From: a virus
Length of the DNA stretch: 64,000 nucleotides
Reading direction: 5' to 3' (one strand)
IMG/VR virus record: IMGVR_UViG_3300036770_004060
Location: 1,120-65,119 of that record
Made by a program: the position numbers and the translations under genes. Of the stretch, positions 1 through 64,000 are shown in pieces (the first letter of the stretch is position 1; every line of letters begins with the position of its first letter). The notes beneath the pieces were generated by a model, which saw nothing but the letters and a program-made list of their open reading frames with translations, ran no database searches and was not told the origin of the DNA.

Positions 1-2
1 AA

Positions 3-212
3 GTAGATGGTGGATTCTGTTTAGACGTGAAAGAAGATTGTATTTTAAATCACACTTTAAAAGAAAATCTAAATGGTATATCTATGGAAGAAGTAAAGGT
101 TCTTCCTAAAAAAGACCACAGACATTCAATAATTAGAAAAGGATTGTACTATGTTGGAATACAGCAGAAATTTGACCCATTAGAGGGAATTAAAAAAAGA
201 GTTATTGATTAG
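3..212 (+). CDS. 3' part of a conserved phage hypothetical protein (open at the window edge)
   Basis: Frame is open from position 3 (VDGGFCLDVKEDC...). C-terminus H-x-x-I...G-x-Y-x-V..QQKFDP...KRVID resembles a widespread uncharacterised phage family ending QREYDP..RRVxD. Confidence 0.55.
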   Translation, partial: VDGGFCLDVKEDCILNHTLKENLNGISMEEVKVLPKKDHRHSIIRKGLYYVGIQQKFDPLEGIKKRVID

Positions 213-236
213 TGAATCAATCGGGTGTCGTATAAT

Positions 237-357
237 GGTCGTGTGGTAGAATGGTAAATATAGCAGGTATTCTGTTTTCAGTGATAGGTAGCACCTATTT
301 GAAACTATTTCGAGATAGTTCTGAAGTGTGTAGGGTTCGATTCCCTGCTATTACCCA
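237..357 (+). tRNA. tRNA-like or degenerate tRNA element, isotype not assignable
   Basis: D-arm-like TGGTAGAATGGTAAATAT, T-arm TAGGG-TTCGATT-CCCTG and 3' ACCCA. The middle is too long (121 nt total) and holds two extra hairpins; no canonical anticodon arm. Confidence 0.35.
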
Positions 358-376
358 TATAAATTAGACATATATT

Positions 377-856
377 ATGAGTTATAAAATAAATGTTTAT
401 TTTACAATTGAAGACATTAATGCTTCTTTTAATTTTTTAGAGAAAAATAAAATAGGCTCTACTTTTACGGTTGATTTTATGAAGGGCGTTAAAAAGGAAT
501 TATCTGATCTTGAATACCTCCTAAGATGGAGTTTAAATAGGAATATGAATTATTCTAATGGTGTAAACATATTAACTAATTCACCGTTAGTTATTTGCTA
601 TATAAACAATATGCTATACGCTTTTAAAAAAGGAAATAAAGCAAGTGATGAGATAAAATCTAAAATTTCAAAAATAGTTCCTAAAAATAATTGGATTGAC
701 CCAGACAATTTTAGTGCTCATGAAATTAAGAATGGTAAAGAAAAAAATATTTTTAATAGAAAAACTGGCTTAATAAAAGAAGTATCAATTGATATAATTT
801 CAATTAAAATAATAGAAGATTTTAGAGAAATGGCAATGTGTACAATTACTCCTTAA
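377..856 (+). CDS. hypothetical protein (159 aa)
   Basis: ATG ORF with A-rich upstream region; converges on and overlaps the 2939-aa gene by 11 nt. Confidence 0.6.
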   Translation: MSYKINVYFTIEDINASFNFLEKNKIGSTFTVDFMKGVKKELSDLEYLLRWSLNRNMNYSNGVNILTNSPLVICYINNMLYAFKKGNKASDEIKSKISKIVPKNNWIDPDNFSAHEIKNGKEKNIFNRKTGLIKEVSIDIISIKIIEDFREMAMCTITP

Positions 857-3800
857 TCTCAATGTCTAGTTTTTCCTTGTCGTTTCCATACTTATTAAGT
901 ATCTTTCCTTTAGCGTATTCAGTTGAAATTTCTTGTAAATATTTCATATCCTTTTCTAAAACCTCTCTAGTCTTAATTGAGTTTAGATATTCGTAGTTTT
1001 CTAAAACAAGTTTGTTATAATATTCTTCTTGAATCTTTTGAGCCTCATCTTGAATACTATTATCCTTAGAGAATACTTTTAGTTTTAAATCGGGCGCACC
1101 ATCTATCTTTATGGTATAAATAAATCCTTTTTCAGAATCCTCACGCATCTCACTAAAATATCTTTTGCTTATATTAAGACCTCTATCAAACTTATACAAC
1201 AATCCAACTGTTTTAAGTTTTTCTGAACGTTTTTCTCCTATATCAAAAGTCTCTTTAAGGAATTTAGAGTAGTTGGTTTCTTTAGGATATATATTTCCAA
1301 ATACATCTGTTTTATTCTTGTCAATTATTCCATCAAGTCCATAGAAGTTTTTAGCAAATCCTTTTACTAATGAATAGTCTCCCTGAGTATCTTTTTCGGG
1401 TTTATCGTACGCCGATTCAATAGCAACGAATATGTCTTGAAGAATAGCAGGGGCAAGTATAGGTTTAGTCTTATCTCTTAACACACCAGTTCCAACAGAA
1501 GCCCATTTTATTAATGGGTTATCGTCGGGTGCTTGGTTGTAATCCCTAATCATTCTACTTAAAGATGTAAGGCTATTATCAGTAAACACTCTTAAATTGT
1601 TCCCTAGTGCTTTTACAAATCCTTTAGTATTTGGAGCAGATGAAAAATTTTCCATTCTTCTTTCTCCCATTTCTTCATGCAGGTAGTCCGTAAATCCTGT
1701 AATATTTGCAAGTACAGACTGAATAGATGGAGATAACTCAAAATTTATATAATTATCAAATTTGCCGTCTTTGTCTTTTGTAAATGATATTGATAGTGGT
1801 TGGTAGTTTTCGTGAGCTTTTTCGTTTTCTTTAAAATTAACACCAAAACCTCTAATGTCTAGTGGTCTATCTTTTCTTAATTTATATTTCTTTTCTTTAT
1901 CATCCCATTCCATCATGAGCATAAGTCCTGCAAGTGCTAACCCTGTAACAACTAAGTTAGAGGTAAGTCGTTGTTTTGCAAGAAGCGGATTAGCAATTTG
2001 TTTTCCTTTTATATCTCTAATAAACTCTCCAGATACAGGGTCATATCCTATTCCATAATAAGCATCAATTGCTCCAAGTATAGGCATTCCAGTTTTAGAC
2101 TTATTAAAGATGTTTACAGAAAGCCTAAGGAACATAAAAGTTAAGTTAAATAGTAGCTTACTAGACATTACAAAAGCATTGTCATTTTCATTTATTGCAG
2201 TAGTTTTTTGAAGTCTATCTAAGCCATATCCTAAAACCCCATCAGATTTTGCTATCAAGGAAACGTCTTTTGCTAACTGTACACCATGCTCAAAATGAGT
2301 TCCTAATTCATTTTCTTGCAATTCTTGAACTCTAGTTGACAGATATGTTTCTTTAGCGTTAAATCTACTTCCTGTAATGCCTAGCTCATCCCTAATTAAC
2401 TCAACAACTTTATTTTCTTTTTCAGCATCAGAGTATTCAGGGTAATTATAGGTAACAAATTCTTTTATTCTATCTTCTATTTGTTTAAAGTCTTCTTCCG
2501 CTATTTTTCTAAACTCATCATTTAATAGGTAAGCAGGTTCTTTTCCTGCTTTAACAGCTTCCGTAGTTCCAATTACTTGTCCTGCAATAACATTCATAAA
2601 CGTATCTAAAGCCCCAAGTGCATGGACACCTTTAAACGTTTGACCAAAAGTTTTGTACGCAACTTTACTATATTCTTTATTATTAAACGCTTCACCTAGA
2701 CCTGATAATAAAGCATTTTCAATAGGATTTTTCATTTGGTTTCCTCTTGAATCAACGGAAGATTGACCCTCACGAAGTCCAGATTCTCCGTAAAAATTAA
2801 ATCCTGTTTTTCTAGCTATTGCTGCTTTCCTAAATGCTGTTGGTATTGCTTTATACCCTGCATAAATTCCTTTAGCATAAGCGTTAACATCTCTTTTATA
2901 CGTTTTATCTTTTATATTAGATATAGACGGAACAAGATTATTCATTGCGTAAATAAGCGAACCCCATCCAGCCTCTCCATAACCACCAATACCAGCTTTA
3001 AAGAATGTTACTATGTTTGATAAAACAGCCGTGTACATTGTAGATTCTATTGTTCTTGCAACTTTATAAAAGTTCCATGGTTTAGCTGTTTCAAGAAGCG
3101 TGTTAATCTGCATTTGAAGCCTTTGTATTTGATTCTTCTTATAGATGTTCAACACTTTAGGTTTCCCATTAGTAGTTTCTATTTCTTTAGACAAATCCTC
3201 CTCCAGTTTAAACATCTGCCAAGAAATACTATCTATTTTTTTACGAATATCTGATGGTATGTTTCTAAAACCAAAACGCTTTTCAAAAGCACGGGTAAAC
3301 TCATTGGCATCTGTTATACCGCCAAGTTTAATCATATTCATAATCTTGTTTCTTTCACGTCTATTATTTGATTCGTCTATACGTTTTTGTAATTCTAAAG
3401 ATTCTTCTTCACTTATAGTTCCTCTTATTTTCTTTTCTTTTAAGGATTCGGTTGTTAATCTTCCATCTTGTTTCTTAATAGCATCAATTATTTTTAGTTG
3501 CTCTTTAGCTACAAGTTTTTCTATGCTTTCATTAATTTTATCCTCATATTCTTTAGCTATATCTTCTGCCATTTCTCTAGGAATATTCGTTTTACTGATT
3601 ATGGCATCTACAAGCGTTCTAGTATATTGACTTCTACCCATATAGTGGTCTTTAACAGCTTTTTTTATAGCCTCTGTGGTAATTATCCTCTCTTTGTCGA
3701 TAGCTTTCTGTAAAACCTCTATTTCATCAGATACCTTTTTGACCCTTTCGTTTAATTTTGGTGTATATTCTCCAACACCTTTTCTTAATCCCTCAAGTAT

Positions 3801-6800
3801 TTTTTTAAGGTTTTGTATTTTTTCGAGTTCGGCTATTCTTGCTTTGACCTCTTTTAGTTCAGTAGAATCCTCTGTTCTATTTTGAGTTCTTTTGTTTCTT
3901 TGTTTACCTTTTTCCAAATCAGCTAAGATAGATTTATACTTAGCAAGTCTTTCTTTTTGACTTTTAGCTTTGTCTAAATCAGATTGATATATAGCTTCAA
4001 ATTCAGGGTTTTCTCTAGCGATAGCAAGTATATTGTCTCTGTTTAAGGGATTGCCATCAACTAAATTTTTGTAAATTTCTTCTACAATCTGCATAGCATT
4101 TAAAACTCCAAGTTGAACGTGATAAGCAACTAAATAACCTACATTCTCAATGATTCTTGTAGGAAATCCATTAGCAGACAACTCGCCACTTCCTCCTTTC
4201 TTAAATTCTTCTTTTAGCCTTTTATATGTTTCTTCTATTTTTATTTTTAAATCTGCTATTCTTGCTTCTCTTTGAGCATTTGTTTCTTTAGGCTTTTTAG
4301 GATATTTCTTATTTGAAACTTTTTTAATTGCCTCATCAATAACTTCATCTGTGAATGCTTCATTAACTAAACTACCCAAAGCATTCAACACTCCATATCT
4401 TCCGCTATTAATATGTTCCTGTATTCTTTCTCTAATTTTTCTATTAGGGTCAAATCCGTAAACTTTCTCCATCGAAAATACAGTAGGATATTTCTGATAA
4501 ACTTTATTTAGGTAGGAATTTATTTGTCCCTCCTGTGTTCTTTCAAGTGAAACTTCTGCCAAGAAACCCATTGCACTTTCAAGTTCTGTTTCCGCAATTT
4601 GTAAAAGTTCATTATCATTTGTTCTAATTGCCTTATCTTTTAAAACCATGGCATCATTTGTTATTCTTGCTGAACCCTCCATAATAACAGCAGTCTTAAT
4701 ATCTCTACTAACTTCGCTTGTTTGGGCAGACCTAACATATAATATAGCCTCTAATGGCGTTCTTAGTGTAAGGAACTCGTCTATTTTTTTAGAAAACTCT
4801 TCTTGATTTTGGACAGTATAAGTACCCATATCCTTAATCTTCTTAGCCATTGCTTCGTCCTGCATTTCGGATGCTCTAAACGCTGCTGAACTATATTTTT
4901 TACCATCTTCTAGTGCTTTTTCTGCTTCACCCTTTTTAGACATATTTTCAGGTACTATTCTAGGTGGAATATTCTGTACAGGTTCTGTTTGTTTTTCAGC
5001 TTTAGGGGTTTCCATTGTTGTACCCTCACTAACTGGATTAGATTCTTCTACTAATTGCTCTACAGGCTCATCACTAACAACATCTTCTTGGCTTGGTAGG
5101 TTAGCTAAAACTTGTTTCTCAATATTTTCTTTACTAGAATCAGACAAACTATTATAAAATTCATTCGTCTTTAAATATTTTTTTACAGCACCAACTATAT
5201 CACCTGTTTTTTCTACCATGTCGGCAACCTTTTCAACTAAATCATTCCAATCAATACCAAATTTCACAAATTCGATTTCTTCTCCCGTTAAAGGATTAAT
5301 CATTTTTGGTTTATCTGTTTTTAATTTACGTATATTATTAGCAAATTTATCAAATACATTTGGAGCGGTTTCATTTACCTGTTCTTGTGCTTCCAAAATT
5401 CCACTTGTCGAAGCCTCCTCTGTGCTTCCTGCTTGGATAGGTTCTCCTTTGATAGTCTTTTCCCCTCCTTGCTCACCACTTGATATCCCTGTTTGGTTTT
5501 CTTTATCATATTCTTCTTGTTTTAAATTTTGCTCATTTTTTAAAATAAGAGGTTCGCTTATTTTAATTTTACCCTCTTTTTTAAAATAAGATTCTACATA
5601 AGAAGTTACTTTTTCAGATGGATTCTGCATTATCATATCCGATAATTCTTTTTTATCCATTTTAAGAACATCTTCTTCCGTATAAACTTTATTATTTTGG
5701 TCTATATAAGCTGTATCTAAATCTTCATTTAATAAAATTTCAGGACTTGCCTCTCCACTTCTTAAATTATTATCTTCTACTTGTTTATTAGATAGTAATT
5801 CTTTTTCTAAATAAAAATCAAGTAACGAATTTGGAACTGTAACTTCAAATATATCATCTCCATTCTCATTTTTAGTAGGTTTAACCCTATCTTTAAAGTA
5901 TTCGGGTATTTCGGCTTCTGTTTCATATTCAAACGAAGAAACATCTCCATTATATACATCTTTTCTAAGTTGTTCTTTACTTGGCTCTTTTATGGTAGAT
6001 TCCTGTTCTGTTGTTCCTTTAATATTTACTTCTTTACCTAAAAATTGAGCAGTCTTTGGATTCATTCTTAAACCCTCTTGTTTAGGCATTTGAATAATCT
6101 TTGTATCTTCCTCTGGCGATACATCTTCAACAATAGGTTTAACTTCTTCTATCTTATCTTCTGATACTGTATCACTTACAGTTTCTTTTTCTTTTGATTC
6201 AGGAGGCGTTTCTTTAACAACTTCTTCTTTATCTAAATTATCTGATGCTTCTAAGTTATCAGCAACTTCTTTAGCTACTTCGTCTGCCTCAACGTTAGCT
6301 TCATCTACATCATTACGTACTTCTTCAACAATATCCTTTATCGTTTCTTTTTGTTTAGGCTCTAAATTATCGTAAGCATCTTGTGTTGATTGCGGAAGTG
6401 CCAGTCCAAATGCACCACCAAGAATAAACGAAGAAACAACAAGTTGCATAACATCGTCAATATCCTTATATCTAGTTGCTACTTCATCCCAAAAACCTCT
6501 AGTTCTTAGTTCATCATTATAAATTGATGTTAGTTCTTGTAAACTTTCTTCAATCACCTCACCACCCCCTCTAGCACCTACATTTTTAATCACCTGAACA
6601 GCTTTTGGTGTACTTTGACCAAAGATTGAAGCCGTAAGCCCTAATGCTTTTTTTGTTTTACCGTATAGCCCTATAATAGCTTTTGAACCAGTAAGTCCAA
6701 CAAAACCATTCGCAAACTTTAATTGCTTATTTGGGTCGTTAAAAAACATTCCAGCAACTTCAAATTGCGCCCCCTGTTTTACACCCTCTTTTATAAACCT

Positions 6801-9665
6801 ACCAAACTTTGTACTATTAATGTAATAATCATCAAAAGATTTTACTACTGTTTCTAGTCCTTTAATGGCTTTTTTAGTATCCATTGCTCTATCGGTAAGG
6901 CTTATTAATCTAACCCCATTTCTAAGAAAAGACATTGGTGCACTGATTGATGGAGCAGATAAAACAATCTTACCTACTATTGCAGTAGAAAGTCCTATCA
7001 TTTCTCCAAATCCCTCTCTAGTTGCCCAGTGGGTTTCTCCTCTGTTTTTTAAGTCCTCTAGTTTAGTATATGCCGTTAAATCTTTCTTATCAAATCCCTG
7101 TTCACCTAAAGTACCTCTTATTATTCTTGCCTTTTCTGTTTCTGAAATATAACCATCTGCTCCTGCTGTTGATGGTTTCAATTCTTTCCCTATTCCGTTA
7201 ACAACAGAATCCCAAAATCCAGCACTTTCAGAGGTAAACCCTAAGTCGTTGTTTAAGTAAAGTGATTTTAAAGAATTTAAAGTTTTTACCCTTTTAAAGT
7301 ATTCTTTTTCCTCATCGCTTAATGCTATACCTAAACTATTCCAGTCTAAGGCATCACGAAGTCTTGCTCCGTATTTATCCCATAAGTTGGTATCTATTTC
7401 GTACTTACTAGCAAACTTTTTAGTGTCTTTTTCGTAATCGCTATACCAAATATCAAACTTAGTTTTAGGGTCTAGTCCTTTAGGTAAATTATTCCAAATA
7501 GCTTTAGCTGTTGGTGTTGAAAAGTCATTAAACAGTTTAGCCGTTTCTTTAGGTTCTGTTAAGAAAAAATTTCGTTTGTTTTCTTTAAGTTTAGTTTTTT
7601 CACCAATTAAAAAATCTCTTTTTTGTTTATAGACATCTAATTTCTCTTTTAAGTCAATAAGGTCTGTAATACTCTCTCCTTTAGTATAATCAAATTTTAA
7701 GTTTTCTATTTTATCTTCAAGTTTTGCTATACCACTATCATAACGTTTGATTTTAGTATCAATTCGTAATATATCATCAGATAAAGTATTATGTACAGAA
7801 TTATCTAAATCATCTATTGTTTTTTGAAATCCAGCTAATTTTTGTTTCACATAAGCTAACTCTTTTTTATCACTTATGTTAACTTTTATTTCTCCATTTT
7901 CAATTTTAATCTTACCGTTATCAATATAATCTTGCATGAAGTTATACATATCAACGTGCATATTGAACTTGTCAAATGTAAACTTATCTGAACTTGTAAG
8001 GTTTGGGTCTTTTCCTAGGTGTCTAATACTATCAATCTTTCTTTCAAGCATAAGTGTTTTAATACTTATACCTCTTTGATTAGCCTCGTTATAATCGTTA
8101 TTGATATTTTGTGAAGTTTCTACAAACTTCTTTATCTCATCGTTTTTAGCTATAATTTTTTTATTATTATCGATAGGGTCTAAAAGTAATTCTTTTACTT
8201 CTTTTTGGTAATCTTTAAGTTGTCCTTGTTGGTCTTTACTTAGAACAACCCCTTGTGAAGCCCCCCAAGAATCTATGTCTTTTTCAGCAAAGTTTTTAGC
8301 CTCATTAAAATCAACAGTTCCTGTTTGTTTAATTATTTTTTTTAATTTTATGTTTGCCTCCTTTTGTTCTTGGAACTTTTTAATTGGGTCTTTAGAAAAA
8401 GATTTAGGACTTACATCCATCCCAATAGCCTTATTTAATGTTGAATAAAAATCCTCGTTAGCAGGATTTAGGGTTGGAAGAACTACTTTTTTTTGACCGA
8501 AAGTTTGCTGATTTCTTAAGAGCTGATTCTTTTTTTTATCGTAAGTTGCGTTTACCTGCGCTTGTTGTTTAGGTGTTCTAGCATACTGTAACTCGTCAAG
8601 TCTTGCCTGTTCAATACTGTTAAACTCATTCTCGTAATACGATTCGTTTCCATTGACACTTATTTCTATCCCTTTTTCTTGTTTAGGAGTAAATAGTGTA
8701 CCTGCAACATCTGTATTATCAACTACTGGAGTTCCATCTGAATAAAAAGACTGTGGTTCTGCTCCAAATCCTACTCTTTGGGGCGCACCAAAACCCTCAT
8801 TGTTTAGTAACTTAAAAGTTGACGATATTTCCTTAATCTCCTTTTGGTTTGGGTGTTTAGTCTTTGTTCCCCATTGCCTGTCAAGAGCGGAAATACTCCC
8901 TATGTTTGTTACCTCGTAATAATCTTCATCACTACCCTTTAATTTCTTCTTCCATTTTCCCGATTCTCTTATGTACTCGTAGTTATTTTCTTTTCCTGAA
9001 CTATCCGTATAAGTATAAATACCATTAAAAGTTTTAGCATTTGTTTTATTCTCTCTATTTAAGGCATCAACAGAACCTTTGTTAGTAATGGTAAACCATT
9101 CTCCGTTACTTCCTTTTACTTTTTTTTGATAAAACCCATTAATAATCCTATACTCATTTTCTGGCTTTGTTGAATAAGATAAAATTTGAGTTTGTGGTTT
9201 AGGTGTTGGCTTTAGTTTTTCAGGAATTATTTGTTTAGGGAAATACGGTTCTACATCTACACCAAAATCATAATCTATTGAATTATTTTTTTCTTCTAAG
9301 TTTACATCTACACCAAAATCGTACTCAATTTCTTCAACTGGCTTTAAGTCAAGTGTTATAGGCTCATCTGCATCAATTTCGTCTAGTGATTGAGTAATCC
9401 CCATAATACTGTCAGCATCAATGTTTAGTTGTTCTTGCTCTGATATTTGTGGAATTGGTGGAACATTAGCTTCTTGCATTAGTGCTTCTTGTTCTGTTGG
9501 AACAGTAGCTACTTGTGCTAATGGTGGTGGTTCTACTGGCGCACTTTCTTGAATAGGTGCTTCAATATCTGCAACATATTGTTCTTGATTGTTTATAGTA
9601 TTATCTTGAAGTTGAAGTGTTTGACCCTCCCCACCTGTTTGAGAATCCATGAAGTTCTTAGCCAT
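846..9665 (-). CDS. giant internal virion / DNA ejection (cargo) protein, 2939 aa
   Basis: Last and largest of three genes downstream of the tail nozzle. Acidic low-complexity N-terminus, long helical/coiled-coil body. Position matches podovirus ejectosome proteins; no DxDxD RNA polymerase motif seen. Confidence 0.65.
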   Translation of the reverse strand: MAKNFMDSQTGGEGQTLQLQDNTINNQEQYVADIEAPIQESAPVEPPPLAQVATVPTEQEALMQEANVPPIPQISEQEQLNIDADSIMGITQSLDEIDADEPITLDLKPVEEIEYDFGVDVNLEEKNNSIDYDFGVDVEPYFPKQIIPEKLKPTPKPQTQILSYSTKPENEYRIINGFYQKKVKGSNGEWFTITNKGSVDALNRENKTNAKTFNGIYTYTDSSGKENNYEYIRESGKWKKKLKGSDEDYYEVTNIGSISALDRQWGTKTKHPNQKEIKEISSTFKLLNNEGFGAPQRVGFGAEPQSFYSDGTPVVDNTDVAGTLFTPKQEKGIEISVNGNESYYENEFNSIEQARLDELQYARTPKQQAQVNATYDKKKNQLLRNQQTFGQKKVVLPTLNPANEDFYSTLNKAIGMDVSPKSFSKDPIKKFQEQKEANIKLKKIIKQTGTVDFNEAKNFAEKDIDSWGASQGVVLSKDQQGQLKDYQKEVKELLLDPIDNNKKIIAKNDEIKKFVETSQNINNDYNEANQRGISIKTLMLERKIDSIRHLGKDPNLTSSDKFTFDKFNMHVDMYNFMQDYIDNGKIKIENGEIKVNISDKKELAYVKQKLAGFQKTIDDLDNSVHNTLSDDILRIDTKIKRYDSGIAKLEDKIENLKFDYTKGESITDLIDLKEKLDVYKQKRDFLIGEKTKLKENKRNFFLTEPKETAKLFNDFSTPTAKAIWNNLPKGLDPKTKFDIWYSDYEKDTKKFASKYEIDTNLWDKYGARLRDALDWNSLGIALSDEEKEYFKRVKTLNSLKSLYLNNDLGFTSESAGFWDSVVNGIGKELKPSTAGADGYISETEKARIIRGTLGEQGFDKKDLTAYTKLEDLKNRGETHWATREGFGEMIGLSTAIVGKIVLSAPSISAPMSFLRNGVRLISLTDRAMDTKKAIKGLETVVKSFDDYYINSTKFGRFIKEGVKQGAQFEVAGMFFNDPNKQLKFANGFVGLTGSKAIIGLYGKTKKALGLTASIFGQSTPKAVQVIKNVGARGGGEVIEESLQELTSIYNDELRTRGFWDEVATRYKDIDDVMQLVVSSFILGGAFGLALPQSTQDAYDNLEPKQKETIKDIVEEVRNDVDEANVEADEVAKEVADNLEASDNLDKEEVVKETPPESKEKETVSDTVSEDKIEEVKPIVEDVSPEEDTKIIQMPKQEGLRMNPKTAQFLGKEVNIKGTTEQESTIKEPSKEQLRKDVYNGDVSSFEYETEAEIPEYFKDRVKPTKNENGDDIFEVTVPNSLLDFYLEKELLSNKQVEDNNLRSGEASPEILLNEDLDTAYIDQNNKVYTEEDVLKMDKKELSDMIMQNPSEKVTSYVESYFKKEGKIKISEPLILKNEQNLKQEEYDKENQTGISSGEQGGEKTIKGEPIQAGSTEEASTSGILEAQEQVNETAPNVFDKFANNIRKLKTDKPKMINPLTGEEIEFVKFGIDWNDLVEKVADMVEKTGDIVGAVKKYLKTNEFYNSLSDSSKENIEKQVLANLPSQEDVVSDEPVEQLVEESNPVSEGTTMETPKAEKQTEPVQNIPPRIVPENMSKKGEAEKALEDGKKYSSAAFRASEMQDEAMAKKIKDMGTYTVQNQEEFSKKIDEFLTLRTPLEAILYVRSAQTSEVSRDIKTAVIMEGSARITNDAMVLKDKAIRTNDNELLQIAETELESAMGFLAEVSLERTQEGQINSYLNKVYQKYPTVFSMEKVYGFDPNRKIRERIQEHINSGRYGVLNALGSLVNEAFTDEVIDEAIKKVSNKKYPKKPKETNAQREARIADLKIKIEETYKRLKEEFKKGGSGELSANGFPTRIIENVGYLVAYHVQLGVLNAMQIVEEIYKNLVDGNPLNRDNILAIARENPEFEAIYQSDLDKAKSQKERLAKYKSILADLEKGKQRNKRTQNRTEDSTELKEVKARIAELEKIQNLKKILEGLRKGVGEYTPKLNERVKKVSDEIEVLQKAIDKERIITTEAIKKAVKDHYMGRSQYTRTLVDAIISKTNIPREMAEDIAKEYEDKINESIEKLVAKEQLKIIDAIKKQDGRLTTESLKEKKIRGTISEEESLELQKRIDESNNRRERNKIMNMIKLGGITDANEFTRAFEKRFGFRNIPSDIRKKIDSISWQMFKLEEDLSKEIETTNGKPKVLNIYKKNQIQRLQMQINTLLETAKPWNFYKVARTIESTMYTAVLSNIVTFFKAGIGGYGEAGWGSLIYAMNNLVPSISNIKDKTYKRDVNAYAKGIYAGYKAIPTAFRKAAIARKTGFNFYGESGLREGQSSVDSRGNQMKNPIENALLSGLGEAFNNKEYSKVAYKTFGQTFKGVHALGALDTFMNVIAGQVIGTTEAVKAGKEPAYLLNDEFRKIAEEDFKQIEDRIKEFVTYNYPEYSDAEKENKVVELIRDELGITGSRFNAKETYLSTRVQELQENELGTHFEHGVQLAKDVSLIAKSDGVLGYGLDRLQKTTAINENDNAFVMSSKLLFNLTFMFLRLSVNIFNKSKTGMPILGAIDAYYGIGYDPVSGEFIRDIKGKQIANPLLAKQRLTSNLVVTGLALAGLMLMMEWDDKEKKYKLRKDRPLDIRGFGVNFKENEKAHENYQPLSISFTKDKDGKFDNYINFELSPSIQSVLANITGFTDYLHEEMGERRMENFSSAPNTKGFVKALGNNLRVFTDNSLTSLSRMIRDYNQAPDDNPLIKWASVGTGVLRDKTKPILAPAILQDIFVAIESAYDKPEKDTQGDYSLVKGFAKNFYGLDGIIDKNKTDVFGNIYPKETNYSKFLKETFDIGEKRSEKLKTVGLLYKFDRGLNISKRYFSEMREDSEKGFIYTIKIDGAPDLKLKVFSKDNSIQDEAQKIQEEYYNKLVLENYEYLNSIKTREVLEKDMKYLQEISTEYAKGKILNKYGNDKEKLDIEIKE
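9252..9320. repeat. 18-bp direct repeat (TACATCTACACCAAAATC x2, 51-bp period) encoding YDFGVDV twice
   Basis: Copies at 9252-9269 and 9303-9320. Confidence 0.9.
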
Positions 9666-9816
9666 CTAACTTTTTCTTGTAAAGATAAAGAAAATACTTA
9701 ATAGTTTTTTGTTGGTTAAGTTAGGGAATCGTTAGGGAAAAATTAAAGTTCCCTAACACATTTAAGAAAATTCTATTTAACATAATATATAATGCAACTA
9801 ATTAAATTTAATTACT

Positions 9817-9824
9817 TATATTTG
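9817..9824 (+). promoter_or_regulatory. Bacteroidota -7 promoter box (TATATTTG) for the KilA-N/endonuclease gene
   Basis: Matches TAnnTTTG, 30 nt upstream of ATG 9854. Confidence 0.6.
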
Positions 9825-9853
9825 TTTGTTTTTTAAACTAAAAAGTATATATT

Positions 9854-10468
9854 ATGATAACAAACAAAGCAAGTCAACGTGCTGATGACAATTTTTTCAA
9901 TGCGACAGAATTATTGAATATTTATAACACAAATAATAGAATTCAAAAATCTATTTCTGAATTCTGGAGTAATAAAAGCACAAAACAAATATACAATAAC
10001 CTCTTGTTAAAATTGAAATTGCCTTATTTACACGAAGCTAAAAGAGGAAAAGGCGGATGTACTTGGATGCAAGAGGATTTATTTTTGGTTTTTTATAATT
10101 GGTTAAATAAAATACCAAATCAAAGCATAACTAGAGATGAGTTGGAGTTTTGTTCTTATATTGAAGAATCTTTTTTTGACATACTTTATTTTGAAAGACA
10201 GAAAAAATTTGAAAACTATTATGTAGATTTATATTGCGATGAGATTAAACTTTGTATTGAATTTGATGAAGAATTTCATAAAAAAAGAATTGAAATTGAT
10301 AATGAAAGGCAAGAATTTATAGAAGAAAAGTATGAGGTGTTTTTCATTAGACACAAGCCCAATGAAAGGTACAGTAAAACTATAAATAAAATTATAAAAT
10401 ATAAACAATCTTACAATTTAGTAAAATGTATAAAAAACAACAAAGTTCCTACAATTGGGTTCTTATAA
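9854..10468 (+). CDS. KilA-N domain plus DUF559/Vsr-like PD-(D/E)XK endonuclease
   Basis: N-terminal FFNATELL...RGKGGCTW...F..WL (KilA-N); C-terminal YYVDLYCDEIKLCIEFDEEFH...DNERQ (DUF559-like). Confidence 0.75.
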   Translation: MITNKASQRADDNFFNATELLNIYNTNNRIQKSISEFWSNKSTKQIYNNLLLKLKLPYLHEAKRGKGGCTWMQEDLFLVFYNWLNKIPNQSITRDELEFCSYIEESFFDILYFERQKKFENYYVDLYCDEIKLCIEFDEEFHKKRIEIDNERQEFIEEKYEVFFIRHKPNERYSKTINKIIKYKQSYNLVKCIKNNKVPTIGFL

Positions 10469-10605
10469 TTCTCGAAGAAAGAAAGGTATAACAAATTACT
10501 AGAATATACTGAAAATTATAAATTAATAAATTAATTGGCGGTAAAAAATAATTTTGATTCTAATTCTTTGTTCACATCAAAATTAACCGAATGATAATTT
10601 ATCAT

Positions 10606-12798
10606 TTAGTCAACTATCTTTTGTAGTTGTATAGTATCTTCTGTCTTGATAGTACCTAATGTAGCTTTATTGATGTCAGAAGAACCGTTTACACTATATT
10701 CAATAGAAACACTAGACTTTCTTGTTTTTCCAGCTGATGCAGTTTTTGTTAAGGCGTCCAAAAATCCACCACTTCCACTAGCGTTTTCTACTGGCACTTG
10801 AAAAGTTCCCCGAGATGTAATCATAGTTGCTCTTTTCCCTTTAATGTTTGTAACATCTGATGGGTACATTCTACCAGTTTTTGGGTCTTCAACAGCATCA
10901 TATCCGTATTGTATATCTACGTCTAAATCTATTTTATCTAAAGAGTTAGCATAACGTAAATCTTCTACTTGTTGCGGAGTAAAATTTCTTTTTGTTTTAG
11001 GGTCTTTATACAGACTAGGGTTTTCAGAATATTTGCTTAATGGGATTTTAGCCTGAACTTGTTTTCCAGTTCTTTTGTCGTAATACAAAACATTAACCTT
11101 GCCAGTCTGTCTGTTAGTGTTTAATACATACTTTTTCTCTTTACCCTCCGCATCTTTTTGTCCAGCTAAATGAATAATAAATCCTTGATGTCCAGCAACC
11201 CAATTTCCATATTTATCTTGATATGGGTCTAATCCTCTTTTACTATATTCATTCATATATATTTGCCCTTTTTCTTTACTTGTAAGGTTTTTACCACTTT
11301 TTAAAGCTGAATCTATTATGTTTCTAGCTGAATTTCCTGCACTTAAAGATTCTTTGTCTGCCGTATCGTAGTATTGTTCCCTAGAACGTCTATCTTTAGC
11401 CATCTCAAATGATAATTTTCTTCTTTCTGTTTCATCGGTAGATACTGTTTTAATATCTGACACCTCAATCTTAGAGCCAATTTTGGAAGCCATTAGCCCT
11501 GCAAACTGTCCTTTTAATTCCTGTTCTTCTTCAGGCGTTTCTCCTTTATAGAAATTATTATTATTCCACTCGTTATCTATAAGTTCTTTAAATTGTTTAG
11601 GGTCATAATATTTTCCAATAACAGAAAGATACATATCATAACCCATTCCTTTCTTATACTTCAAAGAATCTCCAGCATCTGTTACATACTCCGAATCGGT
11701 AGTCATCCTTTTAGGATTGAGAGGGCGTATAGTCATTCCTTGTTCGTTAACCGTTTTTGAAAGTTCATCAGTACGCTTAGTGATATTGTCGTAAGACTTC
11801 ATCTTTCTAGCAAGTTCAGACATCTTTCCCCCTTTACCTAAAAACTCTTTAAGGTTTAGCTTCCCAGCTTCCCAATCGGTTAACAAATTAATTGTGTCTG
11901 GTGGCACATAATTTCCATCCTGTAAATCTTTCTTTACACTAGCAGCTATTTTATCAACATACATTATCTCTTTAGCCTGTGCTTCAAGTCTTGTAATGTC
12001 ATCAATAGCCATCCTACTTAGTCTAGTTTTACCATCATACATTTTGGTTGCATCCCATCCGAACTTCTCTAAATATGAATTAATAGTGTTAAAAGAAAGT
12101 TCATTAAACTGCGCCTGATACTGTGGCGAGGTATCTATGTTTAATTTAGATAATTTATCGTTTAAGTCTGCCTTTTCTTTAGCCTGTTTCTCTAATGCTC
12201 GTTTTCTAGCATCTTGCAGAGCAAAAGGAAGTTGACCACCACCTGCAACAAAAATGGGAACATTCCCTAAAACTTTTCCTGAATATGTTCCTACATTAAT
12301 ATTAAAACCTTTAGATGGAAAATAAGATTCTACTCCAAGTGCCTCAATAGCTGGCTCAACTGCATTTCTTCTATCGTTTTTAACAGATGTATTCAACTCA
12401 TCTAATACCTTTTGTCTTTGGTCTGCTGGTAGATTAGCAAAGGAATTAAACAACCCCATATTAAGGTCGCTACCCGAAAACTGGTAATTCCTATTCTGCC
12501 AATCATCTAGTTTAAGATTAGATAAAGCGTTTATTGTTTTTTTTGTTACTTCTTTTTCTTTTGTAAGTAGGTTTTTAGACTGTTTTATGGTATTATCAAA
12601 AACATTAGCTACATCTATTACATTTCTAGCTTCATCGGGTGTTCTTGCGTCCATCATCGCTGATTCGACAAGTTGCTCGGTAGGGTTAATAAGACCTGTT
12701 CCATCTTCAATAAAAGATGAATTATCTACATTAATATCTACTGGTGAATGTGGATTTATAATACCACCTAAAGCTCCCGATGTTTTCTTTTCTGCCAT
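10606..12798 (-). CDS. internal virion / ejection protein (730 aa)
   Basis: Middle gene of the ejection triad; helical, no enzyme motif recognised. Confidence 0.55.
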   Translation of the reverse strand: MAEKKTSGALGGIINPHSPVDINVDNSSFIEDGTGLINPTEQLVESAMMDARTPDEARNVIDVANVFDNTIKQSKNLLTKEKEVTKKTINALSNLKLDDWQNRNYQFSGSDLNMGLFNSFANLPADQRQKVLDELNTSVKNDRRNAVEPAIEALGVESYFPSKGFNINVGTYSGKVLGNVPIFVAGGGQLPFALQDARKRALEKQAKEKADLNDKLSKLNIDTSPQYQAQFNELSFNTINSYLEKFGWDATKMYDGKTRLSRMAIDDITRLEAQAKEIMYVDKIAASVKKDLQDGNYVPPDTINLLTDWEAGKLNLKEFLGKGGKMSELARKMKSYDNITKRTDELSKTVNEQGMTIRPLNPKRMTTDSEYVTDAGDSLKYKKGMGYDMYLSVIGKYYDPKQFKELIDNEWNNNNFYKGETPEEEQELKGQFAGLMASKIGSKIEVSDIKTVSTDETERRKLSFEMAKDRRSREQYYDTADKESLSAGNSARNIIDSALKSGKNLTSKEKGQIYMNEYSKRGLDPYQDKYGNWVAGHQGFIIHLAGQKDAEGKEKKYVLNTNRQTGKVNVLYYDKRTGKQVQAKIPLSKYSENPSLYKDPKTKRNFTPQQVEDLRYANSLDKIDLDVDIQYGYDAVEDPKTGRMYPSDVTNIKGKRATMITSRGTFQVPVENASGSGGFLDALTKTASAGKTRKSSVSIEYSVNGSSDINKATLGTIKTEDTIQLQKIVD

Positions 12799-12804
12799 AG
12801 TTTC

Positions 12805-13587
12805 TTAAAATGTAAAACCTCCTGCCCAGTTTCCTGATAAATTATCTGTACTTGCTAAATCAATAGGAGTAAGACCTGTGTCAACTTCATCAACAAGAAT
12901 TTTAGGAGCTAAAGGGGTTTTCATAGTAATTTTATTTTGAGTAGAGGCAAAGTTTGCTTTACTTAAGTTATCATTATACTGGTTTAATCCATCTAATCCT
13001 TTCATAAGACCAACTCCTACGTTTTGTTTATCTTCGGTTGTTTGTTGAGCAGCCTCTGCAGATGCCTGTGATGCTTTAAGCAAAGAAAGTTCCAGTCTTC
13101 GTTGAACCATGTTATTAATGGTAGCTGCTTCTTGCGCTCCATACTGCATAGCTATTTGTTGACCCTGTTGGTTTAATCCCATAAGCCCTTGTTGGTACAT
13201 TTGGGATATAGCATTTAATCCTCTAGTGGATGCACCATATTTAAAAGCATTATTTATTCCTGTTTTAAGTCCTGAAGTTAATGCTGCTCTATCTAAGTTA
13301 TTTGCTGTTCCGGTCATATAGGCTCTTTTTCTTCTTGCAAAGAATCTTTGTAACGCTCTTTCCTCTAGTGATTCCGCCTGAATGGCATCCATCGCTTCAA
13401 CCGCATTCTTCTTCTTTGTTCCACTCGAAACACCTCCGATAACAGCACCAGCTATAGCACCAGCACCAGCACCTACCGCTGTTCCTACGCCAGGAATTAC
13501 ACTACCTATTGTTGCTCCTAAACTAGCTCCTTTTAATGCTCCTGAACCTGCTCCAGTAGCAGCAGCCATTCCTACACCATCTGCCAT
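12805..13587 (-). CDS. small ejection / DNA-transfer protein with N-terminal glycine zipper (260 aa)
   Basis: GASLGATIGSVIPGVGTAVGAGAGAIAGAVIGG hydrophobic Gly/Ala zipper followed by Gln/Ala-rich helices, typical of podovirus pilot proteins. Confidence 0.65.
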   Translation of the reverse strand: MADGVGMAAATGAGSGALKGASLGATIGSVIPGVGTAVGAGAGAIAGAVIGGVSSGTKKKNAVEAMDAIQAESLEERALQRFFARRKRAYMTGTANNLDRAALTSGLKTGINNAFKYGASTRGLNAISQMYQQGLMGLNQQGQQIAMQYGAQEAATINNMVQRRLELSLLKASQASAEAAQQTTEDKQNVGVGLMKGLDGLNQYNDNLSKANFASTQNKITMKTPLAPKILVDEVDTGLTPIDLASTDNLSGNWAGGFTF

Positions 13588-13617
13588 AATATATTCTTTT
13601 TTACAAATTTAAACATT

Positions 13618-16600
13618 TTACTTCAATTGTTTGTATTGAATACCAGTACTCGATACTAAAAAGTCTTCATCTAAGGTGCTTATAATTTTAAATAATAACA
13701 CTCTACCCTGTTGTCTACCAAAAGGTGTTAAAGTTTTTCTTGGAACGTAACACTCATATCCGTAGTAGTCTTTTATAGATAATGGAACAGCAATAGCATC
13801 AACGGTAGATGACGGAATACCAGTTAAATACTGGCTATACGAATCGTAAAATTCTATCTTCTCTGGTTTACTATTACTATTAACTCTAATTCTTAGAAAC
13901 TCTTTATCAAAATATATTTCAGCATCACTTACTCCTGTAACACTAGCCTCAATTTCTTCACCTGATAATAAATTACCTACTCCTAATGTATATGTAACAA
14001 AATCTTTCATACCATACAATTTATTGTCTATTTGTAGGTATTTATCGTAAACATAACTACTTCTACATTGAAGCATTTTTTGTTGTAACCCAAATATTAT
14101 ACTTTGAGGGATTAAGTCATAGCCATCGGTTTCATCATCAATATTTGTTTTATCGAACGTTAATATATATTCTTGGTTTTTAAGATTGAATGCTCCTGCT
14201 AGTTTACTCCCATACGCACTTTCGATATATGGTGCAATTCTATTTATAAACATCTCTCTAAACCCTGTTTGACATAAATCTGTTAATTGGTTGTCAGTAA
14301 ACAAATAAACAGATGTCTTATTACAGAAAAAAAGCATATTAGAATATTCAGCCCAACTTCTCCATGTTTCATCTTGCATACCGATATTCTTATCAATCCA
14401 TAGTTGGTTGAGTATACCCCCTAGGTCTGAACCAACTGTTGCTAGTTCGTTAGCGTTAATTTCGTGAATAATTCTTTTGTCTACCAAAAGTAAGCACACT
14501 CCATTATCTGTTATTGCGTATAGGTTATTGCCTTTATCATTAGATAAAGCACTCCAAGCAAACTTTATTTCCCCTGTATCGTCTGATATATCGTAAAGAT
14601 TAGCAGAAGGAAAAGTTCTTACTGTTGGTGTATTTTGAATGTTTATTGGTCTAGGTAGCGACCAAACTATACGTGTAGAAAAGTGTGTTTGTTCTTCAAA
14701 TCCTACCGTTGGTACAGATGTTATTAAAAGGGTTGTTTGGTTTTTAGAATAATCAATATTTGTCTGTGGTTTAAATCTAAATCCACCTACTGTCCATAAA
14801 TTCCATTCGTAACCATAATCATCAAAATAGTCTGAATGTAAATTGTTGTTGGATATAAAAGTTGGAGCATCATCTTCATCTCCAGTACTCCATTTATAGG
14901 GTCTAGGAATATAATTTTTTAATGGGAAAAATTGATTTACACTTGCTTTAACAACCTCATCATTAAAGGAAAAACTTAAATTTATCCTAGTTTCTGCTGT
15001 CCAAACAGCTATAAATTGTCTAATTCTAGCTGGTGAAGCTCCGTCGGGGTCAAAAGAGAAAGATTTTTCAGCCTGTATTTTATCAATCCCAGTGCAATCA
15101 CGAATTATTCGCATATCAGCAATTAATTCATACCCTTGGTATGGAAACGGAACATTTATCCTAAAATCACTACCAGTTTCTGGGTCTCCATTAGCATCAT
15201 ATACATTATCTTTTATAGCCCAAACACTCTCGTTTATATATGTATCACCTCCGAATACCCTTACAGGAACTCTATTATCGTATTTAACATAAATTTCACT
15301 ACCATTCGATGGGAAATAAGAAGTTGAAGTTCCGCCAAGTCCTAAGTCTGCAAAAACTAATGTAAATATTGGACAAATATCATCTGTAGTTTCTGTGTGC
15401 TTATATATTCCATAAACATTATACGAACCTGATGTGTCTGTTGCTACGTAGAACCCATCATTGTCAATATCTGTAAGTACGGTAATTATTTCTCCATTAG
15501 TATAACTTGTTACATTGAGCCAAAGTCTCTCTGTTCCAGTATTTACATCTTTTACTGTAACAAATTTTTCAAGTGTTGAGTAGTCATTATTTACAGAGCC
15601 TGCTATATCTTGAATACAGTCTTCCCATCTTTCAGAAACAAGAACAGGGGATATAGCACCGCCAGTTCCTATAGCTATTAAAGACTTAATTTTAGTAAAA
15701 TCTCCTGTGTATTTATATTGAGTTGTAATAGAATCTGCAATTGCTTCATTTTTCTTAACCAAATTTACTGCATAAACAGGCTCGTGCCATTTTTTAACGT
15801 CAGGGTCTTCCGAATCTTGCGCACTATTACAATACGCCTCTGTGTAAATAGAAGTATCTAAAGTTATTTTAAAATATTTACCAGTACCTGATTCGGTAGT
15901 TATTTGGGAAATATCTGTTATTCCGAGTGCAACATTCCCTCCGTCAACGCCTCCAAACAGAGAATCGTTTTCGCTTGTTTCTCTCCAAGTTCCAAAGTCA
16001 ACATATCCCCCATTTCCAACTGTTCCACCACTATCTGTTGGGTTTATTTGCCCATTCTCATAAAGTATTCTACAATATGAAACAAAATCAGTTCCTTTTT
16101 TTACACTGTCTGGTGTGGCAAACAAGGAATTAAGAAAACTATACACTTCTGTAAAGAAACCCAAAGGAGAAACTAATTGTATCTCATAATTAGCGGAAGC
16201 TATACTAGAATCTAATAATTCATCTACAATAGATGGATTAATCCCTGTATCTTCATCAAGGTCTGGAAAATATATTACAATGCTATCGACTTCTTTCCCA
16301 CTATTGCCACCTAAACCTCCATCAGAACTTATTAGGTCATAAAACCCTAAACCTTGCGCAACAACCCTCCCAGCTGGTTCTGTTTGTACAACCGAAAACC
16401 CACTAACCCAATTAGGTAATGTTGAAGTGTTTATACCTTTAAAAGAAACCCCCATTGAGTAATAATTCAATCCGAATCCCTCTGGGGTATATACATGGTC
16501 TCCTGATGCAAATGTTGTTGTTTCATAAACTGCTACATTAGGTTTTTCAAAACCACTACCATCAGTATCTGCTTGTGATATTGGGTGTACTGCATAATAC

Positions 16601-18141
16601 GTGTCATCTCCACCACCAGCATCAAGAAGATTATATTGTAAACCTCCTGTTTTTTCTACAGCGTCAGTGTGGTCAAATACCTCGTGTGTTTCATCAACTG
16701 TTCCTATATCTGTTGAAGCAGCAGTAACCAAACCTTTATACGATGTTCCTTTTGTTAAATTTGAAACTAAATCTCGTCTATTTGGAAAAGTAAAATTATC
16801 CGCATCTGTTATTTTTTTAGCATAAGATATGTTTCCAGCATTATCAAATAATATAACTCCAAATCCATGTATCTCACCACGCATATTAGCCTTATAGTAA
16901 GTAGAATTATATGCGTGTTTATGCCCTAAAAGACCTAGTTTTTCTATCGTTGGGAATATCACATCTTCATCATCTACAAAATCAATTTGGTTATCAATAT
17001 CTTTTGACTGGTATTTTACGTTAAATAGCCATAATTTGTCATTATAATAACGAATACTTTTTGCTGAATTTATGGAACTTAATTGGTCAGATGATTCCTC
17101 TAGCGTTAATACCTCCTGAACCTCTGTTGAATCACATTTATCAAGTATGTTTAAAACGCTAACGCCCTCTAATATGTTTATAGAACCAATTATTTCAGAA
17201 ACAGGGGGAGAACCAATAGCATCACCACCATACCAAGAATCACGCCTAACTTCAATAAACTCAAATCCTGTAAAGTTTTCTATTCTAAGTCTTATATGGT
17301 TTCCATAAACAGTAGGTGAAAGTAAATTTGGGTCTCCACTATATGTTCTAAGGTATGGATGCTCGGTAAACTGTGAAGATACATTTCTAGTTACTGGTAT
17401 AAGTTCTGTTATTGGAGAAAAAATAGACCTATCCCCTAGCGCAGTAGAATACCTATAAGAATAGGAATAAGAACCTATTGGAAGACCTCCTGAACCTATA
17501 ACGCTATCATAACCAACAATACTTGTATCTTGTTTAATAAATTTAGGTTTGTGTACAGACGAAAAAACATTAATTGTATATTCATCTAGTATAAATCCCT
17601 CAAAATACTTGTCAGTACATTCTCCTACAACTCCATCGTAGGTCATTGCTGAATTAAGCATTAAGTCTTTTAAGGAAAGAATAATTGGCGATGTATTGTT
17701 GTTTGTAATGTATATTTCTCCACCTACACAATTTTCGTTTTTATGATATTGTAATGGGTGTTCTACATCAACTGGAAAATCAGCTGACATTAGAACTATT
17801 TTACCATCAACTCTAATAAGTGGGTCAAATGTTTCTGGAGTTGTACTAGCCCATATCTCAACAATATGTTCTGTTATTTCTAGTGTAGCCATACACTCAT
17901 ATGTAGCACTTAAAGGGGCGTATGGTTCTTCTAATGAGCATCTATTGTTTAGATTAGGATATAATGATTCTTCACCTTTTATTTTTTTCTTAGCATAGTC
18001 ATCACCATCGGCAGACATAGAACGCATATTAAGAGCGTCAACATGAACTCCGGCTTGACCTCCTAAGAGTTCCTTGTTCATGTCTCCGTTAATTCCCTTA
18101 CTATAGTCTTTAAGGTCTATTTTAAAATGCTTTCTGCTCAT
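13618..18141 (-). CDS. tail nozzle/muzzle (tail stabilisation) protein, 1507 aa
   Basis: Start motif FKIDLKDYSKGINGD...DALNMR, beta-rich body and C-terminal DKEFLRIRVNS...RQQGRVLLFK resemble crAss-like/P22-gp10-type nozzle proteins; follows ring-protein genes. Confidence 0.7.
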   Translation of the reverse strand: MSRKHFKIDLKDYSKGINGDMNKELLGGQAGVHVDALNMRSMSADGDDYAKKKIKGEESLYPNLNNRCSLEEPYAPLSATYECMATLEITEHIVEIWASTTPETFDPLIRVDGKIVLMSADFPVDVEHPLQYHKNENCVGGEIYITNNNTSPIILSLKDLMLNSAMTYDGVVGECTDKYFEGFILDEYTINVFSSVHKPKFIKQDTSIVGYDSVIGSGGLPIGSYSYSYRYSTALGDRSIFSPITELIPVTRNVSSQFTEHPYLRTYSGDPNLLSPTVYGNHIRLRIENFTGFEFIEVRRDSWYGGDAIGSPPVSEIIGSINILEGVSVLNILDKCDSTEVQEVLTLEESSDQLSSINSAKSIRYYNDKLWLFNVKYQSKDIDNQIDFVDDEDVIFPTIEKLGLLGHKHAYNSTYYKANMRGEIHGFGVILFDNAGNISYAKKITDADNFTFPNRRDLVSNLTKGTSYKGLVTAASTDIGTVDETHEVFDHTDAVEKTGGLQYNLLDAGGGDDTYYAVHPISQADTDGSGFEKPNVAVYETTTFASGDHVYTPEGFGLNYYSMGVSFKGINTSTLPNWVSGFSVVQTEPAGRVVAQGLGFYDLISSDGGLGGNSGKEVDSIVIYFPDLDEDTGINPSIVDELLDSSIASANYEIQLVSPLGFFTEVYSFLNSLFATPDSVKKGTDFVSYCRILYENGQINPTDSGGTVGNGGYVDFGTWRETSENDSLFGGVDGGNVALGITDISQITTESGTGKYFKITLDTSIYTEAYCNSAQDSEDPDVKKWHEPVYAVNLVKKNEAIADSITTQYKYTGDFTKIKSLIAIGTGGAISPVLVSERWEDCIQDIAGSVNNDYSTLEKFVTVKDVNTGTERLWLNVTSYTNGEIITVLTDIDNDGFYVATDTSGSYNVYGIYKHTETTDDICPIFTLVFADLGLGGTSTSYFPSNGSEIYVKYDNRVPVRVFGGDTYINESVWAIKDNVYDANGDPETGSDFRINVPFPYQGYELIADMRIIRDCTGIDKIQAEKSFSFDPDGASPARIRQFIAVWTAETRINLSFSFNDEVVKASVNQFFPLKNYIPRPYKWSTGDEDDAPTFISNNNLHSDYFDDYGYEWNLWTVGGFRFKPQTNIDYSKNQTTLLITSVPTVGFEEQTHFSTRIVWSLPRPINIQNTPTVRTFPSANLYDISDDTGEIKFAWSALSNDKGNNLYAITDNGVCLLLVDKRIIHEINANELATVGSDLGGILNQLWIDKNIGMQDETWRSWAEYSNMLFFCNKTSVYLFTDNQLTDLCQTGFREMFINRIAPYIESAYGSKLAGAFNLKNQEYILTFDKTNIDDETDGYDLIPQSIIFGLQQKMLQCRSSYVYDKYLQIDNKLYGMKDFVTYTLGVGNLLSGEEIEASVTGVSDAEIYFDKEFLRIRVNSNSKPEKIEFYDSYSQYLTGIPSSTVDAIAVPLSIKDYYGYECYVPRKTLTPFGRQQGRVLLFKIISTLDEDFLVSSTGIQYKQLK

Positions 18142-18905
18142 TTGTGTATAAGACTTCCAATATAAAGATTCATAGATTCACGTTCATATGTATTCATAGA
18201 ATTAGCTCTCTTTCTAGCTTTATTCCAAGAGCCTGTTTGAGGATTCTCTAAATCGTTTTTAGCATCAATCCATAAAGGACGATATTTTCTAGGGTCTCTT
18301 GACTTCATGGCATTATAATACCTTACATAAACAAAGTCTTTTATTGCTTCTTCAAACATTCTAGGTATTATTGGAATATCACCAACGGCAGTTCCAAACC
18401 CATTAAATATTATTCTTATGTACTTATATCCGATACTTGACCTACTAAGCATAAGTATTCCGTTTTGCTCATTAGCGTAATAGTCGTATAGGTTATACGG
18501 GCTTGTTATCGAATTACGAGATAAATCACCGACAAATGGGTCGCCTGAATTTGAACCGTCATCTTTTATCATAGCAGTATAACCCTGTCCATCGTAATTA
18601 TTATTAAAAAGTCTTTTATAATAAACGTTTTGTGTTTTAATTGGGTTACAGAAGCTTCCGTTATAAAGGTATATTTCACGTATATTAAATACGTTTTCAG
18701 GTATTTTTACTTGTAATGATGCTGGTATTTCTTCATCATGTTGAAGTTTAAAGTACATGGTATCGACAGCTAGTTCCTGCATAGCATCTTGAATCCTAGA
18801 CATAAACCATCCTTTAGGGAATCCGTTTCTAAATGCCTTATCATCAACTGTAGATGTTATTTCTGCCAGTATGTGATTTGCGCTAACGAAGTCATTACTT
18901 ACCAT
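18138..18905 (-). CDS. tail ring / adaptor protein (255 aa)
   Basis: Helix-beta-helix layout with C-terminal DIPIIPRMFEEAIKDFVY; adjacent to the nozzle gene. Confidence 0.6.
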   Translation of the reverse strand: MVSNDFVSANHILAEITSTVDDKAFRNGFPKGWFMSRIQDAMQELAVDTMYFKLQHDEEIPASLQVKIPENVFNIREIYLYNGSFCNPIKTQNVYYKRLFNNNYDGQGYTAMIKDDGSNSGDPFVGDLSRNSITSPYNLYDYYANEQNGILMLSRSSIGYKYIRIIFNGFGTAVGDIPIIPRMFEEAIKDFVYVRYYNAMKSRDPRKYRPLWIDAKNDLENPQTGSWNKARKRANSMNTYERESMNLYIGSLIHK

Positions 18906-19624
18906 TACTGTTGTTCTTGTTGGTTACTATTTTGAGTTTGTTGTGCGTACTGCTTTGGTTGTTTTACTTCTGTACTATCCGCTCCATCGTTTGCTCTTTC
19001 ATCAGGAATAAGCATTACATACCTACCTAACTTTAAAACCTCCTGAATAAGTTCTCCTACTCTTTCATCGGGTATCGGTAATTCATCATCTAATGAACAA
19101 ATATTTCTAGGGTCTAAAGAAGAACGAACCGCTATCTCAACATCTTTTACTTCTACGCATTCAATACCTAATAAATAAATCCTGTTTACGGATACATTGT
19201 TTACCTTGTCGGCTACTCTTCTAAAGTAAGGGTTTTTAGCACTAGGGGTAGTATATTCATCTAGGTATAGGTGTTGTACTTCCATCGTATTTACTGGCTG
19301 GAAGAATGTCTGAGCAAAACTATCACCATGACAGGATAATGTGTCAATATTGTATGTTATATATGCGATACCCTCATTATTTGGTAAATCCATTATTTGA
19401 GTAGGCAGGTCAATATATTTTCTTGATTTATCGTCTTTTTGTACAGTAACAGGATAGAACGTAGAGGTAAATAAATCTGATTTAGTAACCGCATATTGTT
19501 GTAAACGTATTCTATTAGCAACTACCTGTACCCAGTAGATTATCTGGATTAAGGTAATATCGGCATCATCAAAGGTTTTCTTTAGTGATTTCTGTAAGTC
19601 GTATGCAACAAATCTGTATGTCAT
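18905..19624 (-). CDS. tail ring / adaptor protein (239 aa)
   Basis: MTYRFVAYDLQ...YIDLPTQIMDLPNNEGI...NPYF...DELPIPDE layout typical of crAss-like ring proteins. Confidence 0.6.
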   Translation of the reverse strand: MTYRFVAYDLQKSLKKTFDDADITLIQIIYWVQVVANRIRLQQYAVTKSDLFTSTFYPVTVQKDDKSRKYIDLPTQIMDLPNNEGIAYITYNIDTLSCHGDSFAQTFFQPVNTMEVQHLYLDEYTTPSAKNPYFRRVADKVNNVSVNRIYLLGIECVEVKDVEIAVRSSLDPRNICSLDDELPIPDERVGELIQEVLKLGRYVMLIPDERANDGADSTEVKQPKQYAQQTQNSNQQEQQ

Positions 19625-19627
19625 CTA

Positions 19628-19662
19628 TTAGTCATTGGTGATTAGTAACTAGGCATTAGTCT
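19628..19662. repeat. five tandem degenerate heptamers (TTAGTCA TTGGTGA TTAGTAA CTAGGCA TTAGTCT)
   Basis: Exact 7-nt period, directly upstream of the ring-protein start codon. Confidence 0.85.
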
Positions 19663-19686
19663 TAATATCCTAAAGTCTTATTGTGT

Positions 19687-19719
19687 CAAAGATAATTATT
19701 TTAATAATTCGTTTTTTTT
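19687..19719 (-). promoter_or_regulatory. leftward (late) promoter: TATCTTTG box with upstream A-tract-CG element
   Basis: Plus strand CAAAGATA at 19687-19694 and CG-T8 starting at 19710; same spacing seen at 28890 and 33146. Confidence 0.6.
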
Positions 19720-19731
19720 GAATATTAATTG

Positions 19732-19828
19732 TATATTTGTGCTGTGTAATTTGTTTTAATTCATAATTTTAGTTTTTTCATTTTTGTTTCAGGAAAAGAG
19801 TAGAGAAGAAATTTTTTACTCTTTTTTT
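19732..19828 (+). ncRNA. candidate small RNA unit 1 (promoter TATATTTG to intrinsic terminator)
   Basis: -7 box 19732-19739; hairpin AAAAGAGTA/TACTCTTTT 19794-19825 plus T tract; no ORF in between. Confidence 0.4.
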
Positions 19829-19850
19829 GTTGTATTAATAATTATTTTAA

Positions 19851-19958
19851 TACCTTTGGTATTAGATTTTTGTACTCTCATTCAAAGATTTATAGTTTAG
19901 TGATGTAAAAAGACTGGATAACTAGGAAAGTGAGGTTTGTAAAGACTTCACTTTTTTT
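19851..19958 (+). ncRNA. candidate small RNA unit 2 (promoter TACCTTTG to intrinsic terminator)
   Basis: -7 box 19851-19858; 12-bp hairpin with GTAA tetraloop 19927-19954 plus T tract. Confidence 0.4.
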
Positions 19959-19974
19959 ATTTAAAATAATTTGT

Positions 19975-20102
19975 TTATTAGAAAATAATTATTACTTTTG
20001 TTTCACACCCACACTGCAATAAAAAAAGACTTTATTATACCGTAATGGTATATAAATTAAGCTCTAAGAAGTTCTGTGGTGGGGGTGCTTAGGGCTTTTT
20101 TT
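19975..20102 (+). promoter_or_regulatory. promoter plus attenuator-like leader with uORF and terminator
   Basis: TACTTTTG 19993-20000; uORF 20045-20092 (MVYKLSSKKFCGGGA); hairpin AAGCTCTAAG/CTTAGGGCTT 20059-20097 plus T tract ending just before ATG 20103. Confidence 0.5.
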
Positions 20103-20885
20103 ATGCATAGTAACGAGATTAAAATATTAGCATTTGTAGTAGCTTTCAAGAGATATAGGAAGAACTCTGTCATCTTTAAAGAGGCTAAATATAAGATAGC
20201 TCAACGATTTAATCTCCATCCTACAACATTCAATAACTATCTTTCATTAGCAATTAAACTAGGTTATATTCAAGAGAATAATGCCTATAAAGTAATTCCA
20301 TTCAGAGATATTGTTAAAGACTTTAAGTACAAAACAGACTTAATCTTTTGGAAACATAAAATACTTCAATCAAAAGAAATAAGTTTTAAAAGAATATTAA
20401 TAGAAATAGAAAACATAATAACATTCGATAATGTAATAAGAAGACAACAATTCAGAATAAAACAAAAAGGTAAAAGAATTGAAGCTATTAACTACCTAAA
20501 GCAAACAGATAAAAAGTCATGTCCTAAACTTTCATATAAGTACCTAAAAGATATTATGAAAAAAGGATTAAATTGTGTTGCTAACAACGAGTTAATAGAG
20601 AAATATTCTCCTACCATAAGAACATCAGCTAGGAACGTATCTAAACATACTTCTTTTAGTGTATCTAAATCAAACAAAATATTAAACCGTTCAACTAATC
20701 TTTATAAGAGAGAGATTGTTTCTAAATGGTTTATTGGTGTTTCTTTTTTTAAACTAGAAGAATTAAAAGTAAAGTATCCTAAAGCTACTATTATTCCTTT
20801 CACTAAACATAATAAGATTAAAGTCTGTGATGGTAGTATGATTAGTGTTCTTAATTCATCTGATATAGGTATGGGAGTAAAATGA
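20103..20885 (+). CDS. putative DNA-binding protein with two HTH-like segments (regulator or replication protein)
   Basis: Basic protein; YKIAQRFNLHPTTFNNYLSLAIKLGYI and SARNVSKHTSFSVSKSNKIL are winged-HTH-like. ATG 20103 preferred over the GTG at 20076, which lies inside the terminator. Confidence 0.5.
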   Translation: MHSNEIKILAFVVAFKRYRKNSVIFKEAKYKIAQRFNLHPTTFNNYLSLAIKLGYIQENNAYKVIPFRDIVKDFKYKTDLIFWKHKILQSKEISFKRILIEIENIITFDNVIRRQQFRIKQKGKRIEAINYLKQTDKKSCPKLSYKYLKDIMKKGLNCVANNELIEKYSPTIRTSARNVSKHTSFSVSKSNKILNRSTNLYKREIVSKWFIGVSFFKLEELKVKYPKATIIPFTKHNKIKVCDGSMISVLNSSDIGMGVK

Positions 20886-20920
20886 CTTAAGTTTGTATTT
20901 AAAATGAGAATTTGCAAATC

Positions 20921-21079
20921 ATGAGTAGATTAACACAAGCAATAGCATTTCTTAACGTAGATAGTAAGAAGCTAAACGATAACTGGATTTCACAAAATCT
21001 CACCAGTATTACTTTAACCAAAGAATTAAAAATCTTAAGAAAAAAAACAATAAAAAACAAAAATAAAAGTACAGATTAA
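20921..21079 (+). CDS. small hypothetical protein (52 aa, not in ORF track)
   Basis: MSRLTQAIAFLNVDSKKLNDNW...; fills the gap between neighbouring genes. Confidence 0.45.
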   Translation: MSRLTQAIAFLNVDSKKLNDNWISQNLTSITLTKELKILRKKTIKNKNKSTD

Positions 21080-21085
21080 TGTTTG

Positions 21086-21111
21086 CTATTAGAAAATTAT
21101 TAGTATACTTG
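21086..21111 (+). promoter_or_regulatory. promoter with conserved spacer CTATTAGAAAATTATTAGTATACTTG
   Basis: Near-identical copies at 19975, 33194 and 50830. Confidence 0.65.
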
Positions 21112-21115
21112 TAGT

Positions 21116-21331
21116 ATGAAAGAAATTAAAAAAGTAAAGATTAAACTAAGTCCTTACGATGTTATACTTATAAGTTCTTTTTTTGATGTGTATATTGATA
21201 ACGAAAAAAACAATGTAGTACTAATTAATTCTATTAATAGATTCCAAAAGCAAGTAAAAAATAAACTAACAGACGAACAGTTAGACTTTGTTCAGTTTGA
21301 AATTGATTTGAATAAACTAATAAATAAGTAA
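21116..21331 (+). CDS. hypothetical protein (71 aa)
   Basis: ATG ORF right after the promoter motif. Confidence 0.6.
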   Translation: MKEIKKVKIKLSPYDVILISSFFDVYIDNEKNNVVLINSINRFQKQVKNKLTDEQLDFVQFEIDLNKLINK

Positions 21332-21748
21332 ATGGAGTTAAAAAAATACATAGAAAGACAAAATACTTTAAAAGGTATAGCAAATAGTTATACTTATAGA
21401 TTTTTTAAAGACGGTAAAATTCAATTCCCAACTCTTCTCGGATTAAATAAAGAATACCATAATTTATTGAATGGTGAAAAAAACGAATATTTTACAAATG
21501 AAGAACATATATTTGTATGGGAAGAAATAGTAAGATTATTGGATTTAAAAACTGGAATAGTAGGTTCAATTTTTTCAGATGAAAACAATAAAATTAATAC
21601 GAGTGAGAGAATAGTAACTACAATACGAACAAATTCTACTGGAAAAAGACAAGAGTGTAGTTTGTTTTCTTACGGAAAGACTAATGAATACTTATTTGCA
21701 GATTTAGAATTAAGATACGATTTTATTGATGTTAAATTAGATATATGA
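21332..21748 (+). CDS. hypothetical protein (138 aa)
   Basis: Abuts neighbouring ORFs in an operon. Confidence 0.6.
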   Translation: MELKKYIERQNTLKGIANSYTYRFFKDGKIQFPTLLGLNKEYHNLLNGEKNEYFTNEEHIFVWEEIVRLLDLKTGIVGSIFSDENNKINTSERIVTTIRTNSTGKRQECSLFSYGKTNEYLFADLELRYDFIDVKLDI

Positions 21749-22386
21749 AAGAGATAAAACTTAAAAAAACTTATAAGGGAACTAGAATACTAATAGGCAA
21801 CAAAAAGAGAGAGTTACTTAATAAAATGATAGACGTTCTTTATTTTTATGGTTTTGAGGAAATAGAAATTCCTATTATACAACTTAAAGAAACTTTTGAG
21901 AATAAAGTTGGAAAAGAAAACAACAATCTAATGTTTAACTTTAAAGATAATGGTAACAGGGATATTGTTTTATCTCCTGAATATACTAGTGTTATTCAAC
22001 AATTGTCTAAAGAAACATACAAACAAGAAAAAAACGTTAAACTTTTTTATATTCAAGAATGTTTCAGAGGTGAGAAACCACAAAAAGGAAGATACAGACA
22101 GTTTACCCAACTTGGAGTAGAAATAATAAACCCCAATGATAGTATAAACAATAACACACTTGTTCAAATAGTAATAGAACTACTATCCACTTTACATGAT
22201 ATTAGTTTTGATTCGTTTAAGGTTAACTACGAGGTTAAGAGAGGGCTTGACTACTATAATGACGGAAAAGGATTTGAAGTTTTGTGTGAAGAACTAGGGT
22301 CTAGTAAACAAGTATGTGGTGGTGGGTTTTATAATGGAGGATGTGGATTCTCTCTAGGGATTGATAGGTTAATGTTAATTAAGTGA
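21745..22386 (+). CDS. hisS: minimal histidyl-tRNA synthetase catalytic core (213 aa; no insertion domain, no anticodon-binding domain)
   Basis: KKTYKGTR start; motif 1 GFEEIEIPII; LSPEYT; motif 2 FYIQECFRGEKPQKGRYRQFTQLGVEI; His-binding loop VKRGLDYY; VCGGGFY; motif 3 GFSLGIDRL followed immediately by the stop. Confidence 0.9.
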   Translation: MKEIKLKKTYKGTRILIGNKKRELLNKMIDVLYFYGFEEIEIPIIQLKETFENKVGKENNNLMFNFKDNGNRDIVLSPEYTSVIQQLSKETYKQEKNVKLFYIQECFRGEKPQKGRYRQFTQLGVEIINPNDSINNNTLVQIVIELLSTLHDISFDSFKVNYEVKRGLDYYNDGKGFEVLCEELGSSKQVCGGGFYNGGCGFSLGIDRLMLIK

Positions 22387-22389
22387 AAT

Positions 22390-22701
22390 ATGAAAAAAAC
22401 AATTAATATAGTTGAAGTTCAAAGGCAGACAGGAAATACTTATTGGTTATTAAAGTCTGCAATTAGTGAACCAAAATGTATTCTAATATTTAAAAATAGA
22501 AGTATAGCCATCGATAATGAAAAAGTATTTATTAATATGGGAGGTGAATTATTTAACGACTTTCCTAAGTTCGTAGGTCTTGAAGAATATCGTCCTACAC
22601 GGAAGTATAAAGCACCAATTATGTTTGATAATAGTTGCTTCTCATCTAGTGATGGTGTTTTGTTTAAGACATCTGTAACTAATCAAGTATATAACATTTA
22701 A
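22390..22701 (+). CDS. small protein with degenerate P-loop-like motif (103 aa)
   Basis: RQTGNT (Walker A-like, with N instead of K) and PIMFDN (Walker B-like). Confidence 0.4.
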   Translation: MKKTINIVEVQRQTGNTYWLLKSAISEPKCILIFKNRSIAIDNEKVFINMGGELFNDFPKFVGLEEYRPTRKYKAPIMFDNSCFSSSDGVLFKTSVTNQVYNI

Positions 22702-22732
22702 AATTATAAAAATCAAATAAATAATAAGTAAT

Positions 22733-23068
22733 ATGGAAGCACAAGGACAAGGTAAAATAATTAAAATTTTAGATACTATGGTTATATCTGATAAATTTAG
22801 TAAAAGAGAAGTAGTGATAAGAGTACCAGACCAAAACCCACAATATAGTGATGAGCTTATATTTGAGTTAATACAGGATAAATGCACCTATTTGGATAAC
22901 TTTAAAGTTGGAGATGATGTTATGTTTAAATTTAATATTAAAGGTAAAATTCATAAAGATAAATGGTATAATTCATTAAGAATATGGAATATATCTAAAG
23001 TTGGTGGTAATCAACCTAAAGTTATTAGTCCATCGTCAGAATTTGATGGGTTTGATGAACCATATTAA
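22733..23068 (+). CDS. DUF3127 family OB-fold ssDNA-binding-like protein
   Basis: GKIIKI...FSKREVVI...QY...FEL.QDK...LD....GD.V...FNIKG....KWYNSL.IW.I and an acidic tail ending FDEPY. Confidence 0.8.
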   Translation: MEAQGQGKIIKILDTMVISDKFSKREVVIRVPDQNPQYSDELIFELIQDKCTYLDNFKVGDDVMFKFNIKGKIHKDKWYNSLRIWNISKVGGNQPKVISPSSEFDGFDEPY

Positions 23069-23084
23069 CTATAAAAACTAAAAA

Positions 23085-23312
23085 ATGGATAATAAATTGT
23101 ATGATGAAAGATTCACTTTGCGTGATGATGATGTTTTTAGAGGCTTGATACCTCAAGTTAATAAAATTAGCGACAGAGAGATAAATGAACTTATTCAAAG
23201 GTTTAGGGAAATAGTACCACACGATAAAAGGACGGATGAGGAGTTAAGACCATTTGCTGTAAACACTATATTGGGAGGCAGGTACCACCAAGGAACTGAC
23301 CAAATAAACTAG
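23085..23312 (+). CDS. hypothetical protein (75 aa)
   Basis: Operonic ATG ORF. Confidence 0.6.
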   Translation: MDNKLYDERFTLRDDDVFRGLIPQVNKISDREINELIQRFREIVPHDKRTDEELRPFAVNTILGGRYHQGTDQIN

Positions 23313-23317
23313 ATAAT

Positions 23318-23773
23318 ATGGAAAATAACGAAGTAAAAATAACAATTGAGGAGTACAACAAATATCAAGAACTTAAATTACTATGTTCGTCATACCGAAG
23401 ATTTGTAGAACAAGTAAAAGAACAAGATGGTGTTATTCTTATTGATTATAGAAAACTAAAAACAATGAAAAACAATATTCACCAAGAATCGATTCTATAT
23501 TTAGACTATATCCCACCAAGTGTTGTTATAAATTCAGATAGTGAAATTAAAGAATATTTAAAACAAGAAATTGAAACACTTGATAATATGTATTCAAATA
23601 TAATGGAGTTAATGAATAAAAACGAAAAAAACATAACCAATTCGTCTAGTGGACTAAGTGAATTGTATCTAAAACGATTAAATAAGACATATAAAGAAAA
23701 GTGTATTTTAGAATCAGATATTCATAGACTAAGAATTGAGAATGATATGTTAAAAGCAAAATACGAAAGTTAA
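23318..23773 (+). CDS. hypothetical coiled-coil protein (151 aa)
   Basis: Operonic ATG ORF. Confidence 0.6.
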   Translation: MENNEVKITIEEYNKYQELKLLCSSYRRFVEQVKEQDGVILIDYRKLKTMKNNIHQESILYLDYIPPSVVINSDSEIKEYLKQEIETLDNMYSNIMELMNKNEKNITNSSSGLSELYLKRLNKTYKEKCILESDIHRLRIENDMLKAKYES

Positions 23774-23786
23774 AACACTTGGATTT

Positions 23787-24329
23787 ATGAAAAAAGTAGA
23801 ACAAGTTAATAGACCTCTTAAACTAGGAGAAAAATACTTAGTTCCGTGTCTTGTTAGTTACCATTTTCACGAAGAAAATATTGATGAAGAAACTTTGTGG
23901 CTAGATTTAGAACCTTATACATTAAATAGTGTATATAAAAATACAATTTCAATTACGCCAATAATAAATCATCCACATTCAGACATAGAAAACGGACAAA
24001 AAGAAATTCACTACCACAAAGACACTAGATTTATAGATAAAAGAAAACCAAATTATAAATCATTATATCAGTTTTCTCAACTACCAAGAGGAGAAGTTGG
24101 CAAACACGGAAGAATAGAGTACCTTGAACTTCCAGTTGTTAGTGAGTTATTTGATGAAATAACACCAGTAGAATTAATTAAAAACAGCAAATTGAAACAC
24201 AAATGTATTCATAATGGTAAATGTCCTCATCGTGGTTTTAAGATGAATCAGGTTAGTCCTATAGACGGAATACTTACTTGTCCTTTACATGGGCTCAAAT
24301 TTAACTATAAAACTAAACAGATGATATGA
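23787..24329 (+). CDS. Rieske [2Fe-2S]-motif protein with His-rich N-terminal domain (180 aa)
   Basis: CPH-x16-CPLH (CPHRG...CPLHGLKFN) matches the Rieske ligand pattern; upstream HPHSD...HYHKDTRF. Confidence 0.75.
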   Translation: MKKVEQVNRPLKLGEKYLVPCLVSYHFHEENIDEETLWLDLEPYTLNSVYKNTISITPIINHPHSDIENGQKEIHYHKDTRFIDKRKPNYKSLYQFSQLPRGEVGKHGRIEYLELPVVSELFDEITPVELIKNSKLKHKCIHNGKCPHRGFKMNQVSPIDGILTCPLHGLKFNYKTKQMI

Positions 24330-24853
24330 AAGATAATTATAACAACAACGAGTTAACGTACATAGCAGAAAGATTAACCCCATCAGTATTCACAACTATG
24401 GAATTACTTGAAAAAGATGGAATTGATTTTATAGACCTACTTCTTTCATTCTCAATGATTGATTCTGATAAGTTAATCTCTTTTCATATAGAATCTTCTG
24501 AAATATTTAGATTAAGTTTAACTACTTATGAAAAAATATTAGACTCAATAGGAAGCAGAACGTTTGATTATTTTTACTACAAGGATGTTGTAACCAACAA
24601 GGAAAAAATAAAAGGGATAATAGAAAATATTGATTTAAGAATTAATGAAACTCAATCAACGCTGTCTCAATTTAAAAATGCAGACTTAGATAGATTAAAT
24701 AGATTATGTTCTGTTTTTTCAGAATCGTTAAAAATTCATGCAGATACCGATAAGGAATCCCATGAAAAATTTTTAAAAAAAGTAAACGAATGTGTCGATA
24801 TTATTATCTTTCAGCATAAAATAATTTCAAAACTCTCGCGCTATATTAATTAG
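24326..24853 (+). CDS. hypothetical helical protein (175 aa)
   Basis: Last island gene; converges on the ring-protein gene with a 4-nt overlap. Confidence 0.6.
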   Translation: MKDNYNNNELTYIAERLTPSVFTTMELLEKDGIDFIDLLLSFSMIDSDKLISFHIESSEIFRLSLTTYEKILDSIGSRTFDYFYYKDVVTNKEKIKGIIENIDLRINETQSTLSQFKNADLDRLNRLCSVFSESLKIHADTDKESHEKFLKKVNECVDIIIFQHKIISKLSRYIN

Positions 24854-25596
24854 ATAACACTCAATAGTTGACTAATGTCATTGCTTGATATACTGAAAAT
24901 ATTTGTTCCATCTCCCTGTTTCATCGACATATAAAACAAAGCCTTATCAAACAACAATTGAAAACAACTGGACGGAAATTCTATCTGTCCAGTTGTTATA
25001 TTTGTTATATTAACAGGTTTCTTAGCCCAAAAGACAGTAGCTAAAGTAGGAGCTGGTCTTATCTCTATCTCTAAAGAATGAACACCAGTATTCGTATTCC
25101 TATAATTAATAGGGTTCAAATAAGCATACGTTTTTAGTCCACTACACAATTGGTCTCCATCATATCCTTGCTCTAAAGGGTTATCCTTTACTCTAGCCCA
25201 TTCCTCTACACCCTTTCTTATACAGTCCTTATTCGCTGACACATGAACTAAATCACTCCTAAAGTAACTTTGTGTTGTAAGCGTTACTGGAGCTGCTGAA
25301 ATACTTCTTGTAGTAGGATTAGGATAAACAGCTAAGATAGTCCATACCTCGCTAGGAAAAACACTTAACGAAATACGAGAATTATCATCAGGCTGAAACA
25401 CACCAGAGTAAGATATTTCACGAAAGAACTCCTCACCAATCTTGTTTTCACCAAAAGCAGAACCAACAACAGCAGTAAGCCATTTTATAGAAGCATTGAT
25501 AGCTGGCATATAGTCTAAATCATCTCTATAATGGTCGCTATTCTCTGCATCTAAAGCAAAAGCTAATTGTTTTCTAAGTTCTAGTGATGAAATCAT
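24850..25596 (-). CDS. head-tail adaptor / ring protein 1 (248 aa)
   Basis: Helical N-terminus (LDAENSD.Y....DYMPAIN), C-terminal IEFPSSCFQLLFDKAL; located two genes after the MCP. Confidence 0.6.
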   Translation of the reverse strand: MISSLELRKQLAFALDAENSDHYRDDLDYMPAINASIKWLTAVVGSAFGENKIGEEFFREISYSGVFQPDDNSRISLSVFPSEVWTILAVYPNPTTRSISAAPVTLTTQSYFRSDLVHVSANKDCIRKGVEEWARVKDNPLEQGYDGDQLCSGLKTYAYLNPINYRNTNTGVHSLEIEIRPAPTLATVFWAKKPVNITNITTGQIEFPSSCFQLLFDKALFYMSMKQGDGTNIFSISSNDISQLLSVI

Positions 25597-25601
25597 TTCA
25601 G

Positions 25602-26384
25602 TTACGAATTAATAATACTTTCTTGAATTAATCTATCTCGTTCGTCCGCTTTAGACAAATGACCATACAGTTTTTCTTTTGCACCTTTAATTGATTTAGT
25701 GGCAAGTGTTTCAGTAAGTCGTTGTCTCATAATTTTAACATCTGACAAAAGAGTTAATCCTTCTTGTTGACTTCTTACTATAACCTGTTGGTCGCTAAGA
25801 GATTCTACTAAATTATTACATTCAGACAATTTCATAGCCATAGAATAATCCACATTTGCGGCTTTCTCTAATGTTTCATGGAAAGCAATACCATATTTAG
25901 AATGATTACGTAAATATTCTATCTCTCTCTTTGAATTTGACACATACATTGATACAGAAACAACATCTGAACCTCTTTTTCCTGAAACATTTCTTTTAGT
26001 TCTAAGAAGCGGTTTAAACAATATTACACCATTATTCGGATTTGGAATATATGTTCCATTACGCTTATCCCCCCAAAGAGATGTTTTATACGTATATGTA
26101 AAAAACGAAACCCCCTCATCTACCCAATCATCAGCTAAATCCTCTAGATAACTTTCATTGCTAGATTCTTTGGTTTTTCTTAAAGAATTTTCAAGTTTCT
26201 CGTTTTTTTCTAAAACAGATTTAAAAGATTTCTTTAATTCCTCAAATTCTTTTCTGAAATTTTCTAAGCTATCCGATTCCTTTACCTGAACATTTGCTTT
26301 CTCATTGCTTGAATCAAAAGATTTGTTTTCTTCCTGAATCTTTTGAAATAAGTCTTTACTTTCTGCTACTCTTTTTATTGGCAT
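25602..26384 (-). CDS. virion-associated or assembly protein (260 aa)
   Basis: Immediately downstream of the MCP; N-terminal coiled coil. Confidence 0.5.
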   Translation of the reverse strand: MPIKRVAESKDLFQKIQEENKSFDSSNEKANVQVKESDSLENFRKEFEELKKSFKSVLEKNEKLENSLRKTKESSNESYLEDLADDWVDEGVSFFTYTYKTSLWGDKRNGTYIPNPNNGVILFKPLLRTKRNVSGKRGSDVVSVSMYVSNSKREIEYLRNHSKYGIAFHETLEKAANVDYSMAMKLSECNNLVESLSDQQVIVRSQQEGLTLLSDVKIMRQRLTETLATKSIKGAKEKLYGHLSKADERDRLIQESIINS

Positions 26385-26397
26385 TTTATTTAAGTTT

Positions 26398-26424
26398 AAA
26401 AAGGAGGGGATTTATTTCCCCTCC
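26398..26424 (-). terminator. intrinsic terminator after the major capsid gene
   Basis: GGAGGGGA/TCCCCTCC stem followed by a T5 tract on the minus strand. Confidence 0.8.
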
Positions 26425-26436
26425 AATAGGTTATTA

Positions 26437-27675
26437 CTAAACTGTTTCTACGTAAGCATTTGCTAGTGGGTTGTTTATTTTAAACCCAATATTACAATCT
26501 ACATAGAAATCTTTATATCTTTTTGGTGTTCCATCAGAATCAAGGTCAGGAGTTGAACCTGAACGTTCTCCCCACATTTGACAAGGAGTGATGTTGTCCA
26601 TATCAACAATTATGATACGATTTTGGAAAGCCTCCCCAAAAGAAGATTCTTTAAATCGAGAATAAGACACAGGAACTATTATAGAAGAACCTAAGTTTAT
26701 TTGTTGAAGATTTAACAACGAGAATGTATCATTAGGAGCATATTGTGTCAATTCTCCTTTGTAAGCTAAACTAAGTTGTCTATGCTTTTCAGGTGTCATA
26801 AACGCAAAACGAACCTTACCAAATTTCCCGTATTCAGATTGAAATACTACATCCTCAAATGCCGATACCAAGTTAGCATTAGATACTCCTATCGCATTAG
26901 GAGAGCCAGATTCAATCATAGAAGTAAATAATCCTTTTGTTGTTTTTGCAGGCTTCCCTTTTGAAGTAGGAACCTCTCCCTGAATACCCATCCACAAAGC
27001 ATTTGAAATATCAATACGATGCTGGTTAAACAATTCTTCCATCTCCATAGAGATAAAGTTATCTGTTGTACCAGTTTTACGTAATTTATTTAATTCTACC
27101 TCATCATATCTAATTGCTCTGTTAAACAACTGAACATACATACTTCTTTCGATGATATTTGAACGTTGGTGTACAGCAAATCCCTCTGAACCAGCATGGT
27201 CAACAGATGAGTGATTCCCAAAAATATCATTCGCTGAAACAGCAGGTAGTGAACTATTATTGAAAGGAGCAACTGTAATTGTTCCAGCGGATGAATCAAC
27301 ATCAACAATATTACCTTTTTGACCATTTGGATATGTTATCAATACGTCTGTATGTACTGTATTAATTGAAGCAACAGTAAATGTTTGTGTTGTTGGCGCA
27401 TTGACAGCAGCTGCTGCTCCAGTTGCAATAATTGCTTCTCTTTGCCATCCCATCTCTTGATAGAAGTGTTCATCTGAATTAACAGTTTCATACTTCAATC
27501 TATTAAGTAAGTGCAAATCCATAAACTGATACGGTCTACCATCAAAGAGTCTCCTGTTTACTTCTTTTTGGATTTTTAAATCAAAGTTATGACCATACGT
27601 TGCCGCATACTCAGAACCTACTGGGTTCATGTTTTTGTTGGAAAAATTATCCGAACTTAAATCTACTAAAGACAT
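26437..27675 (-). CDS. major capsid protein (412 aa)
   Basis: Follows portal and scaffold, ends with a strong terminator. YVQLFNRAIRY...MEELFNQHRIDISNALWMG...TTKGLF resembles DUF5309/crAss-type HK97-fold MCPs. Confidence 0.85.
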   Translation of the reverse strand: MSLVDLSSDNFSNKNMNPVGSEYAATYGHNFDLKIQKEVNRRLFDGRPYQFMDLHLLNRLKYETVNSDEHFYQEMGWQREAIIATGAAAAVNAPTTQTFTVASINTVHTDVLITYPNGQKGNIVDVDSSAGTITVAPFNNSSLPAVSANDIFGNHSSVDHAGSEGFAVHQRSNIIERSMYVQLFNRAIRYDEVELNKLRKTGTTDNFISMEMEELFNQHRIDISNALWMGIQGEVPTSKGKPAKTTKGLFTSMIESGSPNAIGVSNANLVSAFEDVVFQSEYGKFGKVRFAFMTPEKHRQLSLAYKGELTQYAPNDTFSLLNLQQINLGSSIIVPVSYSRFKESSFGEAFQNRIIIVDMDNITPCQMWGERSGSTPDLDSDGTPKRYKDFYVDCNIGFKINNPLANAYVETV

Positions 27676-27692
27676 TTTTTTTTATTTATTAA

Positions 27693-28871
27693 TTAATAAC
27701 CAAAGACGCTTTTCTTTTCAGGGATAAAGAGATGGCTAATTGATTTTAAATCCTCATCAACCTTATTAAGGTTACTGTTTTGATTTTTTGTCTTTATTTT
27801 TTTATCAGACAAATCAACTATTTCCTCCCTAGCCTTACTTTCGCCGCGCCGTTCTGCGATTTTTTTAGCGTTCTCCAACATCTTTTTACCATACATAGCA
27901 AAAGCAATTTTTTCCGCCACATCAGGTTTATATGTTCCGTCTGATTCAAAAAGCAAATTATCGGCTTCACCACCAACCAAGATATTCTGAATCTTTGTAA
28001 GTTCAGTTTTACTGAAGTTTGGGTATTCTTCGCTGAAACGATTAACGGAATCTATTGCAGAGGTTTTAACTTGTTGGATTTTTTCCTTTCTCGTTTCCTC
28101 AAATTTAGACACGCTATCATTAAACGATTTTTTGTCTTTGTCAAACAGCTTCTTTGTTGTTGAAGCTAAAAGTTTTACACTTCTATCAAATTCAGCATCA
28201 GATATGTCGCCATTTTCTAGCTTATCTTTTTCTTCACTGTATTCTTTAGAGAAATAATGCTGTACAAGTCCCTCGATGTTTTGTTTTTCAAAATCTTGTG
28301 AAAAGTCCAGTCTTTGTTGAAAAGCAGTAGTATAATCTTCCCCCGAATCATATAGGAAGTTTGCTCTAGCTAAATCGGGAGGCATAGAATTAAAGTAATT
28401 CTGTATCTGCTCTAAAGATTGCTTTGCCTTAACACCCTCCTCTGCCTGTTTTCTAAAAGTGTCAACAGAGTTAAAGAATGTAGGCATATCTTTAATGCTA
28501 TATTTCTTACTAATTAAATCTAAGAGTTCTTTTGGAGGCTCAAAATTTAACTTAATTTCTTTCTTGGGTTTCTTTGTTTTTAGAACACCAAAAATGTCAT
28601 CTACATCTTCAATGGATTCATCTTCGGTTTCTTCATCCTCTAAATCCCCCTCTTCTAAATCATTTTGATTTTTTACCTCTTCATCTGAATTAGTAATAGG
28701 CTCTTTAGGTGTTTCTTCAAACTCTTGTTTTCCGACATTTTTTCTATCAGCTTTTATCGCCTCTAAAAAAGCCTTTGTGTCGTTTTCAGTTTGAACCATT
28801 GGGTTGTCTGTCGGGTACTCCGATAGTATGGACAACATCTCAATTTTGGAATCAATATTTTCTTCTGCCAT
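27693..28871 (-). CDS. capsid scaffolding protein (acidic, helical)
   Basis: Between portal and MCP, Asp/Glu-rich; ATG 28871 (MAEENIDSK) preferred over the upstream TTG. Confidence 0.65.
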   Translation of the reverse strand: MAEENIDSKIEMLSILSEYPTDNPMVQTENDTKAFLEAIKADRKNVGKQEFEETPKEPITNSDEEVKNQNDLEEGDLEDEETEDESIEDVDDIFGVLKTKKPKKEIKLNFEPPKELLDLISKKYSIKDMPTFFNSVDTFRKQAEEGVKAKQSLEQIQNYFNSMPPDLARANFLYDSGEDYTTAFQQRLDFSQDFEKQNIEGLVQHYFSKEYSEEKDKLENGDISDAEFDRSVKLLASTTKKLFDKDKKSFNDSVSKFEETRKEKIQQVKTSAIDSVNRFSEEYPNFSKTELTKIQNILVGGEADNLLFESDGTYKPDVAEKIAFAMYGKKMLENAKKIAERRGESKAREEIVDLSDKKIKTKNQNSNLNKVDEDLKSISHLFIPEKKSVFGY

Positions 28872-28889
28872 AGTTAATATATTTATTGT

Positions 28890-28924
28890 CAAAATTAAAT
28901 AAAAAACTATTACGTTTTTTTAGA
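28890..28924 (-). promoter_or_regulatory. late promoter TAATTTTG with upstream A7-CG element
   Basis: Plus strand CAAAATTA 28890-28897; CG-T7-AGA starting at 28913. Confidence 0.6.
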
Positions 28925-28975
28925 GTTTTAATTCAACTAAAATATGATAACTATAAGAAAAATAACTTAATAGAA

Positions 28976-31183
28976 TTAAATAGATTGATTATTCTTTAAT
29001 AGGTCTCTTTGAGTTTTAGAGTTTTCCATAAACTCTGTCTTTTCCATGTCAAGTTCATGGCTTAATAACTTATCATCAACCTGTGCTTGTCTTTGAGTAT
29101 TAGCTTCATCAACCATCATCTGTTGTTGTTCTGCTTGTGCCTGTTGCATCTGCGGAACTCTTTGAGCATTTATCTTATCCATCTCATACTGCGCCTGTAG
29201 TTTCTCTCTTTGGTATTCCCTTAAAGATTGTGCTATAAGTGTTGAATCAGACCTGTCAAACAGATTAGCAAAACGTGTTTGGTCTAAAAGACCCGCTTGA
29301 AGAAGTGTAAATAATAACTGATTCCCAGCCTGTATTCCTTGCTCTTTAGTTTCAGAACGCTTGATTGTTATTCTATAATCTTGGAGTAAATGTTCTTTAG
29401 TCAGATTAATTCTTTTATGCCCCTCATCTCCAACCATAATGGTTAGTTGCCTAGGATTATCTACATAAATAGCTTTTCCTGTTGTTGCAATATGGTTATA
29501 TGCTTGGCTTAGTACTGATGTTAATTTAGCGTAAAATGGTTCTTGAATAAGTGAGCCTCTTTGTATTTGTGCTTCCACAACACCAACAAGTACGTCTGCT
29601 CCTCCTTGCGTTCCTGTCATTGCCTCATTAACCCCTGTAACATCTTGAATACTTTGTTGCACTTCTTTTATTACCTGAAACATTTGAAGTGTTCCCGAAA
29701 TATTTGTTCCGTATTCTCCAATCGAGTTTTGAACAGAGCCGGTTCTTGAGGTATCAACAAATACAGGTTTTGAGGAGTTCATGTTTCGTACAATATCTTC
29801 TTCACCATCTATTGCTGCATCCTTAGATATGATTGCTCCTGTTCCACGCATACTAGACATTCTCGATTCAATAGCAGAAAGTGTTCTGTTTAAGAACCTT
29901 TGAGGGTCAATAGCATCATCAAGTGGTGTAAGTATTTCTCCTCTTTCATAATCCCAAGCCTCAACCTTATAAGGGAAATATGTTTCAGATGGTTTTCTAA
30001 GGTTTTTTTCTTGAAAAGGTAATATCCCCCATTCAAGGAGTATGTCTTCTTCAACATTTCCTACTTCTTCTTGCGGAATAATTATGGCATATCTAGTAAG
30101 CCCATCATAAACAACTTCCTTTTTTTTATCACCTAGCCTTAACTTGGCTTTTTCTGTAGGTGGCTCTATAAGGTCTTTATCGGTATATGAATTTTTTTCT
30201 CCCGTATTTATATATGTATAGTAAGGATAACCGAACTCATCCATTACATAACCTGCTTCCTTTTTTTCGGTATCTTTCCAATAAACCTCATATACTGGAA
30301 CTTTACCTGATGTCTGAACAAGAATATCATGTATAAACTCATGCATATTCTGATTTGACTGGTCTGATGAATATTTTTCTATTGCATCTCTTTCTAGTTT
30401 TGTTAAGTGTGGGTATTTCTCAAATATAGATGGAGCATCCATGTAGTACCACTCAAACATATATTCTGCATCTGAAAAATCCGATTCTGTTGCCGATAAA
30501 TCCCATCCATAAAAGAAAGGTGATTTTACTTCACCAACATAGTTTCCATTAAATTCATATCCTTTGTATATAGCCAAACCGTATAAGGCAAGATTCCTAG
30601 CTAAGTTATGTTTAATTTTTTCGTTTAGTTTTATCTCCGTTGAGACATAATCAATCATGTTATTTATATCCTTAACATAATCTTCAACAAATGAATTGTC
30701 AAATATTTCTTTTGTCTCAAATTCGGTATCACCTAAAGGAATTTGTTCTTTTATAATATCTTTAAAGTATGGAGAAGCTTTTGAAACTACCTCAAAGGCT
30801 TGTATTCTTTTTAGTTCCTGCTCTCTTTTATTTATAACGAAAGGGGATATACATTCTGCTTGTGCGTTATAGGAAAGTCTAACAGCGTTTCCCTTATACT
30901 GTTGAACCATTGGTTTAAGAACATTTTTTGTCCATTTAAGTCTGTTTCTGATGTCTCCTGATTCATCTAGGAAGAAAGAAACGGTATCATCATCAAGAAT
31001 CCATTGTCCATCTCCACCACTATAGAAAGAGTAATTTATAAGGCATTTTTGTATGTATCTTCTATACGAACTATTGTTTAGTGTTTGAAGACAATACCTA
31101 GCCATGTCGGAATGATATTTTTTGTTTTTCCTTTCGATTAACCTATTAGGTCTAGTTGAATTATTATAAAAAATACCTTTCAT
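28976..31183 (-). CDS. portal protein (735 aa)
   Basis: Size and position; DAIDPQRFLNRTLS...QQSIQDVTGVNEAMTG...GVVEAQIQRGSLI and a Gln-rich C-terminus typical of P22/crAss-like portals. Confidence 0.85.
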   Translation of the reverse strand: MKGIFYNNSTRPNRLIERKNKKYHSDMARYCLQTLNNSSYRRYIQKCLINYSFYSGGDGQWILDDDTVSFFLDESGDIRNRLKWTKNVLKPMVQQYKGNAVRLSYNAQAECISPFVINKREQELKRIQAFEVVSKASPYFKDIIKEQIPLGDTEFETKEIFDNSFVEDYVKDINNMIDYVSTEIKLNEKIKHNLARNLALYGLAIYKGYEFNGNYVGEVKSPFFYGWDLSATESDFSDAEYMFEWYYMDAPSIFEKYPHLTKLERDAIEKYSSDQSNQNMHEFIHDILVQTSGKVPVYEVYWKDTEKKEAGYVMDEFGYPYYTYINTGEKNSYTDKDLIEPPTEKAKLRLGDKKKEVVYDGLTRYAIIIPQEEVGNVEEDILLEWGILPFQEKNLRKPSETYFPYKVEAWDYERGEILTPLDDAIDPQRFLNRTLSAIESRMSSMRGTGAIISKDAAIDGEEDIVRNMNSSKPVFVDTSRTGSVQNSIGEYGTNISGTLQMFQVIKEVQQSIQDVTGVNEAMTGTQGGADVLVGVVEAQIQRGSLIQEPFYAKLTSVLSQAYNHIATTGKAIYVDNPRQLTIMVGDEGHKRINLTKEHLLQDYRITIKRSETKEQGIQAGNQLLFTLLQAGLLDQTRFANLFDRSDSTLIAQSLREYQREKLQAQYEMDKINAQRVPQMQQAQAEQQQMMVDEANTQRQAQVDDKLLSHELDMEKTEFMENSKTQRDLLKNNQSI

Positions 31184-31185
31184 TT

Positions 31186-31752
31186 TTAATATGCTGTTAT
31201 TCCATCATTAATACTAACCAATACTCTTTTCTTGGTATTTCTTTCGTATATTTTTACGCCGTTACCATCCTCAATTCTTTTAACCATCTCGGGTATTTTC
31301 TCCTCTATTCCCTTGAGTAAGTCGGAATGTTTTTTAAGTTCATCAGATGACATCTCCATAATATCTTCTCTTGAGCGCATTCCGATAATATAATTTAGTT
31401 CATCAAAAATATAATGTTGTATTAGTGTAGCACGAAGCCTAAGTTCAACATTAAACTTTTTCATGGTATTTATTCCAGCTTGTATATGGTCAGGAATATT
31501 CCCATTCAAATACTCTTTTAGTTCTTGTTTTTTTAAATAATTAGGAAAACAAGATTTTAGAGCAGTCTCTATCTTTTCATGGTCTTTTTTTTCAAATAAT
31601 GGAGATGTTCTATTCCCTACAAGCCAGCAAAACTTCACTTCTCTTGGATGTAAGTTTTTAAAAACTTCATGATTAGCAAGTTCTGGGAACTCTATTTTTA
31701 GGTCTTGGCTTGTGTCTATACCAAATAATACTACATCTAATTCTTTTGCCAT
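31186..31752 (-). CDS. conserved hypothetical protein upstream of portal (188 aa)
   Basis: Operonic with the portal gene (2-nt gap). Confidence 0.6.
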   Translation of the reverse strand: MAKELDVVLFGIDTSQDLKIEFPELANHEVFKNLHPREVKFCWLVGNRTSPLFEKKDHEKIETALKSCFPNYLKKQELKEYLNGNIPDHIQAGINTMKKFNVELRLRATLIQHYIFDELNYIIGMRSREDIMEMSSDELKKHSDLLKGIEEKIPEMVKRIEDGNGVKIYERNTKKRVLVSINDGITAY

Positions 31753-31763
31753 AAAAGATAAAT

Positions 31764-31801
31764 TAATTAGCTAACCAGCATATCTACCGATTAGCTAATT
31801 A
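31764..31801 (-). terminator. long hairpin terminator after the auxiliary capsid gene
   Basis: Perfect TAATTAGCTAA/TTAGCTAATTA arms, extended by G-U pairs to a GAUA tetraloop on the minus strand, followed by a T-rich tail. Confidence 0.7.
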
Positions 31802-31806
31802 GGTTA

Positions 31807-33072
31807 TTAAGACATTTTAGTCCATTTAAGAACTACTTTTCCATTAGCTACAAGGTTTCCTGTAACACTTGCGTTCCATCCGTCAGCTGCGTTAAGATGT
31901 ACTGTTTTAGCTGATGCTGCCTCGTTGATAGAAATCCCAGTCAATGCTCCAGCTGTAGCAACACTTGTTTTAACAGTTGCTGTTCCTGCCGAATTTGCAG
32001 CTGTTTGACCAGTAATGTAATCTTCAAAAGTAGCTGTACCTCCAAGAACTGCTACCGCTCCTGTTCCAATTACAGAACCTACACCAACGTCAGGTGTATC
32101 TGTAGTTACACCTCCAGTCGTAAGTCCAACAGACATATAAGTAGCTGTATGTACATGAGATCCAGCAGGAAATGTATATATTAATGCTCCATGAGCTGAG
32201 TTACCTCCCGCTGTTGGTGCGCCAAGAACTACACTATCAAGGTTAATAACAGTAGTAATATCTCTACCATCTCCATATTCGACAACAGAACAATTAGTTC
32301 CTGCTGTTCCGAGTAAAGATTTATTAATAGCACCATCAATTAGAGCAACTGATGCAGCAAAATCTGTAGCTGTTTCTTCAATAAAGATTATTGCACTTTC
32401 GTGTTTAACGGCATTTTGACCGCTAAGTACGTTCATTTTAATATCTTTACGATAGTTTATGATATACTTAGTGTAAGTTCCTGCATCATCAACAGATGCA
32501 ACTGGTATGTAAAGTTTTGCTTCTGTAGGGCTTCCGCTTGGAGCAGTATATGGAGTTCCTACAGTTATAGTTGCTCCTGATGGAACTGTAAGAACAGTAT
32601 CACCTGAATTAACATCTGTCATAGTTATAGATATACTATCAGTAGATACAGCTGCTGCTACTATTCCAGATTCAGCATCATTTTGAATTGATTCAAGAAT
32701 TGCATCACGAACTTGTTGAACTGTTGGAGAGGCTCCAACTCTACCTACATAACTTCTACTTTTTATAAGAGCATTTGTTTCTACTCCGCCACCAAAGAAA
32801 GATTGTCTGTATGGAAGTTCTATTACCACTAAATAACTACCATTGTCTGTAAGGGTAATTAATGAAAAGTCTATTGTTTTAATAGACAATACTCCTGCAC
32901 TATACGCAGTTTTTGAAGACGACAAAATATCACTCGTTTTAAGCGACAATGCCGTGTTTGCTGAATCATCCTTTATTGACAGAACACCGCCAACAAAAGA
33001 AACATCAGAAGCTTGTATGTCGTTTGCGATAACCGCAACTCCATACTCTCCTTTCGGAAGTTTTGTAAACAT
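31807..33072 (-). CDS. auxiliary capsid / head decoration protein, two domains (421 aa)
   Basis: Ala/Gly/Thr/Val-rich beta protein with its own promoter and terminator, suggesting high expression; lies next to the head genes. Confidence 0.55.
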   Translation of the reverse strand: MFTKLPKGEYGVAVIANDIQASDVSFVGGVLSIKDDSANTALSLKTSDILSSSKTAYSAGVLSIKTIDFSLITLTDNGSYLVVIELPYRQSFFGGGVETNALIKSRSYVGRVGASPTVQQVRDAILESIQNDAESGIVAAAVSTDSISITMTDVNSGDTVLTVPSGATITVGTPYTAPSGSPTEAKLYIPVASVDDAGTYTKYIINYRKDIKMNVLSGQNAVKHESAIIFIEETATDFAASVALIDGAINKSLLGTAGTNCSVVEYGDGRDITTVINLDSVVLGAPTAGGNSAHGALIYTFPAGSHVHTATYMSVGLTTGGVTTDTPDVGVGSVIGTGAVAVLGGTATFEDYITGQTAANSAGTATVKTSVATAGALTGISINEAASAKTVHLNAADGWNASVTGNLVANGKVVLKWTKMS

Positions 33073-33145
33073 AATAAATAAAATTATACACCGATAAAAA
33101 TCCGTGTGAATTAATAATAATTAACTACACCGTGTAGTACTTTTG

Positions 33146-33180
33146 CAAATTTAACATAAAATCATATTCGTTTTTTTAGA
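33146..33180 (-). promoter_or_regulatory. late promoter TAAATTTG with upstream A7-CG element
   Basis: Plus strand CAAATTTA 33146-33153; CG-T7-AGA at 33169-33180; 7-1-7 palindrome ACTACAC-C-GTGTAGT at 33124-33138 just downstream. Confidence 0.6.
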
Positions 33181-33193
33181 GTTTTTAACTTCG

Positions 33194-33219
33194 CTATTAG
33201 AAAATTATTAGTATATTTG
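33194..33219 (+). promoter_or_regulatory. promoter with conserved spacer CTATTAGAAAATTATTAGTATATTTG
   Basis: Copy of the motif at 21086 and 50830; drives the XRE HTH gene. Confidence 0.65.
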
Positions 33220-33235
33220 CATTTAACATTTTTTT

Positions 33236-33538
33236 ATGACTTTATCTGAATTTTTTCTTAACGAAAGGCTAGAGCGTGGATTATCTCTAAGGAGAGCTTC
33301 TGATGGTATTGGTATATCTGTATCTTATTTGTGTTCAATAGAGAATGGGAAGAAGAACCCTACTCAAAAGACGATTGATTTGTTGTGTAAGTTTTATGAT
33401 AAGGATTTATGGCATATCTTATTTTTAATTTGGTCTTTAGATGATTCTGTTGATGAAAAACTAAAAAAACAAACTCTTTTAAAATTAAAGGAGCTTTTAG
33501 AATTTCAACTAGAATTTACTTTTTCTAAAGTTGTTTAA
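33236..33538 (+). CDS. XRE-family helix-turn-helix regulator (100 aa)
   Basis: LSEFFLNERLERGLSLRRASDGIGISVSYLCSIENGKKNPTQKTIDLLCKFY. Confidence 0.85.
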   Translation: MTLSEFFLNERLERGLSLRRASDGIGISVSYLCSIENGKKNPTQKTIDLLCKFYDKDLWHILFLIWSLDDSVDEKLKKQTLLKLKELLEFQLEFTFSKVV

Positions 33539-33824
33539 ATACGAACACCTTACCATATTTGTTTGATCGTTCTTGTGTATAGTTTTCGATTGATTCTTTA
33601 AAAAACATAAGTTCTCTTTCATTTAGGTTTCTATTTCTAAGTGTTGGATAGTAGCTTTCGTTATACCAAGTTAGTGGTAAATCTACTTGTTGTTTTCTAT
33701 CAATAAAAACTTGATATTTTTCTATACGGAAGTCGCTTATATTTTCTACATATTCAAAATACTTTATAACAAAGTGTTTTATGTTGTTTTCAATAAGATA
33801 TTTTAATACTATTTTTTTCTTCAT
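33525..33824 (-). CDS. hypothetical protein
   Basis: ATG 33824 (MKKKIVLKY) preferred over the upstream TTG. Confidence 0.55.
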   Translation of the reverse strand: MKKKIVLKYLIENNIKHFVIKYFEYVENISDFRIEKYQVFIDRKQQVDLPLTWYNESYYPTLRNRNLNERELMFFKESIENYTQERSNKYGKVFVFKQL

Positions 33825-33834
33825 ATCTAAGATT

Positions 33835-34344
33835 TTAACATACATCAAATTCTTCAAACTTTTTCATTAATCTAAATATATCGTCTGAATCTTCTTTGAG
33901 AAACAGGGTTGGGTTTATCATGTATTTTCTAGCGTTGTTATCAATAATCATTACTTTAATAGCGTTATGTTCTATAAGGTTTTTTATAGCTTTAGGGATA
34001 TGTACAAAAATAACATCCGAGTAATCTCCTATATTTCTATAGTTATACCCATTAACAACGTTATCATTATCCATTACGGTAACAAAGAAAGTAAGAACTC
34101 TTAATGCTGGTGATGATAATTTATTTAAGACATTTAAACTTTCAGTAAAAGAAATAAATCTAGTAGTTTTCTTTTTTTTAAGAACAAAACTTTTTATTTT
34201 GTTTATGTGTTTATCGTATGCTTCTAGTGCTTTAACGAACTCTCCGTTTTTATCTTTCAGGTAAAGGTCATAGTTGGGTCTTCTAAGTGTTTTTATTCTC
34301 CAAAGTTCGGATTTAAGTATTTCGTATGTTATATTTTTAGTCAT
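33835..34344 (-). CDS. RepL-like winged-helix protein (169 aa)
   Basis: L..LS.PALRVLTFF...MDNDNVV......I.......IPKAIKNLIEHNAI....KYMINP.LF pattern of plasmid RepL-type proteins. Confidence 0.55.
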   Translation of the reverse strand: MTKNITYEILKSELWRIKTLRRPNYDLYLKDKNGEFVKALEAYDKHINKIKSFVLKKKKTTRFISFTESLNVLNKLSSPALRVLTFFVTVMDNDNVVNGYNYRNIGDYSDVIFVHIPKAIKNLIEHNAIKVMIIDNNARKYMINPTLFLKEDSDDIFRLMKKFEEFDVC

Positions 34345-34428
34345 TAGTGGTTAGTTTTTTAGTCATTAGTGGTTGGGCATTAGGTATTGGTTATTAGTTT
34401 CTAACTACTAATGCCTAAGTACTAATTC
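34337..34428. repeat. nine TTAG-type heptamers followed by four inverted CTAA-type heptamers
   Basis: 34337-34400 forward (contains TTAGTCATTAGTGG twice); 34401-34428 inverted; fills the whole terL-repL junction. Confidence 0.85.
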
Positions 34429-36537
34429 CTATAGGTATCTAATTAATCTTCCTTTAGAATCTACTTCGGCTCTTCTTGGCGACCAGTTTGTTTGTCTGTT
34501 TTGTATTATTTTAATTCTAGTTTTTTTATTTAGTTCTTCTCCTTTAATATTTATTGGTATTAGTCTGTTATGGCTTACAGCATTTATGTATGCGAAGATT
34601 ATGGAGAATATGGCATCATCGTAGTCGTATCTAAGGTCGGCCGCTTGGTATCTTGTTTGTCTATGACCTTGTGGTGAGTTTAAATCTTTTTCTATAAAAG
34701 TTTTAAGTTGTGTCCAGAACCAAGGAACATCTATATTTTCGGAGTATGCTTCGAGTATTTCTTCAAGTTTGGCTATGATGTGTGAAGCGGTATTTGTTCT
34801 ATTGTTTATACCGAACCATTTACCGGATGGTGTTTGCATATAGTCAGGTATTGAGGCGTTAGATGTGAATTTATGTTTAAATCCGTGTGTTTCCTGAAAG
34901 TCTAGGTGCATATCCCCAATATTGCTTTCTATAAGTTCTTTCACTCCTCCTTTTTTTTCTTGGTCATAATAAAGACTTTGAAGAAGAACCTGCAAATAAC
35001 ATTGTTTAAATTTTCTTTCTCTAAAGAATATTATGCTTGAAACGGAGTTTGTTAGTGAATCCCATATTGCTGACGACATTTTAGAGTGTCCTGTTTCGGA
35101 GTTTATGGGGTCAGTTCCTTGGTAGTATCTATGTTTCCATACTTCACCTTGTGGTGGGTGGTTTATGATAATTGCCGTAGTCCTTGAATCGTCCTCACCG
35201 CTTGTTTGAACCCACCTAGCATCTATAATTTTGTAAGGGGTAAATAAGTCTGGTGTTGGTTGGGAAACATCCATTATTGGCTCAAAGTAACCATATTCTA
35301 TTGCTGGTGTTTTATTATAAATATCATCAAGTCTTTTATTACAATAAAAAATAGGCACTAGCGTTCTTGACTTACGGATAAACATATCATCGATAACGAT
35401 TGGATAGTGTTGAAAGAATTGTACTCTAGCTTTATCTTCGTCTTTACTTCCTTTTTTAGATTCGTAAACCAATCTTTCATTTTCGATGTGTTCTTTAGTA
35501 ACCCCTACCCTTGCGTAGGCATTAAAGAATAGTGGTATTATTCCGTAAGCATAGTTTTTTTCTTTCCAGTTTTTAAGACAGGCGTTAAATTCAGATTCAA
35601 ATACAGCCCCACCAGCATCCATTTCTCCTGATGTACCCCAAGCGATGAATTGCTGTTGCATAATCATCTTCTTTTTTACTGGGTCATACTTGAATAGGGC
35701 AGGTCTTCCCTCTCTCATCATATCACCAAAGATACTCATAAGACCTATTTCATCAACAAAAACAGCTGATGGCGAACCCCCATTTATAGCATCAATTTTA
35801 GGTGTATCTACCTGAAACCTAGAGCCTCCACCTGAATCTCTACCTTTTCTTTCTCCTTTTTTATCAAAAGACATGATGTTCCCTGTCCAGTTTTTAACGT
35901 CTTGTGCTATGTATGATGGAATCTTAGTGAAAGCCCATTTTACTTTATCGTTAAATATTTCCTCTCCTTTCCCTATGGTGTGGGTAACGAACTTTATGAA
36001 GTATGACTTGAATAGGTTAACACGTATCATACCAGCTAGGCACATGGTGGTAGTAAACCCTATTTGCCTACCCTTACCTATCATAAAAGAATAACCACAA
36101 TCAAAAAGAAAAAGAAGCACTTGTTGTGCATCCCAAGCATGGTATTTAAGCATACCGTTTTCCGCCTTATCTTCTTTTATATAACCGTATTTATTACAGA
36201 AATATAGTGAGTTAGCCTTACCTCTTTCAATTTCTTGTTCTAGCCATTCTCTTTGTTCTTCTTCGGTGTTTAGGTCAATAATATCTGTATCATCTTCTAG
36301 CCAGTACCTAGCCTGTGCAATATACAGTTCTAAAGGTTCGTAATAAATCTTATTTTGCCAACCTGAATTAATGCTGTCTATAAATCGAACAAATTCTTTA
36401 GGGTATTCAAACTGTTCGTGAGATGGTTTCCATTCGGATGTAAGTATTTCTCTATTCTTAAAAGATTCTTTACTTAAAGGAATTGGTTTTGGAGTTTCCT
36501 TAAAGGATGGGTTTACGAGTTTATCGAATATATCCAT
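34429..36537 (-). CDS. terL: terminase large subunit (702 aa)
   Basis: Walker A region GKGRQIGFTT, Walker B VFVDEIG, coupling motif WGTSG, nuclease GTDP and C-terminal YDDAIFS. Confidence 0.92.
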   Translation of the reverse strand: MDIFDKLVNPSFKETPKPIPLSKESFKNREILTSEWKPSHEQFEYPKEFVRFIDSINSGWQNKIYYEPLELYIAQARYWLEDDTDIIDLNTEEEQREWLEQEIERGKANSLYFCNKYGYIKEDKAENGMLKYHAWDAQQVLLFLFDCGYSFMIGKGRQIGFTTTMCLAGMIRVNLFKSYFIKFVTHTIGKGEEIFNDKVKWAFTKIPSYIAQDVKNWTGNIMSFDKKGERKGRDSGGGSRFQVDTPKIDAINGGSPSAVFVDEIGLMSIFGDMMREGRPALFKYDPVKKKMIMQQQFIAWGTSGEMDAGGAVFESEFNACLKNWKEKNYAYGIIPLFFNAYARVGVTKEHIENERLVYESKKGSKDEDKARVQFFQHYPIVIDDMFIRKSRTLVPIFYCNKRLDDIYNKTPAIEYGYFEPIMDVSQPTPDLFTPYKIIDARWVQTSGEDDSRTTAIIINHPPQGEVWKHRYYQGTDPINSETGHSKMSSAIWDSLTNSVSSIIFFRERKFKQCYLQVLLQSLYYDQEKKGGVKELIESNIGDMHLDFQETHGFKHKFTSNASIPDYMQTPSGKWFGINNRTNTASHIIAKLEEILEAYSENIDVPWFWTQLKTFIEKDLNSPQGHRQTRYQAADLRYDYDDAIFSIIFAYINAVSHNRLIPINIKGEELNKKTRIKIIQNRQTNWSPRRAEVDSKGRLIRYL

Positions 36538-36545
36538 TTTATTTG

Positions 36546-36566
36546 TTAGTTTTTAGGCATTAGGCA
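36546..36566. repeat. three TTAG heptamers (TTAGTTT TTAGGCA TTAGGCA)
   Basis: At the HNH-terL junction; the HNH stop codon lies in the last unit. Confidence 0.7.
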
Positions 36567-36838
36567 TTAAGATATTTTCTAATGTTGCTTCTTATTTTTT
36601 TTATTTCGGCTATGTTTCTATTATGTACATTATGCTCAAATCTAATCATTAGCTCAAGGGATTCATAAAACTCATTAACATCCATACTACCTTTTAGCTG
36701 GTTACATTTCATGCAGGAAATAACCTTATTATTATTACTTCTTATGCCTCCCCTAGACTTGGGGAACAGATGGTCAACGCTCTTATTAAAGACACTAACA
36801 TCGGTAGAGCAGTAAAAGCATCTTTCGTCATTAGTCAT
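36560..36838 (-). CDS. HNH endonuclease (92 aa), terminase-adjacent
   Basis: CFYC...DHLFPKSRGG..S.NN.VISC.KCNQLKG. Confidence 0.85.
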   Translation of the reverse strand: MTNDERCFYCSTDVSVFNKSVDHLFPKSRGGIRSNNNKVISCMKCNQLKGSMDVNEFYESLELMIRFEHNVHNRNIAEIKKIRSNIRKYLNA

Positions 36839-36858
36839 TAGTCATTAGTCATTAGTGA
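36831..36858. repeat. (TTAGTCA)3 TTAGTGA heptamer array, i.e. (ACTAATG)n on the coding strand
   Basis: Directly visible; supplies both the upstream stop (MTND*) and the downstream start (MTND...). Confidence 0.95.
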
Positions 36859-37224
36859 TTTTAAACTACTTTCTATACGGGATTTTTTTTTCCAATACCA
36901 ATCATGTATTCCATAATATTCTGTTCTAAATCTTTGAGCAAATCCATTTTCTTTCCAACATTCACCCATATCATGTACAACAATATTTTTACCCGATATA
37001 AATTCATCAAAACTTTTAATATTTAAATCTTTCCATAAATAATAAAAAGCAAGTCCTAAATATTCCTTACAAGGAACACCATACCCATGATTCCAGTTAT
37101 CCTTAGTTTTATCTACTAAGTGAAAGTTTAGTTTTAGAGAAAGCATGGACACATAGTAGTCCATATAAACCTCTAACTTTTGAAGACTACTCATATTATC
37201 AACATATTTAACCAAATCAATCAT
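36838..37224 (-). CDS. hypothetical protein (128 aa)
   Basis: Operonic ATG ORF. Confidence 0.6.
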   Translation of the reverse strand: MIDLVKYVDNMSSLQKLEVYMDYYVSMLSLKLNFHLVDKTKDNWNHGYGVPCKEYLGLAFYYLWKDLNIKSFDEFISGKNIVVHDMGECWKENGFAQRFRTEYYGIHDWYWKKKSRIESSLKSLMTND

Positions 37225-37774
37225 TATCTTCTTTTTTATTAGGAACTACACCTTTTTTATCAAACATCTTAACTATTTCTATAGGCTTTTCGCTTCTTCT
37301 CGAAATGAAATCTGGATTCATAAATATGACTTTTGTTTTACCAATACCATGTAAAAAATAATAACCCTCTCTAATAATGTTTAGTTCAATCATCTTACTA
37401 AATATCTGACTAACCCTACCAACGGATAATCCTATTCTATTACAAATCATTTTTCTGCTTATCGGTATTTCTACAGGTTTGCCATCAATAGAATATCTCC
37501 AAAAACAAATATTGGTCCTATAGTCTAAATAATCAATAAGAAACCATAATAAACTCCAACAACGATTATCCATTCCAGAGTTATATAAACCCCTAAGATA
37601 AACATGGTTTACTTGGCTAAAATCATTATAATTTGTATGCACCTTATCTAAGTTCTTAAAACTTCTCTCAATAAGAACACCAAACCTCTCCCTAACCTCA
37701 CCAGTGTTTATGTTAAAAAGACCCCACTCAGACCTATCAATCTCAATATCCTTCCTTTTTACAAACTCGTTCAT
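37217..37774 (-). CDS. RepL-like winged-helix protein (185 aa)
   Basis: WSLLWFLIDYLDYRTNI...SRKMICNRIGLSVGRVSQIFSKMIELNII...IFMNPDF; TATATTTG box on the minus strand at 37779-37786. Confidence 0.6.
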   Translation of the reverse strand: MNEFVKRKDIEIDRSEWGLFNINTGEVRERFGVLIERSFKNLDKVHTNYNDFSQVNHVYLRGLYNSGMDNRCWSLLWFLIDYLDYRTNICFWRYSIDGKPVEIPISRKMICNRIGLSVGRVSQIFSKMIELNIIREGYYFLHGIGKTKVIFMNPDFISRRSEKPIEIVKMFDKKGVVPNKKEDND

Positions 37775-38169
37775 GGAACAAATATATAATTTCTATTTAA
37801 CATAATGTATAAATATTTAACCATATTAATAAAAAATATAACTAATATTTAACTGTACTATAATCTAAAACAACTCAATAAACTAGTAACCAAACACTTA
37901 TGTAGCTTGTGTATATAATCAATAATAAGATGTATTATCATACTAGTAGAATACAGTATAATAAGATAGTTCGTAAACCATGTTTATATGCAAGAATAGG
38001 TAGATAAAAAACACAGATAAACAAGTATCTAGTAATTAGTATCTAGTAATTAGTGGTTGTTAGTGATTGAATATGAAAATAGATTCACATACTTATACAA
38101 TAAATCATATAACCAAACATTAATAGAATCATAACTTAAACACAAATATAATTGATATTAATTTCTAAA

Positions 38170-38280
38170 TATATCAGTATAGCGGTAATATTATATCAGT
38201 ATAGAGAATGTTAAAACGTGGGTACTACATAGAGTATATTGGAATGTAATAGAGTATATTGGAATGTGGGTACTACCCAC
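38170..38280. repeat. cluster of direct repeats
   Basis: TATATCAGTATAG x2 (38170, 38192); ATAGAGTATATTGGAATGT x2 (38229, 38249); GTGGGTACTAC x2 (38218, 38266); hairpin GTGGG-TACTA-CCCAC 38266-38280. Confidence 0.9.
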
Positions 38281-38493
38281 CTAAACCCTACCCCTAGCCT
38301 TTAAAAACCGAAAGTCTGCTATTAATTACTTACTGTATTAGGTATTATTGGTTAGTATTAGGCATTAGTTACTAGTATAATCAGCTAATCATTATGGTTG
38401 TTATTACTATACGTATATTGTTAATTATACTATTCTTAATTCTACTAGTGTATCGTTTTAGTATAGTCCGTAAAGAAAAGTATAAATACGTAT

Positions 38494-38509
38494 AGTTTCA
38501 CGTGAAACA
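38494..38509. promoter_or_regulatory. parS-like site AGTTTCACGTGAAACA
   Basis: 15/16 match to the chromosomal parS consensus TGTTNCACGTGAAACA; perfect 14-bp palindrome at 38495-38508. Confidence 0.7.
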
Positions 38510-38790
38510 TAGTAGTATTACGTACTAATAATAAGTACTTGATAATGAATATAATACGACTTGTAAGTTAGAGTAGAAAATGATGTAAAATTAGCTAAAG
38601 TGTTGATAATCAGGGTGTTACCAATAATATTTCTCTTTCAATAAATAGTTACTATGTTGGTTATTTACTTTATTATTATAATTGGTGTGTCGTTATAATA
38701 GTGTGTGTGTCATTTGGGGTTGCGTTTGGTTATAAATGTTAATTTTTGTTAAAAATAATCAATTGAATATTTTGAATCAAAATAATTATA

Positions 38791-38798
38791 TATATTTG
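38791..38798 (+). promoter_or_regulatory. early promoter -7 box TATATTTG
   Basis: Upstream of the first rightward gene; TTTG present about 17 nt upstream. Confidence 0.65.
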
Positions 38799-38843
38799 CT
38801 ATCAGAAAAAATTAAAAAGAATTATTAATTAAAATTAAAGAAA

Positions 38844-39110
38844 ATGAAAAAATTTAATCAAATCACAGGAATGTTAATTGGTTTACCAACACAATTAATT
38901 GTTAAAGATAAGTTAATTTCTTTCACAGCTAACACAAAAATTTTAGAAAATGGGAGAGTATTGAAAGCACCTATTGTTGTTGAAATTTCAAAAATAAAAG
39001 GTTTTGCTATAACAGAAAAGAAAATATGTAGAGCAAGAAAAAATGTTGAGTTTATTGATGGAAAAACTCAAGAAATAGTTTGGCAAATGATGAAATATAC
39101 AGTGAAATGA
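38844..39110 (+). CDS. early hypothetical protein (88 aa)
   Basis: First ORF after the promoter. Confidence 0.6.
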   Translation: MKKFNQITGMLIGLPTQLIVKDKLISFTANTKILENGRVLKAPIVVEISKIKGFAITEKKICRARKNVEFIDGKTQEIVWQMMKYTVK

Positions 39111-39126
39111 AAAAAATTAATAAATA

Positions 39127-39312
39127 ATGGACACGAAAGAATTTTTTGAAAAATACGATAGAGCTGAAAGCGAGGTTAAAAAAAAAATAGACACACTTGA
39201 TGTTGGTGAGGAAATTGAAAAGTTTTTTTGTGGTTCTTGTAGTTGTGAGATAGAAGTTACAGATAAGGAAGTAGGGCTTTGCGACGAATGTGGTTACGAA
39301 TTGGCAAAATAA
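39127..39312 (+). CDS. small Zn-ribbon protein (61 aa)
   Basis: CGSC...CDECG. Confidence 0.6.
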   Translation: MDTKEFFEKYDRAESEVKKKIDTLDVGEEIEKFFCGSCSCEIEVTDKEVGLCDECGYELAK

Positions 39313-39351
39313 TTAACTTTTAACCAATTTAATAAATTAAAAAGAAAGAAA

Positions 39352-39699
39352 ATGAAAAATTCAAATGAAAAAAAAATTGTCGCCTTTCATATAGGTAGAG
39401 GTGGTAGATTCAAAAATTCAGGTTATCTTACTTTTATTGGAGAGAATGAGATAGGTAACTACATTGACGAGTTATTCATCAACGATAACCTAGTATATGT
39501 TGATGGTTCGGGTAATAGTGTAGGGCTTACAGATAATGACGTTAAAAATGGAATAGGTACTATCGACATTGATGGAGCTTACGACACTACTTACACTAAG
39601 TTATTAAGTGAATGCGATGACAGAGAAATTGAGGCTATTCGTAACTCTTCTGAATGGAATAAGGATGAATTACTTGAATTGTTGGGTGAGAATTATTAA
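39352..39699 (+). CDS. conserved Bacteroidota phage early protein (115 aa)
   Basis: VAFHIGRGGRF...IDIDGAYDTTY signature. Confidence 0.6.
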   Translation: MKNSNEKKIVAFHIGRGGRFKNSGYLTFIGENEIGNYIDELFINDNLVYVDGSGNSVGLTDNDVKNGIGTIDIDGAYDTTYTKLLSECDDREIEAIRNSSEWNKDELLELLGENY

Positions 39700-39872
39700 T
39701 TAAAAATAAAAGATTATGTTTAAAATAAAATTCTTAAAAACTTACGCGGTGTCACAGTTGTATCACTTTAGTGGTGTGGCAATGTTGTCACAAGGTAATG
39801 GTTGTCGTTATTCTCGGATGTTAGAGAATAGAATAAATTTAATTAATAAAGAACTATTAAAGAGGGGAAATT

Positions 39873-40049
39873 ATGAAAAAAAATAAAGAAATTAATAAGG
39901 TTGAGCGGCACATCTTATACGAGTTGCTAAACCATGAAGCATTTTTCACGATGGACATCGAGGACAGCTTGAACTCACTTAAAAAACACTATACACCTGA
40001 GCAGGTTCAGGAAGTTTTTGATAAATATGTAGATAGTTACAGTTTTTAA
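39873..40049 (+). CDS. small hypothetical protein (58 aa, not in ORF track)
   Basis: MKKNKEINKVERHILYELLNHEAFFT... Confidence 0.55.
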   Translation: MKKNKEINKVERHILYELLNHEAFFTMDIEDSLNSLKKHYTPEQVQEVFDKYVDSYSF

Positions 40050-40209
40050 TTCTTTATTATGTATTATGTATAAAAATATGTATAAAAAAAGGAGAAAGGT
40101 TGTTAGGTTACAACGTAAAATATACACGTTAACCGACATCTTAAACTATTGGGATAGCTTCAACTTAAATTTATTTATCCAATTAATTAACGCTAAAAAA
40201 TAAAACACT

Positions 40210-40449
40210 ATGAAAGAGAAAGATTTTAAAGTTAATTTACATGAATTTGAGGATAAGTTTGAACATATATCAAACGTTATAGTTCGGAATGATAGGAGAG
40301 AGATGTCGCAAACTATATTTGAATTTTGCTCGGACGAGCTTGAGGATGACGATATTAAGTTAATTGCTGCGGAAAGTAAGAAAGAACTTAGAAAAAGATT
40401 AAAGAAGTTAATTGAATACTACTTTAATGAGTTAATTTTAAACAATTAA
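40210..40449 (+). CDS. hypothetical protein (79 aa)
   Basis: ATG ORF with A-rich leader. Confidence 0.6.
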   Translation: MKEKDFKVNLHEFEDKFEHISNVIVRNDRREMSQTIFEFCSDELEDDDIKLIAAESKKELRKRLKKLIEYYFNELILNN

Positions 40450-40543
40450 ACCGTGGAAAATATAGAAATAATAGAGCCTAAACTAAAATATATGTGGTGT
40501 ATTTTAGAACATCTCACGAAAGTTGTAATATAAATAATAAAGC

Positions 40544-40714
40544 ATGAATAATAAAACGAATCAATCAATACAGTTTGACAAAGATAAATGGGATTATTTG
40601 TATTCTATTTACGGAAAAAATCTTCGTGAGCGTATTAAGAATTTAGTTTACGATGGATTTAAAAAAGACTTAGAGAAATTAGAAAATAATATTAATTATC
40701 ATGAAAACAAGTAA
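40544..40714 (+). CDS. possible ribbon-helix-helix DNA-binding protein (56 aa, not in ORF track)
   Basis: QSIQFDKDKWDYLYSIYGKNLRERIKNLV strand-helix-helix pattern. Confidence 0.4.
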   Translation: MNNKTNQSIQFDKDKWDYLYSIYGKNLRERIKNLVYDGFKKDLEKLENNINYHENK

Positions 40715-40874
40715 TTATATAGCTATATCTTCAAAAGATGACTATTGGATTTGTCTAAGCAAGCCTTGTGAAAAGAAAAATGCGCTTCTTTTTAGAGATT
40801 GTTTGTCAAGAGATGAATTTTTTCACATAAAAACAGTAAAGCAGGTAAAAAATCATAAAAAAGTCATTTATTAA
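40701..40874 (+). CDS. small hypothetical protein (57 aa, not in ORF track)
   Basis: MKTSNYIAISSKDDYWICLSKP...; overlaps the previous stop. Confidence 0.45.
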   Translation: MKTSNYIAISSKDDYWICLSKPCEKKNALLFRDCLSRDEFFHIKTVKQVKNHKKVIY

Positions 40875-40883
40875 TTTTTAAAC

Positions 40884-41090
40884 ATGAAAATAGATAAAGA
40901 ACTTTCTGAAATTGTTAAAAACGATAATAAATTCAGAAAAATAATGAGAGAAGAAATGGCTTTTAGCTGGACTTTAAATTTAAGAAACAACTCTAGCATA
41001 ACACATTTGTATTATCCCAATAAATTTGAAGACGAGTTCATAAAATGCGACATTATTAACAGTGAATTTGAACTTCAAGAAATAAATTAA
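40884..41090 (+). CDS. hypothetical protein (68 aa)
   Basis: ATG ORF. Confidence 0.55.
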   Translation: MKIDKELSEIVKNDNKFRKIMREEMAFSWTLNLRNNSSITHLYYPNKFEDEFIKCDIINSEFELQEIN

Positions 41091-41248
41091 AACTATGAAA
41101 ATTAAAGAAATTATTAGACAAAATCGTAGGACATCAAGAAAAATATGTTATTTGTAGGACAAGAAACGAGAGAATATATTTAATAACCGCACGAAGCCAA
41201 GCATGTTTTATATTGTGTGTTGTGCGTAGTGCTTTAATAATCAAAACA

Positions 41249-41536
41249 ATGACAAAATCAGAATTTAAACAAAAGTATTTTACCAATAATTTTTATTGGG
41301 TTGATGAAAAAAACTACGAAAAACTTCAACAAATAGGGATTGAAGTTGGTTGCCTTTGCCATACTGGCGATGCTTCAATTATAAAATGGCACGAAGGTTT
41401 TAAAAACTTGGGATTTAGAACCTATGAGAAAAATAATAATATAACAATGTTTCAAAAAGAGCCTTTCTTGCTACATACCGAAAAAGCAACTGATTATGAT
41501 GAAATGATTTGGGCTTATTCGGAGTATTGCCAATAA
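41249..41536 (+). CDS. hypothetical protein
   Basis: ATG 41249 (MTKSEFKQK) preferred; stop codon sits in the TAAC start of repeat R1. Confidence 0.6.
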   Translation: MTKSEFKQKYFTNNFYWVDEKNYEKLQQIGIEVGCLCHTGDASIIKWHEGFKNLGFRTYEKNNNITMFQKEPFLLHTEKATDYDEMIWAYSEYCQ

Positions 41537-41576
41537 CTAATATATATGCGTAACAAAACAATTTAGTAACTTAAAA
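41534..41576 (+). repeat. intergenic hairpin repeat R1 (TAACTAATATATATGCGTAACAAAACAATTTAGTAACTTAAAA)
   Basis: Homologous copies at 42830, 43429 (partial), 45142 and 40481 (variant). Confidence 0.8.
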
Positions 41577-41584
41577 AAAATAAT

Positions 41585-41788
41585 ATGTGGTGTATAGAAG
41601 CAAAGGCAAAAATTGATATTCTTTTAGGGGTAAATGAACAGAAAGATTTTTTTGTAGTAAAAAGTGGCGATACCATTACTGTAACCAAAGGCAGAAATGA
41701 AAAGTATGCTTTGTGGCATCATACTGGAATATGGGACCTACCAAAAGAATATGTCGGTGAAACTTTAAGGGTAATTTCTAACTCGTAG
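41585..41788 (+). CDS. hypothetical protein (67 aa)
   Basis: ATG ORF after R1. Confidence 0.55.
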   Translation: MWCIEAKAKIDILLGVNEQKDFFVVKSGDTITVTKGRNEKYALWHHTGIWDLPKEYVGETLRVISNS

Positions 41789-41792
41789 TTGT

Positions 41793-42749
41793 GTGGTGGG
41801 TATTAAAAATAAAGATTTGGAAGTAAATAAAATATATCACAATGACTGGATGAATAACCAACTACCTGATAAATCGGTGCAGTTGATTATTGCAGACCCA
41901 CCATATTTTGAAGTGAAAGGTGAATTTGATTTTATATGGAAATCATTTGATGACTATTTGAAAGACGTTGAAAAGTGGGCTATTGAATGTAAACGCTTAC
42001 TTACTGACAATGGAACACTTTTTTGGTATGGCAACTCAAAGAAAATAGCATACAGCCAAATAATACTTGATAAGTATTTTAACTTGGAAAACTCTTTGGT
42101 TTGGAGAAAAAAGGATAGCATTCAATATCAATATTATAGCCCTGATTTGGCAAGGACTTTTAATACACATAACGAAAGGCTGTTGATGTATTCTGCTAAA
42201 GTATTTGACAAAGGAAATCCATTTGCTGAATACCTAAATTACAAATTGAAATTTTACAGCATAAAAACAAAGGAGGTGCAAGAGTTATTTCCAAGTCGAA
42301 CAGGAGGGTTAACTGGGTGCGTTTCAAATTGGCTGAATGGAGATAATGTAATGACGGAAGAACAATATTTGAAAGTTCAAAATAAGTGGGGCAAACATAT
42401 TTTTGATAAAGAATATAAAACACTTATTGACGAATACGAAAAAGCAAGGAGATTTTTCTACAACCCTAACAAGTATGAGGAAGTATTAGAATTTTCACAG
42501 GAAGGGCATAAAACAGGGAAATACGAACACGATACTTGTAAGCCTGAAACACTTACAAGGGCTTTAATTTTGACTTGTAGCCGTGTAAAGGACTTAGTGT
42601 TTATTCCTTTTGCTGGAAGTGGAACAGAAGTAGCAATGGCAATAAAAGAAGGCAGAAATGCAATAGGATTTGACATTGAAGAAAAGTATGTTGAAATGGG
42701 AAACAAACGAACCGATATTATTAAAGCTCAACCGTCTTTATTTTTTTAA
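41793..42749 (+). CDS. DNA amino-methyltransferase (N6-A/N4-C, beta class), orphan
   Basis: Motif IV IIADPPY precedes motif I VFIPFAGSGT; HDTCKP motif present; no cognate endonuclease adjacent. Confidence 0.9.
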   Translation: MVGIKNKDLEVNKIYHNDWMNNQLPDKSVQLIIADPPYFEVKGEFDFIWKSFDDYLKDVEKWAIECKRLLTDNGTLFWYGNSKKIAYSQIILDKYFNLENSLVWRKKDSIQYQYYSPDLARTFNTHNERLLMYSAKVFDKGNPFAEYLNYKLKFYSIKTKEVQELFPSRTGGLTGCVSNWLNGDNVMTEEQYLKVQNKWGKHIFDKEYKTLIDEYEKARRFFYNPNKYEEVLEFSQEGHKTGKYEHDTCKPETLTRALILTCSRVKDLVFIPFAGSGTEVAMAIKEGRNAIGFDIEEKYVEMGNKRTDIIKAQPSLFF

Positions 42750-42829
42750 ATGTGCGGTGGCAAAAAAAAGAAAAGAAAAAGAATGATACGACAAATGCTC
42801 AATTGGAAACGAAATGTAGCACTTGCTTA

Positions 42830-42871
42830 TAACTAAAATATATGCGTAAAAAAAGATTTAGTAAATTAAAA
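42830..42871 (+). repeat. intergenic hairpin repeat R2
   Basis: TAACTAAAATATATGCGTAAAAAAAGATTTAGTAAATTAAAA, preceded by GCACTTGCTTA. Confidence 0.8.
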
Positions 42872-42879
42872 GAAAAACT

Positions 42880-43263
42880 ATGATGATAATATACAAAGTA
42901 AACGAAACATTCTACACTAACTACGACCAAGCCTACTTAAATGCCGAAAAGTTAGGTGTAAAAGTAGAAGATGTGTACGTGGTAGAAAGTGAAGAACCCG
43001 AAGTAGAAATACACGGAGATACACTTAAAGTATCATTCGATAATGGCGATAAGTTTGAATTGGAAATAGAATTTGAAGATGTACTTGAAGATTGTTCAGA
43101 CGACCCAGAGGATGCTAGAACTCTTATTTGTAAAGAAATTGAACAAATAGACTTTATTTTTGAACCTTATAAGCACACTTTAGAGCTAAATAAGTCTAAA
43201 ATCACGGATGAATTGAAAAGAGAAATTGAATATTATGCTGAAAGAATTAAAGATAAATTTTGA
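42880..43263 (+). CDS. acidic hypothetical protein (127 aa)
   Basis: ATG ORF after R2. Confidence 0.6.
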   Translation: MMIIYKVNETFYTNYDQAYLNAEKLGVKVEDVYVVESEEPEVEIHGDTLKVSFDNGDKFELEIEFEDVLEDCSDDPEDARTLICKEIEQIDFIFEPYKHTLELNKSKITDELKREIEYYAERIKDKF

Positions 43264-43428
43264 AAATTAATAATTAAAATAAAAATCAATATGGAAAACA
43301 AATCAACATTTAAGAAGATACTCGGCATTTCTCTTTATGTCTTCTTACCAGCAGTATTTTTAAGGTTGTTTAATATCTCTGTTATTGTGAACTGAATTAG
43401 AGTTTTTAGAAGCACAAAAAGTGGTGAA

Positions 43429-43467
43429 AAAATATAGAGCACAACAAAAAGATTTAGTAACTTAAAA
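43429..43467 (+). repeat. partial intergenic repeat R4
   Basis: AAAATATAGAGCACAACAAAAAGATTTAGTAACTTAAAA retains the 3' two-thirds of the repeat. Confidence 0.7.
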
Positions 43468-43516
43468 ATAAAAAAAATGAGTTTAAATGTTTATTTAACA
43501 ATAAAAAGGTATTTAA

Positions 43517-44926
<1,410 letters not shown>

Positions 44927-44937
44927 TTTTTAAAACA

Positions 44938-45144
44938 ATGAGTAAATTAAAAGAACTAAAATTAGAATTAAAAGACTTGCACAAACATAGAGTTGAAGAA
45001 AAAGTTTTGTTTGCAAGATGCGGTGTAACTGGAAAAGAGATGAGATTAACATTTTATGGAGGCATTCAGGTTTGGCAAAATGAAAAACTGATTCGTGAAT
45101 TTGTGCAAGAGTTTCAAGCTGTAGAGTTTTTTAATGGCTTATAA
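44938..45144 (+). CDS. hypothetical protein (68 aa)
   Basis: Stop codon embedded in GGCTTATAAC at the start of R3. Confidence 0.55.
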   Translation: MSKLKELKLELKDLHKHRVEEKVLFARCGVTGKEMRLTFYGGIQVWQNEKLIREFVQEFQAVEFFNGL

Positions 45145-45182
45145 CTAAATATATACGCAACAAAACGATTTAGTAATTAAAA
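45142..45182 (+). repeat. intergenic hairpin repeat R3
   Basis: TAACTAAATATATACGCAACAAAACGATTTAGTAATTAAAA. Confidence 0.8.
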
Positions 45183-45191
45183 ATAATAATT

Positions 45192-45464
45192 ATGGATTTA
45201 AAAAAAACAACAATTCACGATGACACGGAAAACTATTATACAGGAAACGATAGTATGTACTACCCTGACAAACAAAGTAACCACCTAGCGATACTGTTAC
45301 TTAAAGAAAAAGTAAATCAATTTAAAAAAGAGCTTGATTCAATTCAAAAGAAAAGAGGATATATGTATTCTTTAAACTTTGAATATTATAAAAATAGGAA
45401 AAATGAGTTGAGTAAATGTATTTCTGAATTAGAATTATCTATTTACAAATTAAAAAGTTTATGA
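45192..45464 (+). CDS. hypothetical protein (90 aa)
   Basis: ATG ORF after R3. Confidence 0.55.
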   Translation: MDLKKTTIHDDTENYYTGNDSMYYPDKQSNHLAILLLKEKVNQFKKELDSIQKKRGYMYSLNFEYYKNRKNELSKCISELELSIYKLKSL

Positions 45465-45580
45465 AAAACTACAGAGGATATTCAATATGCCAAAAGGAGA
45501 GCATTCCCGAATCTGCGAAAATGACGTTGAATGATAACAGATGTTAGTAGTTTTTTAAATTAAATTAAATAAAAATAAAC

Positions 45581-45799
45581 ATGAAAGATACTGAATTTAA
45601 CTTTATAAAAGATGGAAAAATAGGACTTATTACAACTGATAACGGCAGAATAGTTCAACTTGCTATGACGGAAGAACAAAATACAACCATACAATTTTTA
45701 ATTGGATTATTGAGCCAAAAAGAACCACTTATAAAAATGGATGAAGAACATGACCTTGTTTTAAAGTCAACAGTTAAAAATTATAAAAAACGGCGTTAA
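45581..45799 (+). CDS. hypothetical protein (72 aa)
   Basis: ATG ORF. Confidence 0.55.
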   Translation: MKDTEFNFIKDGKIGLITTDNGRIVQLAMTEEQNTTIQFLIGLLSQKEPLIKMDEEHDLVLKSTVKNYKKRR

Positions 45800-45890
45800 T
45801 TCTAAAATTATGGAACATAACGAAATAAATATAACATATTGAATATCAATATACTTATTAAAATAAGGAATGTTTTAAACCATTTAAGGA

Positions 45891-46247
45891 ATGACTATGA
45901 AATACACAGAAAAAGAAATAAATTATTGGATGGAGCAGTACCAAATGGAAAGTTGGATAATAGAGGACAGGAAAAAAGAACTAAAACAACGCATTAAACA
46001 GGCTGAAAATGGGTTTATAAAAGAAAAACTTATCTCTCCGTTATGTAAGTCAAAAAACCATATTAAAGAACCACTATTTGCGTTAAAAGAACAGCTTAAA
46101 CAACTTGAATACGAAGAACCAGTTGAGGCAATATACCACCACTCAATAGGTAGATATAAAATGAGTGAGTTTGCCGAAATTATCAAGGAAGAACTTGAAA
46201 AAGATAAATACAAACACCTGCCAAAAATAAAAACTAACTATTATTAA
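45891..46247 (+). CDS. hypothetical coiled-coil protein (118 aa)
   Basis: ATG ORF. Confidence 0.55.
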   Translation: MTMKYTEKEINYWMEQYQMESWIIEDRKKELKQRIKQAENGFIKEKLISPLCKSKNHIKEPLFALKEQLKQLEYEEPVEAIYHHSIGRYKMSEFAEIIKEELEKDKYKHLPKIKTNYY

Positions 46248-46266
46248 TTAATCTAAAAATAATTAC

Positions 46267-46387
46267 TATATTTGTACCAGCTATTAATCAATACCGTATA
46301 TGAAATTCAAAAATTTAAGTCCTAGTAAAGATGATGCCCTTACGGTAGGGAATAGCCTTTGTCTTGAACGGACTTATTTTTTTAATC
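46267..46387 (+). promoter_or_regulatory. promoter plus attenuator-like leader of the replication operon
   Basis: TATATTTG 46267-46274; TACCGTA 46292-46298 is complementary to TACGGTA 46341-46347; TAAGTCC/GGACTTA stem plus T7; uORF 46300-46410. Confidence 0.55.
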
Positions 46388-46909
46388 ATGAAATATTCCG
46401 AGCAAATTAAAAGTGCTAAATGGCAAAAAAGACGATTAGATATACTCAATAGAGATGAGTTTACTTGTCAAGAATGTGGAAATAAAGAGTTAACACTCCA
46501 TGTTCACCATAAACAATATAGGAAAAATGCTTCTATATGGGAGTATGAAAACTGGGAACTAACCACACTTTGTGAAAAATGCCATAGCGATACACACGAA
46601 AAACTAATAACTAAAAAGGAAGAATATGTTAAACTTATTGAACTTTTAGATAAGTTTAGTGAAGAAGAAAAAAAAGGGTTATTAAGTTTATTAGATTCAA
46701 TTTGTCGTTATACTAGAAACGGAAATTTTCCAAACCTAATCTATTATTTATACATGACCGCAATTTCTAATGAATTTATTAATAGAATTTACAATGAACT
46801 AGAATTTCTAACAAAACAAAGGGAAGATTATTATTCTTTATTGGGAGAACTTCAAAAATTTCAAGAAATTGAGAATAATAATATACCTAATAAACCTTTT
46901 TTATTTTGA
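46388..46909 (+). CDS. HNH-type endonuclease domain protein
   Basis: KWQKRRLDILNRDEFTCQECG...LHVHH...WEY...LTTLCEKCH; ATG 46388 preferred. Confidence 0.8.
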   Translation: MKYSEQIKSAKWQKRRLDILNRDEFTCQECGNKELTLHVHHKQYRKNASIWEYENWELTTLCEKCHSDTHEKLITKKEEYVKLIELLDKFSEEEKKGLLSLLDSICRYTRNGNFPNLIYYLYMTAISNEFINRIYNELEFLTKQREDYYSLLGELQKFQEIENNNIPNKPFLF

Positions 46910-46912
46910 TAT

Positions 46913-47752
46913 ATGAAAGAAACTTTCATTATTAGAACTGAATGGTGGGATGCCATTTCTGAACTAAACCTAAATGACCAAGCGTTGATATTTAGGTTAT
47001 TGTTTGAGTACCATTTAGGGAAACCTATCAATAACCTAAATAACCTATCGGTTAAATTGGTTTGGAAGCTGATAGAGCCAAACCTCCAAAGAAACGTTGA
47101 ATACTACGATAAGAGAAGATTTACATCTATTGAAAACGGCAAAAAAGGAGGTCGTCCATCAAAACCTAAAAATAACCTAAAAAAACCTAAAAAACCCTTA
47201 TCTGATTCTGATTCTGATAATAATATTAAAATAGATACTAACGTATCTACAAAAGAAAAACATTTTGAGGATAATTCTATTTCCTTACAAACTAAAATTT
47301 CAAACATTTCTAATCGGGGGTCGGGGCAGGGGGTCGCCGAATCGAAAACGGAGGAATCATACATACACCCAATTTGTTTGTACATAAAAAAATCATGTCC
47401 TAACATTTCCAAGATGAAAGACCCTCTTACCAACGAAGAAGCTAAACGGCTTGAAGCTGATTTTTCCAAAGAGGGGCTACTAGAAATTTTTCAGGCTATG
47501 GAAAACTATAAAGACCTCAATAAAAAAAACAATTCGGTTAATCTAACGCTTAGAAACTGGATTACAAAAAGAAGAAGAGATGGTGATAAATACTTCGCTA
47601 TGGAATCTAGTATAAAGCAAAAAACCAAAGCAAGAGACTGGTATCTAAATCTACCGAAAGACGTTAAGCACATGGTTGACCATCAAGTTAAAGTCCTAAA
47701 AAGAAATCCAGAAGATGTTTATCAAGAAATGGCTAAACCTAACGAGATATGA
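46913..47752 (+). CDS. replication initiator (DUF6291-type N-terminus)
   Basis: MKETFII...W..I.EL......IF..LFEY...SIENGKKGGRP; directly upstream of the helicase. Confidence 0.7.
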   Translation: MKETFIIRTEWWDAISELNLNDQALIFRLLFEYHLGKPINNLNNLSVKLVWKLIEPNLQRNVEYYDKRRFTSIENGKKGGRPSKPKNNLKKPKKPLSDSDSDNNIKIDTNVSTKEKHFEDNSISLQTKISNISNRGSGQGVAESKTEESYIHPICLYIKKSCPNISKMKDPLTNEEAKRLEADFSKEGLLEIFQAMENYKDLNKKNNSVNLTLRNWITKRRRDGDKYFAMESSIKQKTKARDWYLNLPKDVKHMVDHQVKVLKRNPEDVYQEMAKPNEI

Positions 47753-48780
47753 TTTTAAAACAGGGGCATAGTATAGATTACTTGATGGGCGTAAAGTCAG
47801 GTAATATACAAATGGGGTTAGGCATAGAAAATAGGTTTTTAGATGAATATATCCGATTTAAACGTGGGCAAATAAACATGATTCTTGGATTTGATAATGT
47901 TGGTAAAAGTTATTGGTTTACTTGGTATGCTCTAGCTTTAAGTTCTCATCATAATTTGAAATGGTGCTTTTGGATGGGAGAAGATGAAGTAGGAGAAGTT
48001 ATGATTAATTTAATTCAGATGTATTCAGGAATAAAATACGATAACCTTTCAGAAAAAGAAATTACAAGGTACATGATGAAAATAGAACATTGGTTTGATT
48101 TTATAGATAATTCAAAAATATACACACCACAAGAATTATTATTAATTTTCAAAGAATCAGATGCTGATGGATTCTTTATAGACCCATACACAGGACTTAA
48201 AAGAGGCTATGGATTTTCAGATAATTATGATTTTCTGAATGAGGCAAGGGCATTTTGTAATCAAAACAGAAAAACACTTTACATTTCACTTCATCCATCA
48301 ACTGAAAGCGGAAGAAACACTGGGGTTCATCCAAAAGAACATAGCATGGCTGGACACATGAAACCACCAAAAAAAGCTGATGCAGAGGGAGGACAGTCAT
48401 TTGCGAATAGGGCAGATGATTTTTGGGTTATACACCGATACCCTCAACATGAAACACAGAACCATACCACCTATGTTCATGTCAAAAAAAATAAAAGAAA
48501 TAGAACTGGTGGAAAACCAACACTCATGGAGTTTCCTGTTTCTCTCGACTTTAACTACGGACTTGGATTTACAATTGGTGGGTATGACCCGATAAAAAGA
48601 AATGAAATATTAATTCAAAAACAAGAAAGTGAGCCAAAACAAGAATCAATAAACTTTTACGAACCAAAAGAAAAAGAAGAGGATATTGATTACACTAAAG
48701 AGATTAAATCATTAAAAACAAACGGATATGAAGAATATGAAGATTTTTTTAAAATGCCTGGTGGCGAACCACCATTCTAG
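47749..48780 (+). CDS. DnaB/RecA-fold replicative helicase
   Basis: Walker A ILGFDNVGKS, Walker B FFIDPY, HP, GGQSFANRAD, C-terminal EPPF. Confidence 0.8.
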   Translation: MILKQGHSIDYLMGVKSGNIQMGLGIENRFLDEYIRFKRGQINMILGFDNVGKSYWFTWYALALSSHHNLKWCFWMGEDEVGEVMINLIQMYSGIKYDNLSEKEITRYMMKIEHWFDFIDNSKIYTPQELLLIFKESDADGFFIDPYTGLKRGYGFSDNYDFLNEARAFCNQNRKTLYISLHPSTESGRNTGVHPKEHSMAGHMKPPKKADAEGGQSFANRADDFWVIHRYPQHETQNHTTYVHVKKNKRNRTGGKPTLMEFPVSLDFNYGLGFTIGGYDPIKRNEILIQKQESEPKQESINFYEPKEKEEDIDYTKEIKSLKTNGYEEYEDFFKMPGGEPPF

Positions 48781-48950
48781 GTTAAAGCTAACGTTATGCG
48801 TTTTAACGCACTATCTTTTGCTAACCTATACATTTATATTACTTTCGTGCGAAAGTTCGTCAGAATCCACAAGATATACAAATAAACGCATTAGAATAAA
48901 CATGACGGAAGAAGAAATGATTAAATTAGAAAAAATGGTAGAAATAAAAA

Positions 48951-49403
48951 ATGGATATGAATCTAAATAAACTAATAGAAAACACACTTACAGAAAAAGT
49001 TGTTTTATCCAGTCCTCAAATGGATTTAAGAGAGTACTGTTTTGAGGTATTTGAACTAACAAAAAAGATACCTTTTACGGGGTTAAAGTTTGATACTTCG
49101 TTAATAGATTTGGAATATAATATGTCTAAATATGCTTTAAATTTAGAAATTAATTTGTTTGAAAAAAGGTTGTTAATTTTAAAAAGTAAAGAGAACAGAA
49201 ACGATAGTTTAATAGAATCTTTTGAGGGAACAATAGGCTCTCTTAGGTATGTTTTAAATGTTTTAGTTAAAATAGAAGAAATGATGTTAGAGTATAGAAT
49301 TTCAAGACAAAGAAATGCTGACTTAGAGTTAATTAACTTAAAACTTTTAGACGAGAATAATAAACTTAAAGAATTAAATAAAAAAATACTAAACCAAATT
49401 TAA
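48951..49403 (+). CDS. hypothetical coiled-coil protein (150 aa)
   Basis: Follows the helicase. Confidence 0.6.
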   Translation: MDMNLNKLIENTLTEKVVLSSPQMDLREYCFEVFELTKKIPFTGLKFDTSLIDLEYNMSKYALNLEINLFEKRLLILKSKENRNDSLIESFEGTIGSLRYVLNVLVKIEEMMLEYRISRQRNADLELINLKLLDENNKLKELNKKILNQI

Positions 49404-49419
49404 AACAAAAAAATAAATT

Positions 49420-49899
49420 ATGAGAAAAGAAGAAAAAGAAATAATAGAAGCATCAAAAGAGTTTGCCAAATTACACAATATTCCATTTGATGAAAGGACA
49501 GAATTAATTTTGTTAAATGCTATTAGAACAGTAGGTGAACGTATCGAAGAATTAGAACATTCTAAATCCGATGAATCTTCGGGAGATATTGAATTTGAAT
49601 TTGAAAAATACGGTATTGGTGTTGAATATGAAAAAAGTATTTATAACATAACTCCTGACGAATTTAACGAACATGTAGACGGATTACTTAAAGAATCAGA
49701 CGAAAGAGAAGAAAGAAATTTTCAAGTTCTCATACACGAAAAGGCGAAGTATTTAGTTGATAGTTTTGGTAAAAATATCGCTACACTTATTTGTGAAGAA
49801 ATTATAAAACAATCTAACAGCAAGGGAGTACCAGTCCATTTGAATTTTGTGTTTTGGCATAGAGTTAGAGAAATTTGTTATAGCAATTTATCATTTTGA
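49420..49899 (+). CDS. hypothetical protein (159 aa)
   Basis: ATG ORF. Confidence 0.6.
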   Translation: MRKEEKEIIEASKEFAKLHNIPFDERTELILLNAIRTVGERIEELEHSKSDESSGDIEFEFEKYGIGVEYEKSIYNITPDEFNEHVDGLLKESDEREERNFQVLIHEKAKYLVDSFGKNIATLICEEIIKQSNSKGVPVHLNFVFWHRVREICYSNLSF

Positions 49900-49905
49900 T
49901 AAAAT

Positions 49906-50184
49906 ATGATAGGAGAAAAATTAAGCCCAATACTTTGTGAGATTGAGGACACTTTACTAGAATTTGAGGCTTCTAAAGCAGAAAAATCAAACTTTACAAA
50001 AGAAGCCTTTAGGGCATCAATAAAGATATTCACGTCTGCTATGATGGATAAGATGTGGGAGCTTCAAGAAAAAGAATTGATTGATACAGATGACAGGCTT
50101 AAAATGGCGATAGACGTTGGAGAAGAAATAAGACGATTAGTGAAAGTATATACCGATATTGATACACATAAAATTTACGAATGA
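49906..50184 (+). CDS. hypothetical protein (92 aa)
   Basis: ATG ORF. Confidence 0.6.
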   Translation: MIGEKLSPILCEIEDTLLEFEASKAEKSNFTKEAFRASIKIFTSAMMDKMWELQEKELIDTDDRLKMAIDVGEEIRRLVKVYTDIDTHKIYE

Positions 50185-50453
50185 CACAAAATAATCCTGA
50201 ACTTTTTATCGCAGACGTAGAGGTATCAGTTACCCTATCAACTAAACATAAAACAACATTATGTATGGAAAAAATACCAATACTACTACTAGACGGAAAG
50301 ATTCCAACTAAGGCGCAAGAACAAAAACTATTTAAAAAGTTTTACAGTAAGTTTCATATAAAAGAAAAGTTTGATAAGATTAAATTCTCAAATGTGAGAA
50401 TATATAATGTGAAATTTAGTAGTAAAATACAATACGATTTTAAATTCGACTAA
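50181..50453 (+). CDS. hypothetical protein (90 aa)
   Basis: ATGA overlap with the previous gene. Confidence 0.6.
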   Translation: MTQNNPELFIADVEVSVTLSTKHKTTLCMEKIPILLLDGKIPTKAQEQKLFKKFYSKFHIKEKFDKIKFSNVRIYNVKFSSKIQYDFKFD

Positions 50454-50807
50454 ATGAAAATAGACTTAAAAAATAGGTGTTACGCAATACCATTGGATGA
50501 TAGCGATTTGTTTAATTTCTTAATTAAGAACAACTTTAATTATCTAACAGGGAAGACTTATGTAGTTTCAAATATTTCGGATTCAACTTATGGAGTGGTA
50601 TATAATGTTGATGACAAATTGGTCTTTTGTAAACATAAGGCAATTGAAATAAACAAAAACGCAAAACCTCCAAAGGTTTGTACTAAAATTCAAAAAACCT
50701 GCAAAATTATTTCAAAGGAGGAATACGAAAAACATTTTAGAGCTTCCAATATAACTGAAATAACAATACTAGAAATGCAAGAAGAAAAGTTTTTGTTATC
50801 AAGATAA
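50454..50807 (+). CDS. hypothetical protein (117 aa)
   Basis: Abutting ATG ORF. Confidence 0.55.
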   Translation: MKIDLKNRCYAIPLDDSDLFNFLIKNNFNYLTGKTYVVSNISDSTYGVVYNVDDKLVFCKHKAIEINKNAKPPKVCTKIQKTCKIISKEEYEKHFRASNITEITILEMQEEKFLLSR

Positions 50808-50829
50808 ATTAAATTAATATTTTTGTTCA

Positions 50830-50855
50830 CTATTAGAAAATTATTATTATATTTG
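50830..50855 (+). promoter_or_regulatory. promoter with conserved spacer CTATTAGAAAATTATTATTATATTTG
   Basis: Copy of the motif at 21086 and 33194; heads the recombination genes. Confidence 0.65.
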
Positions 50856-50870
50856 TGTATAAGTTTTAAT

Positions 50871-51050
50871 ATGAAAAACATCGTAATAAAATATAATGAA
50901 GAATCAATTTTGTTTTTAAACAAAAAAAACATTTCTCATAAAATTGTAGCCATCAACGATATTAATAATACTAATTCAGTTTTTAATGGTATTTCAATCT
51001 TTTTTCAAAACGAGAAATTCCTTAATAAAATGTTAAAAAAACTAAAATAA
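50871..51050 (+). CDS. small hypothetical protein (59 aa)
   Basis: ATG 50871 preferred; the track's TTG start lies upstream of the promoter. Confidence 0.5.
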   Translation: MKNIVIKYNEESILFLNKKNISHKIVAINDINNTNSVFNGISIFFQNEKFLNKMLKKLK

Positions 51051-51176
51051 TAATGAAAAACAAATTTCAAAACGCTAGTCTAAATTTAACTTACGAGTTT
51101 GAAGATGGAAAAATCATTAATCCAATCAAAAGAAAACGAGTTAAAAAAGTAATAAGTGAAAAAATAATACCTAGAA

Positions 51177-51815
51177 ATGGAAAAGAAAGAACCAATTAGT
51201 AATTTAACTAAGGCAGTACTAAAAGTAATGCAAGAAGTAAAAGGAATTGATAAAACATTAAGTGTCGGAACAGGAATATCCGCATACAAGGGGGTGGCAG
51301 ACAAAGATGTTAAAAAAATCATTGGTGAATCCATGCAAAAAAACGGACTTGTACTATTTCCTATTGATATTGATGCTAAATGTAAGATTGACAGATGGGA
51401 TGAAACTAATCAGTACGGAACAAAATCAAAACAATCAGTATTTACAGAGGTTAATACTAAATATTTATTAGCCCATGAGAGTGGTGAAAGTATCACTTTA
51501 AGCGGGTACGGTCAAGGTGTTGATACACAGGATAAAAGCGCAGGAAAGGCAACTACATATGCTTTAAAATACCTAATGCTTTACACTTTCCTTGTTCCTA
51601 CTGGATCTATTGATGATGCAGATAATGACCACTCTGATAATAAAGAAGTTCCTAAAATAACCAAACCAAAAGAAAAACTAGAAGTTGGCAGTAGTAAATT
51701 TATTGCTATAGTTAACGGAATAATTGAAGATAAAACAACACTAGATTTTATTTGTGATAAGTATGATGTTAGTGAGGAAGTTAAGAAAACATTAATTGAA
51801 AAAACTAAAAAATAA
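51177..51815 (+). CDS. ERF-family ssDNA annealing protein
   Basis: YKGVADKDV...NGLVLFP...HESGESI...GQGVDTQDKSAGKATTYALKYLMLYTF...DDAD. Confidence 0.85.
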   Translation: MEKKEPISNLTKAVLKVMQEVKGIDKTLSVGTGISAYKGVADKDVKKIIGESMQKNGLVLFPIDIDAKCKIDRWDETNQYGTKSKQSVFTEVNTKYLLAHESGESITLSGYGQGVDTQDKSAGKATTYALKYLMLYTFLVPTGSIDDADNDHSDNKEVPKITKPKEKLEVGSSKFIAIVNGIIEDKTTLDFICDKYDVSEEVKKTLIEKTKK

Positions 51816-51819
51816 TATT

Positions 51820-52338
51820 ATGGAAGATAACTACAAAAACTTGGATATTGATAGATATATGCAAGAAATAGAAATGTACGAGGTATCACAGAATGAACCA
51901 AATCCTTTTCATAACCATATTATGAAACAATCAACTATTGATGAAGTTGAGAGGCAACTAGACTTTGTTGTTAAATCTGTTAGCAATGGAGAATATGACC
52001 CACTAGAGGCTTTTGGGGTATTAAAAAAGATAGAAACACTACTTGGTAATTCTATAGATAAGATAAAGGATTTAGCCATAGAAGAAGCTTCTAAATACGA
52101 AAGCACATTTGAGGTTTCTGGAATTAAGTTTGAAAAGAGAGTAGGTTCAAAAAGGTTTAACTTTAAAATGATTGATGAGTGGGTAGATGCAAAGAATAAA
52201 CTATCAGAAATTGAAGAAAAGTATAAACAGGCTTATTTTTCTAAACAACAAGGATTATTGGCTGTAACAGATGATGGAGAGGAACTTGTTCTGCCCACAA
52301 TAGAGTACTCAAAAGATTCTTTAATTGTTAAGAAATAA
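51820..52338 (+). CDS. recombination-associated hypothetical protein
   Basis: Directly after ERF; ATG 51820 preferred. Confidence 0.55.
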   Translation: MEDNYKNLDIDRYMQEIEMYEVSQNEPNPFHNHIMKQSTIDEVERQLDFVVKSVSNGEYDPLEAFGVLKKIETLLGNSIDKIKDLAIEEASKYESTFEVSGIKFEKRVGSKRFNFKMIDEWVDAKNKLSEIEEKYKQAYFSKQQGLLAVTDDGEELVLPTIEYSKDSLIVKK

Positions 52339-52733
52339 TGTTTAAGCCAATTAAACGTTCTAAATACGGAAACAAAAAAGTAGTAAGCGGGAATGATACG
52401 TTTGACAGTAAAAAAGAGTTTAAACGATACAATGAACTTGTTTTTATGCAACAAAAAGGAATGATTTCAAATCTTCAGAAACAGGTTAAATTTGAGTTAA
52501 TCCCTGCCATGTATGAGGAGGTTGAAGTTGCTCTTAAAACTAAAACTAAAATAGTTAAAAAATCTATTCAGATGTCTATTAACTATGTGGCTGATTTTGT
52601 ATATGACGATACTAATGGCAATAGAGTTGTAGAAGACGTTAAAGCATCAAAGATATTCCAAGATGGTGTTTATAAAATAAAGAAAAAGCTAATGAGATAT
52701 ATTCACGGAATTGAAATAAAAGAAATATTATAA
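52338..52733 (+). CDS. DUF1064 family PD-(D/E)XK endonuclease
   Basis: SKYGNKKV....FDSKKE..RY.EL....G.I..L..QV.FEL...YVADFVY...VVEDVK...Y.IKKKLM. Confidence 0.85.
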   Translation: MFKPIKRSKYGNKKVVSGNDTFDSKKEFKRYNELVFMQQKGMISNLQKQVKFELIPAMYEEVEVALKTKTKIVKKSIQMSINYVADFVYDDTNGNRVVEDVKASKIFQDGVYKIKKKLMRYIHGIEIKEIL

Positions 52734-52772
52734 ACTACCCACTCACGCTAAAAAGCGATTAGATAAAATATT
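52731..52772 (-). mobile_element. solo remnant of an IS200/IS605 right end
   Basis: TAAACTACCCACTCACGCTAAAAAGCGAT is 27/29 identical to 53863-53891. Confidence 0.75.
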
Positions 52773-53009
52773 ATGATAGTAGAAATAAAAGTTCTTGAAA
52801 TCCCAAGTGCGGATAATAAGATATTAGATAACAAAATGTTAATTGATAGTAATTTGATTGAAGCAATAGTTCCGGTCATCGATGTTAGGACAGAAAAATA
52901 TTTGTTTACCGCAATATACATTATGGGAAAAGACAAACCTATCCAGTCAACTATGCCTTTTGAATTTGTAGAGAAAATATTTCGTGATTCGAGAAGTGAA
53001 AAAAATTGA
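52773..53009 (+). CDS. hypothetical protein (78 aa)
   Basis: ATG ORF. Confidence 0.55.
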   Translation: MIVEIKVLEIPSADNKILDNKMLIDSNLIEAIVPVIDVRTEKYLFTAIYIMGKDKPIQSTMPFEFVEKIFRDSRSEKN

Positions 53010-53430
53010 AATAATATCTAGGGTGGAAAATGGGAAGATTGTTCGTAATAGAACCCTTGTCGTTAACGCCTTAAATTCGTTTCAAAATTCAGATATTGTG
53101 ATAACCATTCAAAAACAAAAGATTAAGCGTACAAATAACCAAAATCACTATTATTTTGGCGTGATTATCCCATTAGTTCAAGATGGTCTCAAAGATATTA
53201 CAGGAGAAATATACACAAAAGAAGAAACACATACATTTCTTAAATCACAGTTTAACTTTAGTGAACTTGTTAACGAAAAAACAGGAGAAATAGTTAAAAT
53301 ACCAAAATCCACAACTGATAATACAACAACAGAAATGGAAGTTTACCATGAGCAAATAAGAAATTTTGCACAAGAATTTTTAAATATTAAAATACCTTTG
53401 CCTTTGGAAAATTTAAAACTAGAATTATGA
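52984..53430 (+). CDS. NinB-like recombination protein
   Basis: RTNNQNHYYFG...H.FLK...STT....EM..Y.EQI...I.IP.P; exact start uncertain. Confidence 0.65.
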   Translation: MIREVKKIEIISRVENGKIVRNRTLVVNALNSFQNSDIVITIQKQKIKRTNNQNHYYFGVIIPLVQDGLKDITGEIYTKEETHTFLKSQFNFSELVNEKTGEIVKIPKSTTDNTTTEMEVYHEQIRNFAQEFLNIKIPLPLENLKLEL

Positions 53431-53858
53431 CACATTTTAACATAATAGAATTAGATGAACTGATAAAGGAAGTTGTATTTGATTATTTAAGAATATCTTC
53501 TAAAAATAATAATTTAAAGATTGATGAAATAATTAATACAATAAACGAATCTATTAGTGAAAAACATGGTAAGTTGCACATATCAAAACCTTTGAATGTG
53601 GTTGATTTAATAGAACAAAAAGAAGAAAGATTAGCCTATTTTAACTATTATCTAAAAAAATGTGAATACACTGAATCACAAAAAGAAATGAAAGTTTTAC
53701 TTTTAGAGTCGGTAGATTATTGTTGTAGATACTTTACTGGAGACCCCCCTTTTAAAGATTCATTTTCAGAATTTTTAAACATTAATTTCTTTTCTATATT
53801 TATGTGTGCTGCTAGGTTTCATCTGTATATGCTAGAAAAAAATACTATACGACAATAG
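53427..53858 (+). CDS. hypothetical protein (143 aa)
   Basis: ATGA overlap with the previous gene. Confidence 0.55.
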   Translation: MTHFNIIELDELIKEVVFDYLRISSKNNNLKIDEIINTINESISEKHGKLHISKPLNVVDLIEQKEERLAYFNYYLKKCEYTESQKEMKVLLLESVDYCCRYFTGDPPFKDSFSEFLNINFFSIFMCAARFHLYMLEKNTIRQ

Positions 53859-53861
53859 AAA

Positions 53862-54129
53862 GTAAACTACCCATCCACGCTAAAAAGCGATGGGATGGGC
53901 TTTAAACCTGACAACGAATGCAAAGAGCAATACATAGTCGATTTTTCGGGCGTATTTACAGCGACACCCCATGCAGCAATGTTGTGAGCGGCATTCACAT
54001 CCGCATCAGCAATATTACCACAATTTGTACAGGCAAACTTCTTGCCTTTTTTGTTAAACAATTTAAAGCGTGGCAGTCGCATTCCTCCCAACCACCCTAC
54101 GGGATAGTTGGGTTTCCTGCTACAATTTT
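53862..54129 (-). mobile_element. internally deleted non-autonomous IS200/IS605 (tnpB-type) element, about 270 bp
   Basis: Right-end hairpin 53870-53899 ending GGGTAGTTTAC on the minus strand; left-end hairpin CCCAAC/GTTGGG 54087-54112 within the CAGGAAACCC...GGGAGGAATGCG context; contains the tnpB 3' end. Confidence 0.8.
53867..54091 (-). pseudogene. tnpB: C-terminal tnpB fragment
   Basis: FACTNCG..ADADVNAAHNI = second CxxC of the Zn finger plus RuvC-III; RuvC-I/II absent. Confidence 0.85.
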
Positions 54130-54873
54130 ATGAATCACATTAAAGACGTTATCCTTAACAAATTTCCAATAGAGTTTAAAGAAGATACTCACCAGTATTT
54201 TGTTAATGGAGAGGAATACACAAGCGTTAGTAAGATACTTGAAACACTTACTCCAAAGTTTGACGATATTACAATGAGCGAGAAGTGTAGCATTAATAAG
54301 AAACACGAACACTTTGGAAAGACACCTGATGAAATATTAGAAATTTGGAAAGAAAAAAATAAAGTAGCCTGTGAAAATGGTAGTAAGTTTCACGATAATG
54401 TGCAAATGTTTTTAGAAGATAAAAAAGATGAAATTGAATATGAATATTTCTTTGATTCTTTATTTAGTCAATTTATGATATTCCATAATGATATAATTGT
54501 GAAAAATAAATTAGACATTGTAGGACTAGAACTTAAAGTTGCTAGCCCTACATTTAAGGTTTGCGGTACTTTTGATGCTCTTTTTAAATATAATGGGAAC
54601 TTGTTTATATTCGATTGGAAAACAAACAGTAAATTTGACACAAGTAGCAAATACAAGTTAAATAGACCGTATTCAAAGTATGACAAGTCTAAACTTACAT
54701 ACTATACATTTCAAGTATTTATTTACAAATGGATTTTAGAAAACGAATACCAAATAAACATATCAGACTGTAGAATAGTTTGGTTTAATGAAAACGGTTA
54801 CGAGATATACAAACCGAAATTTGAATACGAAGAACAGTTCATCAAAAGACTACTTAAAAACTGTACGAAATGA
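54130..54873 (+). CDS. PD-(D/E)XK (Cas4/RecB-like) exonuclease, 247 aa
   Basis: HQY...SVSKIL...GSKFH...E...CGTFDALF...FDWKT...YTFQVFIY; ATG 54130 preferred because the track's GTG start is inside the IS end. Confidence 0.85.
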   Translation: MNHIKDVILNKFPIEFKEDTHQYFVNGEEYTSVSKILETLTPKFDDITMSEKCSINKKHEHFGKTPDEILEIWKEKNKVACENGSKFHDNVQMFLEDKKDEIEYEYFFDSLFSQFMIFHNDIIVKNKLDIVGLELKVASPTFKVCGTFDALFKYNGNLFIFDWKTNSKFDTSSKYKLNRPYSKYDKSKLTYYTFQVFIYKWILENEYQINISDCRIVWFNENGYEIYKPKFEYEEQFIKRLLKNCTK

Positions 54874-55343
54874 GCAAAACTATTTTATTTAGCAGGTATT
54901 TTCCAAAAGGACACCCAAAAGAGGGTAAAGAAACTGAATTTATAGAGAAAATTTGGGAAAATAATTTTGTTGAAAGGACAAACGAAGTGTTACTTAAACT
55001 TGAGTTTTTAAACTTCACAAGACATGAGTTTAAACCTAAAGTACATACAATTAGAAATGGAAATAGATGGGAGGCTGGGGATAAGTTTAGCCCTAGAGTG
55101 TGGTCAGGAAAACCATACTGCTCTAAACAAATAACTATTTGTGGAGATTTAGAAGTTAAAAAAGTTTATAACTTTTGTGTTGACGAATATAATGATTGGT
55201 ATATAAATAATAGGAAGTTAGGAAGCATTGAAAGAATTGATTTGGCAATTAATGATGGATTGTTGTACGAAGATATGTTGTCATGGTTCAGCAAACCTTT
55301 TCTTGGTCAGATTATTTGTTGGTCTAATGATGTGAACTACTGA
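54870..55343 (+). CDS. ASCH/PUA-like domain protein (157 aa)
   Basis: KVHTIR.GNRWEAGD.....WSGKPYCSKQ...LAINDGL...D...WF. Confidence 0.6.
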   Translation: MSKTILFSRYFPKGHPKEGKETEFIEKIWENNFVERTNEVLLKLEFLNFTRHEFKPKVHTIRNGNRWEAGDKFSPRVWSGKPYCSKQITICGDLEVKKVYNFCVDEYNDWYINNRKLGSIERIDLAINDGLLYEDMLSWFSKPFLGQIICWSNDVNY

Positions 55344-55346
55344 AAT

Positions 55347-55538
55347 ATGGAAATGTTAAAAACTGAATACACAATTAAACATAATCTTACTCCAAAAGAG
55401 TGTGTTAGATATTTTAAACCTGATTGGGATGATAAAATGTGTGATACATATCTTTGGGAAAATACGTGTTTTCCTATGTCTATTGAGGCAACAATAGAAC
55501 AACTAAACAAACAATTCATTAAAAACAAAAAATTATGA
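55347..55538 (+). CDS. hypothetical protein (63 aa)
   Basis: ATG ORF. Confidence 0.55.
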   Translation: MEMLKTEYTIKHNLTPKECVRYFKPDWDDKMCDTYLWENTCFPMSIEATIEQLNKQFIKNKKL

Positions 55539-55816
55539 GTATAATAGGAGCAATTGCATATTTAATAACCATTGTATTGGTTAATATCAATAATATTAGA
55601 TTATCAAAAAGAGTTAGAGAACTTGAAAAAGAAAATACTATAATACATGATAGCGTTGATAAAACATTTGAATACCTAAGAAATTGTATAGTGATAGATA
55701 AGGAACTTAGAATAGTTGTTATTGATTCGGTAATAAAAGATTTAGTAGAAAAAGAATGTTTTGAGCTTGCTTCATTGTGGGAAGAAAAGAAAAACGAAAT
55801 ATTAAATCATGTTTAA
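55535..55816 (+). CDS. hypothetical protein with N-terminal transmembrane helix (93 aa)
   Basis: MSIIGAIAYLITIVLV followed by a coiled coil; C-terminal E.FELAS. Confidence 0.6.
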   Translation: MSIIGAIAYLITIVLVNINNIRLSKRVRELEKENTIIHDSVDKTFEYLRNCIVIDKELRIVVIDSVIKDLVEKECFELASLWEEKKNEILNHV

Positions 55817-56219
55817 AACGAACATAAGCATATTAAGAAGTAAAACCTATAACGACTATAGAAACCAGCCTATAATGAGAGGAGAATGTATTATAGAAAG
55901 GGTTGAATATGAGATAGCTTTATGGTTAAAGAATACGGAAAAAGGAAAATATTTTAGTGGAGTAATTAAAAACGATGAAGTTTCGGGAAAGATATACCTA
56001 TATGAAAACAAGTTTAAAAGCAAACATGATATGTACGGAAAAGCCTTAATTGGAGAGGACAAATACAGGATAAATCTTTTATTATTTGGCAACACCTTAA
56101 AAGGGCAGATAGAGTATGACGATTCGGTTAAGTTCAAGGAACTTGAAGAAGCGAAAGAGAATAGAATAAACAAAGAAAAATCTTTAAGAGAAAGAATTAA
56201 TGAAGCTAATGAACTATAA
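55809..56219 (+). CDS. possible DUF736-like nucleic-acid-binding protein (136 aa)
   Basis: P..RG...I...EY.IALW.K....GKYFSG, apparently duplicated. Confidence 0.4.
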   Translation: MFKTNISILRSKTYNDYRNQPIMRGECIIERVEYEIALWLKNTEKGKYFSGVIKNDEVSGKIYLYENKFKSKHDMYGKALIGEDKYRINLLLFGNTLKGQIEYDDSVKFKELEEAKENRINKEKSLRERINEANEL

Positions 56220-56221
56220 TT

Positions 56222-56511
56222 ATGGAATACCAAGAATACATTGATTTAGGATTCACAAGAACAGAAATGAATTGTGAATTGGAATTTAGGGAAACTGGAT
56301 ATTACGGATTTGCTTTAGAAAAAAGATAGGCAAAAGACAATCTGTTAGTGTGTCAAGCGGAGAACTTGATAAACCTAAATTATACATTAAGAAACGAAAC
56401 AGCGAAACTTATCATATAATACCAATTTCAACAGAAGTAGTTATTGATTTGTTTAGTGATGGTGAGCATCAATTTTGGAATGTTGAATATGAACGATTTA
56501 ATAAACAATAA
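56222..56511 (+). pseudogene. frameshifted hypothetical gene (about 96 aa if one A is added)
   Basis: MEYQEYIDLGF... stops at TAG 56327 right after the A6 run at 56319-56324; the -1 frame continues (KIGKRQSVSV...LDKPKLYIKK) to TAA 56511. Confidence 0.65.
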
Positions 56512-56513
56512 TT

Positions 56514-56678
56514 ATGATGGTAAAAATAATATTAGGATTAATACTTGTGGCAATAAACGTTTTGTTAGCATATTGGATGTATGATATAGGAAATTATAAA
56601 ACAGCAATGTTTAATTCGTTTGTGGCAGGTTTTATGAGTTACGTTTTATTAACAGAGTTGGTAAACTATGGATATTAA
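56514..56678 (+). CDS. small membrane protein (54 aa, not in ORF track)
   Basis: MMVKIILGLILVAINVLLAYWM...; two hydrophobic segments. Confidence 0.5.
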   Translation: MMVKIILGLILVAINVLLAYWMYDIGNYKTAMFNSFVAGFMSYVLLTELVNYGY

Positions 56679-57045
56679 CGCTTGTATTTTTACTGGACAC
56701 ATTAACAGACTTCCTGAAATCAGATTGAAGTATGACGGAATGGAATACGCTACTTTTATTATAGCTGTTAATGAAGCCTTTAAATCTGCTAAAACAGGAG
56801 AGTTTATACAGAAAACCTTTTGGCTTAGGTGTGTGGTTTTTACAACACATATCGTTCAAAATGTGAAAAGACTTAATAAGGGCAGTAAAGTAGAAGTACA
56901 TGGTAGGTTAAGCATACGAGAAATAACAGATAAAAATATGCTTGTTCAACACGAAACCTCACTAATGGTTCATAAATTGGTTTACCACCCAAGGATTATT
57001 TATGATAAACCAATAGAGATAACAGACGGAAACCCCAAATGTTAA
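56668..57045 (+). CDS. ssb: single-stranded DNA-binding protein lacking the acidic tail
   Basis: N..IFTG.I...PE.R....G...ATF.IAVN...T.W.RCV.F...LNKGS.V.V.GRL..RE. Confidence 0.8.
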   Translation: MDINACIFTGHINRLPEIRLKYDGMEYATFIIAVNEAFKSAKTGEFIQKTFWLRCVVFTTHIVQNVKRLNKGSKVEVHGRLSIREITDKNMLVQHETSLMVHKLVYHPRIIYDKPIEITDGNPKC

Positions 57046-57055
57046 ATATAAAATT

Positions 57056-57688
57056 ATGTTAAAAGTATGTAACTTATATTCAGGGTTAGGAGGCAATAGA
57101 CGTTTATGGGAAAATGTAGAAGTTACCGCCATTGAATACGATAATGACATTGCAAATGTTTATAAATCCTATTTTCCAAACGATGAAGTAATAGTTTGTG
57201 ATGCTCACGAATATCTCCTAAAAAACTACATGAATTTTGATTTTATTTGGAGTTCTCCTCCGTGTCCAAGCCATTCAGATATTAGAAGATGTGGTGTTCA
57301 TGCAGGACAATATGAAGCCTTATACCCCGAAATGTCCTTATATCAAGAAATAATACTTTTACAAAACTTCGCTCCTAAGAAAACAAAATTTGTTATTGAA
57401 AATGTTATACCGTATTATGAACCTCTTATTAAACCAACAGCAAAACTACATAGACACATATATTGGTCTAATTTTAAAATTAGTAATTTTGAAGTTACTA
57501 ATGACAGAAAACATGATAAAATTTCAGGGAGTTCCACTATTTACGGATTTAATATAAGCGGAACAAACATTAAAGAAAAAAGAAAGGTATTAAGAAATAT
57601 GGTTGACCCCGAACTAGGACTTCATATACTTAATTGCGCCCAAAATATTAAAGAAAAAAAAGAAGAAACCCAATTGCTTTTGTTTTAA
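57056..57688 (+). CDS. compact DNA (cytosine-5) methyltransferase
   Basis: Motif I NLYSGLGG, motif IV WSSPPC, motif VI VIENV, motif X LRNMV. Confidence 0.85.
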   Translation: MLKVCNLYSGLGGNRRLWENVEVTAIEYDNDIANVYKSYFPNDEVIVCDAHEYLLKNYMNFDFIWSSPPCPSHSDIRRCGVHAGQYEALYPEMSLYQEIILLQNFAPKKTKFVIENVIPYYEPLIKPTAKLHRHIYWSNFKISNFEVTNDRKHDKISGSSTIYGFNISGTNIKEKRKVLRNMVDPELGLHILNCAQNIKEKKEETQLLLF

Positions 57689-57689
57689 T

Positions 57690-57926
57690 ATGGAAAAGTT
57701 TACCTGCGACTTCAATAGATTTGACCTAGGAGAGCTTATCGAAATGGTAAGACTTAAAATGGAATTAAGTTCAGATGGATTTTCCTCTCTTTTAGGAATT
57801 AAAACAGCTACATTAATGAACGCAGAAGATGGTCTTAATACAAGTGTGTATTTAGTCCTAGACAAGATGATTAAACACCATAAGGTGAGTAATTATTTTA
57901 GTATTCAAGTAGAGTTCAAGATTTGA
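57690..57926 (+). CDS. XRE-like HTH protein (78 aa)
   Basis: LGELIEMVRLKMELSSDGFSSLLGIKTATLMNAEDG. Confidence 0.6.
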   Translation: MEKFTCDFNRFDLGELIEMVRLKMELSSDGFSSLLGIKTATLMNAEDGLNTSVYLVLDKMIKHHKVSNYFSIQVEFKI

Positions 57927-57984
57927 AATTTTACCTAAAATCAAACATTGAAAGAATATACTATATACTTGAAAAACAATGATA

Positions 57985-58012
57985 TATAAAGTCGTGTTTT
58001 TACGACTTTATA
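57985..58012. terminator. bidirectional terminator-like hairpin
   Basis: Perfect 11-bp arms TATAAAGTCGT/ACGACTTTATA between convergent genes. Confidence 0.7.
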
Positions 58013-58034
58013 GAAATAATTGAAGATGAAACAC

Positions 58035-58673
58035 TTACAAAAGTGTTGCCTTTGTAGGTATTACAGATTTATCCATATTTTCCTCAATGGCTATTCTAAC
58101 TATTTGGTCAATATCTGTTAGAACTCTCGTTAATAATTTTATACTATTATGTATTTTATCTCTCCTCTCTAGCTGTTCTTCACTTGCCGTTTCCCAGTCA
58201 GAAACTTTACAAGATTCTTTTATCCTTAAAGCAATACTAGATATTATTTTCGGGAAATCTCTAGTATTTGTACACCTTTGCCAAAGCGCAGCACTCATTT
58301 CTTTATAACTATCTCCAGAAATATTTCTATACTTTATTAGATTATCAAACAACCATTCATAAACCTCTATCTTTAGTTTTGGGCTAATGGCTAATGCAAT
58401 ATCAATAAACAATAATGGATGTACATAAGTATTTGACAATTTACCCCTTCCTTTTATTACACAAGAGCCAAATTTGTTGTTCAATTCATCTATAAAACTT
58501 ATAGTAGAAGAACTTTTTAAATATGCACTTAAATTAAATGGAGGAGCATTATTTTCATACCTCCACCTATTTCCTGATTTGACTAATTCAGTCGCACTAA
58601 AAAATTCACTTTTACTCATTTGACTTATTTCTTCTCCAAACAATAGTCTTTTCATTTTAACATTAGTTTTCAT
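58035..58673 (-). CDS. KilA-N domain DNA-binding protein (212 aa)
   Basis: EFFSATEL...FI.EL...GRGK..NTYVHPLLFIDIAL.ISPKLKIEVYEWL; promoter box on the minus strand at 58691-58698. Confidence 0.8.
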   Translation of the reverse strand: MKTNVKMKRLLFGEEISQMSKSEFFSATELVKSGNRWRYENNAPPFNLSAYLKSSSTISFIDELNNKFGSCVIKGRGKLSNTYVHPLLFIDIALAISPKLKIEVYEWLFDNLIKYRNISGDSYKEMSAALWQRCTNTRDFPKIISSIALRIKESCKVSDWETASEEQLERRDKIHNSIKLLTRVLTDIDQIVRIAIEENMDKSVIPTKATLL

Positions 58674-58809
58674 AATATCTACTTTTTGTACAAAAATATA
58701 ATATTATTCTTAATATATTACCATTTTGTGTAAAAATATAATATTTTGTTGATATTCAATCCCTGAAAAAACTAATTAAAAAAATAGTTAAATTTGAAGA
58801 AAAAACATC

Positions 58810-59133
58810 ATGGCACTTTATATAGATAATGGAACAACAATTGATGCTTCTTGGACTAAGCATATAGCAGTTTCACCTGACGGAGTAAACTGGTCTTTCT
58901 TTCCTAAGGCAAATACAACGGTAAGTGTAGTAGGAGTAAATTCAATACATAGTAGTTTGTTCCCAATAGCAAAAGGCACTAGATGGATAATAGAAATAAA
59001 AGATGCTTCCGAGGGAAGACTACACGTAAGATTTAATCCTAATGAAGTGGCTAATCAAGCTACATGGCTAGGGAATACTTCTACTGCCGCTAATCAAGCT
59101 GCTAGTGATATTACAGGATGGTTAGGGAGCTAA
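58810..59133 (+). CDS. putative small structural protein (107 aa)
   Basis: Own promoter TAAATTTG at 58789-58796; beta-rich; lies among tail-accessory genes. Confidence 0.45.
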   Translation: MALYIDNGTTIDASWTKHIAVSPDGVNWSFFPKANTTVSVVGVNSIHSSLFPIAKGTRWIIEIKDASEGRLHVRFNPNEVANQATWLGNTSTAANQAASDITGWLGS

Positions 59134-59135
59134 GT

Positions 59136-59594
59136 TTATAGTTCACTTCCGAATGTTCTTACCTTATACCATAATTTAATCAAAATTGTACCATTCCCTA
59201 GTGTAGGATTGGTTCCTCCATTTGTGAAGAAAAATATAGGTTCATTTAAATTTTTTGGTTCATTAATAGAAACTTCATCTGAAACGTTAATTAAATATGA
59301 AGAAATTGAAGAAACTTCAACAACCGAATTTACATCTCCGCTAATAAGATTAGGAGATATTATACTATTAGAAAAGTTTAAATAGTCATTTTCAAATGTG
59401 TATAAATCTTCACCAACACTAAACTCAAGAATCGCAACATATTGATAGTATGTATTTACTCCAGCAGCTGGTAATACAGCCAATGGGTTAGATCCAAGTT
59501 CTAATATCTGTTCACTAGAAAGAGGAACTTCTATATAAGAATAACCATTAGTTCCACTATACCCCCTTAACCCTCTTTTACACTTGCAACTCAT
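59136..59594 (-). CDS. putative structural beta-sandwich protein (152 aa)
   Basis: LSSEQIL.L...P..VLPA.G...YYQ...GNGTILIKLWY pattern seen in tail/capsid decoration domains. Confidence 0.45.
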   Translation of the reverse strand: MSCKCKRGLRGYSGTNGYSYIEVPLSSEQILELGSNPLAVLPAAGVNTYYQYVAILEFSVGEDLYTFENDYLNFSNSIISPNLISGDVNSVVEVSSISSYLINVSDEVSINEPKNLNEPIFFFTNGGTNPTLGNGTILIKLWYKVRTFGSEL

Positions 59595-59596
59595 AT

Positions 59597-60145
59597 CTAA
59601 AATTCTTTAATAATTAATCCACTTACTATCTTCTGAGGTTTTACTAATGCTATTATTTTTTCATAATCCTCATTTATATTACATACAAAACATCCAGCAC
59701 TCCACTCGCCAATTGTATATAATACTTTCTTAGAGCCTTTTAAGTACGTACTTCCATGAAACTGTGTTTGAATATTTGAATAAAATAATTCTCCTGTTTC
59801 ATCAGTTTTCTTGTCTCCGTTACTATCACGATAAAAGTAAAAAGGTTTATTCTGTCTTAAACACTCCATTTTGCCTTTATGTAGTCCGTAAATAAAACCA
59901 TTATAAAGCCACTGGTCAGATTTAACTACTGCACTCCCTCCTGTACCTTTATTGGTAGTACACGAAGTTACCATAACAAACTTTTCACTATTAAATAAGT
60001 AAACTTTGTCGTCAAATAAGTTATAAGAATCTTCTTGAGACCGAACAAACAATAGCCAATAATCACTAGGAATAGATTTAAACCCTTTAATGGTTTTTGC
60101 GTAATCTAATAACTGTTTGTCTTTATATGCTTTAACGTTTGTCAT
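59597..60145 (-). CDS. putative endolysin with L,D-transpeptidase-like catalytic motif (182 aa)
   Basis: FHGS-x16-WSAGC; flanked by holin-like genes. Confidence 0.65.
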   Translation of the reverse strand: MTNVKAYKDKQLLDYAKTIKGFKSIPSDYWLLFVRSQEDSYNLFDDKVYLFNSEKFVMVTSCTTNKGTGGSAVVKSDQWLYNGFIYGLHKGKMECLRQNKPFYFYRDSNGDKKTDETGELFYSNIQTQFHGSTYLKGSKKVLYTIGEWSAGCFVCNINEDYEKIIALVKPQKIVSGLIIKEF

Positions 60146-60507
60146 TTAAGACTGTCTTTAACGGAATTTATTTGTTTTTCAACGATTTTAAGTCTTTCTA
60201 GTAAATCAAGTTTATCCGCCTGATTGGTAGTGCTTATAATACTTTTTAATATTTCTTTTTTTTCGTTTTTAAGAACTTCTAGTTCATCTATATCCTCAAC
60301 AGAACCATCTCCTACTTTTAAGGCATGATGACCTGATTTAACACCAAAAAGTATTGTTCCTAGTGTTAATGCAACTATTCCTATTGGATTAGAAACTATA
60401 CCTGCTGCAAGTATTGTCGCACAAGTAACCCCAATAGCTGTAGATATTTGACCGCTAATTCTGTTTTTCTTTGATGTTTTGGCTTTTATTCTATCTATTA
60501 TTCTCAT
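60142..60507 (-). CDS. holin-like protein (two TM segments plus coiled coil)
   Basis: RIKAKTSKKNR..GQISTAIGVTCATILAAG...IVALTLGTILFG. Confidence 0.55.
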   Translation of the reverse strand: MRIIDRIKAKTSKKNRISGQISTAIGVTCATILAAGIVSNPIGIVALTLGTILFGVKSGHHALKVGDGSVEDIDELEVLKNEKKEILKSIISTTNQADKLDLLERLKIVEKQINSVKDSLK

Positions 60508-60516
60508 TATTTTATA

Positions 60517-60774
60517 TTAAAATGTTATTGCTGATAATTTTACTATTAATGATTTTAAGCCCATCAGAATCATTGAAACTATTGCCCCTGCAATAGTACC
60601 CCATGTTGCAGCCTTTGCTTTATAAATCTTTTCTCTAGTAAGAATTTCATTTACTGTTCTATCCACTCTATCAATCTTTTGTATAGCTCCCTCTTTACCT
60701 GTTTTATCGTCGTTTTCAAGTATATATAATATTCTCTTAACGTCATTTGTTACTTCTTTTAATTCTAAACTCAT
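60517..60774 (-). CDS. holin-like protein (coiled coil plus C-terminal TM)
   Basis: KAATWGTIAGAIVSMILMGL. Confidence 0.5.
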   Translation of the reverse strand: MSLELKEVTNDVKRILYILENDDKTGKEGAIQKIDRVDRTVNEILTREKIYKAKAATWGTIAGAIVSMILMGLKSLIVKLSAITF

Positions 60775-61223
60775 CTGAATAAATTTTTAATTGTTAAAAA
60801 AATCTTATTCATTATATGTTTAATAAATAATGTGGTTAAAAAACATATACCTCCAATAAATGTTTTAGGAAAAAATCTACCAACATAATAAAATAAACAC
60901 ATTCCGCCTAAAGCATATTCATTCCAAGAAATTATATGTTCATTACCTAATAAGTAGTCTATAAACTGATTCCATCCAAAACAAAGAAATACTTCTACAG
61001 TAAACAAATAAATATTTCTTACTAAACGATTAAAGATTAATTGCCTAATAAATCCTTTTTCTGCGGATAACTTAGTGAAAGCATGAAGCATTATAGATAG
61101 TCCCCATATAGCAAAAGATTGACCAAACTCAAAAGTGAGTTGCCCGAACCAATGCCATGAACTATAAAAAAATGTCCATAAAACAAGGGATAACGTAAAT
61201 AATATGACAACAATGTTTATCAC
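60771..61223 (-). CDS. multi-pass membrane protein (150 aa)
   Basis: About four hydrophobic segments, within the lysis cluster. Confidence 0.6.
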   Translation of the reverse strand: MINIVVILFTLSLVLWTFFYSSWHWFGQLTFEFGQSFAIWGLSIMLHAFTKLSAEKGFIRQLIFNRLVRNIYLFTVEVFLCFGWNQFIDYLLGNEHIISWNEYALGGMCLFYYVGRFFPKTFIGGICFLTTLFIKHIMNKIFLTIKNLFR

Positions 61224-61306
61224 TTACCGTAATTTCCTTTTTTCTTAACTGGTGGTTTCTTTGGTGGAGGCGTACCCCCTATCCCTTTTACTGATTTTGT
61301 TTTCAT
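61220..61306 (-). CDS. 28-aa Lys/Pro-rich peptide (not in ORF track)
   Basis: MKTKSVKGIGGTPPPKKPPVKKKGNYGK; its TGA overlaps the next GTG start. Confidence 0.55.
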   Translation of the reverse strand: MKTKSVKGIGGTPPPKKPPVKKKGNYGK

Positions 61307-61317
61307 AAGTATTTAAT

Positions 61318-61605
61318 TTATGTGTTTAATAAAGTCCTTATTTTAGTAAATAAATCATCTAAAGAAACAATAGCATTTCCGTCTATTGTTTCTATTATTA
61401 AGGCATTAAATTCATTAGCCTCGAAATGAATCAAAAAAACTGATTCAGTATCCTGAATCAAATATTCTATCCAATTTTCTTTTTTAGTTACATTAATTAT
61501 AGATTCTTTTCTTAAAAGAACATTATATATATTTAATGTATCAGAATAATCACCAAAATCAAAGTAAAGATAATTATTTTCATTTGTTATATTTATAAAT
61601 CCCAT
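61318..61605 (-). CDS. putative tail-accessory protein (95 aa)
   Basis: Operonic ORF in the tail-accessory cluster. Confidence 0.5.
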   Translation of the reverse strand: MGFINITNENNYLYFDFGDYSDTLNIYNVLLRKESIINVTKKENWIEYLIQDTESVFLIHFEANEFNALIIETIDGNAIVSLDDLFTKIRTLLNT

Positions 61606-61610
61606 AACTT

Positions 61611-61934
61611 TTAAACTAATTCTGAATATACAATTACAGATGTTGCAGATGATGTTCTTAAATTTAATTGCCCTGTATAATAATTTATTATTTGTGATTC
61701 ATGTTGTCCGATAGAAAATGTATAATTAGTTGTAGATGGAACTCCAGAACCAAATAATAAATAAACCCTAATATTTGTGGTATTTTCTATAATTAAATAT
61801 TTTCTATTAGAGTTACTTGGTATTGTTTGTGTTACAGATGAAGTAATAATTAAATTATTTGTCGTTGAACTGCTACTTTTATAATTCAATAATTCAAGTT
61901 GAACTAATAAAGAAGATAATGTGTAAAATTTCAT
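61611..61934 (-). CDS. putative tail-accessory protein (107 aa)
   Basis: NSNRKYLIIEN...YLLFG...YTG domain is paralogous to the C-terminus of 62549-63178. Confidence 0.55.
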   Translation of the reverse strand: MKFYTLSSLLVQLELLNYKSSSSTTNNLIITSSVTQTIPSNSNRKYLIIENTTNIRVYLLFGSGVPSTTNYTFSIGQHESQIINYYTGQLNLRTSSATSVIVYSELV

Positions 61935-61939
61935 TATAA

Positions 61940-62110
61940 TTATATTTGATTATAACCCTCTTTAATTGGATTGATTAATTCTACACCATCGTAAGATATA
62001 AATTCTTTTAATACTAAAATATCATCATCATCATAATAATAAATATTATACTTATCTATTATATCATCACCATTAATTAATGGTTCATGTTTTATTTCGT
62101 AAGTCTTCAT
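61940..62110 (-). CDS. small acidic protein (56 aa, not in ORF track)
   Basis: MKTYEIKHEPLINGDDII...; TAATG overlap with the upstream gene. Confidence 0.5.
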   Translation of the reverse strand: MKTYEIKHEPLINGDDIIDKYNIYYYDDDDILVLKEFISYDGVELINPIKEGYNQI

Positions 62111-62547
62111 TAGCTTATTATTTGTACATTAAATGACCCAATCCAGTTTGCAGGATTTGTTACAAATGCTGGTGCCTGTATTCTAATAGAATATTTATCA
62201 GTATTGTTTATCATAATAAATAAATCATTAAAAATAAAGTTTGTTATTGTACTTACTCCAAAATTACTTGTAAATGTACCTATTAATGTTGATATAGTTG
62301 TATCAACATTATATAGATAAATATTTACGGTTTCTCCACTTCCATTTGTAGATTGAGATAATTCAAAAGACACAGAAGTTATAAATCCATTTTTTAAAAA
62401 TCTAACTCTACGCCCTTGAGCTCCACCAGCAGAAACACCTAATGCCGCTACAATAGAACCACAATAGTAATCTGTAGAATCTGATGGTGATGTACTCAAA
62501 AATTGAAATTGATATACATCTGTTTGTCTTTTTATAAAATTCCCCAT
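62110..62547 (-). CDS. putative receptor-binding / tail tip beta-sandwich protein (145 aa)
   Basis: Ser/Thr/Gly-rich beta protein in the fibre cluster. Confidence 0.45.
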   Translation of the reverse strand: MGNFIKRQTDVYQFQFLSTSPSDSTDYYCGSIVAALGVSAGGAQGRRVRFLKNGFITSVSFELSQSTNGSGETVNIYLYNVDTTISTLIGTFTSNFGVSTITNFIFNDLFIMINNTDKYSIRIQAPAFVTNPANWIGSFNVQIIS

Positions 62548-62548
62548 A

Positions 62549-63178
62549 TTATAAAATTGTTATTTTAACCGATGTTGGTGAAGCGTTAGTAGATATTCCG
62601 TTTATATCACCAGTATATACTGTTTCCTCCCATCCTTCCATAATTCCTAGCAAAATAGAATAATCTGATGTTGTTGCTGTTAATCCAAATTTTACATATA
62701 ATGGATAAGGACCTTCATTAAATATAATTATTTTTTTTCTAGTAGGGCTATTTCCAGCTATAAATGAGCTAGTATTATTAATACTAACAGCACTTAAAGA
62801 AGCTGTTCCTGTTTTTTGTAAAATTAAATTATCATTCAAATAATTTTCTATATTAACTAGATTGGTGTTCACATCAACTAATTCGTCATCAATACTTCCA
62901 AGACTTAATAGTATATCCGCATCAGCATCTCCTGTTTCATTTTGTCTGAATCTTTGCCAATCATCATCAATATAAGGCGTTCCTGATTCATCTTGAATAT
63001 CATCTAAATCAATTTTATTGTTAGAATTAAAACCATCAATTCCTTTAAACAAGTAAAGTGTAGATGATGTTAAATCCCTATCAATTAACACATCTTTTTT
63101 AAGTGCTACTATTTCTTTGCTTGTGTCGTTATCAACAACATAAAACAAATTTCCTTTTGTATATACTTTATAACTCAT
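62549..63178 (-). CDS. putative tail fibre/accessory protein (209 aa)
   Basis: N-terminal domain, short coiled coil, C-terminal TRKKIIIFN...LYVKFG...YTG domain. Confidence 0.55.
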   Translation of the reverse strand: MSYKVYTKGNLFYVVDNDTSKEIVALKKDVLIDRDLTSSTLYLFKGIDGFNSNNKIDLDDIQDESGTPYIDDDWQRFRQNETGDADADILLSLGSIDDELVDVNTNLVNIENYLNDNLILQKTGTASLSAVSINNTSSFIAGNSPTRKKIIIFNEGPYPLYVKFGLTATTSDYSILLGIMEGWEETVYTGDINGISTNASPTSVKITIL

Positions 63179-63182
63179 AATT

Positions 63183-63863
63183 TTATGCTATTACTACTAT
63201 TCTTAATATTACATCTGTAGAACCTCCAGTTGTTGTTACCGAAATTAATCCAGTTGCATCATCTATTGTAATAGATGCTATTGAAGAAGAATCTCCTCTA
63301 GTCCATGTACCACTTGGTGATGGGTCATTCCCTTGAATCCAACATTCTATTGTTAAATCTGCGAAAGAAACAGCACCTCCTCCCTGTATGTTACCATCAG
63401 GAAGCCCACCAAAAGCATCTAATTCAGCTTTTGTTATTGTTGTAACATCTCCATCTAGAGTTGTTTCTACTTCTTTTACGTATTTAAAATAAACAGGATT
63501 TGCTTGTAGTTCAACTATATCCGCTTCAATAGCTGTTATATCACCCTCGATGGTAGTTATATCCCCCTCAATAGCTGTAATGTCCGATGCTACAGTATTT
63601 AAGTTAGTTATTATAGCGGTAACTATCTGCTGATAACTATAATCCCCAGCAGCTAAACCAATAGTGTTTGGCTCTGTTAAGGTAAAAACAAACTGGTCTA
63701 TTACTTCATCATTAATATACTGTTCGATTAAAGCCAGTACATCATTAAGAGTTGCGCCTTCAGGAACTACAATATTCTGAAACTCTCCATCAAAACAAGT
63801 TATGTCAGAGGTGCAATTAACCTCTAAACAATCACTACATCCATTACAATTTTCTGCACACAT
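63183..63863 (-). CDS. trimeric fibre-like structural protein (226 aa)
   Basis: Cys-rich N-terminus (MCAENCNGCSDC); heptad repeats DITAIEG-DITTIEG-DITAIEA. Confidence 0.6.
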   Translation of the reverse strand: MCAENCNGCSDCLEVNCTSDITCFDGEFQNIVVPEGATLNDVLALIEQYINDEVIDQFVFTLTEPNTIGLAAGDYSYQQIVTAIITNLNTVASDITAIEGDITTIEGDITAIEADIVELQANPVYFKYVKEVETTLDGDVTTITKAELDAFGGLPDGNIQGGGAVSFADLTIECWIQGNDPSPSGTWTRGDSSSIASITIDDATGLISVTTTGGSTDVILRIVVIA

Positions 63864-63865
63864 AA

Positions 63866-64000
63866 TTATTTATATTGAATAATAATTTTATTAAACTCTT
63901 TTTGGTCAATAGTGTATTTAGCTCCCTCTTTTGCTAATCCTAAAGATTCAACTATCAAATTAATGTCTTCACCTATTCTTTTTTCTATGTTTGCTCTTTG
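63866..64000 (-). CDS. 3' end of a gene that starts beyond the window
   Basis: Open frame QRANIEKRIGED...IIIQYK* ending just before the next ATG. Confidence 0.55.
   Translation of the reverse strand, partial: QRANIEKRIGEDINLIVESLGLAKEGAKYTIDQKEFNKIIIQYK

Follow-up and report, generated by a model that had tools for sequence, protein, structure and literature searches.

A large phage family of histidyl-tRNA synthetase cores without insertion or anticodon-binding domains

Can half of a histidyl-tRNA synthetase (HisRS), encoded by a phage, still be a synthetase? The question is raised by a 213-aa ORF in a complete phage genome of 67.8 kb (IMG/VR record IMGVR_UViG_3300036770_004060), of which we analysed positions 1,120 to 65,119, a stretch of 64,000 nt that we call the window. 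An initial annotation had described this ORF as a catalytic core holding HisRS motif 1, PEYT, motif 2, RGLDYY and motif 3, overlapping its upstream neighbor at an ATGA. All of these were found in the places given below.

21745..22386, plus strand: mini-HisRS gene, ORF for protein P0001 (ATG start, TGA stop, 213 aa); class II catalytic core only
21332..21748, plus strand: upstream 138-aa ORF without a recognisable domain, overlapping the start of the mini-HisRS gene at an ATGA
22390..22701, plus strand: downstream 103-aa ORF, beginning 3 nt past the mini-HisRS stop and in frame with it; does not encode an anticodon-binding domain
43544..44926, plus strand: RtcB RNA ligase (phrog_1075 1.9e-94, Pfam RtcB 1.5e-34), 21 kb from the mini-HisRS gene

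Identity and predicted structure of the protein

In profile searches P0001 matched NCBIfam hisS at 7.8e-44, Pfam tRNA-synt_His at 2e-21 and HisRS chains of the PDB at 2.2e-21 at best. Judged by these scores, its homology to HisRS is far beyond chance. The Pfam domain model was passed (77 bits vs a 25-bit cut-off). The hisS equivalog model TIGR00442 gave 150.3 bits, under its cut-off of 286.75, and the hisZ model TIGR00443 gave 89.5 bits (2e-25), under both its own cut-off of 271.65 and the hisS score.

An AlphaFold2 model built from an alignment had a pLDDT of 93.4 and a pTM of 0.90; a single-sequence run (pLDDT 36.7) was discarded and the alignment-based model alone was used. As the initial annotation had anticipated, the model superposes on HisRS, matching E. 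coli residues 4–317 with Z 23.6 and an rmsd of 1.9 Å over 205 of its 213 residues, the insertion being skipped. Across E. coli and A. baumannii HisRS the values were Z 23.6–24.0 and rmsd 1.8–1.9 Å, and the T. thermophilus HisRS–tRNA complex 4rdx was matched at Z 23.4. Sequence identity in the structural matches was 30–35% to HisRS and 16–17% to chains of its paralogue HisZ.

A homodimer was predicted with an ipSAE of 0.85, against 0.00 for the best of three controls; the mark for this score was reached in calibration by 20 of 30 one-chain pairs and 1 of 23 single chains, and is a rough guide here because a custom alignment was used. The dimer prediction may mirror the model's memory of solved HisRS dimers.

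Motifs and residue conservation

Residue conservation was counted over 48 diverse members of the mini-HisRS family. The elements of the core are as follows.

21856..21885, plus strand: motif 1 region, aa 38–47; P43 in 45/48, inside the predicted homodimer interface
21970..21987, plus strand: LSPEYT, aa 76–81, histidine alpha-amino binding loop (E. coli E83/T85); E79 in 48/48, T81 in 45/48
22063..22104, plus strand: motif 2 and its loop, FRGEKPQKGRYRQF, aa 107–120; ATP binding and tRNA acceptor-end contacts, by alignment to E. coli HisRS
22132..22224, plus strand: helix-plus-strand linker, aa 130–160, replacing the insertion domain; helix 136–147 and strand 158–165 in the model
22240..22257, plus strand: HisA motif RGLDYY, aa 166–171 (E. 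coli R259, Y263, Y264); R166 in 44/48, Y171 in 45/48
22318..22371, plus strand: HisB-like GGGFYNG, aa 192–198, fused directly to motif 3, GCGFSLGIDRL, aa 199–209

Class II motifs 1, 2 and 3 with the motif-2 and motif-3 arginines are present in alignments to 1QE0 and 1HTT, as are all of the His-specific elements: the (R)PE(G)T loop, HisA RGLDYY and HisB GGxxY. Residues that contact histidine, ATP or the acceptor end are retained in 43–48 of the 48 members. In the motif-2 region these counts were 46 for R108, 45 for Q113, 44 for R116, 43 for R118 and 47 for F120; Q122 (48/48) and E126 (47/48) were counted in the catalytic set. The acceptor-end contact positions, whose roles along with those for ATP come from published work (PMC4357726), are E or D at 110 (46/48), K or R at 111 (43/48), Q113 and R118. 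Further on, G193 and G201 are invariant, Y196 is kept in 46 members and R208 in 47. At two HisB positions P0001 has F and N where E. coli has R287 and D289, and both positions are variable family-wide. A few divergent members (P0126, P0195) have lost catalytic residues, and in the homologue P0121 an intein lies within the PEYT histidine-binding motif, between Y and T.

The missing domains

P0001 lacks both the insertion domain, about 100 aa between motif 2 and HisA, and the C-terminal anticodon-binding domain of about 100 aa (HGTP_anticodon). In alignment, full-length HisRS have 26 plus 66–83 extra residues after positions 152–154 of P0001. The short joint between motif 2 and RGLDYY noted by the initial annotation is real, although it spans 45 aa (121–165) and not about 35; some 36 aa separate RGLDYY from the end of the motif-2 strand. 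A loop of about 10 aa that full-length enzymes have between GGGxY and motif 3 is deleted as well, and only four residues lie between the end of motif 3 and the stop.

Might the lost domains be encoded nearby? No match to the anticodon-binding domain (PF03129) was found anywhere in the 67.8-kb genome, and there were no remnants of the missing domains in neighboring frames (hhalign probabilities ≤2.4% for all nearby frames). Adjacent frameshifted sequence, which the initial annotation had named as a possible refutation, was thus looked for and none turned up. The downstream 103-aa ORF gave an hhalign probability of 0.1% with the HisRS C-terminal domain profile. We weighed read-through of the TGA into this in-frame ORF but did not accept it: under code 4 or 15 there is no gain in length for the window's longest ORFs, the downstream protein is unlike an anticodon-binding domain, and homologues stop at the same point, followed by unrelated and often overlapping genes.

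A large family under purifying selection

The mini-HisRS architecture is common to more than 2000 sequence clusters of 204–239 aa, on phage contigs of about 60 kb to 676 kb. Over 133 pairs the median dN/dS was 0.13 (range 0.05–0.23). In an unrooted tree, a single branch with 99% support divides the mini-HisRS from all sampled full-length HisRS, bacterial and archaeal. In five huge phages the mini form is the sole HisRS match, and two of the five retain an anticodon-binding domain on another synthetase. There are also chromosomal paralogues, in Pseudomonas and other Proteobacteria that already possess a normal HisRS.

The family is large, strongly conserved and so far undescribed in the literature that our search covered, which included few of the subscription journals; it has no family of its own in curated profile libraries. 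The PHROG family phrog_4806 ('histidyl tRNA synthetase', 190 positions) was considered as a prior description, but it matched P0001 only weakly (1.4e-5) and none of eight other members, and so is not this family.

A decaying, functionless fragment of a captured host hisS would account for the halved length of P0001 and for its score under the NCBIfam hisS cut-off. Such an origin is extremely unlikely, given thousands of homologues with identical boundaries, the dN/dS of about 0.13, the absence of remnants and the 99%-support branch. The near-invariant catalytic residues and the confident HisRS-core model likewise bear out the initial annotation, which had argued against a pseudogene and had asked whether phage homologues share the truncation. 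As far as computation can reach, none of the three refuting outcomes listed by the initial annotation applies. The comparisons lend good support to P0001 as a real HisRS core under selection, probably active and lacking any anticodon reader.

tRNA genes near mini-HisRS loci

Among 63 non-redundant viral loci, 31 have tRNA genes within 6 kb of the mini-HisRS, and 19 of those 31 have a tRNA-His. Within 1 kb, tRNA-His is the commonest type (12 loci), and at L106, L155, L160 and L164 it lies <100 nt away, but the closest tRNA of any type is tRNA-His in just 5 of the 31. The neighboring tRNA-His genes encode a G at −1 and, for the most part, C73. In the cultured Sinorhizobium phage Phosso, 276 nt separate the mini-HisRS (XYS97181) from a tRNA-His with G-1 and C73. 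Some Rhizobiales have a tRNA-His/HisRS pair without G-1 that is orthogonal to the canonical one (PMC3064791). Phosso places a canonical-type tRNA-His beside its mini-HisRS, in a host order with members reported to be without that type.

No neighbor gene is conserved across the family. Viral flanks vary (PurA, GIY-YIG, RNA ligases, tRNAs), and TrmK, a neighbor in P. salomonii, is not retained beside the gene in P. amygdali or other genera. In the phage studied here, the mini-HisRS and the upstream 138-aa ORF probably form one transcription unit. A look for RNA-seq runs that include this region gave none. PADLOC had no match for the mini-HisRS gene or its two neighbors. A neighboring protein of 1507 aa had no match in the phage collection, indicating that close cultured relatives are absent from it. 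The complete genome has no tRNA genes; a candidate tRNA-like element at 281–354 was not confirmed as a tRNA.

Proposed function

We consider it reasonably probable that P0001 is a dimeric HisRS, anticodon-blind yet genuine. It would be a naturally minimised, working enzyme consisting of the class II core alone (motifs 1–3 with the HisA and HisB elements), and in vivo it would form the usual class II dimer, probably via its N-terminus and motif 1. Histidine and ATP would be bound by the same residues as in cellular HisRS, giving His-AMP, and the histidine would then be passed to tRNA-His, recognised via the acceptor end only (G-1, C73 and CCA). Reading of the acceptor end would fall to the conserved motif-2 loop, through the equivalents of E. 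coli E115, R116, Q118, R121 and R123, of which R116 is a lysine (K111) in P0001. The anticodon would go unread, as it is not needed for tRNA-His identity.

In huge phages the mini-HisRS would serve the phage's own tRNA-His genes. The 67.8-kb phage has no tRNA gene, so that its enzyme would depend on host tRNA-His as substrate and would bring extra charging during infection, independent of the host enzyme. The lack of tRNA genes in this phage speaks against a working HisRS, as does an advantage over the host enzyme that is still unexplained. So do the large activity losses of engineered truncations, the part that the insertion domain plays in clamping the acceptor stem in T. thermophilus, the small share of loci with tRNA-His as the closest tRNA, and the divergent members that have lost catalytic residues.

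The initial annotation had offered charging of cleaved or repaired tRNA, transfer to a non-tRNA acceptor and Ap4A synthesis as possible roles. Ordinary tRNA-His charging is instead favoured, as the probable role, by the conserved acceptor-end contact residues and the G-1/C73 tRNA-His genes of related phages. An enzyme that adenylates histidine for an acceptor other than tRNA (a protein, carrier, nucleotide or small molecule), or that makes Ap4A-type signals, would fit the intact ATP and histidine sites, the tRNA-less phage and the proteobacterial paralogues that sit beside a normal HisRS. There is precedent among truncated synthetase paralogues without anticodon domains: EpmA/PoxA acts on EF-P and GluQRS on tRNA-Asp queuosine, and AsnA and the amino acid:carrier-protein ligases have such roles too. 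Such an activity nonetheless seems improbable here, since the motif-2 acceptor-end contacts are conserved as strongly as the catalytic residues, relatives sit in tRNA arrays beside tRNA-His, and no conserved acceptor or transferase partner gene was found in viral or cellular contexts; nothing points specifically to a non-tRNA acceptor or to Ap4A. The catalytic arginines also bear on whether P0001 is an enzyme at all. R108, R166 and R208 are kept in 44–47 of 48 members, and a pure binder would not need them. It is decidedly improbable that P0001 is non-catalytic, be it a regulatory subunit of the HisZ kind, a sensor of histidine, or a truncated subunit that pairs with host HisRS through motif 1 to inhibit or re-tune it, even though the PGAP label of the proteobacterial branch is 'ATP phosphoribosyltransferase regulatory subunit', a HisZ-type name, HisZ structures match the model at Z 20–22, and the dimer prediction leaves the class II interface intact. 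P0001 scores far better with hisS than with hisZ (150 vs 89.5 bits, both under cut-off), identity is lower to HisZ chains than to HisRS, and hisG (PF01634) had no match in the complete phage genome or in the flanks of relatives.

A third possibility is that P0001 works with phage RNA ligases, recharging tRNA-His that host anticodon nucleases have cut and that the phage has re-ligated or left nicked, a substrate on which an enzyme that reads the anticodon would fail. RtcB is encoded in the same phage and is possibly a functional companion, although it lies 21 kb away in a separate gene block. In one megaphage lineage (L001, L002, L114, L127, L129) the homologue has two RNA_ligase genes in its flanks, one RNA_ligase gene is found at L124, and RtcB is within 6 kb at L100 and L155. 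Ligase proximity thus occurs in about 8 of 86 loci, mainly in one lineage. Cellular HisRS already depends little on the anticodon (PMC3064791), so the truncation is not needed for a repair role. We regard this coupling as very unlikely.

Relation to known systems

The catalytic fold of P0001 is shared with cellular HisRS (class IIa; E. coli 1KMM/1KMN/2EL9, T. thermophilus 4RDX), as are motifs 1–3, HisA, the histidine and ATP residues, the motif-2 acceptor-end residues and the predicted dimer interface. It differs in lacking the insertion domain, the pre-motif-3 loop of about 10 aa and the anticodon-binding domain. The T. thermophilus insertion domain takes part in clamping the acceptor stem; its contacts are not conserved, and the effects of R197A and K209A are mild (PMC4357726).

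Engineered cores offer a precedent. The E. coli Ncat fragment (residues 1–320) and HisRS urzymes 1–4 have no anticodon domain, and the urzymes are also without the insertion; all retain activity, the urzymes still activating histidine, with losses of ~2000-fold (Ncat) and 4–9 million-fold (urzymes) (PMC3060492). By its alignment to E. coli residues 4–317, P0001 is Ncat minus the insertion. The urzymes (119–145 aa) delete the HisA and HisB strands, whereas the 213-aa P0001 retains them, and in its predicted model an urzyme-like class II core folds as an active site (pLDDT 93.4, rmsd 1.9 Å). The engineered fragments are severely crippled; P0001, by contrast, is natural, evolved and under purifying selection, which implies that it should be fit for its task.

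HisZ is, like P0001, a HisRS paralogue without the anticodon-binding domain and with a similar core fold. It has about 320–390 aa, keeps the insertion region, is a partner of HisG and does not aminoacylate. The mini-HisRS differs in its conserved catalytic arginines, its higher hisS score and the absence of hisG from the phage. EpmA/PoxA and GluQRS/YadB are natural cores without anticodon-binding domains from other amino-acid families, and naturally minimal GlyRS-like 'urzymes' have been reported from a genome database (PMC11602164); together they indicate that cores without an anticodon domain can be functional enzymes. EpmA and GluQRS changed their acceptor, whereas the evidence for the mini-HisRS points to the original one, tRNA-His. 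For synthetases that huge phages encode among their tRNA genes, Al-Shayeb et al. (2020, PMC7162821) proposed a role in charging phage tRNA variants. That report treats synthetases in general, as host-related, and says nothing of a histidyl enzyme or of any truncated form; the mini-HisRS, moreover, occurs also in phages of ~60–70 kb without tRNAs.

To learn whether an isolated class II active site is capable of specific chemistry, work on synthetase evolution has relied on minimal cores that were hand-built and badly crippled (Ncat, urzymes); here there are thousands of natural variants of a HisRS core, of 200–220 residues, kept intact by selection. If active, they would be the smallest natural tRNA-charging enzymes, would allow a direct test of how much the acceptor end contributes to tRNA-His recognition, and could supply compact orthogonal HisRS/tRNA-His pairs for engineering. 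Activity would also mean that even tRNA-less phages of 60–70 kb invest in one specific charging activity, hinting at a histidine-specific bottleneck or host attack during infection.

More speculatively, the mini-HisRS may have arisen long ago as a separate lineage of stand-alone class II cores instead of by recent truncation of a host gene. Its members would be fully competent, anticodon-blind synthetases in vivo, each making up a self-contained pair with a phage tRNA-His, some of these tRNAs being variants with a long variable arm. We think this unlikely, if still worth stating. Were it true, no smaller natural enzyme would be known that sustains specific tRNA aminoacylation, and the mini-HisRS would be a living counterpart of the ancestral class II synthetase that has been proposed. 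The survey also flagged a mis-annotation: Pseudomonas relatives of the mini-HisRS are named as HisZ.

Gene and domain content

window 21745-22386, + strand: mini-HisRS, the 213-aa protein P0001, used here as the query

The initial annotation had placed a 213-aa ORF at this position, with an ATGA overlap at its start, and this was borne out. The ORF is intact (213 codons, ATG start, TGA stop), its start overlaps the stop of an upstream 138-aa ORF, and the downstream ORF starts 3 nt past its stop. At 31% G+C, the window is read normally with code 11, and neither code 4 nor code 15 lengthens its longest ORFs. Every motif quoted in the annotation was found; the gap from motif 2 to RGLDYY measures 45 aa rather than the claimed 35 or so.

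By profile search, mini-HisRS is HisRS-like. It matches Pfam tRNA-synt_His (2e-21) and NCBIfam hisS (7.8e-44, split into two stretches), and far more weakly NCBIfam hisZ (2e-25), for the HisRS-like regulatory subunit of ATP phosphoribosyltransferase. It passes neither curated cut-off; its hisS score is 150 bits against an equivalog cut-off of 287, because half of the model is unmatched. Query 19–142 aligns to residues about 17–147 of the S. aureus and E. coli HisRS structures, and query 157–210 to residues about 249–314; the region between these blocks is absent, as is everything beyond motif 3. In a multiple alignment with full-length HisRS, the losses resolve into three deletions: about 26 plus 66–83 residues after positions 152–154, 9–11 residues after position 198, and 97–105 residues past the C-terminus.

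The loss appears in a complete genome, the 67,768-bp phage record G000 (direct terminal repeats, CheckV completeness 100%). In keeping with the claim of a catalytic core only, no HGTP_anticodon domain was found anywhere in it. G000 also has no tRNA gene and no Rfam family at gathering score. With hhalign, all ORFs and open frames of at least 45 aa in 21000-23500 were compared with HisRS profiles for both the anticodon-binding and the insertion domain, and neither domain was recovered, probabilities being ≤2.4% throughout. The missing domains are thus not hidden as frameshifted neighbors; their presence there is what the annotation had said would count against it.

Predicted fold and dimer

An AlphaFold2 model built from an 80-sequence alignment had pLDDT 93.4 and pTM 0.90 (a single-sequence run was unusable). 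Its top Foldseek matches were the E. coli HisRS structures 2EL9, 1KMM and 1KMN, with TM-scores normalized to the query of 0.85–0.87. Superposition by VIA-align on E. coli and A. baumannii HisRS again agreed with a HisRS core, with Z 23.6–24.0 and rmsd 1.8–1.9 Å over 205 of the 213 residues; the T. thermophilus HisRS-tRNA complex gave Z 23.4, and HisZ chains ranked after HisRS (Z 20–22, identity just 16–17%). The matched ranges were residues 4–321 in A. baumannii and 4–317 in E. coli, so that mini-HisRS equates to Ncat, the catalytic domain of E. coli HisRS known as an engineered fragment, with the insertion domain excised.

A two-copy prediction reached an ipSAE of 0.85, whereas none of three controls rose above 0.00; in it the copies meet through the N-terminal strand together with motif 1 (residues 38–47). 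In calibration the mark was reached by 20 of 30 one-chain-pair structures and 1 of 23 single-chain structures, counts that are only rough for mini-HisRS since our own alignment was supplied, and the predictor cautions that a family whose dimers have been solved may score well because the model remembers them. The prediction supports, without proving, retention of the class II dimer interface.

Extent and conservation of the family

A word-indexed search yielded 2043 clusters (90% identity level) at E ≤1e-5; the best 120 of these were all 204–239 aa and 59–67% identical, their contigs reaching 649 kb. When 1.84 billion representatives were scanned exhaustively with HMMER, 37 came out at E ≤1e-30, mostly of 190–250 aa. 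Among the matches listed, 41 representatives were of 190–250 aa, most aligning in one stretch over nearly the full query length, with identity down to 29%; full-length HisRS (about 400–530 aa), aligned in two stretches, ranked no better than about 1e-29. IMG/VR held 80 further loci on contigs of 4 kb to 676 kb, several of about 60–70 kb like the present phage. A phage collection added:

metagenomic megaphage LR756502, 642 kb: homolog of 210 aa
metagenomic megaphage LR745206, 635 kb: homolog of 211 aa
cultured Sinorhizobium phage Phosso, 469 kb: homolog of 196 aa, annotated 'histidyl-tRNA synthetase'

Across 133 pairs of viral homologs the median dN/dS was 0.13 (range 0.05–0.23); with the narrow length range of the best clusters, this upholds the suggestion that the truncation is conserved. 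Functional residues were nearly invariant among 48 diverse members (E. coli HisRS numbering in parentheses): E79 (E83) and Q122 (Q127) were kept in all 48, Y102 (Y107), F120, E126 (E131) and R208 (R311) in 47, R108 (R113) and Y196 (Y288) in 46, T81 (T85) and Y171 (Y264) in 45, and R116 (R121) and R166 (R259) in 44. Catalytic residues are lost in a few divergent members (e.g. P0126, P0195). Inteins typically occupy the most conserved parts of host proteins; in the 564-aa metagenomic homolog P0121 one that bears a LAGLIDADG homing-endonuclease domain splits the PEYT histidine-binding loop exactly at its Y–T junction.

Motif-2 loop residues Glu114, Arg115, Gln117, Arg120 and Arg122 of T. thermophilus HisRS touch the tRNA acceptor end in the enzyme-tRNA complex (PMC4357726). 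Their equivalents are kept: E/D110 in 46, K/R111 in 43, Q113 in 45, R116 in 44 and R118 in 43 of the 48. Insertion-domain contacts are not conserved, and R197A and K209A have mild effects (PMC4357726), which makes loss of that domain plausible.

Phylogeny and chromosomal relatives

A quick, unrooted maximum-likelihood tree (92 rows, 214 core columns) was supported by the SH-like approximate likelihood-ratio test (SH-aLRT) only, and its full-length sample was biased toward the query's best matches. A branch with 99% SH-aLRT separated all 47 sampled full-length HisRS, archaeal and bacterial, from all mini forms, one contig-end fragment excepted. With midpoint rooting, for drawing only, the mini forms made two groupings with no single clean split. 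One (26 rows, SH-aLRT 94) includes the window's protein, within a tight 10-row sub-clade of uncultured phages (SH-aLRT 100); its nearest neighbor comes from a contig that binning had placed in a Flavobacterium MAG. The other, an 18-row clade (SH-aLRT 94), joins Phosso and other huge phages with chromosomal genes of 154–247 aa from Pseudomonas, Azospirillum, Thalassospira, Chromobacterium, Pararhizobium and a myxobacterium. This topology speaks against host genes having been truncated repeatedly in recent times, and leaves the family undated.

Stand-alone chromosomal paralogs lie at L015:5019-5531, at L018:4959-5537 and in L011, L013, L023, L025 and L026. Pseudomonas carriers belong to the fluorescens and syringae groups, where PGAP names the gene 'ATP phosphoribosyltransferase regulatory subunit' despite its kept HisRS catalytic motifs. 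No conserved neighbors of these paralogs were found; TrmK, which adjoins the gene in P. salomonii, is not kept in P. amygdali or in other genera.

tRNA genes near viral relatives

Within 6 kb of mini-HisRS, tRNA genes were present at 31 of 63 viral loci (non-redundant at 90% protein identity), 19 of them with tRNA-His. Within 1 kb no other type was as frequent as tRNA-His (12 loci); its distance from the gene was <100 nt in L106, L155, L160 and L164, and 276 nt in Phosso. At only 5 of the 31 loci was no other tRNA closer, so the association is an enrichment within tRNA arrays, not strict pairing.

We inspected 21 tRNA-His genes (from L002, L003, L094, L102, L106, L107, L110, L131, L147, L155, L158, L160, L162, L164, L166 and L167). 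Position -1 was g in 20 of the 21, and C73 was present in most; G-1 with C73 makes up the identity set of canonical HisRS. In 20 genes +1 was directly preceded by 'atg', in phages whose neighboring proteins are otherwise only 40–60% identical; this may be a conserved 5'-processing context. Members of the Rhizobiales, the order of the Phosso host, have a tRNA-His/HisRS pair that lacks G-1; in Caulobacter such a pair is orthogonal to the canonical one (PMC3064791). A Phosso-type G-1/C73 tRNA-His with a canonical-type core enzyme would fit a self-contained charging pair.

The mini form was the sole tRNA-synt_His match in five huge phage genomes (470–676 kb). Two of these keep an HGTP_anticodon domain in another synthetase-sized ORF, so it is specifically the histidine enzyme that lacks an anticodon reader.

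Among huge phages with mini-HisRS, tRNA arrays also hold tRNAs with long, class-II-like variable arms (84–91 nt), at L106:5820-5909, L164:5895-5981 and L131:5428-5515 and in L094, L109, L115 and L157. They carry anticodons (His GUG, Lys, Asn, Trp, Met) that are usual for tRNAs with a short arm, and a normal 73–76-nt isoacceptor often lies alongside. Two long-arm tRNA-His genes are 13–20 nt from mini-HisRS.

Function and novelty

The simplest account of the combined evidence is a working, streamlined HisRS, and we think it probable that the protein depends on identity elements in the acceptor end of tRNA-His, dispensing with both accessory domains. Among engineered HisRS cores, activity is down about 2000-fold in Ncat and 4–9 million-fold in the smaller urzymes (PMC3060492), so a core-only enzyme is chemically possible and naive truncation costly, a cost for which the natural family has presumably compensated. 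Transfer of histidine to a non-tRNA acceptor, or Ap4A synthesis, is unlikely, since the family keeps its acceptor-end contacts. A non-catalytic regulator or poison subunit seems quite improbable: the catalytic arginines R108, R166 and R208 are kept in 44–47 of the 48 members, and G000 has no hisG, the partner of HisZ.

A specialist coupled to RNA repair is very unlikely, repair genes being close in some lineages only. Two different RNA_ligase (PF09414) genes bracket mini-HisRS at L001:2343-3008 and 3890-4603, an arrangement, with a 90-aa ORF between, shared by L001, L002, L114, L127 and L129 of one megaphage lineage; a single RNA_ligase ORF flanks it in L124, and RtcB is within 6 kb in L100 and L155. 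RtcB was confirmed in the present phage, 21 kb away. A pseudogene is scarcely credible for an intact ORF of a family with such low dN/dS.

Huge-phage synthetases are known in general (PMC7162821), and automatic pipelines label family members 'histidyl-tRNA synthetase' or 'HisZ'. Our literature search found no paper on a conserved minimal HisRS in phages, and PHROGs v4 has no family for it; mini-HisRS also scores below the curated hisS and hisZ cut-offs.

Other neighbors and elements

window 22733-23068, same rightward gene block as mini-HisRS: DUF3127 protein (6e-22)
window 23787-24329, same rightward block: protein with C-terminal Rieske [2Fe-2S] motif (7e-6)
window 281-354, + strand: tRNA-like element with 7-bp acceptor-type stem and canonical T arm, GGGTTCGATTCCC

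No link of the DUF3127 and Rieske proteins to mini-HisRS was found. A gene for adenylosuccinate synthetase (PurA) is located 1–5 kb upstream of mini-HisRS in a single group of contigs from huge phages (L004:3817-5088, L006:100-1371). At 281-354 only an acceptor-stem plus T-arm look-alike was confirmed; ARAGORN made no tRNA call there, even relaxed, and Rfam gave only a sub-threshold match to the tRNA-like mascRNA (E 0.62). On the 3' side the T arm is followed by C and CA; position -1 is A. This may be a tRNA that has decayed, or else a minimal substrate of the acceptor-arm type.
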